Shown here: positions 1 through 64,000 of the stretch, piece after piece
Layout: each line of letters starts with the position of its first letter
Numbering within the stretch: the stretch's first letter is position 1
Assembly: GCA_020137815.1 (NCBI GenBank)
Contig: CM035351.1
Location: forward strand, 6,448,001-6,512,000
Direction: 5' to 3'
Length of the DNA: 64,000 nucleotides
From: Hormiphora californensis
Taxonomy: Eukaryota; Animalia; Ctenophora
Translations under genes and position numbers: made by a program
The notes under the pieces: generated by a model
Database searches by the model: none
What the model was told of the DNA's origin: nothing
The model's input: only the letters and a program-made list of their open reading frames with translations

Positions 1-1
1 T

Positions 2-461
2 ATGATGGTGAACCCTGGTATTGTTTTCACTACTGAAGCTCCAGATACTGCTAATAATACTGTGGAACAGTCCAGTACAACTGGGGAATTGAACAAGAGC
101 AACCGAGAGAGTGCAACTACAGGGGCTGATGGTGGGGTAAATAGTACTACTGGGGCTGCAGGATCAGGTGATTCGACCAGTGATGGAGGGGATAACACCA
201 CCACAGGGTGGCAGCAAGATAAGAACACCATGGGACCGAATACTACAACTGATGTTCAGAAAGAGGGTGGTGATGGGGGCACAGCACAGGACCCTGTACA
301 CGAGGAACTGGGTAGGTAGACATGATGTTAGATTGTAGTTTTGATGTCGTTGATGTTTAACATCACAATCCCCCCTTTCAGAGCAAAGTAGTGCGATGGG
401 ATCATTTCCTGGATTAATGTGTCTAAGTTTCTTCTACTGCTGCAGCCTACTGTTAGTCTGA
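2..461 (+). CDS. 3' end of a Thr/Gly/Ser-rich, probably GPI-anchored surface protein (5' part outside window); exons <2-311 and 382-461
   Basis: Low-complexity T/G/S/D ORF. Donor gtaggt at 312, acceptor ccccctttcag ending at 381. Spliced C-terminus EQSSAMGSFPGLMCLSFFYCCSLLLV* has small residues followed by a hydrophobic tail, like a GPI signal. Confidence 0.55.
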
Positions 462-676
462 TCACCCTTTTGAAAAACTCAGAACTACACTACTTTCAAT
501 GTACCGGGTGTGGCATTATTTACCAATAACCTGATAACTTACCCTCCAGCAGTTCTTGTTGAAATTGGGGTTGATTGCATCTTAATATTCTTGCCCTTAT
601 ACCTCTGAAGACAATAAGCATGGTTAATTGTAAATTATATTAATCAATCCAATCAAAGATGTTAATTTTTAAACAG

Positions 677-3600
677 TTAGGCAGTGTATTCGAATTTTCG
701 AACGGATCCCACGCGCAAGCGGGACAGGGTATTCTCCCTGTAAAGAAGTTGTCGCGCGTTACATACCGGTTCAGGAGCCTTGTAGATCTGTTTGAGGATG
801 CGTCTCTCTGTTTCCCCGAACAAAACCGAGGGAGTGTTGACATCTGTTGTGAGTTGATCATCTACTGTTGAGATACAGCTGGGCGAGAGAAGACCGGGGG
901 AATCTGCAAAACGGAGCTGTTTAACCCTGTTTTTGCTACCTCCAGTTGCACTGCGGAGTGGGGTGATGAGATCTGATTTCTCAGCTGCCATTTCTGGGGT
1001 CACAAATCCATCCTCCACAGGTCTTGTTGCTGGTTCTGAGGGTTGCTGATTGGTGACTGGTAGGACCTGGCGTGACTCTTGGTGATCATCAATTGGGATA
1101 GGTTGTGAAGTTTCCACAGGTGGGGTATCTTCTTCTTCTCTATCAGCAGTAGCAACTGGAGGTGGTTCAGTGGTAGAAACTAGATCCACATGTGATGGTG
1201 AGGTCTCTGGTTCAGCAGGAATAGGGGCAGGCTGCTGTTCGATAGGGGCAGGCTGCTGGACGCCTATTTCTTCAACTGCATCACACATTTCATCTACTTC
1301 CATTTCTTCACAACACTCCACTGACTCAGTTGGTTCAGCCACCCCGGGTGTCTTCACAGCCACTTCATATTCCCCAACCTTCCCAGTTGTCTCATGAGGG
1401 AGAGGTTTGGTGGAGTCTACAGGGATGGTTTTTTCTAATTGTGGAATCACAGGGGTGGTGGATTCTGCGATAATAGGAGTGGAGGTTGCTAGTGCGAATT
1501 GTTCCTCAACTTCCATCTCTTCGTCCATGCACTCGTGGTACTCGGACATAGATATCTCGAGAGGTAAAGTAGCAACGGGTTCCTTAGCAACAAACTGTTC
1601 CTCAGCAACAACCTGTTCTTTGGCAACAACGGGTTCCTCAGCAACAACCTGTTCCTCAGCAACAAACTGTTCCTTAGTAACAACGGGTCCCTCAGCAACA
1701 ATATGTTCCTTGGCAACAACCGGTTCCTTAACAACAAGGAGTTCCTTAGCAACAACCGGTTCCTCGGCGATAACCGGTTTTTCAGCAACAATCTGTTCCT
1801 TGGCAACAACCGGTTCCTCCGGAACAACTGGTTCCTTAGCAACAACCGGTTCCTCAGCAGCAACAACTGGTTCCTCGGCAACAATCGGTTCCTCGCGAAC
1901 AACTGGTTCCTCGGCAACAACTGGTTCCTCTGCAACAGCAGGTTTCTTAGCAACCGGTTCCTCTGCAACAAACTGTTCCTCAGGGACAACAGGTTCCTTA
2001 ACAACAACAGGTTCCTCAGGGACAACCGGTTTCTCAGCAACAAACTGTTCCTCAGTAACCTCCTCAGAAACAACAGGTGGTATAACAATGAAGGGTTCTT
2101 CCAAAACAGAAGGATCCTCACTAGTTTGTACAAGAACGAATGCTTCCTCGGCAGGTCTCTCTGAGGTTGCAGGGAGGTCCGTCATGGCCTCTGCAAGGGC
2201 AGCAACATCATTAGTTGTATTGACAGTTTCCTCGATTTCGGAATCAATTATTTTAGTTTCTACATTATTTTTCTTTGGAGTATTCACATCTTTGACGTCG
2301 TGTTCCAGTTCCAGCGATGCGTTTGTTACAACCTGGCTATCCCTAGCTGGTGAAGCAGAAAACACCTCCTCCTGTGCAGGGTAGTGTACCTCCTCTTGTG
2401 CAGGGTAGTGTACCTCCTCTTGTGCAGGGCAGTGTACCTCCTCTTGTGCAGGGTAGTGTACCTCCTCTTGTGCAGGGTAGTGTACCTCCTCTTGTGCAGG
2501 GTAGTGTACCTCCTCTTGTGCAGGGCAGTGTACCTCCTCTTGTGCAGGGTAGTGTACCTCCTCTTGTGCAGGGTAGTGTACCTCCTCTTGTGCAGGGCAG
2601 TGTACCTCCTCTTGTGCAGGGTAGTGTACCTCCTCTTGTGCAGGGCAGTGCACCTCCTCTTGTGCAGGGCAGTGTACCTCCTCTTGTGCAGGGTAGTGTA
2701 CCTCCTCTTGTGCAGGGTAGTGTACCTCCTCTTGTGCAGGGCAGTGTACCTCCTCTTGTGCAGGGCAGTGTATCTCATCTTGTGCAGGGCAGTGTACCTC
2801 CTCGTGTGCAGGGCAGTGTACCTCCTCTTGTGCAGGGTAGTGTACCTCCTCTTGTGCAGGGTAGTGTATCTCCTCTTGTGCAGGGTAGTGTACCTCCTCT
2901 TGTGCCGAGTCTCGTTCTTGCTCAACAATAACCTGTTCTTGGGCTAGAATATCATCATGTATTGCTGAGGACTTCACAGGGGTTCCTTCCATCGCAGGAG
3001 CATGTATTCTTGTAGGTGTCTGTTCTCTCATGGGGCTGCCCTGGCCAGGAAGTTGACTGAGTGAGAAGTTCAAGTTTTCAGGTGCTTGTACACGTCGAAC
3101 AGGGGAAGCTGCACCAAAGTCTTCGTACACGGTTCGGGAGGCTAATGACCTGCGCAGTTCCCTGAGAGGACTGTCTGGAATGAACCCCTCAAACACTGGC
3201 AGATCCTCAACAACAGACGGTCTGGCTACCTTGACAGGCACTACAGGTGATTCTAGCTCTGTGGTAGTGGTGTATTTCCGTTCAATTGAGGCAGCAATGT
3301 CTTTAGAGGATACCTCGCCCTCGTCATCAGCATCCGTCTCCTGACCATATTTGGAAGTGATGAAGTTGGCAATGTTCCTGATACACTTGTCACCGTCCAA
3401 GGTGTCTCCAGTTCCCTGTCCATCCAGAGCAGCAAGATGACTCTCAAAGAAGTCATCGGACTCCTCGTGCTTGGTGGGACTCTCTGTTAGGAGGTCGTCC
3501 TCCTCCTCTGGAGTAAAGACACCGTGATGTTTGGTGGCTTCAAATAACAGCATGTTCCCTAGGTTGTTTATCTCATTCAGTCTTTCTCCCGGGACCACCG

Positions 3601-4227
3601 GGCTCTCTTCCGGTTTATTGCCTGCTAAACCACTCTTGTCAAGATTCAGGTTGGAGATACTTTCACAAAGATCTGAAATGCTGACATTGGCACTGGTCGG
3701 TGGGGTAACTTTCAAAATCTCCTCTTCTTCTTCATCTGGTTCTGCAAGAAGCATCATCTCGGTCTGCTCTCCAATATCACCGAAAATCAAGGGAAGCTGC
3801 AACCGGCAAGGCGTCTTCATAGAAAGATTCATCTCTAGTTTTGATCTCAGATTTGGGTGTCTGGTTTAATTTCCTAATGTCCAATTGGAACATTCCAACT
3901 GTAGACTCGAATACAGGAGAGTGAACATCGAAGAACTCCTCCTCTGCAACAGTTCCTGAAAGAAAGAGGCTCGTTAGAGACATCCAGGGTATAACAAATT
4001 GGAGCACGAGACAGTTTCGAGCAACTCAACCTACTTAAAGGGGTTGATGGTGCGGATTTGCCTGGAGTCTGGAACTTTGTACTAGGTCCAAATGATATCT
4101 CATCGTCTGAAAAGTCACTGAAACGAAGGTCGGTTACAAACTAAGTTGCTGGTTCCTAGTATGCCTATTAACATAATAAATTGGACTTTGCAATGTACCT
4201 GCAAGTGTTAATGGATTTTCTATCCAT
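677..4227 (-). CDS. Large acidic, repeat-rich, probably disordered protein (about 1150 aa), 3 exons, two apparent +1 homopolymer indels
   Basis: 1051-aa ORF 677-3832 plus upstream exons (ATG 4227; exon 2 DDEISFGPSTKFQTPGKSAPSTPL; exon 3 TVAEEEFFDVHSP...). Reads in frame if one base is removed at 4216-4219 and at 3783-3786. Many S/T-P sites; KQLRF near the C-terminus. Confidence 0.7.
1570..2060 (-). repeat. Coding degenerate 18-bp repeat encoding (E/K)EPVVA
   Basis: Unit gcaacaaccggttcctYR repeated; translation EEPVVA/KEPVVA/EEQFVA. Confidence 0.9.
2371..2903 (-). repeat. Coding 24-bp tandem repeat, about 22 copies, encoding QEEVH(Y/C)PA
   Basis: Unit cctcctcttgtgcagggYagtgta directly visible. 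Confidence 0.95.
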
Positions 4228-5137
4228 CGTGGTATTTGGTCACACTATTCACTTTGGTTGCTAAAGAAAAGTTATTAATTTAAACATTTATGTCAACTTA
4301 GAATTCAATTTAAGAAACATTGTCAATGTGAAAAAGCAAGTTTAGTTTGGTCTGTACGCTCATGTTCACTGGAGCTGGCAAAACGCGTCTAATAAAATAA
4401 CAGGGACTGACGACTGTTTGCGGGTCTGCAGCGGTCCAAAGTTAAAACCCGGGCATGGGACGTGGTGTGAAGTAACCAATGGTGCTCCCTCATATTGGCC
4501 ACCCACTCAGCGTCGCCCGCGGCGTGGAGTACAGAGTGGTGGGTGCCTGGTGGTGAACGACGTTATAACGCAGTCCGCTAACGTCGTTTTTTTCGCGCGT
4601 TTTGGACACACTGTGTTCAGTGCTGTGGGCAGCGCTGTCCGGGTGGCCAATATGACGGAGCACCACTGATAGGCAGGACCCAGGAACGCTACTCCGATTG
4701 AGTGGAACCCTCTTGAGCAGGAGAAAAAAAAGAAAGTCTTCAAAATCTTGAAAAATCAAGCTTTGAAAAATGCAAATGATCATTTTTTTCAAAATCTGCG
4801 CGCGCGGAATCGGTTTTGGAAGTTTAAGCGCGGCGTAAACTTTGCGCGTGCGATGACGTCATCACGACTTGATGCCGTCATTTAATTCTGGCGTACTTCC
4901 TGGGATAGTAACCGCTCTCAAATTAAGCGCCCGCTCTTTCTTCAAAACCGAAGTAGAAGGGCCTGTGAGTGTCACCCGCTGTCCTTCCTTCGGGACAAAC
5001 AAATCGAAAAACCATTATTTTCTTTTGACTCAAAATTTGAGCAAATTAAGTTTTTCAGAAAAACATAAACATTTCAAATTCCCAAGAAAACACGCGATAA
5101 TAAAGCGTCTTTATGTCTCTATCTCTCAGACATCATT

Positions 5138-6784
<1,647 letters not shown>

Positions 6785-7346
6785 GATTAGAATTCACAGT
6801 TGGAGTAACGATGTGATGAGCAATTCAAAACGAGGAGAACAGAAGTGATCATGATTATCTGCGTGAAGGATCATGCGATATCCTCTGTCACGTGATTCCT
6901 CCTCTCGTTCTCATTGGTCCACCTGTCATTATCAATCATCGGCCGTTTCTCATTGTCATTTTGCTAGAGATAGATAGAGATTATAGTGAAAGAGGGAGAG
7001 AGAGAGAGAGATAGAGAGAAATCTTCGAGAAGTGAGACGTTAATCTGTCTTCTCGTACGAGAGAGATAACAACTCAAGAACAAAGAAATCATTAGCAACA
7101 ATTTGTAGCTTGAGTCACATTTCACAAAATATCTGATCATTTCTGACATCTGACTAGAAAAACAACTCTACACAAAAAGCGGGAAACTCATTTCCGGCAG
7201 TAAGACCTTCTGTCACGGCAAATGCCGAAATGTTGAACTTTTTACAGCTTCGTCAAGCCGCGCGTGACAGAGCCACTCAACCGGGAACAGTGAAAACTAA
7301 ACTTAAAATTTGATAATTTTCAATGTTATTTTGTTTTTCCTACTTT

Positions 7347-9412
7347 CTAGGAATCAACATCGTATACAACATGTAGATCATAGCAGTGGCCACAGTGATG
7401 GGGACAACCAAACATTCCTTCGTCTGAATAACACCTCTTTCTTGTTTTGAATCTGTGGCACTCGATAAAGCTTCGAATATCACTGGACACACAATCAACC
7501 CGGCCACTACAATCATCTCCATAGAAACCCTGGGGGCAGGCACACATTTCCTCAAATTTAGAACCCGTTTCGGTGAGTTGGTTGGAGTAACGGCACACTT
7601 TGGGGTATTTGCAGGTTTTGGCACACGGTTCCTCGCAAGTAGGCCCAGCAAAACCAGCCACACACTCGCACGTTCCATCCAGATGACAGTATCCACCTGA
7701 TGTGGAAGATAGTAAATTGGGGAAAATTGTAAGATATTATGTAACCGTGTTATGTAACCAAATGTTACCTTATTGTAACCAATTCAGTGGTACTAACCGT
7801 TTTTGCAGTTACACACATTCTGACACTCCTTTCCCCAGGATTTCTGTCGGTTACAGATGCACAAACCTGCATCGTCACATCTCCCGTAGTTACACTTGCA
7901 CGGTTTCTTACACTGGGGGGTAGTGGTAACTTTAGGGGGCCGGGGCTTCAAGTATATCAATAGTAAGGGCCCCTACTATTACGTGGAGTTACAGTGGATA
8001 CAAGCTAAAGATGATTGGATTGTTCCTTGTACCTATACAGCATTACTAGGTCCATATTCTTGATTTATCTAAAATTGTCTGAAAGGGTAAGTTTCACTCA
8101 CGGTTAGTCCATAGTAGTCGTTTGAACAGATACAAGCACAACTCCTGTGAGACAACTGACCACCATTCTTGCACTTCAACTTGCACTCTTTCTCACACTT
8201 GTCACCATAGTAACCCTGTGAGACATGGGTATAAGATGATAGGGAGCAGCTAAAAGGGACATGATTTATGAAAACACGGAGAAGACTCAAGACAACCAAT
8301 GGATATTGAGAGAACTGCTAATATAATTGACCTTGTTGAGTTACTCAACAAAATTTACCAGGGTGCAGAAGCACGAATCCACAAGTTGAGTTTTAATGTA
8401 CCGTGCCCCATTCTGACATTCTAGTTTGTTGCTGTATGCTGTTACACGTGGTACTACAAAGGTGTTCCACAGGAACTGCCGCTCCCTAGTCCTAGCAACT
8501 CTGGGAGTGGGAGGGAGGGTGTTAGGAGCAACTCTGGGAGTGGCGGAGGGAGGGTGTTAGGAGCAACTCTGGGAGTGGCGGAGGGAGGGTGTTAGGAGCA
8601 ACTCTGGGAGTGGCGGAGGGAGGGGTGTTAGGAGCAACTCTGGGAGTGGCGGAGGGAGGGTGTTAGGAGCAACTCTGGGAGTGGGAGGGAGGGTGTTAGG
8701 AGCAACTCTGGGAGTGGGAGGGAGGGATTTTAGTCATTCTAGGGGGGGGGGGGGTACCACACAACTAGAAACAACTCACTTAGTGATATCTGGGTACCAC
8801 ACAACTTGAAACAACTCACTTAGTGATATCTGGGTACCACACATCCAGAGTTTTGGCAGCGTGAATCTTAGGTAGTACAGTACCGAAATAATTAGGGCCA
8901 TATGTCGCCAGCATTACCCACTGGGGCAGATACCTGGGGAGATATTTTATTTAGGGCACACATCTGACAGAATCATGAATTACATGGCATCATGAATTAC
9001 AAGGATAGATTGATGTATGGGTCAGGATCAAATCATGTAACGTACAAACAAACAAAAAAACAAACAAACAAACAAACAAACAAACAAACAAACAAACAAA
9101 CAAACAAACAAACAAACAAACAAACAAACAAACAAACAAACAAACAAACAAACAAACAAACAAACACACGTACTGTCTGGTAGAGTAGGTCTCACAATCA
9201 AAATCAAATATCTCATCAGCGACAAAGAATATCTCGTAACACATCCTCATCATAACAGCTAGGGGTCCCTTCTTGTAGAGGAGGGGTTTCACCACCGCCT
9301 CCCCATACGAGGTCACCAACTGGGCCCCAGAGCTACCAATACTGGCCCACACCTTAGCGGAGCTGTAATCAGCAAACTGGATGTACGCTTTACCCGGCAT
9401 AAACTGGACATC
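7347..9412 (-). pseudogene. Duplicated 3' part (six exons) of the papain-like/EGF/ShK gene, lacking its own 5' exons
   Basis: Same exons as about 11404-13497 with splice sites intact; translations identical where compared. Confidence 0.7.
8493..8727. repeat. G-rich intronic minisatellite (about 31-34 bp unit gtgttaggagcaactctgggagtggcggagggagg); second copy about 12570-12840
   Basis: Tandem units directly visible. Confidence 0.9.
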
Positions 9413-9493
9413 TGGGAAGAGAGATGGGGAGGCCATGCAATGGTAACGAAGTTACCCCTCTCTTGCCGGCGCGGCGTGCGAAGCACGCCAAAC

Positions 9494-10740
9494 CCGGGAA
9501 GGGCTACAAATTGGTCCCGGGTTTGTGTGATTTGGTCAAAAGGTCTCTTTACTGTGGCCCATCAAAGATGGCCACTCTGCAAATACGTATTTGGCTCTTG
9601 TGGCTGCAGATGTAAACCAAAAGAAAATTTATTATACACTAAAATTTGCGTCTTCCCAAGGCGAACAACCTGGTTTTTACGACATTCCATTTCATGCAGG
9701 CGTTCAAAAATGACAGCAGAAAAACTGGTACAGTGGATTTCGGAAATACCCCTACTTCAACAAACCCTAATCCAGATAAGATTTCGCAAAAATATACATC
9801 TTTATACATGAAAATGAAGCTCAGACAAATGCCAACGTGATGCAAAAAACGGGAAGTGTCTAACTTATTTCGTTTAGAAGCTATTGCCAAAGTAAAAGTG
9901 CTTATATTTGCCTTGAAAACACCCTCTAAAAGCCCTGAAAAACAGCAAATCTGTCTAAAAATGCAATACGAATAAAATGTCACCTCCAGTGCACCAACTT
10001 AGTCCCCTGTGGACAGAATTTGTTTGAAATTGTCAGAAATTGTGTAAAAGTATGGTTTTTAGAGGGTGTTTTTAAGGCAAATATAAGCACTTTTACTTTG
10101 GCTATAGCTTCTAAACGAAATAAGTTAGACACTTCTCGTTTTTTGCATCACGTTGGCATTTGTCTGAGCTTCATTTTCATGTATAAAGATGTATATTTTT
10201 GCGAAATCTTATCTGGATTAGGGTTTGTTGAAGTAGGGGTATTTCCGAAATCCACTGTACCAGTTTTTCTGCTGTCATTTTTGAACGCCTGCATGAAATG
10301 GAATGTCGTAAAAACCAGGTTGTTCGCCTTGGGAAGACGCAAATTTTAGTGTATAATAAATTTTCTTTTGGTTTACATCTGCAGCCACAAGAGCCAAATA
10401 CGTATTTGCAGAGTGGCCATCTTTGATGGGCCACAGTAAAGAGACCTTTTGACCAAATCACACAAACCCGGGACCAATTTGTAGCAAATCGATTGTATTT
10501 TATTAGTCTAGAAGCACAAGATCATATCTTGAAATGAAATATTTTTAAAATCTCTAGAAAGCGTAAAAAGTCGAAAATCGCTGAAAAATGACAGTTTTTG
10601 CCGTTTTACGCAAAAACCGCTACGTATTCGATTTTAATTTTATGTTTTTCGGATTCCTCGGTCAAAAATACGTAACCTAGGTCCGGTCTCCAAAATACTT
10701 TATCTAGCCGAGGTTTCACCTCCTTAAGGGACACCGTGTA
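9494..10740. mobile_element. Truncated non-autonomous Tc1/mariner-like element with an internal inverted repeat of about 430 bp
   Basis: Arms 9503-9931 and 10057-10485 are reverse complements. Right end reads TA|CACGGTGTCCC on the minus strand, resembling TA|CAGGGTG-type Tc1/mariner termini. No matching left end seen. Confidence 0.6.
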
Positions 10741-13577
10741 GAGAGATGTAAGATGTTAGAAATAAAACAGTAAAACACACTGGACACTGGACATCGATTT
10801 TAATAAAACAGCCGGGAAATATAACTTACCATGATTAGAATTCACAGTTGGAGTAACGATGTGATGAGCAATTCAAAACGAGGAGAACAGAAGTGATCAT
10901 GATTATCTGCGTGAAGGATCATGCGATATCCTCTGTCACGTGATTCCTCCTCTCGTTCTCATTGGTCCACCTGTCATTATCAATCATCGGCCGTTTCTCA
11001 TTGTCATTTTGCTAGAGATAGATAGAGATTATAGTGAAAGAGGGAGAGAGAGAGAGAGATAGAGAGAGTCGAGAGAAATCTTCGAGAAGTGAGACGTTAA
11101 TCTGTCTTCTCGTACGAGAGAGATAACAACTCAAGAACAAAGAAATCATTAGCAACAATTTGTAGCTTGAGTCACATTTCACAAAATATCTGATCATTTC
11201 TGACATCTGACTAGAAAAACAACTCTACACAAAAAGCGGGAAACTCATTTCCGGCAGTAAGACCTTCTGTCACGGCAAATGCCGAAATGTTGAACTTTTT
11301 ACAGCCTCGTCAAGCCGCGCGTGACAGAGCCACACGACCGGGAACAGTGAAAATTAAACTTAAAATTTGACAATTTTCAATGTTATTTTGTTTTTCCTAC
11401 TTTCTAGGAATCAACATCGTATACAACATGTAGATCATAGCAGTGACCACAGTGATGGGGACAACCAAACATTCCTTCGTCTGAATAACACCTCTTTCTT
11501 GTTTTGAATCTGTGGCACTCGATAAAGCTTCGAATATCACTGGACACACAATCAACCCGGCCACTACAATCATCTCCATAGAAACCCTGGGGACAGGCAC
11601 ACATTTCCTCAAACTTAGAACCCGTTTCGGTGAGTTGGTTGGAGTAACGGCACACTTTGGGGTATTTGCAGGTTTTGGCACACGGTTCCTCGCAAGTAGG
11701 CCCAGCAAAACCAGCCACACACTCGCACGTTCCATCCAGATGACAGTATCCACCTGATGTGGAAGATAGTAAATTAGGGGAGTATTGTAAGATATTATGT
11801 AACCGTGTTATGTAACCAAAGGTGACCTTAATGTAACCAATTCCGTGGTACTAACCGTTTTTGCAGTTACACACATTCTGACACTCCTTTCCCCAGGATT
11901 TCTGTCGGTTACAGATGCACAAACCTGCATCGTCACATCTCCCGTAGTTACACTTGCACGGTTTCTTACACTGGGGGGTAGTGGTAACTTTAGGGGGCCG
12001 GGGGGGGGGGGGGGGGGGGGGGCTTCAAGTATATCAATAGTAGGGGCCCCTACTATTACGTGGAATTATAGTGGATACAAGCTAAAGATGATTGGATTGC
12101 TCCTTGTACCTATACAACATTACTAGGTCCAAATTCTTGATTTATCTAAAATTGTCTGAAAGGGTAAGTTTCACTCACGGTTAGTCCATAATAATCGTTT
12201 GAACAGATACAAGCACAACTCCTGTGAGACAACTGACCACCATTCTTGCACTTCAACTTGCACTCTTTCTCACACTTGTCACCATAGTAACCCTGTGAGA
12301 CATGGGTATAAGATTATAGGGAGCAGCTAAAAGGGACATGATTTATGAAAACACGGAGAAGACTCAAGACAACCAATGGATATTGAGCGAACTGCTAATA
12401 TAATTGACCTTGTTGAGTTACTCAATAAAATTTACCAGGGTGCAGAAACACGAATCCACAAGTTGAGTTTTAATATACCGTGCCCCATTCTGACATTCTA
12501 GTTTGTTGCTGTATGCGGTAACACGTGGTACTACAAAGGTGTTCCACAGGAACTGCCGCTCCCTAGTCCTAGCAACTCTGGGAGTGGGAGGGAGGGTGTT
12601 AGGAGCAACTCTGGGAGTGGTGGAGGGAGGGTGTTAGGATCAACTCTGAGAGTGGGAGGGAGGGTGTTAGGAGCAACTCTGGGAGTGGGAGGGAGGGGTG
12701 TTAGGAGCAACTCTGGGAGTGGTGGAGGGAGGGGTGTTAGGAGCAACTCTGGGAGTGGGAGGGGGGGGGGGTGTTAGGAGCAACTCTGGGAGTGGGAGGG
12801 AGGGTGTTAGGAGCAACTCTGGGCGTAGGAGGGAGGGGTTTTAGTCATTCTAGGGGGGGTATCACACAACTAGAAACAACTCACTTAGTGATATCTGGGT
12901 ACCACACAACTAGAAACAACTCACTTAGTGATATCTGGGTACCACACATCCAGAGTTTTGGCAGCGTGAATCTTAGGTAGTACAGTACCGAAATAATTAG
13001 GGCCATATGTCGCCAGCATTACCCACTGGGGCAGATACCTGGGGAGAGATTTTATTTAGGGCACACATCTGACAGAAGGTAGTTTGAAGTTAGAGGTATG
13101 GATCAGGATTAAATCACGTAATGTACAAACAAACAAACAAACAAACAAACAAACATACAAACAAACAAACAAACAAACAAACAAACAAACAAACAAACAA
13201 ACAAACAAACAAACAAACAAACAAACAAACAAACAAACAAACAAACATACACACTTACTGTCTGGTAGAGTAGGTCTCACAATCAAAATCAAATATCTCA
13301 TCAGCGACAAAGAATATCTCATAACACATCCTCATCATGACGGCTAGGGGTCCCTTTTTGTAAAGGAGGGGTTTCACCACCGCCTCCCCGTACGAGGTCA
13401 CCAACTGGGCCCCAGAGCTACCAATACTGGCCCACACCTTAGCGGAGCTGTAATCAGCAAACTGGATGTACGCTTTACCCGGCATAAACTGGACATCTGG
13501 GAAGAGAGATGGGGAGGCCATGCAATGGTAACGAAGTTACCCCTCTCTTGCCGGCGCGGCGTGCGAAGCACGCCAAA
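10739..13577. repeat. Copy B of the 2.8-kb tandem duplication
   Basis: Near-identical to 6690-9493; continuous with the rest of the protease-like gene. Confidence 0.95.
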
Positions 13578-16500
13578 CGAAGGCCGCGAAGGCCGCGAAG
13601 AGTGTGAGGTGTCTTCGATACCAAGGTCATACAATGGTATACTCGTGAGGAGAGTTGGCCTGCTTGGATAATTTTCCCATGCAAGAGTGTGAGCAATTGA
13701 AGAGGAATAAAAAACTCAGCTAAGGTAGATTTGGGTAAGAGAAGTTCAAAAGCAGGTCCCTAGTCGACAGTAGACACCGAGGGAGAATAGAGATGTTCGG
13801 AAATCGGAGATAACTTTGAGGGGTAATTTCGTCACCAAGGACATCACAGCGCTGGCAAGCGCCCCGGGGCCAATCCCATGCCAAGAAACACAATTGAGGT
13901 GGTTAAGAAGTAGCGCCAGTGGTACACAGGGGGTAACCTTACACCCTGAGAACAGAGGGAGATCTAGCAGATAGCTGTCAACGCCCTCCCCCACCCCCAC
14001 CTACGGGCCAGCGCTTATATACTTATTGTACAGATGGGCCATTTTCAAGCGGCTTAAAAACATACTTCCATAATTTCAATCTAGCTCAAATTTTGTAGTT
14101 AGAGTTGCCAACTAGGGAACTTTGTTGTGTAAAAATTTCATGCTCCTAGGGTTTGTACTTCACAAGTTATGAAGGGCTCAAATTTCGGCCATTTAAGATA
14201 TATACATCGATCGATAGATACAGATTTTTGCGTCAATCCTCGAAACACGATTTCTCAAAAACGGTAAACCGTAACTGTACAATTCCAAAAACATCTTTTA
14301 GTGCTAGTGCTTGACCGTGTTTTAAAGCGAGATGGTGTAAATTGGTCAATCATAACAAGAGTTATGACGGTCTTAAATAATTAAGACGATTTCTAAGAAA
14401 CACGATTTCTCAAAAACGGTAAACCGTAACTGTACAATTCCAAAAACATCTTTTAGTGCTAGTGCTTGACCGTGTTTTAAAGCGAGATGGTGTAAATTGG
14501 TCAATCATAACAAGAGTTATGACGGTCTTAAGATTTAGGAAGATTTTAAATATATCTCGAGTGTCTACCGATTTTAGAAAAACTTCTGGCCGGCTCAATT
14601 TGGTCGAGAAATGACTCTGTCTGTGGTAAAACCAAAACACATGATACTTGAACCAAAACCAAACACGTTTGGTGGATTTCCCGGGGCAACAGAACGTGAA
14701 ACTATGTTATATCGAAAATAAATGATATGGAGACTCCCGGGGTCCGGGGTGCTGTCAAGTCCGCTATTCACAAACTGTCCAATCACTTCTTAAATGAAGT
14801 ATGAACGTTTGTAGACTGGCGCGTTATGAAGTTGGCTGTTCCCAGCGCGAGCTGGGGACAGCCAACTGGAGTTTAATCGCCCGGCAGGGCGATTAAACTG
14901 GTTTAAATCCCAACTCCGATCCCGAGGCGCCAGCCGAGGGTGAGGGGGAGGTGATTTAAACCTATAACGCGATAGGCTAACAAACGTTCATATTTTATGA
15001 AACCCGATAGTAATTACACACAAATAAGAGACACAACACAAGGTGAAACACACTAGAACTGCTGGTAAATAGTCAACAGATACCCTGAAAATGTGTGTAG
15101 ACTTAGTGTCTACTGTTCCTAACATGTTTGAGAAAGAGAGAGAAAGATTAGGGGCAATACACACTGTCAGAGGTAATGAACAGTAAAAGAGACAATGAGA
15201 GAGAGAAATGAATGGAATGTGATTCTTTTCACTCCTTATGAGAGAGATAACATTGAAACGTGTTGCAGACATGTTTCCCCTTTCTTTTGTTGACAGAACT
15301 GTGTGTTTACACACATTTTCAATACTTAGAATTTTACACGCATGTTATTCAAATGAAGAGAAACGCGTGAAAAAGGACACTGGCCTGATAAATCGCTAGC
15401 AGGGTGTTAAATCCCCCAGCTAGCAGTTATCATGAGCGCGCAAAATCTTCAAACGACTGATAAATCAACTATCGGGTTTCATAAACAAATAAAAGTTGTC
15501 TCGTTGCATAAAACACCTGAGTTTTCCTTTCAATCGCCAGCAACAGTTTTCCAAACTGTGGTAATTCCTATGAATAGCGGACTTGACAGCACCCCGGCCC
15601 CCGGGAGTCTCCATATCATTTATTTTCGATATAACATAGTTTCACGTTCTGTTGCCCCGGGAAATCCACCAAACGTGTTTGGTTTTGGTTCAAGTATAAC
15701 CAACATACCAGGAGTAGCAGAGTTGGAGGGTTCAAATACGTTGGTGTCCTGGCAAAAGTCATTGTTCTGTCCCTTCCTTGTCTTGTCCCACAGGTAGATA
15801 AACTTGTAGAACACATCTGAACAGGTTTAGAGGACTTTTGTTAGAAGCAGCTGACATGAACTGGTTAGGACAAGGGAACAATGCAATGGGGGGGGGGGGG
15901 GGTATCTAATATTGGGGGGGGGTGTCTATCTAATTCCAGTTACCTCCACTCGAGCTGACTAGTCTCTTGTTTATGTATTCAGCGTACTTGTTCTCTCCAC
16001 AGGTGTCAGGGTTCCCATCTCTGCAGTTGAGGGGCACCTTGTCACCAAACTTGGGCACCACGTATTTCTAGGTGATAGTGTGGTGTTATTCATTTTCATA
16101 CAGTTTAGGCTTAACGAGAGAGTCTGTTGGTGCGGTGACAGAACCCTGTTACCACATAGACTTGGTGAACCGAGAGCGGGTTGATTATAGTGCTAACTTA
16201 CATCACTCATGTATTGGAAGGCAGCCATGGGAGATCCCCGAGATAGTCCGTTAGTACGGTACACACAGTTCATGATCTGTGGAGAAGAAGGGGAGTGAGA
16301 GGCTAGTGAGAAGGGAGTGAGATACAGGGAAAACATGACTGGTTACCATGGTTACAGCTAATAGTGTAGTTTCAGTAGTGGTGGTTACCATGGCTACAGC
16401 TAATAAACTCTACCTGGTACAAGTCGGTGAGGTCTTTGCGGTACCAGGTGACATTTTTAGCGAATATCTGTTGGTACATGTCCACTATCTGTGTAGAAGT

Positions 16501-18819
16501 GTGGGCCCATCCAGCGGGTAGTGTAGTTCCAGCCTGTGTAGTGGTGGTGGTTACCATGGTTACTTAGAAACTAACTTACTGTGGATACTAACTGCGGTTA
16601 CCATGGTTACTATTATAATTGGGACACAACAAGAAGGAACTCACCCTATAAGGCATTAGTGATTTGATGTACCCCAGATCTTCCCAGTCTTGGAACTCAT
16701 CCGGAATCATGTCACTGTCATAAAAACACCGCCGCACTGGTTCTACATTCGGACAGTCTGTCGTCTCAACACAAGTTTTAGATACCTTCAAAATGAGGAT
16801 TTGGATAAACAATGAACAATATTCTGATCAGACATAAAAACAGAACTTCCTAACAACTATTGCTTACCGCTGCGGGGTTTTCCTTTTTCAGTGTTTCACA
16901 TTGCTGGATAAGATTATCACTGTAGTTATCAGTATCCAAGAACTTGCCCAGTTTAGGACCGGTCTGGCCGAATGTAAAGGATCGGTGATGTGGAAATGCA
17001 CGTTCTGCAATAGGGACAACCTCCTCCCCCGTCTGGACTTTGAGTGTCTGGAATATAAAGGAAAGGTTAGCTTGTCTCATATAAGACCCTCTTCTTCGCA
17101 CCGGGCCGAAGGCCCGGTGCGGCTACGTGAGGCCGCGTAGCGAGGAGGTTGCACGATGTACACTTTGTACAGTCAGTGTATGACAAAGGTTAGCAGCCTT
17201 CTCACTACGTGTGGTTGATAATAGAAAAATTCATGTTGTACTAGGTACTTAGAAATGTTGCTATGTTTACTACCTCATCCATAATGTATCGTTTAGAGCG
17301 GGACTGTCCCAGTAGACCCTGAACGGCTGGATTTGCGAGGGCAGCGTACAGTCTCTCAACCTCATCCTCTTCTTCGATGTAACCTGTGAACATATTTTAG
17401 AAGTTAGCAAGGGAGGAAGGGTTATTTTTAGAACCACATTGCTTAGTCGAGACTCCAGTTGATTTCAGAATTTAGAAGGAGGGGTTATTTGGAGCAAAAT
17501 ATAGTGAGATGATTTTAGAAGTTAGCATGGGATGAGGGGTTATTTGGAGCATCATTGCTTAATGCTTAGTGATGTGAATAGTTCCCTAAAACATGCTGTA
17601 CCGTAGAGCTGTGAGTAGTGTTCAACGAACGGAGCCAATTCTTCATATTCTGGCTCTTCCCCATTATGTGACTGAGAAGGTGAATGGGTGGGTGAGTGAG
17701 TGAGTGGGTGGGTGAGTGGGTGAGTGAGTGAGTGAGTGGGTGAGCGGGTGGGTGGGTGGTTGAGTGAGTGAGTGGGTGGGTGGGAGGGTGGGTGAGTGAG
17801 TGAGTGGGTGAGTAAGTGAGTGAGTGAGTGAGTGAGTGAGTGAGTGAGTGAGTGAGTGAGTGAGTGAGTGAGTGAGTGAGTGAGTGAGTGAGTGAGTGAG
17901 TGAGTGAGTGAGTGAGTGAGTGAGTGAGTGAGTGAGTGAGTGAGTGAGTGAGTGAGTGAGTGAGTGAGTGAGTGAGTGAGTGAGTGAGTGAGTGAGTGAG
18001 TGAGTGAGTGAGTGAGTGAGTGAGTGAGTGAGTGAGTGAGTGAGTGAGTGAGTGAGTGAGTGAGTGAGTGAGTGAGTGAGTGAGTGAGTGAGTGAGTGAG
18101 TGAGTGAGTGAGTGAGTGAGTGAGTGAGTGAGTGAGTGAGTGAGTGAGTGGGTGAGTGGGTGGGTGGGCGAGTGAGTGAGTGAGTGGGTGAGTGGTGGGT
18201 GAGGTGTGTGGTGGGTGAGGTGTGTAGTATCGACAATTATACAAAACATCCCCTCGTCAGATAAGACCTACCATTAGAATCATTTTAGCCTCTATGACAA
18301 CATCAATACCATACTGATCTATCAGCAAATCAATCTCATCTTTCTCTGTTTCTGGCAGGTCAGTGCTCTCCTCTCCACCATTCTCATTCTGTGAGAGATG
18401 TAATTTAGAGAGGGAGAGACTCCAATTATAATTCGCATGTCAGGGTAACTTACCTTTGGCTCGATTCCAAACAAACGAATAATATCGGTCTGGCGAAGAA
18501 GCGATGCCGGGTTAATTTCAAAATCAGCTCCCCCTACTTTTCCACTTTCTGATGAAAGGGTTTAATATAAAGCTAACTGCTCAAGCCTCAGTTGGGATAA
18601 GAAATGAATTATTTGGCACAATATCTTACCTATTAGGTACATGTAGCTATCAACGAATGTGTCACGTCGCTTATCGTACTCCTCCCCGCTCATTCCAGCC
18701 TCGAGCAAGGTTGGTTTGAGTTGTTCGAATGCAGCCAGTGCTTTATTCAACCCATGAGAGTTGGTAATGGAAGACACAGCCAGGGGAAGGAGCAGGAATA
18801 CAACGCAAAACAACCTCAT
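11404..18819 (-). CDS. Secreted papain-family (C1A) pseudo-protease with propeptide-like N-terminus, EGF-like repeats and C-terminal ShK-like domain; about 17 exons
   Basis: Signal peptide MRLFCVVFLLLPLAVSS; I29-like EEYDKRRDTF...FEINPASL; RSKR; IPDEFQDWEDLGYIKSL (cf. LPxxFDWR); PAGWAH (cf. GSCWAF); QIMNC...GSPMAAFQYM; GPLAVMM; QWVMLATYG (cf. HAVxxVGYG); several CxxGxxGxxC EGF motifs; terminal CHRFKTRKRC...CPHHCGHC. Exons joined in frame by GT-AG introns. Confidence 0.75.
14025..14644. mobile_element. Probable DNA-transposon fragment in intron, with a direct repeat of about 133 bp (about 14243-14377 and 14398-14531)
   Basis: Non-coding with a visible internal direct duplication; abuts the MITE. 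Confidence 0.45.
14647..15694. mobile_element. MITE-like element, TIRs of about 125 bp, TA target duplication
   Basis: 14647-14770 is the reverse complement of 15571-15694; TA at 14645-46 and 15695-96; inner IR tttatgaaacccgatagt / actatcgggtttcataaa. Confidence 0.85.
17690..18200. repeat. (GAGT)n microsatellite, intronic
   Basis: Directly visible. Other microsatellites: (CAAA)n 9045-9165 and 13125-13248; (GA)n 20620-20755 and 51103-51170; (GT)n 28354-28560. Confidence 0.98.
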
Positions 18820-19378
18820 CTTCCTACTGAAAGTGATTGTGGTTGAGATATGGAAGTAGAGAACTAACGAAAGATATCAGATATGACACCGTCAGAAGGA
18901 AGGAGTTGTCCAAAACAGTATCTTCACAACTCAAACAACATCTCCTGAAACAAGTCATGTGATTTGTGGCGGACAGTCTTTTGCAAAAGTGAAGTCGCAC
19001 TCGATTTTGGTACCCGCGGAACTTTTTCCGCGCGCAGAAGGAAACATTGCGCGTCGTTTGTGTTGCTGACATCTGTGTTTTTTGTAACAGTTTACAACAG
19101 GCGCGCGTTCCAAACCGTCCCGTTAGCGGTTCCAGCTCAAAATAGACGTGCTGCACTATTTCATGGTCTTTGTTTAGAAGACATGGTCCAAATTTGAAAA
19201 GGGAACTAAAACGCTTCCAGTTAAGGGGGGTTGACAGAATAAATTATAGAAAACGAGTCTTTAGTTAGACACACCTTATAACAATCACACTCAGAGATAT
19301 CAGCGTTGAGGGTGACGCTGTGTGTGTGTGTGACATGGGAAATTTAAAACACGGCAGAGGGCTCTTATCATATTCAGT

Positions 19379-20640
19379 TCATGTCTTTTCATCGGGCCAA
19401 CAATCTACAACAGATGCTAAAAGTACAGTAATATCGTCCAGTTTGCCCCCTCTAAAGTTGATGCCGTAGTGTTGTGCTTTAACTGCGAAGGGTGACATGT
19501 ACTGTTCGTCCATGGCAAGGTCCCGGGCATCAGCAGCCAGCCGATCAGCTACCGTCTTGAGGTCCTCGTATGAAGGCGCCTGGGGGTGTTGGGTGTGTTA
19601 GAACTTTGTATACAGTGCTGGTTAGAAATGACTGTCTCTTATCAGGTGGCCTATGATTGGGGGAGAGAAAGGTATTTAGAAAAATGGACCGCAGAGCAGC
19701 CCGGCACCGGATAAAATTACACTCTCTCTCAATATTGTTAGTTCAGGGCTGGATGTTGTGCAAACATTGCTGATTATTAGAACTGGTCGGGAGGGAAGTA
19801 ATAGTACCGGAGGAGATTTAATTTAATTGGGCCGGAAAACAAACACACTCACATATCGATCTATCTGTTGTAGTCTCTCTACTATTTGTTTCTGGAACAT
19901 ATTATCAAAGAGGCCGTCCGTTGCCATGACAATGAGATCTCCCCTCTGTATAGAAATCGTAGCTGTGTCTGCATCACTCGGCCTGCCAATTATATAACGA
20001 GTTAAAGAGGAAGGATGGAAAGAAGTTCAAACAGAGTTGAGAAAAGATGGAGATAAGAGGCCAGATGGAAATGAGTTGAAGAGTGGGGGGTCTAAAATAA
20101 AGAGTTTAGGGTCGGGGAAACAATGGTTACATTTACTACATAACACAGCCACATTGAATCTAAAAACTATGCCGCCAGTAAGCCTACAGTTACAACATAT
20201 AACAGTTAAATCACAAAAGAGGTACAAACAAACAAGGAATGTTTGGCGGCTTGCCATCATTTCCTGTTGACAGAACTCTACAAACAGACAGGAATTTACT
20301 ACAAACAGACTACTACATGCACTGTACACTACTGACTAGTGTAATCGCTGCTTCTAGAACGCATCCTTCTATACATGCTATAGAACAAGCACTTTGTAAT
20401 AATGCACGATGACGTAAGAGGTGGTCTTATAATGACATTCCTAACCGAAGCAATGATATTTACCCAACGTCATGAACACTCTAAATTACCCTAGACTAGG
20501 AAAACATAATAATATTACAAGGTAGATAACTGCACGCACTGTTGCATTTTTCTCACCACCCAAATCTATTTTTCATCTTCTTCATTTTCAATCATTAATC
20601 TTGCTGCATATTATCAAGAGAAACAGAGAGAGACAGAGAC

Positions 20641-20674
<34 letters not shown>

Positions 20675-20675
20675 A

Positions 20676-20759
<84 letters not shown>

Positions 20760-23609
20760 GTTCAGGTGGCACCAGCTATAAGAAGCATTTTGGCAAGTAT
20801 CCAGCTACAAATAACATGTTTTGATAATCCTGATTTCTCTCTTAATAACAACCCCCTCATACCCACATTCTCTCCTCATAATATATAACGCGACTATCAG
20901 GACACATAAATTCAGGCCTCACGTGAGGAGAATAGAAACTTGAAACTGGGCACTCTCCTGAAGCGCAACACCAGGTGACAGTGGTGGCGATGTGATGGCC
21001 TTTTTCATTCCAAAGAGAAAAGAGCGAGCTCGGGAAGCTGAAACTTTTGAAATAGAGAGAGGAGTGAGGGAGAACTATGAGAGTTATGATAGAGTGAGCG
21101 GATTAGGACTCCTCACGTGTGGGTGGTATTCAATGTCCTCTCAGGAACTCGTGTTGCTATTATTATACAGACAGCATAGAAAGAAAGAATAAAGGGAGAA
21201 GGGTGGGATAACGCGTTATCCCACCCTTCTCCCTTCTTTCTATGCTGTCGGGCAGTTCATGGTTGTATGTTTCTAACGTAGTTCATCGAGTGAAATGAAC
21301 ATGGACGACAATCATGCACACTCTTACACCTGTCTTTCTCTCACACCATGATGTAGAGATCTCTAAATGTGAGAGGTCGCATGCAGAGTTATCATGGCTA
21401 ATGACATACTGTGTACTGGGGAACCCGGGGAGAGAGATATTGCGTGTATTGTATACCAGAGGTGTTGTTATGTTCTAATCCCCCGAGGGGGCCCGGAGAG
21501 AGAGAGAGAGAGGGTCGAACAAGGCAACCAGCGTGTAGGGCGTGGGCAGCGTTATTGAACAACACATTTGCAATATGTTCAATGAGTTGAATACATTACG
21601 CCCTGAATGAGTAGGAAGGTTGCTGCATCACTGCAGCATGAGGGCGTGAGGTGGACCGCATTACACCGTTTAGTTAATTATAGTCAACCATCACTGTGTA
21701 TAACTGCAGTACACTGCCAGAGGTGTGTCAATACAGTGTGTGTGACTACATACACCTCATACCATGAGTACCACCACGTACACTGTTTTAAAATAAACAT
21801 CCTACTGTTGCAGTACACATGCCGACACTAGAAATAAACACCATGACATATCGCGGAAAGAGAGGGTCGAACAAGGATACCATGACACACATGCCCCACA
21901 CATGTGACATGGCTCTTCAATAGATATTGTTGTCTCGACTGTTTCTAGAACAACTATTGCATTATTATCTCGACTTCCCGGTTCAAAGCCCATGGCAGTT
22001 CCATTTACGTCAAAAATTAACGGACAATAAAATGTGTGTGTGTGTGTGTGTCTGTGTTGATGCGTTTGTATGTTCGTGATTTTTCTGTGCTTCCCTTCTC
22101 TCAGTTTCTCTCCCTCTCTCTCTCTTTCTCCCTCTCCCTGTCTCTTATTTTCTTTCTCTAACACACTCTAGTCTGTTCTCCTATCATTTTAACAGGCAAA
22201 GGCTTGTAACAAGCAGGAATTCCAGAAAGAAAAAGAAGGAAGGGAGGATGGAAAAACAAGAGATGTAAAAACAGAGAAAATACTAGGATTTTGTCAAGGC
22301 CTCCGATAGTTTAAAAAGAGTTGATCAGCTTGGTAGGACTTGTAATAAGAATACCATTGACACACAAGGAGCGGCCTTATTGCGAAAGTAACCCAAAAGT
22401 GAACCAGGGATAGATGATTTAATCGTATAATAATTCACAGCTCCATTGTATATTCGGTCTAACGATGCCCAGCTTAACACACACGCACCAACATATTCAA
22501 GAGATTATATCATCGTGGGAGAGATTACAGTGGTTTAGCAATACATACTTCTAGAAGTTTTGGAAGCTTTTGAAGACAGCGCTAAATACCCAACAGTTAT
22601 ACCATCAAGTATTTACGATTTAGTAGAGTAAGAAATATATATGGGAGTAAGAGAAAGCAGTAAAGCCTGTTTTTCTAGTGTGACAACTGCATACCTGTCC
22701 TGAATGACGCCTTGTCGGCCAGTATTGATGCTAAGTTGGTAGGGTGTGTTAAAGTAGTGTTGCTGCTCCTGACTCTGGTACACAACACTATCCCCCCTCA
22801 CCACCATAAACCCACTGTCACCTAGATTAGCTGCCGATACCTCCTTCCTCTCCTTGTCCATTACAACTATACACGCTGTACAACTTCCTAGAATAGAGCG
22901 GGGATGTTATAAGGAGGAGGAGGGGGATATATGTGATTTGGAGATTAGATTGAATATTCATCGAGCTAAGGGCTCAACTTCTGAGTGCATTCCTAATAAA
23001 TTTCCTATTAAATTTAAAGTAACAAAGTAAAGAAATATATGGTCGCTAAGTGCTCTGCCTCCTATCACATACAAGAGGAATTACCAAGAAGGGGGCTTTT
23101 CATTTGCATCATTTGCTCGTACGCCCTCTGAAGGAGACCAACAGGACTGAGAATATCGGTAGTTGTGGACCGAGCTAGTCTCTCGCAGTTCATCATGAGG
23201 GATCGGGTGAACTTACTGGGATCCACGTCATATCTTCTCCATCCCCCAACTCCATCAGCGATACCTGGTGGAGTGGAGCGTGTCACAGAGAGATTTTAGA
23301 CGACAGTTTTAGTAAATGCATGTCCCAAGATAATTCAGTCTCCACAAAGAAATAGTGTGCATGTAAAATTATGCAAAAAAAAGTGGAATTCCATTAAAAC
23401 TACCCGATAACATTAATAATTCATCACATACCGATAACACTGCGTTTCTCGTTTTCCACAATAAAGAAAGCATCATCCCCAAAGTGGGCGGGTCCAGCGT
23501 TTCGGGGATGGGTCCGGGGAACACCGCTACAAGCGCACAACAACCGAGGTTTAAAGGGCTGGCGGAGTCCAAGTAGTAAACTACGCCCAATGTACAGGAG
23601 CGACTGCAT
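19379..23609 (-). CDS. PPTC7: PP2C-family phosphatase PTC7 homolog, 5 exons
   Basis: [64 protein letters not shown]. Exons approximately 23609-23432, 23264-23085, 22888-22695, 19983-19853, 19578-19379. Confidence 0.93.
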
Positions 23610-23821
23610 TGCTCTCAGAGAGATTGAGTCATCTCTCGATCCGGCTACATTTTATAGGAACGCTAAAATCTGTTAAAATGGAGTTAGGTAACTATGGCGA
23701 CCAAAGGAGGGGGGAGAGAGCGAAGACACAATTTCTAGCTAATGATTAATTCGGTTAATAATGTTGGACAGGAATGGGAAAATTATAAATCAACGAAACA
23801 AAGTGGGTAAAAACTATTTCG

Positions 23822-24934
23822 TCATTTTTCATAGACTTTTAGGGATGCAAGATTCCTCCACTTATCCTTCAGGTTGACATTGGTTCTGCCCGGAGCGAAA
23901 CTGAAGGATTTATCTGCTAGAATGGCAGCCCAATTAGAATGACCATGCTTTTTAACACCATCAATTAAACACTTTGCTTCTTCATCTGTCCACTTCATGC
24001 GTATACCACTCCTTACTGAATCATTAATCGACGCATCTCCCACACTTCTCTTTGACATTCGTCTTGACCGGTTTGTTATTTGGACGGGAGACTCAGAGAC
24101 ACTTATATCCTCGTCTGTTTCTGTCTGTTTCTGTCTGGATCTGTTTGCTTTCCTTTTCTCAGGTTTTGGAGATTGCTTCGGAGAGACTAACCCAACAACA
24201 ACCACCTTAGAATTTTTCTTGGCTGGCGACTTGGCTCCTCGTGTCTTTCTCTTTTTAGCTGGTTTTGGTGCAGGTGGTGGACTGTTTTCAATATCAGAAT
24301 CATTTTCCTTGGACTGCTCCTCTACTACCTGTTCCTCAACTTTTCCCTCTTCCGTTAGTACCAAACTCGGCCCAATTTTCCTGTGGAAGGGAACAAACGC
24401 AAGACAGAGTTGCCGGTGGAAAGCCATAGTGATATCATCTATAACGTTATCATCATTTAACGAATCGGCAACTATGGTGGTGTACTTTAGACGGAGAATA
24501 GGACACAAGTTTATAATTTCTTTCAAAGTTTTATCCAAATCTTCCATGGTGCCTTCTGTATGTCGTAGATAGAGCATTTCTCGATAGCAAGTAAACACAG
24601 ACTCCACATTGATAATTCTCTCTTCATCTTCCTCATTTATTTCCACTTCATATGTGTTCGCTGCATGTTGTAAATCGTCAGCAAATTTATTTTGAACCTC
24701 ATGCACCAGTTCCATGTCCTCTGCCGAAATAACACTGACCAGAATCTCATGAAGTTCCAGTCGGAATTTGAGCATGGTGGGTATGTTCAGGGGAAGGTGA
24801 TCCCTGTAGACATTTATCATCGCAAGACAGCGCTTGGATAAAGCAGGGTTACAGCCATGGACGGATTCAATATACTCCCAGAGGAGCCCATCTATGACCA
24901 GGAACAACTCCTGGGTTCTTTCATCTGCGGCCAT
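23822..24934 (-). CDS. Telomere-repeat-binding-factor-like protein (C-terminal single Myb/telobox), intronless
   Basis: KWTDEEAKCLIDGVKKHGHSNWAAIL...RTNVNLKDKWRNL telobox signature; helical N-terminal half; basic linker. Confidence 0.85.
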   Translation of the reverse strand: MAADERTQELFLVIDGLLWEYIESVHGCNPALSKRCLAMINVYRDHLPLNIPTMLKFRLELHEILVSVISAEDMELVHEVQNKFADDLQHAANTYEVEINEEDEERIINVESVFTCYREMLYLRHTEGTMEDLDKTLKEIINLCPILRLKYTTIVADSLNDDNVIDDITMAFHRQLCLAFVPFHRKIGPSLVLTEEGKVEEQVVEEQSKENDSDIENSPPPAPKPAKKRKTRGAKSPAKKNSKVVVVGLVSPKQSPKPEKRKANRSRQKQTETDEDISVSESPVQITNRSRRMSKRSVGDASINDSVRSGIRMKWTDEEAKCLIDGVKKHGHSNWAAILADKSFSFAPGRTNVNLKDKWRNLASLKVYEK

Positions 24935-25487
24935 GTTTTCTGAAGAATAGAATTGTAGCTTAACGGGATCGTGAAGTACAAACTACAAACCTAACAGAGG
25001 GTAGTGTGCAGCGTTTGCTAAGGCCTAAGCAGTAGAGCGAAACACGAGTTCAAAATAAAAGTGGTCGCAAACTTAGCAAACGTTGCTGTCCCCAGCAGCG
25101 GGATAAGGCAGCGCTTTCCAAGTAGCAAACCGTCTTTTTAAAATGTTCGGCCAAAAATTCGGGCGCCGTTACGATCTGGGTGTTTGGATGCCTGTTTACA
25201 GGTGCACGCTGCCAAAAAAGTTGATTCACTAAAATGGCTCTAACCGCCAAACCACTCAACCGTTTTGGCTGATTCAAAGTTTATCGGGTAGGGAATGTCA
25301 AGGCCTAACCCCAACCCAAACCCCAACCCTAACCCTACTTTAGCCCTAACCCTAAAAAACCGTTTGTCAGCACTCCCAAAACACCCAGATTTTAACGCTG
25401 GCCAAAAATTCTGTGCGCCGTTACGATCTGGGTGTTTGGAGGCCTGTTTACAGGTGCGCGCTGCCAAAAAAGTTGATTCACTAAAAT

Positions 25488-26760
25488 CATCATCATCATC
25501 ATCAATAAACATTTAATATCCCGCTTTTTAGCACATATTACAAACTAACACTCACAAAAAGATAAACCTTAATGGATAGTTTAGAACTTTCTAAAGCGGC
25601 TTCCTTAGATCGAGATTCAGTTAATAGTCTAGGACCGTAGATAAGAGTTCGTACACACTATTTTATACTCTAGCATATCCCATCGGCACTCACACAATAT
25701 TCAAATCAGGTACCCTCAACCACCTCATTCCCACGAATAATGTAGTGTTTGTTAGGATACTTCTTAGCCATTTGCTTCAGCCGATCTACCAACTGTTTCC
25801 TTACATTCCTCTCCTCCGTTGTTCGATCCGGGGAAATATAGACTTTATCATACTTTTCAGTCCCTCTAAGTTGGGATTTTTTCGACAGAATCGACTTCTG
25901 AGCGTCTCTGTTTCGAAGCACGACTTTTACCGGTCTGGCAGTTTGAGACTGCTTTCCTAAGCGCTCTAACGACCTCACTAACGGAGCCTCTTCCAGCTCA
26001 GCAAAAAGAGACTTCACTTGAGTTTCAAGCTCATCACTCTTGTCATTCAGTTCGTCCAAACCATGGATGATGATGTTACAGCCACGATCATCAGAGGCTG
26101 CAACAAAGGCCGACTGAATCTTCTTTGGAGCAAGGGCAGTAGCACATTCTTTCTCCAGGACAGATGCAAAGCTCTTCATCTCCTGCTGTGCCGTTGTTTT
26201 AACAGCGGTGATTTCAGTTTCTCTCTTTTCGAGCAACTGCCTCTGGATCTTCAGCAATTCCTCTTGTGCCGCTACAAGGGTCCTCTGGGTTTCGATAAGC
26301 TCTTTACTGTGCATTTTGAGCTCTTTCTCATATTGCCTCATCATCATGGTTTCATATCCCATATGTGCCAACTGTTCACCAACTGGGAAGGTCTGTTCAA
26401 TGAGAATACGGCATGCACCCTCCACTAGGTCTAGAAGCACTGGCTTGTTCAGTGCACTGAGTTTGTTCCTGGAGGGAACTTTCAGATCATCCCAGATTTC
26501 CACTATTTGTGGTCCGTACTTCACTCGACTCGGATCTGTTTCACCAAACCCTCCAGTTAGCGTTAATATCTCGCTTACCCACTCTACAGTTTGTTCTTGG
26601 CAGTATCGGATGTCATCCTCTTCTACGTCTGTTTCCCGCAGGTTGATCCGCGTTTCTTCTTCATTATCGGAGCTTGTCATTTTCTTGCTGCCCTCTTGGG
26701 CTCTTACATAGACATTTGCTCAATAAATAGTTTTACGTTGTAGTTGATGAAAGTTTGAAA
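25488..26760 (-). mobile_element. ORF1-only non-LTR retroposon: SL-like 5' end, ORF1, L2-like 3' UTR, (GAT)n tail
   Basis: Interrupts the host repeat exactly at cactaaaat|ggctct (intact copies at about 25227-25240 and 27778-27791); ends in gatgatgatgatgat; short aaat duplication or microhomology. Confidence 0.85.
25706..26680 (-). CDS. LINE ORF1p-like protein (coiled coil plus RRM/CTD type), 324 aa, intact
   Basis: Coiled-coil region, then NIIIHGLDE, RLGK, RPVKVVL, VYISPDRT..ER..RKQL: motifs typical of L1/L2/CR1 ORF1 proteins. Confidence 0.85.
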   Translation of the reverse strand: MTSSDNEEETRINLRETDVEEDDIRYCQEQTVEWVSEILTLTGGFGETDPSRVKYGPQIVEIWDDLKVPSRNKLSALNKPVLLDLVEGACRILIEQTFPVGEQLAHMGYETMMMRQYEKELKMHSKELIETQRTLVAAQEELLKIQRQLLEKRETEITAVKTTAQQEMKSFASVLEKECATALAPKKIQSAFVAASDDRGCNIIIHGLDELNDKSDELETQVKSLFAELEEAPLVRSLERLGKQSQTARPVKVVLRNRDAQKSILSKKSQLRGTEKYDKVYISPDRTTEERNVRKQLVDRLKQMAKKYPNKHYIIRGNEVVEGT

Positions 26761-27422
26761 TGGCTCTAACCGCCAAACCACTCAACCGTTTTGGCTGATT
26801 CAAATTTTATCTGGTAGGGAATGTCAAGGCCTAACCCCAACCCAAACCCAAACCCCAACCCTAACCCTAACCCTACTTTAGCCCTAACCCTAAAAAACCG
26901 TTTGTCAGCACTCCCAAAACACCCAGATTTTAATTTTTAACGCTGGCCAAAAATTCTGACTTTTTAAAAAAATTTTTTTTCAGTTTCTGATATATTTCAA
27001 CGCGCGCGGCGCGACCTTATATTAAGACGTCAGCGCTGCCGCCTGAAATAAACTTAAAGGGAAAAGAGAGATAGATAGAAATAGTAAGAGAGAGCAATTT
27101 CTCTCTCTTAGTAATTCTATCTATCTCTCTTTTCCCACGGTCGTGGGAATACCGTAAGAGCTTCCACTATTAAAACTGCGCGTTTAGAAATTGACGACGG
27201 AACTCTTTTTTTCACTTTTTCACTGTTGTGTTCCGATTCGGGCGCCGTTGGAAAACGTTAAAATCTGGGTGCCTTTCATTGCTAACAATTCGTAGTTTTG
27301 GCGCGCGCGACGGGTTAGGGCTATCCGTTAGGGTCTGGTTAGGGTTTGGTTTGGGGTTATCGGTTAGGGCTATCGATTCTCTAACTGATACCGTTTAGTT
27401 TACTCAAATCGGCCATGTGGTT

Positions 27423-27612
27423 CCATGGAGGCGAGACACTGTGTTGAGACGCGCACCATTGCGACGCGCATTGCGACGCGCATTTTGGCTTTGCGACGCG
27501 CATTTTGGTATTGCGACGCGCACATGCGCGTCGCAATGCTTAAATGCGCGTCGCAAAGCCAAAATGCGCGTCGCAATGGTGCGCGTCTCAACACAGTGTC
27601 TCGCCTCCATGG
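27423..27612. mobile_element. Near-perfect palindrome of about 190 bp (MITE-like) with internal ttgcgacgcgca subrepeats
   Basis: ccatggaggcgagacactgtgttgagacgcgcacc ... ggtgcgcgtctcaacacagtgtctcgcctccatgg. Confidence 0.75.
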
Positions 27613-28350
27613 CTAAAGCCGTTTGAAGAAAGTCGGTCTAAGTATACTCTTTTGGTAGCGCGCACCTGTAAACAGGCTGCAAGGCACCCAGATTATAATC
27701 GCGCCCGGCGCCGTTAAAAAAACGATCTGGGTGTTTGGAGGCCTGTTTACAGGTGCGCGCTGCCAAAAAAGTTGATTCACTAAAATGGCTCTAACCGCCA
27801 AACCACTCAACCGTTTTGGCTGATTCAAAGTTTATCTGGTAGGGAATGTCAAGGCCTAACCCTAACCCTACTTTAGCCCTAACCCTAAAAAACCGTTTGT
27901 CAGCACTCCCAAAACACCCAGATTTTAACGCTGGCCTCCCGATTCCGTAACTCGTAAGCTTGTTTAATCGAGTTTTCATGCATGATATTTCCTGGTCATA
28001 ACTCGACCAGTGCCAATTGTCACTTTTGGTAGGAGCCACGAGATATAGAGGAGGTTGTTTGTGTGTCTGGTGGTCAGTTGAATACTTATTATTTTGTGTG
28101 TTCTAGGAAGTGGAGATTTGGGAGTTGATTGGTTTCTTTTATGTGACGGATCCCCAGAACTCGGTAAAAAAAGAGCCTGGGTTAAAAAATCAAAAAAGCA
28201 AAGAAAAAAAAAAAGAATATTAAAAAAAAAAAAAAAAAAAAAAAATCAAAAAAAAAAAATCAAAAAAAAAAGAAAAAAAAAAGAGGCAATAAAAAAGAAT
28301 AATAAAAAAATAAAAAAAGCCCACCCTTCTTTCTCTCAACCTCTTTTCTT

Positions 28351-28531
<181 letters not shown>

Positions 28532-28584
28532 GTGCGTGTGTATGTTTGTGTGTATGTGTGTGTTTGTTCTCTTTCTCGAGCGGT

Positions 28585-29198
28585 TAAGGGAACAGGATCT
28601 TCACTTCATCTGCACCTTATTTTGGCATGGTTCCCAAGAAGTTTCACTCTATCACGGCCATGGGCCAAACTGGATATCACATCACAATGTTGCCAAAAGG
28701 GATTTGAAGTCTTATCGTTCACTAACATACTCTGCAAGACACAAATACACCATTTTTCAAGACCAAGCTCAACATTACCTGATTAAGACCTCATCTTTTC
28801 CATGACGGGCACACCTTTTGACCTTTCAAGTTCCTTATTGTGACTGGTGTAGTAATTTTTTACGTTGAGATCTATGGCCTCTGTTGCGCTATATTTTTGT
28901 AGACTTTTGTATGATTCTATCTTGTGGATATTCAGTGTTCAGTTTATGCTGTTTTGATTAACTTATTAACTATTTATTAATTATATGTGACAGTTTATGC
29001 TGTTTTTTAATTAACTTATTAACTATGTATTTAATTATATGACAACGAGGACTTTCGGAAGGACATTGATACGAAGATGCGCTTTAGAAAGCGAGTTTTG
29101 ATCGAAAGGACGCTTTAGTATAAGTCGATCGAGATAAACACTTTTCGCTCAAAAGCGATTTATAAATGTTAAATGTTATTGTTATTGTTATTGTTATT
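28585..29198 (+). mobile_element. Degraded 3' end of an L2/CR1-type LINE with (TTATTG)n tail
   Basis: Decayed ORF2-end-like peptides (KRDLKSYRSL, RAHLLTFQVP, SNFL); cgctttagaaagcg and cttttcgctcaaaagcg stem-loops; then taaatg(ttattg)n. Confidence 0.55.
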
Positions 29199-29431
29199 TA
29201 AATTTTAGCGGGACAACAAGGCTCGCTAATCGCATTCGAGTCTCGTCGAATCAGCTGTTATGCAACCCAGCGACCGCGACCGCAGCTCTTACAATTGGTA
29301 AGATAATTGCCGCATAAGAATATTGGTTTAAGAGCTCTGGCGTTTTAGATTTTAATCCTGAGTTTTTCTTCGTTTTGCGTTTATCTCTTAACTATTAACT
29401 TATAACTAACGCGTATTTTGATTGGGTTGTT

Positions 29432-29771
29432 TAGTGGGAGACACTAGCGGTACCCAAACGAACTCTGTAGCTTATCAGGAACAGGAGATATGGTCATTTA
29501 TCATAATGCCGAAGGGCCCTTACGGGTGTTATTATCATAATTGATCATATCTCCGGTTCCTGATGAGCTACAGAGTTCGTTTGGGTACCGTTGGAAAGGA
29601 AATTTCAAGCCCCATCGAATGGCGAAGGTTTGAAGTCTCATCAGGAAAAGAAGTTATGAGCCAAAACGTGAAAAGTCGATGTTGAAAAACTTTTTCTTGC
29701 GTGTTTTTTGAAAAACGAATTTGTTGTGGTGCGCATTTTTTTGCGTGTACCACAGCTAGTGTCTCCCACTA
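29432..29771. mobile_element. Short non-autonomous DNA element with short TIRs and an internal hairpin; related sequence at about 57810-57940
   Basis: tagtgggagacactagc ... gctagtgtctcccacta; internal IR about 29447-29592. Confidence 0.6.
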
Positions 29772-31436
29772 GTTAGCACTCATGCTGCGCAGGTAAGTTA
29801 ACCCTTGCGCGGCTCTTACACGTCTTTTGATACAAAGATACCCGAGTGCTTATGGTTAACATACCCGGCTACTTTTTTGTAAGTTGGTCCCTTAGCGAAG
29901 CGTAACTTTGAAGGACTCCACCGACGCGAAGTTTTTTAATAGAGTAGCGAATGCCAATTTGAGTTGGGTGATCGGATAACTGTTTATTAGCCTCATGTTT
30001 GATTGTCAGAGAGAATAATAAAAAGCTCTGACAATTATTCTTGAGAATACCTTACTCTCGCTAATTAAGAAACGCTTTAGGAAGAAATTTTTTTATAAGA
30101 AACGGGAAATGTGGAAACACATTAAATAAGACACCCCAAAATAAGAAACTCCCCCAAGAAAGTAAGAAACCCCAAAAATAAGAAACGCAAAAATAAGAAA
30201 CCCCAAAAATAAGAAACGCAAAAATAAGAAACCCCAAAAATAAGAAACCCCAAAAATAAGAAACCCCAAAAATAAGAAACCCAAAAATTAAGAAACCCCA
30301 AAATTAAGAAACCCCAAAATTAAGAAACCCCAAAAATAAGAAACCCCAAAATTAAGAAACCCCAAAAATAAGAAACCCCAAAAATAAGAAACCCAAAAAT
30401 TAAGAAACCCCAAAATTAAGAAACCCCAAAATTAAGAAACCCCAAAATTAAGAAACCCCAAAAATAAGAAACCCCAAAATTAAGAAACCCCAAAAATAAG
30501 AAACCCCAAAATTAAGAAACTCGAAAAATAAGAAAGTAGAAACCCCAAGAATAAGAAACTCGAAAAATAAGAAACCTAATTAGGGGAGGGCCTCAAAAAG
30601 CCCTAAAATGGACATTTTTGACAATACAGACCAAATACGGCAAAATAACGCAATTTAAACTAGGTAAAATGTTGTTTAGCGGTGTTTAGGCTATTTCGAA
30701 GGTGTGGTCAAAATTTCAGCTCTAACGGTTGACAGGTTACGAAATGGTGGCCGGAATAAGAAAGCTGAGACAAGGGGGTTAAACACAACACAAAACAACT
30801 GCAATGAACTGCTTGTGTGTAAACACTCAGAACTGTTGCAGAATGCAGAGGCCCGTTTCTTATCTCTGTTTTCAAGATGGGTGTGTCGCCCTGCTTTCTC
30901 TCCCAATCTCTCTTCAGTCTTCCTATCTCGTCCTCTTTTTCTTTCTTTATCATTGATGATGTCTGCGTGTGTGTGTTAGAGAGAGAGAGAGAGAGTGTGT
31001 GAGAGAGAGAGAGAGAGAGAGAGATAGAGAGAGAGAGATACTAAGAAGCAAAGCGAGTGTTAAAACACAATCTAAGAGTGGGTGGGTACGAAAAGATAAG
31101 GTATTTGACCAGAATGTAGCTCGACAGTGGGGGGTACGAAAAGATAAGAAGTGATACTGAGTGTGAGAAGGGAAAAAGGGGGGGGGGAAAGAGATGAAAC
31201 AAAAATGACGACACGAAAGCAAGAAATCATGAACACAAAACACACGGATTTGAGAGAGTGCAAGAGATAGATGAACGAGATAGGGATCGGGAGGTGCTCA
31301 TGCGTGACAGACCTCCACGCACGTGACTTAGAATGCTGGCACCCAATTGGCTGATCATAATGAAAGTGAAAGTGACCATAAATGCAGCAATTTGATTGGC
31401 TGCGCTGACTGAGTTTGTGATTGGGGGCGGGAACTG

Positions 31437-31487
<51 letters not shown>

Positions 31488-31699
31488 AGTTGGTCCACCT
31501 GCCACCACCTCCTATCGGTTTCCCCCGGGCAACAGGGTCACACGGAGTACCTTTTCCCCATCCCCTTTTCCCCTTGATCGATTTTCAGGTCCGTGTGGCC
31601 GTGGCTAAGCGTGGCTGTGTATCAAAAATACGGAAAAAAATCATAAAATACAAAAAACACAAAAAGATCTTCTTGGCTAGGCGGCCCACAGTGTATCCA

Positions 31700-34600
31700 T
31701 CGCCAACCCACAATGTTTCCCCCCCTTTTCCCCCCCCCCCCCCCCTTCCCCCTCTTTTTAAAAATTACCCTGGAACAGGGGACCGTTCCACCCCTGTGGA
31801 ACCCCCCAAGCCCCTTTTTCTACTAAACCCCTAAACCCAAACCCCTTTTTCTAAATCCCCTTTCTAACCCCAAACCCCCTAACCCTTTCCAGTACCACCC
31901 CCGTTCCTTAGAGGTGTTAAAAACCCCCTTCCACGAGGGGGGAGTTTTCCCCCTCCCCAGAGGAATTTCCCCTTTTGGGCCTCCATTTGCCCCTTATTCT
32001 ACTTCAAAACCCCTAAACCCTCCCTTGATCCCAATTTTGGGTAAAAACCCCCATTCCATTTTTTTAATAGGGGCTCCCCCCAGTTAGGGTTGTTTTTCCC
32101 TTAGAGAGAAAAAGTTTTTCCCCGGGCCAAGAGGGAAAAGTTTTAAAAAAACCCCCCTCCAGGAGATGTAGTTTAACCCCCTTTCCCGGGGAGGAATGTT
32201 TTTCCCCGCTTTACAGAGGATAGTTGCCCCCGGGGGTAAGGGGTTTGTCCGCCCCCCCCTCCCCCCCCTTTCGCTTAAAATTTTTTTACCAAACCCCCCC
32301 TTTCCCGAGGGGTAATTTTTTACCCGCTTCACAAGGATATTTTAAGGGCCCCTTTTTCCCGAGAGGGGGTGTTTAACCCCGCTTTCACAGAGGATGTTTA
32401 AATTTCCCCCGCTTCCCCAAAAGGATATTTTCCCCCGTCCCCGAAAAGGGTATTTTTTAAACCCCATACCCCCTTCCTGAAGGGGTGTTTTTTCCCCCGG
32501 GTCCAGGAGGATGTTTTTCCAAAACCCCAACCCAAAATATTTACCTTCACACCCCCCCCTTCCCCCCAGAGAAGGGGGGGTAAAATTGCCCTCTTCCCCC
32601 CGATGGGGTTTTTCCCCTTCCCCCCTTTTTTCCCCGCTGAGGGGAATTTTTACCCCGCTTCAACCCGGGTTTTTTACCCCCCCATTTTCCCAAAATTTTT
32701 TGTCCACCCTTTTTCCGGCCCCCCCGGCCCCCAAAGTATAGTTTAACCCCCTTTTACAAGGATAGTTTGCCCCGTCCCAAAAAGGATAGTTCCCCCAAAA
32801 AACCCCCTAACCCCCTTCCTGGAAGATGTTTTCCCCACCCCGCTTCACAGAGGAAAAGTTGCCCCCCTTTCCCCGAGAGGATTTCTAAAACCACCCCCAT
32901 ACCTCCCTTTTCCCTTCCCCGAGGAATTTTAAAAAAACCCCCCTCCACGAGGAAAAGTTGCCCCCTTCCGGAGAGGGAATTTTACCCCCCGTTCCCTGGG
33001 GGAGGGAAATTTATTCCCCTCCCCCCAAAAGGAAAAAGGGGGTTTCCCCCCTCCGGGGGGGAAATTTTTTCCCCAAACCCCGTTCCCCCTTGATCATAAT
33101 CCCTTTACACACGGGCCCCTGGCCCAAATCCACCCAAATTGACTTTATAAAAGATCACAAACCCTACGCTGAAAGTGTGGTTTTGTGCTGAAAAGCCCGC
33201 AAGGATGGACGGGCAAACCATCTACTAAACGGGAAAACCCAAAAGTGGGCGGGGGATTCCCTTTTACCAACCCCCCTGCCACCGGTGTCAAATTTTTAAA
33301 AAACCCCCCCAAAAACCCCGGCCCTTCTTTCAAAAAACCGATGACTATTAAAATACGGATTGGTTTGAAAAATCACCCCCAAAAATTACTCATCTTTTCG
33401 ACATTGGGAACAAAAAAACCCCAAAACCCCCGGGGAAGGGTCCCGGTCAAAAAGGGGAAAGAACCTGACTTGGTATAAAACTGGGTAACTAAATAACTTT
33501 CCCCAAATTTCCCCGGGACAAAATCTGGATCCTGGAAAGGCTTTGAACGCCCCGTGGGAAGATAAAGGATATGACCCCCTGCCAGGAAAAAAACCGCTTT
33601 GGGGATTCAGATCTATAGAGAAATCTTTAACACATGGTAAAAATCCGACGGAGATGACCATTTTCAACCCTAGCGAAATGGCCTAAAAGTCTCCCGGTAG
33701 TGGGCCTCCCCGGTTAAAAATTTAAAAACCGCGGTCCCCTTTAAAAAAACAAGTTGGGGGGGAAAAACCCCCATTCCGCCCCAAACCCCCCCCCCAAACC
33801 CCCCCCACCCCCCCCCAAAACCCCCCCTACTAAACCCACAAAAAATTTACCACAAAATTAACCAAAACGCTCTTTTTTACCACTTTATCCCCACCAAAAA
33901 TAAAAGGAGTTGGGAAACCCCATTTGGGGGATAATTTTTAAATAAACCAAACCCACCCTTCCCCTTTCTTTAAAAACCCCCCCTCAGATCCCAAATGAAT
34001 TTTTATAACTCATACGGGACATCCCCTTTTACCACAAAGGGTAAAGGAAATCAGAGAAACGGGGGCCAACATCTGAACGTGGAGAGACCAAACGCGGCCC
34101 GGCCAAACTGAGCCAAGGGCAAAACCCCCTTTCCCAAAAAACCCTTTTCAAACCCAAAAAACCCAGTGGAAAACGAAGAACCCCCCGCCTACCCCCCGAA
34201 ACCATAGGGCTGTTTCCAAAAAATCCTTTGATGGAAACCGAGCCCATCAAGGGCCCTGACTTGAGACAAGGGGCCCCTTGGGGGAAACCCCACGTGTGGC
34301 AAACGTCGACTAGGGCCGGTCATTAAAAAAAAAAACTTTGAAAACCCCAGCTTCAACCACACTGAAACGCTCCGATTTGGGTTTTTGTACTCAGGTTTTT
34401 TCCCAAACCCAAAAGGGAAAATTTAGGCACCAGTGAAACTACCAGCAACCCCCCCCAAAAAAAACAAAAAAAACCTATGTGGGGTGGGGACACTCGAAGG
34501 AGTGGGCCCCCCAAAACTTCGCTCAGACCTTCTAGGGTGACCGAAAAAGAGGGAAGGGGGGGGCCACCCAAAAATTCCAAACTATAGATATCATATAGGG

Positions 34601-37600
34601 AAAAACCCCTCCTACCCCCAAAAGGCTAAAAAACAAAGGGGGATAGGAAAAAATTTAAGCAGAGAAATGCTGGCAAAGGGCCGGGGGAAAAATTAAAAGA
34701 TACAAGAAGAAGGCAAACCTTTTTGCGGAAAAAAACCTGTTTCCCAAACAAACAACCCAAACTTTTTTACCGGAAACTGGAAAAACTTGGGTCGGATCCC
34801 ATAAAACTTTAATCCCCAGAAACCCAAATAGGGCCCCTTAAAAATTCTGGGAAAAAAATCTGGGAAAAAAGAAACTGGCCATAAAAAACCCCGCAGGGAG
34901 AGTGGTTTGACCGGTGTCCCAAAAAATTTTGGAAAAAAGGTCAACCAACGGAGGATTTCCAGATCAACCACGGAAAAGATTTACCGGGCCCCTGCGAAAG
35001 GAATGCCAACTGGTCCTCCCCTGGTTTTTGACGGTCTCCCCCAACGCCCTTTGGATTAAAAACCGACCTGCCTCCATGGGCGGTCACTGGGGGTTCATAA
35101 ATGAAAAACCTCGGGTACGAGTCAGGGGGCCCCAGCGTGGAAAACTGAAGGGAAAAACCTTTCTCCTTCCCCTGGTTAAAGACCCCCCAAGAAGGGCCCC
35201 CCAACCCGGGGTTTTTAAAACTTCAGGGGCCCCTAAAAACCCTTCTCCCCAACCTCTGGAAGTTTTATACCCAAAAAATATTATCAAAAACCCCAGACCA
35301 GCACCCTCGAGGGAAGCGGGGCTCCTTTCCCGGAAAAAAGCAAAAGGGGTGGGCCCGGGAAAAAGACAGGGGGTACCCGGGGGCAAATAGGCAACGCAAA
35401 ATGATCTTGGGGGGACATTTTCAAACGCACAAAATTTATCGGGGTTTTTATGGCCCCCAACATCGATTTAAAAAAAAGGCCTCCCACCCCGATCCCACAC
35501 TCCTGGATCCTAAAAACCCAAAAGGAGATTTTCAAAATAAACCCCCAAGAAATCCCCCGGGGTTCGAGGCAAACGTTCCCAAAAGTTGTTGTCCAAAAAT
35601 AGGGAAAAACTGGCCAGGGGCCCCAAGGGCCCAAAACACATCAAGAGAGGCCTCTTCCAAGGAGGGCGCGTCTCCCCTATACACTTTATTAAGGACTGAT
35701 TTCCCCTTTTTCCCTGCTCCCCCCAAGGGGCCCCCCGGGGAGGCTACCCCAAACCCAATCCAAATGCTTCCCAAACACAACATCTAGAATTTAAAAAACC
35801 CCCCGCCCTTAAAGGCCGGGGGCCTTAACTTAAAAAAAAAAAAAAAAAAAAATTCAAAAGGAAAAAAAAAAACCTTTTTCCCCCACCTTAAAAAATTCCC
35901 CCGGGGTTTACCCCCTTTTGGGAAAACCAAAATCAACATGTCCTTTTGGGATATCCAAATGTGGGGCCTAGACACGTGGGTGGAGTCGAAGGGCCCAAAA
36001 GGCCGGGGAAAAGACCCCTTTCCCCTGGAACGAATTTCCTAAGTGGAGGGTGGGGGCTACAAAGTCCCTCCAAACCTGGAGATTTACTGTATTCTACCCT
36101 CCCAAAAAATGAAAGCTAAGGTTCCCAAAAAAACGAGACAAAATCGAAGAGTTTAAGAAGCTTTTCCTCCGGGGGCCTGTCAGGCAAGAAAAATTTTCAC
36201 TGCAACAAACACAGGGGGGGGGATAACCCCGTTTATCCGTTCGGGTGTGAATTCTTTGGGTGGAAACCAATTCCGAAACCAAAAAGGGCTAGTAGCATTA
36301 AACCCCCCGGGCCCCCTTAGAAAAAAGGGGTTCAACATCATGACTCCCCTCGACATAAGGGCACCAAAAAGGAAAAAAAAGGGGGGTAGGGGGCCCCCCC
36401 AGGGGGATTGGGGGAAAATGTCATTGCGAAAGGGAAAAACAGGAAATCGGACGTTTTTCAACAAATCCACTGGGTCAAAATCTTTGCCCCCACGCAAGGG
36501 TGGGGAGAAAAAGGGGGTGGGTAATTACAGCCCAGGGAAAAACCCAAAACCATGAAGGAAAGATTGGGAGGGGATCTCTTGGGAAATGGAAAGCAAAGTG
36601 TTTTCATGGAAGATTCTTGACAACTTAAAGAAAGGGGGGTTTCGAAACCCCCCTGCCGGGGACCTTGGGGCCCGGGGTCAACAAAGAGAGCCTCGGGGAG
36701 AAAATACCTAACCGACGTATTTTCTGCCCGGATCCAAAGCCACTTTGCACAAAACTGGCTTTAAGGGTGGGTATCGAGAAAGAGGGGTGGAGCGACAGAG
36801 AATTTCCCCTATATGAACCAACACAAAGAGTCGGTGGGGAAAAACCCCAAACTTAAAAAGGTGGGACGAAACTTTGCCAAACAGATTTTTAAACCCCACC
36901 GATCGAGTAGGGTGCTGCCCCCACAAAATTGGGGGTTTTGCCAGGGCCTCCCCCCCCTTTGGTAATTTTTCCACCTAACCGTCAAAGTGGGGGGGGCCAC
37001 TATGCGAGAAAGTGCTTCGAGAATGAGAACTGGGAAATTCCCTCTGGGAAAAATTTCCCCCATACCAAAGGATAACCCCCCAAACGGGCGGTTTAAAAAA
37101 CCCGAAATTGGGGGCCTTCTAAACAAACTAAAGAAGGGAAACGCTTCTGATCGATTCCGCTTTACCAAAGGACAGGTCAGTCTCAGAAAAGGGAGATGGA
37201 GAAATCGAAATTAAACCCGAACTACGGGGGGGGCTCAACACCCAAACGGGGTTTTTAAAAAGGCCACGTTTATCCCTAAACTATCCCACTTTTTGGGCAT
37301 TACCCCCCCCGACTGGAGAAGTATCTGAAAGGTATAAACCCCCAAGGTTTTTTCCCCCCCACAAAACCCCGCAAAATCTTTTCCCCTTCAATCCGATTAA
37401 CACGCCCCCCGGGTTTTTTCCCTTTCATTAAACCAACCCCCCCAGCTTTATCCCCCCCTTGGGAATTTTTATTTTAAAATTTTTTATCGGGGTTTTTTCC
37501 CATTTTTTTGTTTGGTTGGAAAAAATTTGGCTTTTTTCCCCTTTTTTCCAAATTTCCGGTTTTTTTTCGTTCCCGGGTCCTTTTCCCGTTCGTTTTAAAT

Positions 37601-38150
37601 TTTTGGTGGGGGGGTTTTGGGGGGGCCCTTTTCCCTAGTTAACTTGCCCTTTAATTATTTTTCCCTTCTTGAACCCCCAAAGGGGGGCTTTTTTCCTTTG
37701 TAAGGGGTCTTTCTTCCTATCCTTACTTAAATTTCCCCCTTAAAAAGGTTTTTTCCCCCCGGCCTTCCCCGGGGGTTTAAAACCCTTGGGGGGGCCCCGC
37801 CCCCCCCCTCAAACCCCCACGCAAAGGGGCCTTACGGGCCCCCCTGCGGGAGTGGGGCTGTTGGAACCCGGGGGAAAAGAGAGGGAGAGAGAGAAAAGAG
37901 AGAGAAGAGGAGAAGAGAGAGAAGAGAGAAAGAGGAGAGAGAGGGTAGAGAAGAGTAGAGGGGAAAATAGAGGAGAAAGCAGGGCGGAAAACACCCCAAC
38001 TTGAAAAAAAGGATAAAGAACGGGGGCCCCTTCATTCCCGCAAAAAGTTTTTGATGTTTACCAAAACAATCATTTCAAAAGTCTAAAATATCTTAAAAAA
38101 CTTTTAAACCCATTTTCGTTTTTTGCCGGGATTTTGGTCTTGTTTGGTTG
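31700..38150. other. Low-quality, homopolymer-inflated sequence (unpolished read); also 28150-28330
   Basis: Abnormal density of runs of all four bases; no coherent ORFs. Confidence 0.9.
33900..37400 (+). mobile_element. Probable CR1/L2-type LINE inside a low-quality sequence block
   Basis: Remnants resembling APE/RT motifs in the expected order (GDFN-like about 35410, NYRP-like about 36525, GFR about 36640, FLDxSKAFD-like about 36720, SGVPQ-like about 36910, YADD-like about 37000). Frames destroyed by homopolymer noise. Confidence 0.45.
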
Positions 38151-38777
38151 TCCCAAAAATGTCCATTTTAAGGGCTTTTTGAGGCCCTCCCCCTAATTAG
38201 GTTTCTTAATTTTGGGGTTTCTTAATTTTGGGGTTTCTTAATTTTGGGGTTCTTAATTTTGGGGTTTTCTTATTTTTGGGGTTTCTTATTTTTGGGGTTT
38301 CTTATTTTGGGGTTTCTTAATTTTGGGGTTTCTTAATTTTGGGGTTTCTTAATTTTGGGGTTTCTTAATTTTGGGGTTTCTTAATTTTGGGGTTTCTTAA
38401 TTTTGGGGTTTCTTAATTTTGGGGTTTCTTAATTTTGGGGTTTCTTAATTTTGGGGTTTCTTAATTTTGGGGTTTCTTAATTTTGGGGTTTCTTATTTTT
38501 GGGGTTTCTTATTTTTGGTTTCTTATTTTTTTAGTTTCTTAATTTTGGTTTCTTATTTTTTCAGTTTCTTAATAAACGAGAGAGTTTCTTATTTTTATGG
38601 TTTCTAAATTTTGGGGTTTCTTGTAAAAAAGTTTATTATTTAAAAGTTTCTTGAAATATGCGAGCTTAATTAACGAGAGTAAGGTAAATCCAAAGTAGCT
38701 ATCTGAGGGACTATATAATATAGGGCCTACCGCCTATACAAGTGCCGTCTTTGATTTCAATATTAATCCAATATAGG

Positions 38778-38951
38778 ATGCCGAAGTATAAAGCTGCATC
38801 CCAGACCAAGAAAGACACCCCCGCCACGAGGAAGAAACGTCGAGCCCTGATCAAAGAGGGTCACGAGAAAATGATAACACATGGTGTACCTGTATTTGCA
38901 GCCGCTTTTGTGGCCTTATTGGTCACAATTTATTATTGCACTCTGAAATGA
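38778..38951 (+). CDS. SMCO4: Small single-pass membrane protein with coiled coil (57 aa)
   Basis: KKDTPATRKKRRALIKEGHEKMITHGVPVFAAAFVALLVTIYYCT aligns by eye with SMCO4 (KKETSKDKKERKQAMQEARQQITTVVLPTLAVVVLLIVVFVYVAT); AG two bases before the ATG. Confidence 0.75.
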   Translation: MPKYKAASQTKKDTPATRKKRRALIKEGHEKMITHGVPVFAAAFVALLVTIYYCTLK

Positions 38952-39367
38952 AAAGGAAAATTAAATGTGGCCCTATTATCTCCAATTTATTATTGCACTC
39001 TGAAATGAAAAGGGAAATTATATGTAACACTCTGAAATGAAAAGGAAAATTAAATGTGACCCTATCATTTCCAATTTACTAAAACCACTTAGTTGTTAGC
39101 TAACTGTGCCTGAACCGGTATATCTTTGTTTTTGTGCTTTGAAATGAAAATGGAATATATATGTGTACATTGTTTAACTTCTTTGTATGTCTTATATTAA
39201 CTCTCTATGTGTATATTTTACTATTTAACATTCAGAATCGTTTTCGATTTTTAACAATTTTAACAGTTTAAATGTAAATGGTATGTGAAAAAGTTATGAA
39301 TGTTAAATGTCTTAAAATCTTTACCGTATTTGTATAGGGAAGTTCGTAGTCGTCAATTTTCCATTCC

Positions 39368-40737
39368 CTGACCCATTATTCCCGGCCCTAGATCCCGGTA
39401 AACTGACCCATTATTCCCGGCCCTAGTTCCCGGTAAACTGATCCATTATTCCCGGCCCTAGATCCCGGTAAACTGACCCATTATTCCCGGCCCTATTTCC
39501 CGGTAAACTGACCCATTATTCCCGGCCCTAGTACCCGGTAAACTGACCCATTATTCCCGGCCCTAGTACCCGGTAAACTGACCCATTATTCCCGGCCCTA
39601 GTACCCGGTAAACTGACCCATTATTCCCGGCCCTAGTACCCGGTAAACTGACCCATTATTCCCGGCCCTAGTACCCGGTAAACTGACCCATTATTCCCGG
39701 CCCTAGTACCCGGTAAACTGACCCATTATTCCCGGCCCTAGTACCCGGTAAACTGACCCATTATTCCCGGCCCTAGTACCCGGTAAACTGACCCATTATT
39801 CCCGGCCCTAGTACCCGGTAAACTGACCCATTATTCCCGGCCCTAGTACCCGGTAAACTGACCCATTATTCCCGGCCCTAGTTACCCGGTAAACTGACCC
39901 ATTATTCCCGGCCCTAGTACCCGGTAAACTGACCCATTATTCCCGGCCCTAGTTACCCGGTAAACTGACCCATTATTCCCGGCCCTAGTACCCGGTAAAC
40001 TGACCCATTATTCCCGGCCCTAGTACCCGGTAAACTGACCCATTATTCCCGGCCCTAGTACCCGGTAAACTGACCCATTATTCCCGGCCCTAGTACCCGG
40101 TAAACTGACCCATTATTCCCGGCCCTAGTACCCGGTAAACTGACCCATTATTCCCGGCCCTAGTACCCGGTAAACTGACCCATTATTCCCGGCCCTAGTA
40201 CCCGGTAAACTGACCCATTATTCCCGGCCCTAGTACCCGGTAAACTGACCCATTATTCCCGGCCCTAGTACCCGGTAAACTGACCCATTATTCCCGGCCC
40301 TAGTACCCGGTAAACTGACCCATTATTCCCGGCCCTAGTACCCGGTAAACTGACCCATTATTCCCGGCCCTAGTACCCGGTAAACTGACCCATTATTCCC
40401 GGCCCTAGTACCCGGTAAACTGACCCATTATTCCCGGCCCTAGTACCCGGTAAACTGACCCATTATTCCCGGCCCTAGTACCCGGTAAACTGACCCATTA
40501 TTCCCGGCCCTAGTACCCGGTAAACTGACCCATTATTCCCGGCCCTAGTACCCGGTAAACTGACCCATTATTCCCGGCCCTAGTTCCCGGTAAACTGACC
40601 CATTATTCCCGGCCCTAGTTCCCGGTAAACTGACCCATTATTCCCGGCCCTAGTACCCGGTAAACTGACCCATTATTCCCGGCCCTAGATCCCGGTAAAC
40701 TGACCCATTATTCCCGGCGCTAATACCCATTATTCCC
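39368..40737. repeat. 35-bp tandem satellite, about 38-39 highly homogeneous copies
   Basis: Unit ctgacccattattcccggccctagtacccggtaaa; variants concentrated at the array edges. Confidence 0.98.
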
Positions 40738-40757
40738 TATGATAGCACTTTCTAGCC

Positions 40758-42373
40758 ATGGATCTCGAGTATACGCCACACACTTCCCCCATCAACCCTG
40801 GTCTCTACTCGCAGCTCTCTCTTGTTCTTATGGGTATTGGAATCTTCTTCATGGCATGGTTCTTTGTTTATGAGGTAAACTAATTTACACAAGCAATACT
40901 TGTCATCAGAGTCCAGAGAACTTTATTCTGCACTGGATGCAGAAAGAGAAATAATGTAATGCCTATTATTCTCACTCCTCCTTCCCTAATGCTATTATTA
41001 AATTCCCTCCCACCCTGTTAAATACTATCTCTCTTTCACTTAAAGTTGTGATCCCCATCAAGAGCCTTGTTTTCATTTCATCTCCTCGTCACATCTGATG
41101 CACTCTAAAAGCCCCCATTTTCACTATGGTGTTATTTATTTGGTTGATCCTCTCTGCTCTCCTCGGAGGGGGCACATCAGCTCTTCTGAATAGTCACGAG
41201 GTTGCCACCGCTAACAAACTAAAGTGCGACCTGTATGCGGTCGTTGATGAGCCGAAGAAGACCAAAAAGTGGAAAAGCTGCAAGTCGAATGATGAGAAGG
41301 TGTTTGCGTGTCGTGAGAAGGGTTATGAGGTCTCTAAAAAGGGTCTAGTTGATGAGGACATGGTGGCCTGTGAATATATCTTCTCCTCAGATCATTATAC
41401 CATCCACGCCGCTCTGATCGAGGCCGGTAAGGCGGCAGTGGTGACGAAATGGAAGAAGAAAGAGGACACTTTTGATGATGCTATAGATGTTGTCGTGGAT
41501 GAGACCGTCGAGAACTTGACGGCACAAAAATCTGGAACAGAAGTGGACAAGAAAAAGGCGGAATATGTGCTCATCCGTGCGATGCGGGAGATGGAAATTA
41601 AGGAGGATGTGGTGAGACTATTAGAGGAAATGAGTGTAGTGATATCGCCCATGAGAGAGGAATTAGCGAAGAAGAGGAAACAGGTTCTGCTACAGTATGA
41701 AGATATCAGGGGCTATGCTGAATTAAGAACACCTCCCCCCTTTCTTAATTGGTAATGAAATTACTCCTCCACGCTATAATAGCTCACAAATATAATGCAC
41801 TAGTGGGGGTGACTTCGTTACAAACCCTTTTGCTAATATATGGGGTGAGATTAAGTCCCATTTTCCCCGTTATTACATGTGTCAGCACCCTCGTTGTGCT
41901 CATATGACGGCAAAATACCGCATAATTACCAGGAGACACATCATTTTCCGTGAGATTGACAGTTTGTGACTGTCATGTCGTGTGATAGTTTGTTACTCAA
42001 CAAGTGATTAACATCAAATCAAGCTAAACTTGACATACTTCTACAACTTCTCATATTCATATAATAATTCATATTCAGATTTCAGACATAACTCTCTGAT
42101 AAACTTCCCAGACAAGCTTGCAATGTTTCTCTCTCCCTCCCTCTTTGACATGTCCCCCCCTACCTAGCTCCGTGCCCCACATATTACACATGTATAGGAG
42201 CGTTATCTAACATAACAACCAGATAATATTGACATGTCCCCCCCCTCCCCCAGGTAACATCAACCAAGTTCAGCCGCCAGATCTCGATCGAGGGAATGCT
42301 CTCCTTGACAGCTGCTGCCTTCCTTGGCTTCGGAACTCTATTTACCATGCTGTGGGCAGGGATCTATGTGTGA
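40758..42373 (+). CDS. TMEM258: Oligosaccharyltransferase subunit TMEM258/OST5; exons 40758-40874 and 42254-42373
   Basis: MDLEYTPHTSPINPGLYSQLSLVLMGIGIFFMAWFFVYE|VTSTKFSRQISIEGMLSLTAAAFLGFGTLFTMLWAGIYV*, closely matching TMEM258; GT-AG intron. Not in the ORF track. Confidence 0.93.
41126..41755 (+). CDS. Unknown secreted protein (209 aa), intronless, nested in the TMEM258 intron on the same strand
   Basis: Signal peptide MVLFIWLILSALLGGGTSA, 4 Cys, charged helical C-terminal half; clean 630-bp ORF. Confidence 0.75.
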   Translation: MVLFIWLILSALLGGGTSALLNSHEVATANKLKCDLYAVVDEPKKTKKWKSCKSNDEKVFACREKGYEVSKKGLVDEDMVACEYIFSSDHYTIHAALIEAGKAAVVTKWKKKEDTFDDAIDVVVDETVENLTAQKSGTEVDKKKAEYVLIRAMREMEIKEDVVRLLEEMSVVISPMREELAKKRKQVLLQYEDIRGYAELRTPPPFLNW

Positions 42374-43695
42374 GACATTTGTGTTTATTTTTTATGAGAT
42401 GCTATTAAAGTTATGCCAAACGAGAGAGAGAGAGACTGTGAGTGCTGACAACTGTTTTTTGGTTAGATATATATTCTGCTACCCTTCTTCTCTCCCTCCA
42501 TTAAATATTGGTTTTGTACAAATCTTAATAAGGGGTGCAGCAGTGAAGGGAAGGGGAGGGGAGCAGGATTCTCTACCTCGAGTATGACTTCATGTTTACT
42601 CTCTTCCACCATTTTCCTAGAAGACTAGAAAACGTTGCCGACAGATTAAAACGGTATTACATATACTCACAGCTGCACCCCTATTTATGGTTCAGTTTAA
42701 CAGTGGTTATTGTTTCTGGAAGATGGAGCTATAAATGGTCCCATTTTCTTAAACCGAGCGCTAATAAAGGGTGGAGACATTACGTAGAGCTCAACTGTTT
42801 ACTATCTAGCGGTCCGTCTAAATCATCGTACAAATATTCACTCATATAATGCACTTAGTAAATCTCTTTGTCAGATAGATCATAATATACTAGTCTAAAA
42901 ACGGAGTAGATAAAGGTTAAGCTGATTTACTATATGTGGAATAAAACCACTTAAAACCGGTATACCTTTGTTCTAGAACTCGATTCAAGAGCTATATATC
43001 AAATTAAGTGCTTTTCCACCATGTCCTCTCAGTCGAACAGTTTTGAGATGATCACTTGCACTCTGTGTGAGGAGCAATTCAATCAGAAAGCTCCTCCTCC
43101 AGCTGCTTACAGGGTGGTCCATCATCATCTTGTGTATGACAATGGTAAAACTTCTTCTTTGCAGAAATGGAAGAATTGCTGCCGGAATCCTCTTTTCTTC
43201 ATGTTCGTACGGCGCGGTGTCCTCTAAAGAGGGTTTGGTGACGTGTGCGCGTCTCAAACCATTCCGCGCGATAAGAAGTGAGCCGTCACACTTCTCGCCC
43301 GGATCAGATCGGCCGTCACCGTTTTCAACCAGACTTGTTAACTGGTGATGTGGTTTAAACCACTTGTTTTAACGCTATCCGGATTCCGGCACCTCCAGAA
43401 ATTACATAAGTATCCACCATTTCATCAGAAGATCTGTCCGACAGCTAAAGGAAACACAGACTTCACATAAGAATAAATTCAAATCAGTCAAAAATAAAAA
43501 CGTGTATCACGATTTAATCAATTCGATAGTGTATAAGTGTACACTGTCGAATTGATTAAGTTACGAGTGCCATGAATTAATTTCAGAGACTACTTCAGGG
43601 GAAGATCGCAGCTTGATCTCCCCTGAAGCAATCTCTGAAATTAATTCCTAGCTCATTGATTGTATTGTCCTCCCCTTCACACAAGTTCACACAGT

Positions 43696-46500
43696 TCAGT
43701 CCATGTCGCCGTATAAAGCGGCCCAATCGTCCTCTGTCTCTGGTACAAATCTGGCCTCTCTCTCCTCTGCTGGTGTTAAGGTCTTCTTCACTTCTTCTTC
43801 AGACGCCAGCTTCCTTTTCAGACCCTTCGGTAACCAAACCTTCTTAACTGCAAGAAATAGGTCACATTATTGGCAAGAGTTGGTAAATCAGCGGTTTCGA
43901 TTCTGATTCAGGTTGGAAAGGGCGGCGGGGATGGTTCCAATAAACTACAAAAAGCCCAGTTTTACCTTGTTTCGTTCCTCCAAAGCACTCTTTCATCATG
44001 AGAAGGGCATGTGGCACTTCCTGGTCGGCCTCTTGCCAACACATTAATAAGATCATTGATATTCCGAGAGTCATTAGGCGTGATAAACGTATAGGCAGTA
44101 CCTGGGTAATAAGATAAAGGTTGCTTGGGTACACCTGTCTCGTAGTTGTTCTACAAGCTATAAAATATTCAATGCTAGGGTATCCTGCTATAGTAAGAAA
44201 ACGAGCCCAAGGTGTTAACTGTATTACTACAGAACTACAACATATATTAGTAGTGCACCTTGATTTACCTGCTTGATTTTAATCATAAAAACTAAAAATA
44301 GTGGCAGGTCAGAAGAATCTCGACACGCTATTACAGTACTGTAATAACGGGGTAATAACTCGCTATGACAGTACTGTAATCCTTTTCCGAAATTAATCGA
44401 GTACACCATATTATGGAGCACCGAGATAGAGAAGGTCGAGAGGTGGTCGAGTAAGGTAACAGGGAGTTATGAGATGATCTTACCACTTCTAGAAGCCCGG
44501 GCCGTCCTTCCTATCCTGTGAATGTAATCCTCAGTTGTGTTGGGGTAATCATAGTTGATAACGTTGGTGATGTCACTGATATCAATACCACGAGATGCCA
44601 CATCAGTAGCTATCAGTATCTTGATGCTGCCCCTCTTGAATCCTGTAGTAGGTGAAGGGGTATACTAGAGGGGTATACTAGAGGGGTATTGACTATTATA
44701 CTAGAGGGGTATTGACTATTATACTAGAGGGGTATTTAGGCGCATAAAGTTTAGAGGGTAATTGGAGTAAACAGAGAGGGTCGAGAGCAAGACAAGACTC
44801 GTGTTGAACAGATAACCATTGCATATTTCAAGCGGTTATATCTCTTGCCAAGAGCTAAGAATCAAGAAGAGACAACGAATCCTGACAACATAACTAAGAG
44901 CAACAAACAGACGGACAAACCTACAGAGCAACAAACGAATAAACCTACAGACCAACAAACGAATAAACCTACAGAGCAACAGACGGACAAACAACCTACG
45001 TTGTAAGATGTGTTCTCTGTCAGATTGCCGTTTATCCCCATGCATGGCTTCTACCGGCCACCTTTCTCTCTTCAAATCCTCGGCCAAGTCATCAGTCATC
45101 TTCTTGGTGTCAGTAAATACCAGCGTCTTGTTCGCCTCGCCCTCATCCCTGATCTGCTTCAGTAGGACCTTCAACTTTTCAAATTTCTCAAACCCTTCCA
45201 ACACCATAACGACCTGTTTTATCGCGTGGTTTGCTACCAGACCTTCCGAACCCAGGGTGATCTGGAGGGGGTTTTGGAGGAACTTGCCAGCCAGATCCTG
45301 TACCTCAACAGGCCATGTTGCTGATAGCATCAGTGTCTGGCGGTCTGGTCTTATTTGGGAGAGAATAGCGGTGATCTGCTGCTCGAAACCCATATCAAGA
45401 AGTCTATCAGCCTCGTCCAGTATCACATAGGAACAATCTCGCAGGGAGCACTGTCTCGTATCTAGCAGTTCAATTAGTCTCCCAGGGGTTGCTACAACAA
45501 GCTCAGCACCGTCAGCAAGACTACGGAGCTGTTGGTTCTTGGATGCTCCCCCAGTAAGAGCGAGGGCTCTAATCCGAACTGCAGCTGGCAAACTCCTCAC
45601 TAACACTCATTACCTGCTGAGCTAAGTTCACGTGTGGGACACAGGCAGAGTGCTATAGGGCCTTCTTTCGCAGGGGGCTGGGCTGTTATGTGAAGGAGAG
45701 CAGGAAGAAGGTACCCCAAGGTCTTGCCGCTCCCTGTTTGAGCAATCCCGATTAAATCCTTGCCAGACAGGGCTATTGGCCACACTTGGCTCTGGATGGG
45801 TGTGGGCTGGTCATATCCCTTTCTCCGGAACACCGTCTTGAGGCATTGGGGAAGGATATCTCCTCTATATCTAGAACTGGCCGTGGTGAATCCTCTGTCA
45901 CTGTCATGGAGTGGTGATCCCGGTATGCAACTGATCTCCGTTTCAGCCTCGGTCACTCGTAGCCGGACTCTCCTGAGATTGCAGTGATGGTGGTGGTGGT
46001 ACCTACCTGGCAGCCATGATCTCCATGTTTACCTACCTTGTACAACTCTTTAAAGATCTCTTTTAGCACCACTCCCGTCCAGTTGACTGGTTTCAAGCTG
46101 TGTGGTATATCTTCCTTATTACCCCAGCCCCTCACCCCAAACTCTCCCCGGCTGGATCCACCCCTGCCACCCTTTCGTGGGGGTGGTCCTCTAGATGAAG
46201 GAGCAGGAGGGGGTCGTGATGAGGGTGGAGGATCATTAGATCTAGGAGGCCTTGATGAGGGAGGATCATTAGATCTAGGGGGCCTCGATGAGGGAGGATC
46301 ATTAGAACCTGGGGGTCGGGGAGGGCCTAATCTGGGCCGCAAAGCAGGTTGCTCAGAACGGGAGGGTAATCTTGCGGTCTCCTGTCGAGACTGAGTGGTA
46401 GTGGATCTGTATTGAGATGTGGGGGCTGGGATTTGGGCCCACGAGTCCTCAGCAGGCCTTGAGATCAGCTGGGTTCGTTTGGATGCTGGCTGTTCGACAC
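43696..46500 (-). CDS. DEAD-box RNA helicase, DDX5/DDX17 (Dbp2)-like, multi-exon with apparent indels; 5' end may extend to ATG 47057
   Basis: Q-motif [57 protein letters not shown]; last exon ends [11 protein letters not shown]. Confidence 0.85.
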
Positions 46501-47275
46501 TGAAATGAAAGGAGTGTTAAATAGAGCTATTTCGGAGAAAAAATGTCTGCCCGAAACATACATTTCCTCAATATTTACCATGTATTTTGCTGAATGGAAC
46601 GCCTTACCTTGTGCCGCAGTGGATGTTTACTTACACTTAGTTTGTGTATACATTCAATACACGACACACACTCTACCTGCACTCAGAGATCTTCCCGATC
46701 TCAGATACAATCATCTAATAATGCTGTTACCTGAACATCAGTGGTGAATACATACTGTGTAAAAGAAATCACAAAAAGCAGAACCAATAACTTACAATGG
46801 TTAACATCAAGATAAATCATTTGGTATTTATCCGAAAACACACACCTGTCAGTAGAGAGGTCCATATCATCATCATCAGCCCTGTTATCAAGTCCTCCTG
46901 GTTTCACTAACATCGTCAAATATTCCCTGATTTTATATCGCTTGTCCTCCAGTGAGAGCTCGATAGTTCCACCAAAGTACAGATATTCACGGTCCACTTG
47001 CTGGTGAGATAGGAGAGAGACAAGCTCTAGACATGTCTGAGGGGTAAATGTACCCATATCTATAAGAGAGGATGAGTTATATTGATAGAGGGGTTAAGGG
47101 CAGATATATAGGGTTGACAATGAAACGAGTTATTAAAAAGCGTGGTTGTCTTCTTGAAACAGAAGTATACTTTGTATAACTGTAACTAATTCGTACAAAT
47201 AGCAATATTTTAAAACCCGGAATCAATACCCCGATTATGATACAACATATTTCTCTCTCTCTCTCTTTCTTCAAA

Positions 47276-48312
47276 CTATTGGTTCATGGGATTCAGAGGT
47301 GATTTCTTCCACTCCTTCCGTAGCATTTGTCGGATTTGAGACAGCCGGAGAGAGGGGTTCTCAGCTCGAAGCTGGGAGATTCTACCCTCTTCAAATGCTG
47401 TCCAGGCAGCCTTTCATCCTTTTTTCAGGATGCATGTCGGCCCCATCTCCACCAATATCGAGAGCCGCAATGGCTTGTTCCACGTTTTGGGCTACCTCAG
47501 TGTCCGTCATAACTCGGTTGAGGTTCTCGTGTATCGGCTCCTCCTGGGGGAAGGAGGGTGTTACATGGGGAGGGGGTGAGGTTACACTTGTCATAAAACA
47601 TCTGTCAAGAGGAAGAAAATGAATAATTCGGTTCATGCTCCGCGCGCGTCCCATCCCATGCGCGATCCCTACACTGCCTGGCCGACTACTTTGCACTGAT
47701 CCCTGAGCAGTCTGTGCTAGTTGTTGGCGCTCTCTGACCCTGATTTGTCCCATGATTGCTTCCTACCTCAGCCGCTGCAGCCTCTTTTGCCTCCTGTTCA
47801 GCTTGTGCTTCCTGCCGTCTCACCAGCTCCGCTTGAGTGATCTTCTTAGGTGGTACCTTCGCTTTAGTGCTCTCCTGCAACTGCTGCTCTTCCTCAGCCA
47901 ACATGTCAGCGTTCTGTTTCTTCCGTTCTAGAGCTGCCAACCTTTTCGCTTCCTCAGCTTTCTGGGTGTATTAGTCCGATCTGAGGTTACAAGTGGGGAG
48001 GTAGTATAGGGGAGGAGCCAGGTGTTCCAAATTCAAATGGGATCTTTGATTTTGCAATGGGGAGGTAACTGGCGAGGGGGTGATTGAGGTAGTATGGGGG
48101 AGGAGGTAGAGGGAGGATAGACATATTGAGCAGTGTCACAATTCACACACACCTTTCTCTGTTGTTTCTTATTAGCTTGTTTATCATCGTCCGCCCACCG
48201 CTCATCTTCAGCTGCAGCTGATGCCACTGCTTTCTTCTCCTCTGCAATGGCATTCTTTCTGGCTCGGGCCTCCTACTGCCTTGCTGTTCTCACCAACAAA
48301 CTTTTTAGGCAT
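47276..48312 (-). CDS. CCDC124: CCDC124/Lso2 homolog, 3 exons, two apparent +1 indels
   Basis: MPKKFVGENSKAV(E)ARARK, WADDDK, HPEKRMK(AAW)...ENPSLRLSQIRQMLRKEWKKSPLNPMNQ*. Confidence 0.9.
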
Positions 48313-48879
48313 GATTCCCGCTAGATTTAAGGGATGTGGTGAGAGGAGGGGTAGTTTGGAGTCGTGTGTTAGTAAAACAGGGGGATTTGTGTTGTTAAAA
48401 AGGCAAAATATAATAATCTACAAATAAATAGAGAGAGAAGCACGTGTGTTTGTTGTTCAGGGTGTGGGGGGTCTGAGTAAAGGGTGTCATTGGTACACTT
48501 TGAAACGTGTGTGAGAGAGATTTGATAGAGTTTTATTGGATCCGTTCCAAAGCGTACAAGGGGAGAGAAAAACGCAATGATGAAAATTTCATAATAAATT
48601 ATTACTTACTAACATAGCAGCTTGAGGAAACTAACTTGTGGGATAGAACATGTATGTTATATCTTGTAACTTGATATTATGTGTCTGGCATTTCTCTCTT
48701 TCTCAAAACATGGATACAGTTTGTAAAAAGTTCACGCTCTTGAGAAGGTAGGTAACAATCTGTTTTCAAAACACTCACTCACTAGGAAACGGAGTTTACA
48801 TGGGTCACATTTGTATGTATACGCTCTGAAAGGTAAAAGATAAAATGTAAAACTCTCTCTCTCTCCCTGTCTCTCTCTC

Positions 48880-50215
48880 CTAATGCTCTGCGTCAACTCC
48901 ATTCTCTTTCCCATCTCCCTCACTGTCTTTCTTCCTCTTACTCCGCTTGCCCCTCTCTTCATCTCTATGGCCGCTCCGGGACGATTCCCTCCGCGATGAC
49001 TCATCACCCCGTGATGACTTCCGACTGGATTTCTTTTCTGATTTCCGTGTAGGGCGACCTCCGTGATCTTGATCTATGTTCCGTGCTCCTATCTGCAGTT
49101 CGTCTCCTACTGCTGCCCTCCCGCCTCGAGGAGTGTTCTCTGGATCTCCTCCTTGGCCTCCTCCTACCCTCCTCATCAGACGAGCCCCCTCCCCCACCGT
49201 TACTATCCTCCCCAAAGGCTGGTGGTGGGAGGAGGAGGGGCGGGGCGATGGCACCCCCAGGAGGGGGTAACATAGAGGGCATACCGGGTGGAGGGAACAT
49301 GGTAGGGGGAGGTAGAGGTCCAGCCATTGATAGGGGATGTTGGAAGGCCACAGGTTTGGCACCATCCTCTTGTTTCACCTCTCTCATCATCTCCAGGGGA
49401 GCTAGACCTGGTGGTGCGAGTTGTGGTGGTATGGGAAGGAAGGAGGTAGGGGCGAACATGCCCATAGGTGTCGGCATCATGGCCCGGACTGCTGAGAGGG
49501 ATGACATGACTTGGGATGGAATCTCCTTCTTAGCTCCAATCACCCCAATACTGCCACCCAGACCAGGTGCCTTGGGCAGCTCAGGAAGAGCGGGCAATCT
49601 GCCAAGAACGGCAAACTCACGGTTCTTCTCCGCCGCTATACCACGTACAGATTTCTGTTTGTCACAATACGACTTCCAAGAATCCTCATTGAACCCATAA
49701 TTAAAGTAGTCAGTAAGATCGGCACCTGGCAATCTCCAGGGCTTCTCTTCACACATTGTATCAATATCATAATCATAGATTGGAACACCGTTAATATTAC
49801 CCACTGCATTCACATCTATTGTCCGCTTACTAGATGTTACAGTTACCGGGGCTGATACTTGAGGTATGGTGGGTGGTAATGCTGTGATGACACTAACTAC
49901 TTTCGGTTGATTTACCGACTGTTGGGGGAATGACATGCCGTAAGGACCAGGAGCTTTCTTATTAATCTCTCCGATTGTTATTTCAATATCATCATCTGAG
50001 TCTTCCTCGCTTTCCGAGGCACCCGAGTCAACACCATTCCCAAATTTAGACACGAACTCAGTGGCGTTAGCGTCTAAACTGGATTTGGTCTCGTCTCCCT
50101 CGGGGGGTTTGGTTGCTCCTTCATAAAGCCAGCTACTGTCTTGGGACGAGGGAGCGGTGTCAGCTGCGGTGGTGGTGGTGGGAGGAATCACGTTGGTTAT
50201 CTCTAGAGCAGCCAT
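48880..50215 (-). CDS. FIP1L1: Pre-mRNA 3'-end processing factor FIP1; apparent +1 indel at about 49053
   Basis: Fip1 motif [28 protein letters not shown]; acidic N-terminus; Pro-rich then R/S/E-rich tail continuing in the 48880 frame. Confidence 0.93.
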
Positions 50216-50536
50216 TTTACATCTCCTGTAGGGAAGTGAGGGTTTGTTAGCAGGGAAGACATGGTTTGTTTGGAGCCAGGAGAGATCAGGGAACTGGGAA
50301 GGATTGATTTGTTAGGATGATGTACTAGATAGTGAAGGAATCAGGGGAGTCAGGGAGTAAGAAGAAATAAAGAAAGGAAAGAGAAGTGGAAACTGAAACG
50401 GGATCAAGTTACTAGGTACTCTCTAATAAAACACCTGTGTACATGTAAGAGATCTGGTATAAAACAAACGTACAAAATAAAAGTAATAACTTAGTTGGTA
50501 ATAAATTAAACTCAAAAACATCCCCACAACCCCTCT

Positions 50537-51100
50537 CTATGCTTGTTTGTATCTCCACAGAGGGTTAGGACCATCTTCTATCAATTTATCTGCCGTCCAT
50601 AGCCGCTCATCGAGGGGGAACCGACAGGAGATAATATCGGTATCAGACTTAAGTTCCTCCTTTAATTTCTTGCTGATGTCGTCCATCATCCCTTCTCCTC
50701 CGAACACTATTACTGTGTCGTAGGGTGATAGGTCGTACTGAAATAGAAAGAGGAAGAGTTACAAAGGGTGGGATATTTGTTAGGGAAAAGGAGGGGTATA
50801 ATTTCACACCAAACCTACTGGAATCCACTACACCAACTCCATAATTACCTTCCACAGATCAGCCCGTTTGAAGGATGTCCTGGAATTAGTTCCACTAACT
50901 AGACTCTTCCACCTGGAGTATAGAACCAACCAGATATTCAACTCAATCCCATCGGCTTGAGGGAAGCCCTTCTTAGCAGCCTCTATAACCACCCTTCCAT
51001 CTCCACTACCAAGATCTATTAAACGTGATGTAGCTGTAGGTCGGAGTTCCTTGAAAATCAGATCGATCTGAGAGATGGGACAGCTAGGTGTGAGATGTGG

Positions 51101-51174
<74 letters not shown>

Positions 51175-51339
51175 ACTGACCGTAGTCTCTGTGGCTGGAA
51201 CATAAGGGAGGACATGTTTCCGAAGAGCAGGAGTAATAAAGGGTCCTGCGAGGGCGAGTGAAGCAGCTACACAACCTACACATCCTGCTGCAATCCATAG
51301 CTTCCTCCGTTTTCCACCACGTTCTGAGGGTTCAGCCAT
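50537..51339 (-). CDS. FAM173B: FAM173-family (ATPSCKMT/ANTKMT) lysine methyltransferase, 3 exons
   Basis: PFITPALRKHVLPYVPAT, IDLGSGDGRVV, GIELNIWLVLYSR, DLWK|YDLSPYDTVIVFG, SCRFP. Paralogue (A or B) uncertain. Confidence 0.88.
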
Positions 51340-52066
51340 AGAATACGCTATAGAGAAAGGGAGGGATTAGAAACAAAGAGGGACGGGGAGGGGGGACTAC
51401 AGGCTTCTGGGTTCTGGTAAGGGAGGAAGAAAAACGGCATTTATTTTAACAGATTTGCAACAAATCAACAAAAAACTATTCATCGCGGTATTAATATGAT
51501 CAAGTGTACTGTGTCGTGAAATGAAACAATAGCACATATAATATAGGGAGATGGTAGTAGTAGTAGAAAGACAATGAAGACAATAACAGAGCCAACTAAG
51601 TTGTTTAGAAAACACACACAAACTTTGAGCGCTGTACTCTTGAGGAACAAAACAGGTGATTTGTGAACAAATTGTCACCCAAAAACACAAAAGAAAGCTA
51701 TATGACACAGAACACATTTAAGCACACACACACATTGAGAACTACTGAAAAACTGTTTAAAAACCTAAAAACAGATCTCCATTTTTCTCATCTTACCCTC
51801 CCTGTTTCTACATCATACCAAAATATTTTGCTAACAAAGCTACTACGTAAAAAACATGTTACAGTATTTATATAGAGTTGATAATGTATCGGAATGAGCT
51901 CAGTTTTTTCACTAACAACACGTTATATTAATATTGGGATGTGGAAACTTGACACACTCACTCTACAAAACATTTTACACAATCCGTAACCATGGAAACC
52001 AGCGGTTAGTAACCATGGTAACCAGTGGTTACACAAAAAACCAGTCCCATCATGTGACGTCATCGC

Positions 52067-53317
52067 TTACGTCATAGCCCCAAAGACAGCGTTATGGCGG
52101 CAAATACTCGGGCCATACTCGTCATACTGTGCCTTGGTGTGGCATACCTCATAAAACTCGGGTGTGGATGCCAAGAGACTTCCACCAAACCAAACTGCAT
52201 ACCTCTGCATGTGGTGAGACACTACATTCGTTTCAATGGGCTTGGGTTTCAGCTTTCCTCCGCTCAGCCTCTCACTCTCCTGCAGTCGGAGGTTCACTCT
52301 CTTCTTGATATCTCGGCCCAACTTCTTGTTGAAATCTTTGAACATAGTGGATCCTCCGGAGAGGACGATATTCTTGTAGAGACCACGACGGGTATCAATT
52401 GGGCATCCCGAGATGACATCATCAACTACCTCACTAATAGTGGTCCTGTAGTCAGGGTTACAGAACTCAGGATGGAAGAAAATCTCCGGTCCCAGGAACC
52501 TCTCATAGCCCACATCAATATTAAACTTCTGCTTCGTGATATCATTAATTCCCTCGTAGGTTTTGAATTTATCAGGATCTGTATCGTATTTCTTGAACTC
52601 CGCCACGATGTCAGGACACACATAGCAGTACTTTTCCTTAATCGCCTTGGCAGTTTCCAGGCTCTGCTCAGGAGGGATACCCTTCTCTCGGTCTCGCAGT
52701 AGGGTCTGGATGAAGTAGGTGATGTCTCGTCCAGCGATGGGGATGTGCTTGATACAGCTTCCAATAACATACCCATCAACTACTGGGATAACGTGGGTCA
52801 CACCATCCCCACTATCGACCACACAACCCGTCAGGGTACGTTGGCCAATCTCACGGGTTGTCCACGAGGCAGCAATGGCAAGGACAGCCTGGACGGCAAT
52901 GTAGATCCCGGGAACATTGAAACTTTCAAACATGATCTCAGCGGTGTATTCCCTGTTTTCAGGGAGATTCAGAGGTGGCTCAGTCAGCAGGAAATAGTGA
53001 TCCTCAGGCTCCGCTCGGAGGTATTTAAAAATGCATTGTTCCCAATATTTCTCCATCAGATCCCAGTCCTCGACCATTCCATGACGAATGGGGTATTTTA
53101 CGGAGTAGTTAGGTTGAGAGAGGGCCTCATTTCCGATATAGAAATCAAGATCATCCACGCCCCTGGTGCCCCGTCGAGGACCATCACCAATGCCAGCACT
53201 CTCACGGACAGCGATGGCCGAGGGGATGATGAATTGGGGCTCAGAGTTACCCGCTAAACCCATCTTGGTGTACCCAGTTCCATTGTCAATAACGCACGGT
53301 GGCAGCATTCCCGTCAT
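52067..53317 (-). CDS. ACTR3: Actin-related protein 3, intronless CDS
   Basis: [57 protein letters not shown]. Confidence 0.98.
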
Positions 53318-53776
53318 GGTGGCGGTTGTTGCTATAGAAACAGGGAGAAGGGTTAAACTGGGTTGTTGCTATAGAAACAGAGAGAAGGGTTAAAATGTGT
53401 TGTTGCTATAGAAACAGAGAGGGGGTTTATATATCGATAGGAAACAGAGCGAAGGGGGTAACTAAAAGGATATCAGTTTGGGTGTGGTTTCTTGCTAGAT
53501 CGAACGGGAGAGAGGGGTTGTTGTTGGTTAGAATCAGAGATTATGGGATACTACATGCCAGGATCAGTATATAATTCTCTAGAATGAATTATTCTCTAGA
53601 ATGAACTGGAGAAGTCCAGTGACCCAATCTTATCTGATCACCTGGATCTGATAAAAGCAGATCACATATCCCAACTGGCACTTTTAAGCAGGGTGGGGTC
53701 AGAGATAAAACAAACCACGTCACGGATCAAAAACTATGAAATACTTACTGAAATTACAAAAAACTCGACTAACATT

Positions 53777-54608
53777 CTATTCTGAATAAATATTCCGGCT
53801 ACACCCAATATCCTTTAGGGCAGCTTCATCCCAGGGCCCAAATATATTGTCCTTATGGCGCTGTAACCTTACGAAAACAAGGGGTACCAATACCAAGCAC
53901 ACCACCACAATTGCACACAGTGGTAGTACAAACACGGCGCTGACAAGGGCTGCTAAACCCACAGTTGATAAGACAAGGAGTCCTGTTAGAGGGAGTGCAC
54001 GGTCCCTGAACCTGTCCCTAATTATTGGTAGAATCCCGTAAAACAGGATAGCAACAATCATTGTCAGCAGCACACTGTTAACATTATCTAGCCGGGATGC
54101 TAGACACACTGCAGAGAATATAGCCGCGTTTAGAGAGACACAAGTTGACATGTAGTCAGCAGGGAGGGGTGTATAGTTCTGTATTGCAAAGTTAACCAAC
54201 AATCCAACAGTTACCATTGCATAGATAGTATCGTCACTAATCGTCCTGGTAAGAGGACTCAATAATTGGAGCCATGCCAAACAGGAACCCAGAAAGGAGA
54301 GTTACAGTTTTCAGTTGGTGTAGGGAGAACCCCACCACTGCGAGGTAGCTGACTATTGTAACAGCAGTCATTACCAGCAGCACACCATCTGATACGGTGG
54401 GATTGAGAAGGTGAAGTAGGATAAAGGAGGCCGTGCAGCAGAGTTGTTGGAGGGGAAACTGGCCCTGGTAGGAGCACTCTCCCAGGGTGTAGAGACGGAG
54501 GTTCTTGTTACGGCGGAGAGAGGAGAGGAAGAGTTCGGTATCGGTGTGGTTGTCCGGGTAGGGTTGTGGGCGGTAGAGGATCTTTTCAAACTTTACAGTA
54601 CCTGGCAT
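53777..54608 (-). CDS. PIGC: GPI-GlcNAc transferase subunit PIG-C/GPI2; apparent +1 indel at about 54255
   Basis: FEKILYRPQPYPDNHTD, LTRTISDDTIYA, SLNAAIFSAVCLASRL, KDNIFGPWDEA across two overlapping ORFs. Confidence 0.93.
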
Positions 54609-54722
54609 TGCTGTAAAAATAACAGGGGGAGTGTTAACTAAGTGTTAGTACTAAAACAAGAATTAATCGATAAATGATAACAAACAAATTAAAAGTTCAA
54701 TAAATAATAATAATAATTAAAA

Positions 54723-56773
54723 TCATGAAGGCTCAACAAATTTGTTAGCGAAATAGTGCGGTGCAGCCTCTGTCAACCAATTCGATTTAATCACCGTGAT
54801 ATCCTTCATGAAATTCTGCGATGAGGATAACACTTCATTGAAAATCACATACTTAGGTCGCTCTGAAACCATAACACTTCCTGGGTGTATGGCCAGATCG
54901 AAATTGTCTCTGAAAGTTTTATACACCCCTGTGTGATGGTAGTAGGCAGAGTTCAGGTACATGCCCTGCGCCAGGCACTCCCTGATACATTCCTCAGCCC
55001 CTGTAGATGTGATCTCCTCCTCAGTCTGGATGGTACCTCTTGTACAAGTGGGTCAAGTTTAGTTTTAATGTTCTCCGCCTGGTTTAGCACGTGGTAGTTC
55101 AGGAAGTTATCCTTGCACACTTGTTTACTCTTTCTGTTTCGGATGAAGAACTGGTAGGCGTTCAGTAAACTGATCGTGTCACCCTCTCTAGCAGCAAACT
55201 TGAACTTGCACGCTGTGGCACGTGTCTTGTTACCCATGGGCCTCATGAAGACACTCTTTACCTGGAGCATTGCGATAATAGTGAGGATCTCCTCAGTACA
55301 ACCAAACCGCTCACTTTCTAGAAGTGCCACTGTCAGCATGGGGTCTACAGGGAACTCAACCATTATGAATCCCCGGCGGGTCAAATTACACTCGTCATCG
55401 ATGCCACCCAGGGCGTGTAACGTCTCTAATGTCTTACACAAATGAGAGGAGGGAGGAGCGGTAAGGAAGTGAAATTTTACTATGTTAGAAATTCCAATCG
55501 CCTTGAGTTGGAGTATTGTACTAAAGAGATTACTTCTAGTCATTTCAGGAGGCGTTTCCAGGGAGAAATTGTTGAAAGTGTTCTCTGTATACAATCTGAA
55601 CACCTCACCCTGCCCAATGCGGCCAGCACGACCGGCCCGCTGCACTGCCGACGCTTTAGAGATCTTCGATTTGACGATAATTTCCAATCCAGAATGAGCA
55701 TTGTACGTTTTATAACGACCCAAACCACAGTCAATTACATACACAATCCTGGGTATAGTTACAGAACTCTCAGCCAGATTAGTCGAGAATATAACCCTCC
55801 GAGTATTACTGCCCACCTCCCTCGTATCAAACACTTTGATCTGCTCCTCATTTGGCAGGCTGCCATACAATGGGAACACTCGAATGTTCTGTTTGGGTTT
55901 TACCAGTTTCCTCACCCTCTCCTTGGCCGCCTTGATGGCCTCCACCACCTCCTCCTGACTAGTCAGGAACACCAGTACATCTCCCATGGGCTTGTGTTCG
56001 TGTATTGACATTGCCAGATCAACTGCTGCTTTCAGGTAGTCAGGGACAGGACTGACAGCATAGTTCACATTTACAGGATAACTCCGACCCTCAACAGACA
56101 GGATTGCACAATTTAATGTCTTGTCTGCATCACCCGTTACCTTTGTACAAAAGAACCGTTTGATGCTTTCTGCATCTGTAGTTGCGGAGGTTAAAATGAG
56201 CCTCAAATCAGGGCGCTGCTTCAGAATCTTGCGCAGCAGGGCAATCAGTAGATCTGTGTTTACATTCCGTTCATGGACCTCGTCGATGACAATGATAGAG
56301 TACCGGTCCAACAGTGGATCCTGCATTATCTCCCGGAGCAGTGACCCGTCTGTCATGTACACTATCTTGGTGTGATCAGAAGTGTTCCTCTCAAACCTAA
56401 TCTGATAGCCAACATCATTTCCTATATGGGAGTGCATCTCATCTGCAACCCGGGTAGCGAGTGTGACTGTAGAGTTCCGTCTTGGTTGTGTCACCGCGAT
56501 ACGTCTTCCTTCACACGCCCAATTTGATTCGGCCAAATATTGGGGGATCTGAGTACTTTTTCCTGAACCCGTTTCACCTATGACAATCGTGACAGCATTC
56601 TGCTCAACAAGATGAAGAATGTGATTGCGATAAGTGAAAATAGGCAGTTTCTGACGTTGAGCAGTAAGTGATAGATTCTTGTCTTTGTTGAAAATGAAAT
56701 TAGACCTGTCTACTGCAGAACTGAATTCTCGCTGTTTCGACGACGGGGCTTCTCCACCTGGTTTCCAAAACAT
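54723..56773 (-). CDS. DHX35: DEAH-box helicase DHX35; apparent indel(s) at about 55020-55060
   Basis: MFWKPGGE start, GETGSGKSTQIPQY, TQPRR, DEVHER, SAT, QRAGRAGR, HA2, then OB-fold IHPGS...W...APHYF in the next frame. Confidence 0.9.
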
Positions 56774-57208
56774 GATGTGGCTCCTAAAATAATAATAATA
56801 ATATAACATATATACATTTGATATACCCAGAACCTAATGGCTAGTGACTAGTGTTGTATGAACATCTCCCTACCGCGATTGTATTTTACAATACAATAAA
56901 ATACAAAATAAACATTTATAGTCCGCTCTTTAACTGTCCGTTTTACGGTTCAGCACAAGTTGCTGTTGGAAGAAGAAAAATTCATCATTCCATCCTCTTT
57001 CATCCCCAACAGCCCTCGCTCCAAAAGCGGCTAGTGATTTTAGTCACTAAAATCACGTAGGATCTCTATTATAATTTGGAGATGAACGTCGAAGTCGAAG
57101 CCGTTCGTTCAGCGGTATCTAAGCGACAGTGCTCCTTCATTAAAACATTTAATGTGACCAAAGCTGTGAAGCAATGGTGAAATTACGTAACTATGGAAGC
57201 TAAGATGG

Positions 57209-57642
57209 GTGTATCATGAGTGTATCATGAGTGTGTCATGAGTGTATCATGAGCGCTCATGAGACGTTTTTAGGTGTTTCAACGTCTCATGAGCGCTCAT
57301 GAGTGTATCATGAGTGTATCATGAGCGCTCATGAGTGCTCATGAGACCTTGCTCATGAGCGCTCATGAGACATATGTCTCATCCCATCTCTGTTTCAATG
57401 TCTCATGAGCGCTCATGAGACGTTTTGACCTACATGTGCTCATGAGTGTATTATGAGAAATGTCTCATGAGACGTTAGGGTTAGGGTTGGGTTTACGGTT
57501 GGGCTAGGGTTAGGGTTATCCTTTAGGTCTAGGGACCCGTAGGGATAGGGTTATGGTTGACCCATAGGCTTGGACCTAGCCCTACCCTCTACGGGTCCCT
57601 AGACCTAAAGGAAAGCCCTAACCCTAACGTCTCATGAGACAT
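57209..57642. mobile_element. Truncated copy of the tcatgag-repeat palindromic MITE
   Basis: Matches the interior of 59875-60752 but lacks the termini. Confidence 0.8.
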
Positions 57643-58820
57643 ATCGCGAAGCCCCCAGAAAATTTTGACGTTTTTACGATGATTTTGACAGTTAAAAAGC
57701 GCTTGAAAGGTGGAAACCAAAAAGCGACACATAAGTTGGCATACGTTGCAGCCCCCTTATAATATAATATAAGGGGCCTGGAGGGAATACCGCGCTAGGG
57801 GGGAATACATAATCAATCATATCTCCGGTTCCAGATAAGGTACAGAAATCGTTTTGGTAGCGTTGGAAAGAGGAAGATAACAGCTTTCAAATGCAACCGG
57901 TTTCAGGTCTCTATCTTATCAGGAACAGGAGATATGAACCAAACTCCGCAAAATCGAGTGCGGTAAAATCAAAATTTGAATGAAATTTTTAAAAAGGTGT
58001 CCCTGCAAGAATCTGTGACGTCACTTTTTGAAAACAACCCATCTTTCAACGGCTATTGCTCAGCCTCCTTAAGTCCAATTAACTTCTCTCAAAAACAGCA
58101 AGGTAGATAATCGTCAGATCTAACAACTGGTGAAAGAATCAAGTCAAACGGACTTCAGGAGCCAAAGTTATAAGCACCGCCGTTTTTTCGACCGCAAAGT
58201 TATCTTCGACCCAGCCGGGATCAGGCCAAACGCGCGCGCGGCATTCCCTCCAGTCCCCTCGTTGCGGGGGTGCGCGCATGAGGGGGCTGCAGCGCATTCC
58301 AAACACATAAGAAGACGAAACGTGAAAACAAGTCTTTGCTTTGGTCATGAACTTGAACAACGCGCACGGCGCAAAATTGAAAGACTATTGCGCGGTTGTT
58401 GTTTAGCGCGTGAACTGCGCGTCACAATCTCGCGCGAAGACTCCTGTTTCAAGTAAAAAGGAGGACCGCGCCTGCACGGATTTACAGTGAACAGCGGGCC
58501 GATGTGACAACATTTCACTTCTCGTTCTTTACTTGTTGTGATGTTGTTTGTCTTGCCTTGTTTGACCCTGTATCCCCACGCCATCTCGGTCACGCTATAA
58601 TTGTTTCTATTGACAATGAGTCATGAACAGCAATCCGATGAGTCATGAACCAATAATTATATAACACATTGTGCTGTCTGTTCAAGAGATTTTATTGAAT
58701 TAGTTATCAACTTTTAACAACCCGACACCCGTTAACCAATCAAAGAAAATAATTCCCCAACTAATCTGCTTCAGTAGCTACGACTTGATATGTATCTCCA
58801 TTCTCCGTTCTCTTATCCAG

Positions 58821-59234
58821 AAAAATGGCCCACAAGCTGTTCCCGACTTCACCGTTTGCTCATCAATAGATGGCAAGATTGAAGATTGGGGAACCTTTGA
58901 TCCGAAATCCGCTGCTGCAATTAATCCTACGGTAGCTCTCACAACAGACAAATTGTTTCAAGGTGCAGTTGAAGCTAAAAAACTAACATACTATCAACTG
59001 CGGTAGTTCATAATTATACATTTACACCCAATAACTGTCCCCCAAAGTTTTACTAAATCCTATTCTAATTCAGGTAAACATTGCGACGCCTGTTATATAC
59101 TGGAATATTTTGCCGTGTGTGATGCCAAGATCAATGATCATGAAGGCCTAAACCTGTCTAACAAGATAAAGAACGGAAACAAAGAGAAGCACGTTTATTT
59201 CTCTTTGTTATCCGGTTCTCGGGATCCCGATTGA
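58821..59234 (+). CDS. Possible exons of an unknown gene
   Basis: Two stop-free, coding-looking segments bounded by AG/GT (about 58821-59002 and 59074-59234); phases do not join cleanly. Confidence 0.25.
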
Positions 59235-59394
59235 GCACTGTTGGTGGAACGTGAACAAGTCCTCCCCCCATATCTCTGTATACTTCCTAGCAGTCCATCA
59301 CTTCTGACTTTAACTGAATAAGAACACTTGGCTGTGTCTCGATGAGGTGTTTTAAAGAATGATCTTGTTTTCAAATGTAATGAATTGTTTCATG

Positions 59395-61290
59395 TTGGTT
59401 GTTGGTAGTATGGACGTTTTGTTGGTTTTGTTTGTTGGTTTTGTTGGTTTGTTGGTTTTGTTTGTTATTTTTGTTGGTTTTGTTTGTTGGTTTTGTTAGT
59501 TTAGTTAGTTTCTTGGTTTTGTTTGTTAATTTTGTTGGTTTTATTGGCTTTGTTGGTGAATTTTGTTGGTTTTGTTTGTTGGCAAAGGACTAACAAATCA
59601 CAACACAACCAACAAATCTCAACACAACCAACAAATCTCAACAAAACAACAAATCTCAACAAACTAACAAATCTCAACACAACCAACAAATCTCAACAAA
59701 ACAACAAATCTCAACAAACTAATAAATCTCAACACAACCAACAAATCTCAACAAAACAACAAATCTCAACAAACTAACAAATCTCAACTCAACCAACAAA
59801 TCTCAACTCAACAACAAATCTCAACAAACTAACAAATCTCAACACAACGAACAAATGTCAACAAAACAACAAATGGTAAGTCGGAAGAACCTGTCCGTTC
59901 CTCTCATGAGCGCTCATGAGTGTATCATGAGTGTGTCATGAGTGTATCATGAGTGTATCATGAGCGCTCATGAGACGTTTTTAGGTGTTTCAACGTCTCA
60001 TGAGCGCTCATGAGTGTATCATGAGTGTGTCATGAGTGTATCATGAGCGCTCATGAGTGCTCATGAGACCTTGCTCATGAGCGCTCATGAGACATATGTC
60101 TCATCCCATCTCTGTTTCAATGTCTCATGAGCGCTCATGAGACGTTTTGACCTACATGTGCTCATGAGTGTATCATGAGACATGTCTCATGAGACATATG
60201 TCTCATGAGACGTTAGGGTTATGGTTATGGTTGGGTTTACGGGTTGGGCTAGGGTTAGGGCTTATCCTTTAGGTCTAGGGACCCGTAGAGGGTAGGGCTA
60301 GGGTGACCCATAGGCCTATGGGTCAACCCTAACCCTATCCCTACGGGTCCCTAGACCTAAAGGAAAGCCCTAACCCTAGCCCAACCCTAAACCCAACCAT
60401 AACCCTAACCCTAACGTCTCATGAGACATATGTCTCATGAGACATGTCTCATGATACACTCATGAGCACATGTAGGTCAAAACGTCTCATGAGCGCTCAT
60501 GAGACATTGAAACAGAGATGGGATGAGACATATGTCTCATGAGCGCTCATGAGCAAGGTCTCATGAGCACTCATGAGCGCTCATGATACACTCATGACAC
60601 ACTCATGATACACTCATGAGCGCTCATGAGACGTTGAAACACCTAAAAACGTCTCATGAGCGCTCATGATACACTCATGATACACTCATGACACACTCAT
60701 GATACACTCATGAGCGCTCATGAGAGGAACGGACAGGTTCTTCCGACTTACCCAACAAATCTCAACAAAACAACAAATCTCAACAAACTAACAAATCTCA
60801 CCACAACCAACATATCTCAACACAACCAACAAATCTCAACAAACCAACAAATCTCGACACAAGTCACAACCAACAAATCTCAACAAACTGAGAAATCTCA
60901 ACACAACCAACAAATCTCAACAAAACAAAAAATCTCAACAAACAACAAATATCAACAAACTAACAAATCTCAACTCAACCAACAAATATCAACAAAACAA
61001 CAAAACAACAAATCTCAACAAAACAACAAATCTCAACAAACCAACAAATCTCAATGAAGTTTTGTTGAGATTTGTTGTTTTGCTGAGATTTGTTGTTTTG
61101 TTGAGATTTGTTGATTTTTTGTGATTTTTTGGTTTGTTGAGATTTGTTTTGTTGAAATTTATTATTTTGTCGAGATTTGTTGTGATTTTTTTTGTTGAGA
61201 TTTGTTGATTTGTTGAGATTTGTTGTTTTTTGTGATTTTTTGGTTCGTTAAGATTTGTTTTGTTGAGATCTGTTGGTTGTGTCGAGATTT
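59395..61290. repeat. Degenerate aacaaatctcaacaaa(c) minisatellite (about 19 bp) in both orientations
   Basis: Visible at 59593-59874 and 60753-61053, inverted at 61058-61290 and more loosely at 59395-59582. Confidence 0.9.
59875..60752. mobile_element. 878-bp near-perfect palindromic MITE, GGTAA termini, 8-bp TSD (Merlin-like)
   Basis: ggtaagtcggaagaacctgtccg ... cggacaggttcttccgacttacc; caacaaat on both sides; centre near 60314. Confidence 0.85.
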
Positions 61291-61291
61291 G

Positions 61292-61714
61292 GGTAAGTCG
61301 GAAGAACCTGTCCGTTCCTCTCATGAGCGCTCATGAGTGTATCATGAGTTTGTCATGAGTGTATCATGAGTGTATCATGAGCGCTCATGAGACGTTTTTA
61401 GGTGTTTCAACGTCTCATGAGCGCTCATGAGTGTATCATGAGTGTGTCATGAGTGTCTCATGAGCGCTCATGAGTGCTCATGAGACCTTGCTCATGAGCG
61501 CTCATGAGACATATGTCTCATCCCATCTCTGTTTCAATGTCTCATGAGCGCTCATGAGACGTTTTGACCTACATGTGCTCATGAGTGTATCATGAGACAT
61601 GTCTCATGAGACATATGTCTCATGAGACGTTAGGGTTAGGGTTAGGGTTGGGTTTACGGTTGGGCTAGGGTTAGGGTTATCCTTTAGGGTCCCTAGGCTT
61701 GGTTAGTTACCAAG
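61292..61714. mobile_element. Left arm of another copy of the same MITE, running into the assembly gap
   Basis: Same terminus and arm as 59875-60270. Confidence 0.85.
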
Positions 61715-61814
61715 NNNNNNNNNNNNNNNNNNNNNNNNNNNNNNNNNNNNNNNNNNNNNNNNNNNNNNNNNNNNNNNNNNNNNNNNNNNNNNNNNNNNNN
61801 NNNNNNNNNNNNNN
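61715..61814. other. Assembly gap (100 N)
   Basis: Run of N. Confidence 1.
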
Positions 61815-61831
61815 CACTAAATGGCCACTTA

Positions 61832-62560
61832 GAATCCCGTCTCAAATACCCATTTCTAGGCACACATGACTCCCAGTTCCCACTGAACTGTCTCTCGGGT
61901 CCTGGGCTAGTCTCATCACTAAATTACAGCTACATTCCTTGGCCATATCGACCAAAACTTTGGATTTCGCATTTAATTCAATTTGGGAACCTTTGTACTT
62001 TGCCATTACGGTGTTTTTGAATAACGGATCACTAACAAGTAACAGAGCAATTTCTATTCATTACTCGTTCGTTACGTGCAGTTCGTTTCACTTTGCTTGT
62101 CTCAACACCATATGGCTCTTCCTTCCTAAATGCAACTTAATCCGTCTCCAAATACCCATTTCTAGCACCATGACTCCCAGTTTACAACGGAACTGTCTCT
62201 CCGGCCTGGCCTAGTCTCATCACTACATTACAGCTAAAAAACCAAATTTCTTGGCCATATCGACCAACTTTGGAATTTTCGCATTTAATTCATTTGGGAA
62301 CTTTGTACTTTGCCTACAGTGTTTGATAAAGAGCACGAACAATCACAGAGCAGAATTTATTCAATTACTCGTTCGTTACGTGCGTTCGTTTCACTTTGCT
62401 TTCTCAGACACCAATAAGGGCTCTTCCTCTCACTAAAATGCAACTTAAATCCGTCTCAAATACCCATTTCTAGCACACATGAACTCCCAGTTACCACTGA
62501 ACTGTCTCTCGGGCCTGGCCTAGTCTCATCACTAAATTACAGCTACATTCTTGGCCAATA
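61832..62560. repeat. Tandem repeat of about 308 bp, about 2.4 noisy copies
   Basis: aatccgtctcaaatacccatttctagc recurs at about 61832, 62139 and 62448. Confidence 0.85.
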
Positions 62561-63403
62561 TTACCCACCGCCCCACCCCCCCCCGCCCTCCCCCACCCAC
62601 CTCTCCCAATATAGCGGACATTGCTATACCACCACACTACAGAGACAATCCTTGTGTTTTGGTGCACTAAGTCGCTTATCGCGTGTAACAACTAACAAAT
62701 GTTCTTATCTGTCCCATCCGCATAGTATTCTAGAACATTTACAGAATTGGTGCTACATTCAGTCCTACCCTTATCTGTTGTTCAATCGTTTTGTTTATCT
62801 TCATCTCCGATCCACTGGAAATGCATTACCTCATCTCATCATCAACAACATCACGGTACCAATCATCCATCAAAATTCTGTAAGTTCACCTGTCCGTATT
62901 GTCTGTTCACAGATTGTGTAAAGTTTATATTGTGAATGTAATTTACTATTCAAACGCGGTAAACATCGGGTTCCAGACCCAAACTCAAGAAATTCTCAAA
63001 GGCAAAACGTTACCTGGTTCCAGACAACTAAACTCAAGACACTCTCAAAGGCAAAACGTTACCTTGATCCAGACTAAACCAAACTCAACTCTCTCAAAGG
63101 CAAAACGTTACCTTGTTCCAGACTCAGAAGCTGACAGGACATAAACTTGCGTGAGAGTGCCCGAATACAGACCACAAACAGTTAGAATATCAGAGAAATT
63201 TTGTTTGATTTGGTGTAATTTGAGCGTGATATTTAGCTACTATCTTTCATACAGACCACAGACTTTATGACAGGTTGCAACACCGTTCTGTCGTGCGGCA
63301 GAGTTTGGTACGCTATAACCTAGAGCCACACACACACACACACACTGAAATTCACTTAATTCCATTTGCACGTGCTAAATTCTGTTCCTGACAATCTTAA
63401 GAC

Positions 63404-64000
63404 GGTAAGTCGGAAGAACGTGTCCGTTTGTCTCATGAGGCCTCATGAGGCCTCATGAGGCACTCATGAGGCGCCTCATGAGGCCTCATGAGACATTTTC
63501 AGCTGTTTCAGTGCCTCATGAGGCCTCATGAGGCACTGCTCATGAGGCCTCATGAGACATGTGCCTCATCCCAACTTTGTTTGATGTCTCATGAGCCTCA
63601 TGAGCAGTTTTGACATGAGGCATGTCTCATGAGCCTCATGAGGCATGTCCATGATACTTAGAGTTAGTATAGCTATAGGATTAGGGTTAGGGTTAGAGTT
63701 AGACCAGGTTTCGGTTCCAGTTAGAGTACGAACCTAACCACTAAGCCCTAACCACTAAGCCTAGGGGTTAACCCACCAATAGCTAGGCCTGAAGTCTATC
63801 CTAAACCCTAACACTAACCCTAACCTAATCCTATAACAACCGAAAGTTAGGGTTAGGATTAGTGTTTGGGTTAAGGATTAGCGGTAAGTCGGAAGAACGT
63901 GTCCGTTTGTCTCATGAGGCCTCATGAGGCGCCTCATGAGACCTCATGAGGCACTCATGAGGCGCCTCATGAGGCCTCATGAACATTTTCAGCTGTTTTA
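63404..64000. mobile_element. Two left arms of a sister MITE subfamily (cctcatgagg subrepeats), starting at 63404 and 63883
   Basis: Same GGTAAGTCGGAAGAAC terminus, diverged subrepeat, TTAGGG-like interior. Confidence 0.75.

What the first reader, a model, noticed from the sequence alone, without database searches (positions are those of the whole stretch)
25488..26760. ORF1-only retroposon whose 5' end looks like a trans-spliced leader
Seen: on the minus strand the insert reads TTTCAAACTTTCATCAACTACAACGTAAAACTATTTATTGAG (26760-26719), then 38 nt, an intact 324-aa LINE ORF1, a 3' UTR of about 200 nt and a (GAT)n tail. There is no RT. It cleanly interrupts a host repeat whose empty site is visible nearby. 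Knowledge (from memory, needs verifying): ctenophore spliced leaders are about 40-46 nt, AT-rich, start like TTTCAAACTTT and end in TTGAG. The 42-mer is not followed by a GT donor, so it looks like a spliced product rather than an SL RNA gene. Inference: a promoter-less, half-LINE-like element whose RNA receives its 5' end by SL trans-splicing and is retroposed in trans. The copied leader ends in AG and might act as the next acceptor, allowing repeated cycles from read-through transcription.
Basis: partly seen in the sequence, partly recalled or inferred. Interest (0 to 1): 0.88.

Follow-up and report, generated by a model that had tools for sequence, protein, structure and literature searches.

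The report
Spliced-leader-headed ORF1-only comb jelly retroposon
This is an intact copy of a multi-copy comb jelly jumping gene that encodes only an RNA-packaging protein and starts with the short leader these animals splice onto their messenger RNAs, so it likely spreads as a host-trans-spliced RNA copied back into DNA by another element's enzyme, possibly with no promoter of its own.

Summary
The 1.27-kb insert carries a 42-nt head, an intact 324-aa ORF that folds like human LINE-1 ORF1p, a 202-nt 3' UTR and a (GAT)n tail. It interrupts a host repeat that has two empty copies nearby. It belongs to a large ORF1-only family of Pleurobrachia-type ctenophores under purifying selection (dN/dS about 0.19).

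The head is a spliced leader (SL). A 63%-identical relative, L002, starts with the published Hormiphora SL (41/41) followed by TTTTAG. DNA runs show an SL-TTTCAG-body form, and the window copy lacks exactly that acceptor-like hexamer. One probable RNA run holds only the leader block.

Two distant subfamilies thus carry different, little-decayed leaders, which points to repeated trans-splicing. Not shown: trans-splicing of this element's own RNA, lack of a promoter, use of the leader's own AG, and the partner LINE.

The scan's earlier notes report SL-headed LINEs in dinoflagellates and an ORF1-only element in tunicate SL genes, on other DNA. Nine literature searches found no SL-headed ORF1-only family. 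Verdict: new variant of a known kind.

The parts
26719..26760 (-). Spliced-leader exon copy (42 nt), lacking the first 2-3 nt of the full leader
   Evidence: Homologous to the SL of L002, which equals the published H. californensis consensus from base 4 on. High-depth block with sharp edges at 26719 and 26760 in DNA run X1; the only part covered in probable RNA run X22.
26718..26719 (-). Leader-body junction. Other copies carry an acceptor-like TTTCAG here; this copy lacks it
   Evidence: 6-nt insertion behind 26718 in X1, X5 and X8 (table 4); TTTTAG at the same place in L002.
26681..26718 (-). 38-nt 5' UTR, homologous to that of L002
   Evidence: Alignment.
25706..26680 (-). Intact 324-aa LINE ORF1p-type protein: long coiled-coil helix about aa 109-182, RRM about aa 200-285, C-terminal domain
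   Evidence: Foldseek top 10 hits are all human L1 ORF1p, best E 3.7e-5. VIA Z 10.3, rmsd 2.4, 86 aligned. dN/dS 0.18-0.19.
25504..25705 (-). 202-nt 3' UTR
25511..25532 (-). 22-nt 3'-terminal motif identical in L001; its AAAGCGG can pair with CCGCTTT at 25599-25593; likely RT recognition signal (inferred)
   Evidence: The window's own fold is not more stable than shuffles (z 0.10).
25486..25503 (-). (GAT)6 tail; its last AT overlaps the target
   Evidence: L001 has the same tail.
26761..26956 (-). Upstream part of the interrupted ~270-bp host repeat
   Evidence: very high depth in DNA runs.
25412..25487 (-). Downstream part of the interrupted host repeat; up to ATTT duplicated
25160..25411 (-). 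Adjacent empty copy of the host repeat; another lies at about 27700-27935

Best explanation
This is an intact copy of a multi-copy, ORF1-only, LINE-type retroposon family of a Pleurobrachia-type ctenophore whose 5' end is a copy of the host spliced leader, likely added to the element's RNA by trans-splicing and likely written into DNA by a partner LINE's reverse transcriptase. Likely cycle: (1) a copy is transcribed from host sequence (inferred); (2) the spliceosome adds a current SL at one of two tandem AGs, the one before the TTTCAG hexamer or the hexamer's own, giving SL-TTTCAG-body or, as here, SL-body (both DNA forms shown; splicing inferred); (3) the capped RNA is translated, and ORF1p coats it (selection shown; role from LINE biology); (4) a partner RT primes at the (GAT)n tail and conserved 3' motif and copies to within 2-3 nt of the cap, joining at a TTT microhomology (inferred). 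In retroposed SL-TTTCAG copies the first AG is the copied leader's own, so the head would renew itself each round without an element promoter (inferred, about even odds).
For: Fold is L1 ORF1p. The family has 61 hits, including Pleurobrachia bachei gene models. Among the six loci read, L001, L003 and L004 end in a tail or microsatellite within about 270 nt of the stop. L005 has a 3' end like L004's, L006 has 570 nt after the stop with no ORF longer than ORF1, and L002 ends about 100 nt after the stop, before any tail. dN/dS is 0.19 against L001 and 0.18 against L002; 20 of the 31 listed coding variants are synonymous against a synonymous-site share of 0.23. L002 shows flank, published SL (41/41), TTTTAG and a homologous 5' UTR. 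An SL-TTTCAG-body form is in X1, X5 and X8, two organism labels. Window and L002 fall in one clade (100/99) that excludes the three loci with non-SL heads. Their synonymous sites are nearly saturated (dS about 1.6), yet each leader matches a present-day leader. In X1, 189 of 279 contigs laid on 26590-26778 are at least 99% alike, and the 42-mer forms a block of summed depth up to 690,000 against about 12,000 in ORF1, with mixed neighbours on both sides. X22 covers only 26719-26760, with short contigs of depth 440 and 320, and covers neither ORF1 nor the host repeat. Only the exon is present, joined at its last base, with no SL intron.
Against: No RNA read or contig spans leader and body. X14 and X17 laid 0 contigs on the 5' end, and X22 has no ORF1. 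X22's four contigs differ from the 42-mer at 2-3 places, its RNA status is the tool's guess, and no mRNA continuing behind its leader was listed. Only two SL-headed copies were read in full; L001 and L004 are 5'-incomplete. 25 loose-end rows were not shown, and one X1 contig (depth 180) has 38 unaligned nt before the body. A GAG acceptor without a pyrimidine tract is weak. Loss of the hexamer could be a slip between two AG repeats. No partner LINE was found (weak test). Hydra TE transcripts are SL-capped in about 30% of reads (PMC12220107), so SL-headed copies could be by-products.
Confidence: 0.62

Rival explanations
1. Source copies have their own promoter and outron upstream of the tandem AGs. 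Only some transcripts are trans-spliced, and SL-headed copies such as this one are dead-end by-products.
For: The non-SL relatives L005 and L006 share a 5' motif that could be an internal promoter. In Hydra about 30% of TE Iso-Seq reads carry an SL (PMC12220107 passage). One X1 contig has 38 unaligned nt before the body.
Against: Both complete heads read in this clade are SL heads. The listed junction variants in X1, X5 and X8 are SL-hexamer-body, and no conserved non-SL extension is among the listed loose ends (tables truncated).
Confidence: 0.2
2. Master copies sit inside SL RNA genes right behind the exon and are transcribed from the SL gene promoter, so the RNA starts with an SL without trans-splicing, as with snRNA- or SL-gene-targeting elements.
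For: CRE and NeSL target spliced leaders (PMC3636483 passage). The leader is very abundant in the genome (718 copies in H. californensis). An earlier scan note describes an ORF1-only element in tunicate SL genes (untested here).
Against: In the window the tail is followed by the host repeat, not an SL intron. It does not explain the conserved acceptor-like hexamer or its exact loss.
Confidence: 0.11
3. The leader was captured once or rarely and is now simply inherited as the 5' end, perhaps acting as a promoter as proposed for DinoSL relicts.
For: The DinoSL-promoter hypothesis exists (PMC6050394 passage). No RNA evidence of re-splicing was obtained.
Against: The two subfamilies differ by dS about 1.6, yet carry different leaders, one identical to a published present-day consensus.
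Confidence: 0.05
4. A one-off internally deleted LINE or retrocopy whose ordinary 5' UTR resembles an SL by chance.
For: The region is AT-rich.
Against: 41/41 match to the published SL in a relative, 0 of 10,000 shuffles, ORF1-only structure across the family, and purifying selection.
Confidence: 0.02

Closest known systems
ORF1-present non-autonomous LINEs: HAL1 (L1 clade), Ag-Sponge (CR1 clade), HeT-A (Jockey clade); PMC5786205 and PMC5753468, passages read
   Same: Encode only ORF1p, depend on a partner's RT, and are multi-copy.
   Different: The passages describe them as 5' plus 3' parts of a LINE. Here the 5' head is a host SL exon followed by an acceptor-like hexamer. The parent clade is not identified; a microsatellite tail and short or no TSD would fit CR1/L2-type partners (recalled).
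Dinoflagellate DinoSL-tagged retrogenes (PMC6050394, passages read)
   Same: SL-capped RNA is retroposed with its leader, and repeated rounds are inferred.
   Different: Those are host genes with stacked relict leaders. This is a selfish family in an animal whose head appears replaced rather than stacked.
SL-capped TE transcripts in Hydra, including CR1 (PMC12220107, passage and Fig. S5 legend read)
   Same: An animal retrotransposon RNA uses the host trans-splicing machinery.
   Different: Reported at RNA level in the passages read. They do not describe SL-headed genomic families, ORF1-only elements or renewal of the head.
CRE and NeSL SL-targeting retrotransposons (PMC3636483, passages read)
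   Same: A non-LTR element lies next to an SL and is thought to be co-transcribed with host sequence.
   Different: Those are autonomous RT plus restriction-like endonuclease elements inserted into SL genes. Here the SL travels with the insert into an unrelated repeat.
SINEU (PMC4494074, abstract read)
   Same: A spliceosomal-RNA-derived head is added recurrently to a retroposon's 5' end.
   Different: SINEU heads derive from U1 or U2 snRNA genes on SINEs. Here the head is an SL exon joined at its splice junction, on a protein-coding element.

Membership tests
ORF1-present non-autonomous LINE (HAL1-like kind) | Encodes a LINE ORF1p-type protein | tested here: met
   human L1 ORF1p ranks first in both searches. 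Pfam and PDB sequence searches found nothing relevant.
ORF1-present non-autonomous LINE (HAL1-like kind) | No ORF2/RT between ORF1 and the tail | tested here: met
   Window: 202 nt from stop to tail. L001, L003 and L004 are alike.
ORF1-present non-autonomous LINE (HAL1-like kind) | Multi-copy family with ORF1 under purifying selection | tested here: met
ORF1-present non-autonomous LINE (HAL1-like kind) | Retroposition hallmarks: simple-repeat tail and empty site | tested here: met
   (GAT)6 tail, two empty paralogous sites, 0-4 bp duplication. An orthologous empty allele was not seen.
ORF1-present non-autonomous LINE (HAL1-like kind) | Autonomous partner LINE sharing ORF1 or the 3' end | tested here: inconclusive
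   One search found one unrelated-looking long hit without Pfam domains; no genome was available.
HAL1 proper | Derived from an L1-clade element | not testable with these tools
   The clade is defined on RT, and none was found. Fold likeness to L1 ORF1p does not fix the clade.
Ctenophore spliced leader | Sequence matches a published ctenophore SL, 35-48 nt, ending TGAG | tested here: met
   42 nt, ends TTGAG, first 11 nt identical to L002's leader, which equals the published consensus from base 4 on. It is a different variant, not within 90% of that consensus.
Ctenophore spliced leader | Found at 5' ends of unrelated mRNAs | tested here: inconclusive
   X22 holds only this block as short high-depth contigs, two of them ending at 26719, with 2-3 differences; no downstream mRNA was listed.
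SL RNA gene | GT donor and intron behind the exon | tested here: not met
   The exon is followed by the element's 5' UTR; no Rfam hit over the head.
CRE/NeSL SL-targeting retrotransposons | RT with restriction-like endonuclease, inserted in an SL gene | tested here: not met
   No RT; both flanks are the host repeat.
Dinoflagellate-type recycled retrogene | Stacked relict leaders behind the newest leader | tested here: not met
   None in the window or L002 (scan).

The most novel reading that the evidence does not exclude
A clade of promoter-less, protein-coding retroposons in an animal has replaced its own 5' end with the host's trans-splicing system. Each new copy carries a leader whose terminal AG, backed by a TTTYAG hexamer, is the acceptor for the next round, so the head is rewritten from the host's current SL pool every generation. 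Such retroposition of SL-capped RNA could also account for many of the hundreds of dispersed leader copies in ctenophore genomes.
Probability: 0.4. Interest if true: 0.85.

Novelty: new variant of a known kind. Interest (0 to 1): 0.7.

Why it matters
A retroposed copy normally must carry its own promoter. If confirmed, this family shows another route: host read-through plus trans-splicing supplies the cap and defines the 5' end. Because the leader dates each copy's last passage through RNA, the family gives a direct test of whether copies beget copies and of why ORF1-only elements keep ORF1 under selection. It also warns that many genomic leader copies in ctenophores may be retroposition products rather than SL RNA genes.

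Tried and rejected
No genome was held for the window, so no copy census was possible. Pfam found no LINE family and the PDB sequence search found 0 hits. Viral contigs held no ORF1 relative and no leader match. A loose leader pattern in prokaryote genomes gave 120 chance loci, best score 42 of 82-84 possible. The search for a longer fused ORF1-RT protein found nothing usable. RNA runs X14 and X17 laid no contig on the 5' end, which is no proof of absence. Rfam gave only sub-threshold hairpin matches, none over the head. The window's 3' hairpin is not more stable than shuffles (z 0.10; L001 -1.16), while L004 and L005 are (z -3.5, -4.1). A weak leader-like hit at about 22,760 is in other sequence and was set aside. 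The 35 close relatives of 300 aa or more with a contig length lie on contigs of 1,113-2,922 bp; this fits ORF1-only elements, but short contigs are the norm, so it was not counted as evidence. One cluster member lies on an unread 5.4-kb contig. The Atlas and representative-protein searches gave no result. Derelle 2010 (ctenophore SL set), the paper sought as the Hydra genome paper (id recalled) and the Hormiphora supplement could not be read and may list this leader variant or SL-headed elements. Template switching onto SL RNA was rejected because it would be expected to bring intron sequence along.

Full report
Observation. On the minus strand the insert reads: 42-nt head (26760-26719), 38-nt 5' UTR, a 324-aa ORF (26680-25706), 202-nt 3' UTR and (GAT)6. 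It splits a ~270-bp host repeat, and two further units nearby are empty. The junction reads as blunt or as a duplication of up to ATTT, with microhomology to both the head and the tail.

Protein. Pfam and PDB sequence searches name nothing relevant. An AlphaFold model from 19 sequences (mean pLDDT 79, pTM 0.35) shows a long helix, an RRM and a C-terminal domain. The top 10 Foldseek hits are human L1 ORF1p (best E 3.7e-5), and VIA ranks it first to third (Z 10.3, rmsd 2.4, 86 aligned). It is a LINE ORF1p-type protein; the LINE clade is not fixed by this.

Family and host. There are 24 homologues by single query and 61 by profile, and clusters include Pleurobrachia bachei gene models, so the window is likely from a pleurobrachiid ctenophore (inference). 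DNA runs X1, X5 and X8 cover the ORF with many divergent contigs; depth is not a copy number, but the family is plainly multi-copy. Six metagenome loci were read. L001 shares the window's 22-nt 3' motif and (GAT)n tail. L003 lies between (TC)n runs. L004 ends in an (ATT)n-like tail and L005 shares its 3' end. L006 has no longer ORF in 570 nt after the stop. L002 ends before its tail. dN/dS is 0.19 (L001) and 0.18 (L002, part before its frameshift). 20 of 31 coding variants are synonymous (p 8e-7); these are the rows shown, 40 of 229, so they are a selected set.

The head. The Hormiphora californensis paper gives a 44-nt leader consensus found on 56% of Iso-Seq reads and 718 times in the genome (PMC8527503, passages). 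L002 positions 55-95 equal it from base 4 on (41/41, compared by eye), followed by TTTTAG and a 5' UTR homologous to the window's. The window's 42-mer is a different variant, aligning with score 44 (0 of 10,000 shuffles). In X1 the 42-mer is a block with edges at 26719 and 26760, summed depth up to 690,000 against about 12,000 in ORF1, and mixed neighbours: 14 contigs leave at 26719 and 8 at 26760, agreement about 0.5. The consensus just upstream of it reads AG in X1 and GAG in X22, as the published leader begins, so the window copy lacks the first 2-3 nt. X22, guessed to be RNA, covers only this block (4 contigs, 2-3 differences) and neither ORF1 nor the very abundant host repeat. This fits a leader on other transcripts, but no such transcript was displayed.

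The hexamer. X1, X5 and X8 each hold contigs with TTTCAG between leader and body (depth 3,188, 1,350 and 1,292). The window copy lacks exactly these six bases, as splicing at the second of two tandem AGs would give. A slip between the two AGs cannot be excluded. Whether the hexamer-less form is itself multi-copy could not be told.

Tree. Window, L002, P0001-P0005, P0007, P0008 and a P. bachei model form one clade (100/99). L003, L005 and L006, which have non-SL heads, lie outside it (24 rows, midpoint root). L005 and L006 share a 5' motif, possibly an internal promoter. SL heads may therefore mark one derived clade, but only two heads in it were read in full.

Mechanism. Shown: the ORF1-only family, selection, SL heads of two variants on distant subfamilies, and two junction forms. 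Inferred: trans-splicing of element RNA, retroposition in trans from the 3' motif and tail, and transcription from host sequence. The element lies in sense about 550 bp upstream of a Myb-domain gene, and most long host ORFs in the window are on the same strand, which is compatible with read-through. Renewal is argued from nearly saturated synonymous sites (dS about 1.6) beside little-decayed leaders. Against use of the leader's own AG: it ends GAG, while four acceptor-like sites before host ORFs end YAG. No RNA spanning the junction was found. Rivals are promoter-bearing masters with dead-end SL copies (0.2), masters inside SL genes (0.11), an inherited head (0.05) and a one-off (0.02).

Known systems. 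ORF1-only LINE derivatives (HAL1, Ag-Sponge, HeT-A, passages), SL-tagged dinoflagellate retrogenes (passages), SL-capped Hydra TE transcripts (passage and supplement legend), SL-targeting CRE and NeSL (passages) and SINEU (abstract) each share a part. PMC7986045 and PMC4664967 were seen as passages and added nothing specific. Nine full-text searches (listings only for most hits) showed no SL-headed ORF1-only family. Repbase and subscription papers were not searchable, and Derelle 2010 and the Hormiphora supplement could not be read. Earlier scan notes on other genomes describe related cases; none matched this protein family. Host gene names other than Myb are my recognition, not tool results.

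Verdict. A real feature and a new variant of a known kind; interest 0.70. The self-renewing, promoter-less cycle has about 0.4 probability and would deserve 0.85.

Noticed in passing
L002:35-54: The flank directly upstream of the leader resembles the 3' part of the same leader (score 23; 19 of 3,000 shuffles). It may be a decayed neighbouring leader or just AT-rich DNA.
   Followed up: partly
L003 (whole): ORF1-only relative between (TC)n runs with no SL; its 5' end is a pyrimidine tract ending in AG, like an unspliced acceptor.
   Followed up: no
L004:1106-1200, L005:1236-1330: Non-SL-clade relatives have a strong 3' hairpin (z -3.5, -4.1) and a different tail, suggesting a different partner LINE.
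   Followed up: partly
L005:40-65, L006:326-352: Shared 5' motif in distant non-SL relatives; candidate internal promoter.
   Followed up: no
window 25160-27935: Cluster of a ~270-bp very high-copy repeat with short sub-terminal inverted repeats and telomere-like runs, plus two palindromic elements at about 27050-27140 and 27420-27620.
   Followed up: partly
window 23822-24934 (-): 370-aa ORF with a C-terminal Myb domain (TRF-like by recall), with an acceptor-like site 5 nt before its ATG.
   Followed up: partly
window 677-56809: Most long host ORFs are on the minus strand, and several have an acceptor-like YAG just before the ATG, compatible with trans-spliced gene clusters.
   Followed up: partly
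window 7340-9436 and 11397-13260: Local duplication of about 4 kb spacing; long inverted repeats at 9503-10485 and 59875-61688.
   Followed up: no
window 31700-35800: Homopolymer-rich, low-quality-looking sequence; possible assembly noise.
   Followed up: no
window 26719-26760 in run X1: The leader block is far deeper than ORF1 in genomic DNA and has mixed neighbours on both sides, so many other sequences are SL-headed in this genome.
   Followed up: partly

Follow-up and report, generated by a model that had tools for sequence, protein, structure and literature searches.

The ARP3 mRNA of Hormiphora californensis is trans-spliced to the ctenophore spliced leader (SL), at a locus where ARP3 lies among seven co-oriented and short-spaced genes. 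We lean towards a reading in which all seven mRNAs receive this 44-nt leader 2-14 nt before their ATG and the cluster is likely at least partly polycistronic, so that cleavage at 3' ends together with addition of the leader would split a precursor RNA into mRNAs of single genes. The stronger version, with one promoter upstream of DHX35 producing a seven-cistron precursor, which would make the locus the first SL-resolved operon in Ctenophora, appears unlikely on the present data.

Gene content and layout of the cluster

The window (the whole stretch of 64 kb that was analysed) carries the genes DHX35, PIGC, ARP3, FAM173B, FIP1, CCDC124 and a DDX5/DDX17-like helicase gene. Reading of the sequence placed all seven on the minus strand at the positions given in the initial annotation, and its stop-to-ATG gaps of 114, 459, 727, 321, 567 and 218 nt, in gene order from DHX35, were reproduced when recomputed from the coordinates. 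The features are the following:

54723-56783, minus strand: DHX35; predicted trans-splice exon start 56783, acceptor AG 56785-56784, ATG 56773, stop 54725-54723
54609-54722, minus strand: spacer between DHX35 and PIGC; 114 nt, 52% T, with TACTAAC, a pyrimidine tract and acceptor AG 54612-54611
53777-54610, minus strand: PIGC; ATG 54608, stop 53779-53777
53324-53421, minus strand: 37-nt tandem array, 2.6 copies (Tandem Repeats Finder), with the acceptor tttctatAG followed by caacaac in each copy
52067-53331, minus strand: ARP3, single coding exon; acceptor AG 53333-53332, exon start 53331, ATG 53317, stop 52069-52067
51440-51445, minus strand: AATAAA, candidate poly(A) signal of ARP3; the FAM173B exon starts 98 nt downstream
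50537-51347, minus strand: FAM173B/ATPSCKMT; acceptor AG 51349-51348, ATG 51339, introns 51180-51068 (intron 1, predicted) and 50848-50738 (intron 2), stop 50539-50537
48880-50225, minus strand: FIP1, with Pfam Fip1 motif; acceptor AG 50227-50226, ATG 50215, stop 48882-48880
47146-48320, minus strand: CCDC124, with Pfam Ccdc124; acceptor AG 48322-48321, ATG 48312, stop 47278-47276
47060-47145, minus strand: segment from the CCDC124 poly(A) site to the DDX acceptor; 86 nt, acceptor AG 47061-47060
43696-47059, minus strand: DDX5/DDX17-like DEAD-box helicase, with Pfam DEAD and Helicase_C; putative ATG 47057, stop at about 43696

DHX35 has the Pfam domains DEAD, Helicase_C, HA2 and OB_NTP_bind, and its top match among solved structures (PDB) is DHX35 at 584 bits, ahead of other DEAH helicases that score 536 and about 470. 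Relative to the P. bachei model P0259, its frame is disrupted near 55045-55020 by two single-base insertions, and the RNA contigs crossing this segment show two gap letters somewhere along their alignments. PIGC matches Pfam GPI2 as two pieces in overlapping frames (profile positions 1-122 and 120-270), carries an additional base near 54255 when compared with P0259, and is covered by one RNA contig over 53856-54000. The reading frames of both genes are thus disrupted by single-base indels in this assembly, a correction to the initial annotation.

ARP3 (Pfam Actin) shares about 77% identity with proteins named ARP3, and its 3' UTR reaches at least 51536, as seen in six RNA contigs. Exon 2 of FAM173B matches proteins named FAM173B or ATP synthase subunit C lysine N-methyltransferase, and an RNA joint confirms intron 2 of this gene. 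RNA contigs cover FIP1 over 48826-49715, plus its 3' UTR to 48714. In CCDC124, the intron 48152-47962 was seen in two RNA runs and a third intron is evidenced by a loose RNA-contig end at 47766; its poly(A) addition site was placed at about 47146 by a loose end of 11 T on the plus strand in one contig of X1, a run that is presumed to be RNA and in which the A-run of that contig continues into other letters. For the DDX gene, the top PDB matches are Dbp2 and DDX17, and the intron 44483-44102 was confirmed in two RNA runs; ATG 47057 would be its start, the one basis for this being the in-frame GT-AG join 46845-46500.

The cluster packs seven conserved genes into 13.1 kb, the mean for H. californensis being 7.7 kb per gene, and in the remaining 51 kb of the window just three ORFs have a Pfam match of any kind, of which two are under Pfam's own cut-off. 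We regard the cluster as real, trans-spliced and unusually dense, and its status as an operon as plausible.

A spliced leader on ARP3

The junction between leader and ARP3 was found in a 368-nt contig of the X2 RNA (a metatranscriptome), which matches 52985-53333 with three mismatches in 349 positions. The same contig has 19 further letters, for which no match was found in the window, joined exactly at the ARP3 acceptor AG 53333-53332, and these letters plus the AG are identical to the 3'-terminal 21 nt of the 44-nt spliced leader published for Hormiphora. Within the 37-nt array, the acceptor seen in use is that of the copy closest to the ARP3 ATG.

The leader 19-mer was detected in at least 120 metagenome and metatranscriptome contigs. 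Among the 120 contigs listed, 94 carry the 21-mer in sense orientation within 30 nt of the 5' end, followed by unrelated sequences, and the first ATG downstream lies at a median distance of 9 nt (15 nt or less in 62 of the 94). A 44-nt leader consensus rebuilt from loci L038, L073, L113 and L117 ends in AATTTGAG and is the same as the leader printed for Hormiphora californensis in PMC8527503. No copy of the leader was found in the whole 64-kb window, the best match being 14 nt. The junction on ARP3, the presence of the leader on 94 unrelated contigs and its absence from the window together demonstrate SL trans-splicing for one of the seven genes.

The initial annotation had proposed trans-splicing at all the predicted acceptors, which holds for ARP3 through its RNA junction with the leader; at the other six, the proposal is carried by splice-site anatomy. 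Among the 32 of 80 RNA pieces listed, no RNA 5' end was found at these six acceptors, the leader being seen at one of the seven, and leader addition at PIGC, FAM173B, FIP1, CCDC124, DDX and DHX35 is a prediction from sequence. Cis-splicing to ARP3 from a gtaagt donor at 53748, which had been raised as a caveat, is not needed, since the ARP3 acceptor carries the leader in RNA.

The same data bear on the idea that one of the many leader copies of the genome, located upstream and beyond the window, starts a long transcript that is alternatively cis-spliced to the seven acceptors. The window ends just 7.2 kb upstream of DHX35 and contains a 100-N gap at 61715-61814, which would favour such an arrangement, but the leader copy is absent from the 64 kb, these 7.2 kb included, and the leader is also found on the 94 unrelated transcripts. 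Moreover, the authors of PMC8527503 attribute the shared exons to artefacts in the mapping of trans-spliced leaders. We consider a shared cis-spliced leader exon highly improbable.

Acceptor anatomy at the start codons

The acceptor strings quoted in the initial annotation are present in the sequence for the seven genes, and each start shows a branch-point-like CTAAC or TACTAAC motif, a pyrimidine tract and a YAG located 2-14 nt upstream of the ATG. In a screen that required the nearest AG to lie 2-15 nt upstream of the ATG, to have a pyrimidine at position -3 and to follow a 20-nt stretch with a pyrimidine content of 70% or more, 63 of the 1991 ATGs of the window passed (3.2%). Five of the seven gene starts passed, and DHX35 and FIP1 do so with the AG three bases further up, which is the one that had been quoted.

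The pattern of acceptors before the ATG is therefore found in the cluster more often than expected by chance. It could be argued that the AGs besides that of ARP3 are unused and that these genes have ordinary unspliced 5' UTRs, as one acceptor has RNA backing and chance alone would place seven neighbours in the same orientation in about one run out of 64. This explanation is hardly credible in view of the full 3' splice-site anatomy at seven of seven starts against the 3.2% background, and of leader-to-ATG distances like those of the 94 real leader-bearing transcripts.

Elsewhere in the window, a lone Myb gene has the string ttcttcAG 5 nt before its ATG.

Spacing of the genes and co-transcription

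Three junctions are short. Between DHX35 and PIGC, 112 nt or less are available, in agreement with the little room for a promoter noted in the initial annotation, and the TACTAAC and U-richness described there were confirmed (T = 52%); a motif scan of this 114-nt spacer detected no AATAAA-type signal. The DDX acceptor follows the poly(A) site of CCDC124 at a distance of 86 nt, and 189 nt or less are left between ARP3 and FAM173B after the RNA-covered 3' UTR to 51536. Short spacing at these junctions favours co-transcription, which we judge most likely for DHX35-PIGC, CCDC124-DDX and ARP3-FAM173B and less certain for PIGC-ARP3, FAM173B-FIP1 and FIP1-CCDC124, where the gaps of 459, 321 and 567 nt have enough space for promoters. 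The promoter of the precursor would lie upstream of 56.8 kb.

Alternatively, each gene could be transcribed independently from its own small promoter, located in or overlapping the 3' region of the gene upstream, with a short outron replaced by the leader and no polycistron; we hold this to be possible though doubtful. In its favour, the leader is used broadly in this lineage, being present on at least 56% of mRNAs (Iso-Seq reads) according to PMC8527503, so that its presence alone is no operon marker, and an acceptor before the ATG is also found at the isolated Myb gene. The gaps of 321-727 nt are long enough for promoters, and these gaps and a consensus TATATAAA at 53431, which precedes the ARP3 acceptor by 100 nt, leave room for internal ones. 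No RNA bridging any of the six junctions was found among the 32 of 80 contig pieces listed and in the depth bins, assembled contigs tending to drop rare precursor RNAs, and no ctenophore operon was found in print.

By contrast, independent transcription is difficult to reconcile with the 114-nt DHX35-PIGC gap, in which the DHX35 3' UTR already has to be accommodated along with the branch point, tract and acceptor of PIGC, nor do the 86 nt and 189 nt or less at the other two short junctions favour it. On inspection, the spacers look like pyrimidine-rich splice-site sequence and not like promoters, and a TATA-like string is also present inside the transcribed ARP3 3' UTR (51872), so such strings carry little weight as evidence.

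Comparison with known systems

Spliced-leader trans-splicing in ctenophores, which was reportedly described by Derelle et al. in 2010, is already known, and operons in this group are not. In C. elegans, about 100 nt separate the poly(A) site from the trans-splice site, a distance resembled here at two junctions. In having many genes for RNA processing and housekeeping, the cluster is like nematode SL2-type and tunicate (Ciona, Oikopleura) operons; unlike the nematode SL2-type ones, no specialised downstream leader was seen here, and the spacers are much longer than those of Ciona or Oikopleura. Judged by the chaetognath and Hydra cases below, the spacing is in the range of accepted operons.

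Against the pleurobrachiid SL trans-splicing described in PMC8527503 for Hormiphora californensis, we found the same leader, AG acceptor junction and very short 5' UTR, and no differences, so the SL part is a known system at a new locus. The words "operon" and "polycistron" do not occur in PMC8527503.

Chaetognath operons (Spadella cephaloptera RPS14-PCNA, PMC2481426; Paraspadella gotoi, PMC12460157) also consist of co-oriented housekeeping genes, and in them, too, single genes carry the same leaders as operonic ones, none being reserved for operons. The rule applied to the chaetognath genome, a leader plus under 250 bp between genes (PMC12460157), would take in three of the junctions described here. 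However, the chaetognath operons come from another phylum with another leader, their support includes ESTs and genome-wide data, and the spacer of the chaetognath BAC case is 3 nt, whereas four of the six stop-to-ATG gaps here exceed 300 nt. A 12-letter resemblance to the chaetognath leader lies on the wrong strand and was discarded as a coincidence.

The Hydra RFC140/flp operon (PMC3273482), also from a non-bilaterian, shares with the cluster an intergenic region of a few hundred nt (a 436-bp segment in Hydra, bounded by sites 9 nt beyond the stop and 7 nt beyond the ATG), in which a poly(A) signal is accompanied by a T-rich stretch, a pyrimidine tract and an AG acceptor, and the Hydra leader is likewise found on single genes. 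It differs in having two genes instead of seven and in its experimental proof, which used a construct with two reporters, a control lacking the promoter and a mutant of the acceptor, whereas the cluster described here is known from sequence and RNA contigs.

Full-text literature searches found no ctenophore operons, despite the Iso-Seq-based manual annotation of a sister genus, and a 2021 methods paper places ctenophores among the groups without reported operons (PMC7986045). If the genes are co-transcribed, operons would be present in one more SL-using animal lineage, supporting the idea that operons originate readily once a leader system exists, and on the stronger version, with a single promoter, polycistronic transcription would be part of gene regulation in a lineage that is maybe sister to all other animals. 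The locus would also be a concrete test case, usable with the existing Hormiphora and Pleurobrachia RNA data.

The order DHX35-PIGC-ARP3 is also present in P0259, in which ARP3 is 100% (416 of 416 residues) and DHX35 98% identical to the proteins described here, as expected for the same or a nearly identical species; the ARP3 identity marks the animal as a pleurobrachiid ctenophore. In this published P. bachei model, a partial DHX35 copy is joined with DHX35, PIGC and ARP3 in a single protein of 1895 aa, an annotation error of the kind caused by tight trans-spliced clusters.

Genes of the Cluster and Their Density

Seven co-oriented genes were found on the minus strand when the window was read from 57400 to 43300, and the genes, their strand, gap lengths and acceptors are as the initial annotation had described them. 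They were identified as follows.

Genes of the cluster (about 43696-56790), in 5' to 3' order
DHX35, minus strand: top solved-structure match DHX35 (584 bits; next matches 536 and about 470); Pfam DEAD, Helicase_C, HA2 and OB_NTP_bind
PIGC, minus strand: Pfam GPI2
ARP3, minus strand: Pfam Actin; about 77% identity to named ARP3 from many phyla
FAM173B/ATPSCKMT, minus strand: exon 2 matches proteins bearing these names
FIP1, minus strand: Fip1 motif
CCDC124, minus strand: Pfam Ccdc124
DDX, minus strand: DEAD-box helicase, nearest to Dbp2/DDX17

The seven conserved genes occupy 13.1 kb, against a genome average of about 7.7 kb per gene reported for Hormiphora (PMC8527503), and the other 51 kb of the window contain only an alpha-tubulin gene, a Myb-domain open reading frame (ORF) and a repetitive ORF of 1062 aa, in such a way that the cluster is far denser than its surroundings. 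Three GT-AG cis introns of the cluster genes were confirmed by RNA joints, and a fourth is indicated by a loose RNA end (a contig end without match in the window) at 47766. The inferred intron 1 of FAM173B consists mostly of a (GA)34 microsatellite (51103-51170). The RNA runs that match the window are marine metatranscriptomes, and their contigs are mostly 95-99% alike to it, consistent with the 3.2% heterozygosity reported in Hormiphora (PMC8527503).

Single-base corrections were needed to keep the reading frames open at around 55045 and 55020 in DHX35 and around 54255 in PIGC, where no intron fits. Relative to P0259, a published protein model of Pleurobrachia bachei, the window is two bases longer in DHX35 and one base longer in PIGC, and two gap letters, given without exact positions, are present in the RNA contigs that span the DHX35 frame break. 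These breaks are likely assembly or haplotype indels rather than signs of pseudogenes.

Spliced Leader Addition at ARP3

Record 15 of run X2, a cDNA library, is 368 nt long and matches 52985-53333 with 3 mismatches, after which 19 unmatched letters follow, the match stopping precisely at the AG of the predicted ARP3 acceptor. These 19 letters have no match anywhere in the window, even allowing up to 3 mismatches, and their strand, checked with adapter and poly(A) loose ends, is the plus strand as printed. When metagenome contigs were searched for the 19-mer, at least 120 loci were retrieved. In 94 of the 120 matches listed, the 21-mer formed by these letters and the AG lies within 30 nt of the contig 5' end, in sense orientation and followed by unrelated sequence; the first downstream ATG is found at a median of 9 nt, and within 15 nt in 62 of these 94. 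The other 26 among the matches listed comprise 24 internal ones without AG after the match, taken as chance, and the loci L056 and L074 discussed below.

The longer 5' ends (L038, L073, L113 and L117) allowed us to rebuild a 44-nt sequence that is identical, in every letter, to the leader printed for Hormiphora californensis in PMC8527503, a paper that reports this leader on 56% of the Iso-Seq reads and 718 copies of it in the genome. When a copy of the 44-mer was sought in the 64-kb window, the best match was only 14 nt long. Therefore, the X2 junction at the acceptor AG, the identity of the leader and the lack of a copy in the window show spliced leader (SL) trans-splicing at the ARP3 acceptor, as had been predicted. 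Trans-splicing as such is already known in ctenophores. Comparison of the 120 listed loci with the window by blastn gave no match, so none of them is a transcript of the seven cluster genes.

The loose letters have a 12-mer in common with chaetognath leaders (PMC2481426), but only as reverse complement, and a chaetognath origin is also ruled out by the metagenome scan together with PMC8527503, which identify the leader as that of a ctenophore. The alpha-tubulin gene of the window was dropped as a source of leader reads, having its own 5' UTR and an ATG/gtaagt intron.

Three contigs from a single data set (L056, positions 60-440, L079, and L074 on the reverse strand) contain the full leader within a longer sequence, with about 170 bases of related sequence and a related coding exon behind it. 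This arrangement in paralogous loci ruled them out as SL RNA genes. They form a small gene family in which the leader is embedded in sequence that is possibly DNA, and could be retrocopies of trans-spliced mRNAs; such a family could be the source of some of the genomic leader copies of Hormiphora.

Acceptors at the Seven Starts

A YAG preceded by a pyrimidine tract lies 2-14 nt upstream of the ATG at all seven starts, with a CTAAC- or TACTAAC-like motif another 20-50 nt upstream. When the acceptor was defined as the nearest AG 2-15 nt upstream, with position -3 occupied by a pyrimidine and a pyrimidine content of 70% or more over the preceding 20 nt, it was detected at 63 of the 1991 ATGs of the window versus 5 of the 7 cluster starts; the remaining two, DHX35 and FIP1, conform with the AG three bases farther upstream, the one quoted in the initial annotation. 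Trans-splicing is shown at ARP3 and is likely at all seven genes, being predicted for the other six from the acceptor anatomy and from leader-to-ATG distances like those of real leader-bearing mRNAs.

Ahead of ARP3, a 37-nt unit repeated 2.6 times (53324-53421) produces three identical acceptors, tttctatAG/caacaac. Use was observed only for the proximal one, and the other two could serve as alternative trans-splice sites.

Room at Each Junction

The gaps between stop and ATG, recomputed from the coordinates, are 114, 459, 727, 321, 567 and 218 nt from the first junction to the last. No RNA bridging any cluster junction was found among the pieces listed (32 of 80), where stretches free of RNA cover, such as 46126-47067 and most of PIGC, are uninformative. 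The features of each junction are listed below.

Space available at the junctions of the cluster
DHX35>PIGC: 114 nt in all, 52% T, containing the PIGC branch point, tract and acceptor; no AATAAA-type signal found in this gap
PIGC>ARP3: 459-nt gap, free of RNA in the data shown; TATATAAA 100 nt ahead of the used ARP3 acceptor; the 37-nt tandem array triples the ARP3 acceptor module
ARP3>FAM173B: ARP3 3' UTR reaching 51536 in contigs from four runs, leaving at most 189 nt; AATAAA 98 nt ahead of the FAM173B acceptor
FAM173B>FIP1: one contig of run X4 reaching about 50469 by depth arithmetic, which would leave about 244 nt
FIP1>CCDC124: UTR covered as far as 48714; AATAAA 217 nt ahead of the CCDC124 acceptor
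CCDC124>DDX: end of one contig of run X1 (a run only guessed to be RNA) at 47146, with a run of 11 A on the sense strand, followed by other letters, 86 nt ahead of the DDX acceptor

Another X1 contig, of low depth (2.2), covers about 56808-56868, upstream of DHX35, continues after 40 unmatched letters in the DHX35>PIGC spacer at 54702, and extends to about 54578, inside PIGC. This contig may correspond to a structural variant lacking DHX35, to a low-complexity misplacement, or to DNA.

Transcription of the Cluster

Regarding the operon organization that the initial annotation had proposed, we lean slightly towards co-transcription of at least the tight gene pairs, and consider a single transcription unit of seven genes rather improbable. 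Against an operon, use of the leader is widespread in this animal, seven genes co-oriented by chance are not rare, and promoters could fit in three of the gaps. Furthermore, the isolated Myb-domain gene (24934, minus strand) has ttcttcAG 5 nt ahead of its ATG and is itself likely trans-spliced, judging from this acceptor, so the layout of an acceptor before the ATG is not peculiar to the cluster. For comparison, operons in a chaetognath genome were called at distances below 250 bp plus presence of the leader (PMC12460157), and a proven operon of Hydra has a 436-bp segment running from 9 nt after the stop to 7 nt after the ATG (PMC3273482). According to PMC7986045, no operons had been reported in ctenophores, and our literature search found no such report. 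If the operon interpretation holds, the cluster would extend an already known type of system to a phylum new for it, Ctenophora.

The gene order in relatives was also analyzed. The ARP3 of the window falls in one 90% cluster with those of Bolinopsis microptera and Mnemiopsis leidyi and with the P. bachei model, to which it is identical at 416/416 positions (565/578 for DHX35), so that the window must derive from P. bachei or a species very close to it. P0259 is 1895 aa long and comprises, by Pfam, an incomplete DHX35 (residues 1 to about 450), then a complete one, PIGC and ARP3, corresponding to 52067-56783. This fusion almost certainly arose as an artefact when the tight trans-spliced cluster was annotated, and its incomplete copy of DHX35 may reflect haplotype redundancy. 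The order in P. bachei provides no independent evidence, since it is practically the same species. With fused forms used as a stand-in for synteny, a search for longer PIGC proteins gave none (best match at 42% identity), and the fused forms among representatives had only unrelated partners, in slime mould and butterflies. When Mnemiopsis locus tags were sought for the neighbours of ARP3, the relatives of FAM173B and PIGC carried no ctenophore names.

Surroundings of the Cluster

In the region 56887-57369, upstream of DHX35, no ORF belongs to a family. Diverged RNA contigs from three runs touch this region, which contains a hairpin of 11 bp near 57040 and, at 57205-57369, tandem arrays of 10/11 nt. 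It could represent a repeat, or else contain the promoter or outron of the cluster.

The 5' UTR of the alpha-tubulin gene (5141-6790, minus strand) is an ordinary one; the gene has a CCAAT-like box and a classic first intron after the ATG, with no acceptor ahead of the ATG. For the 1062-aa open frame (680-3865, minus strand) no Pfam family was found at the cut-off, the sole match, DUF2345, being below it. Its product is very acidic and contains two repeat blocks, one with about 27 tandem copies of a unit of 8 residues (PAQEEVHY/C), the other EEPVVAK-like. Upstream of the cluster, a run of 100 N (61715-61814) marks an assembly gap.
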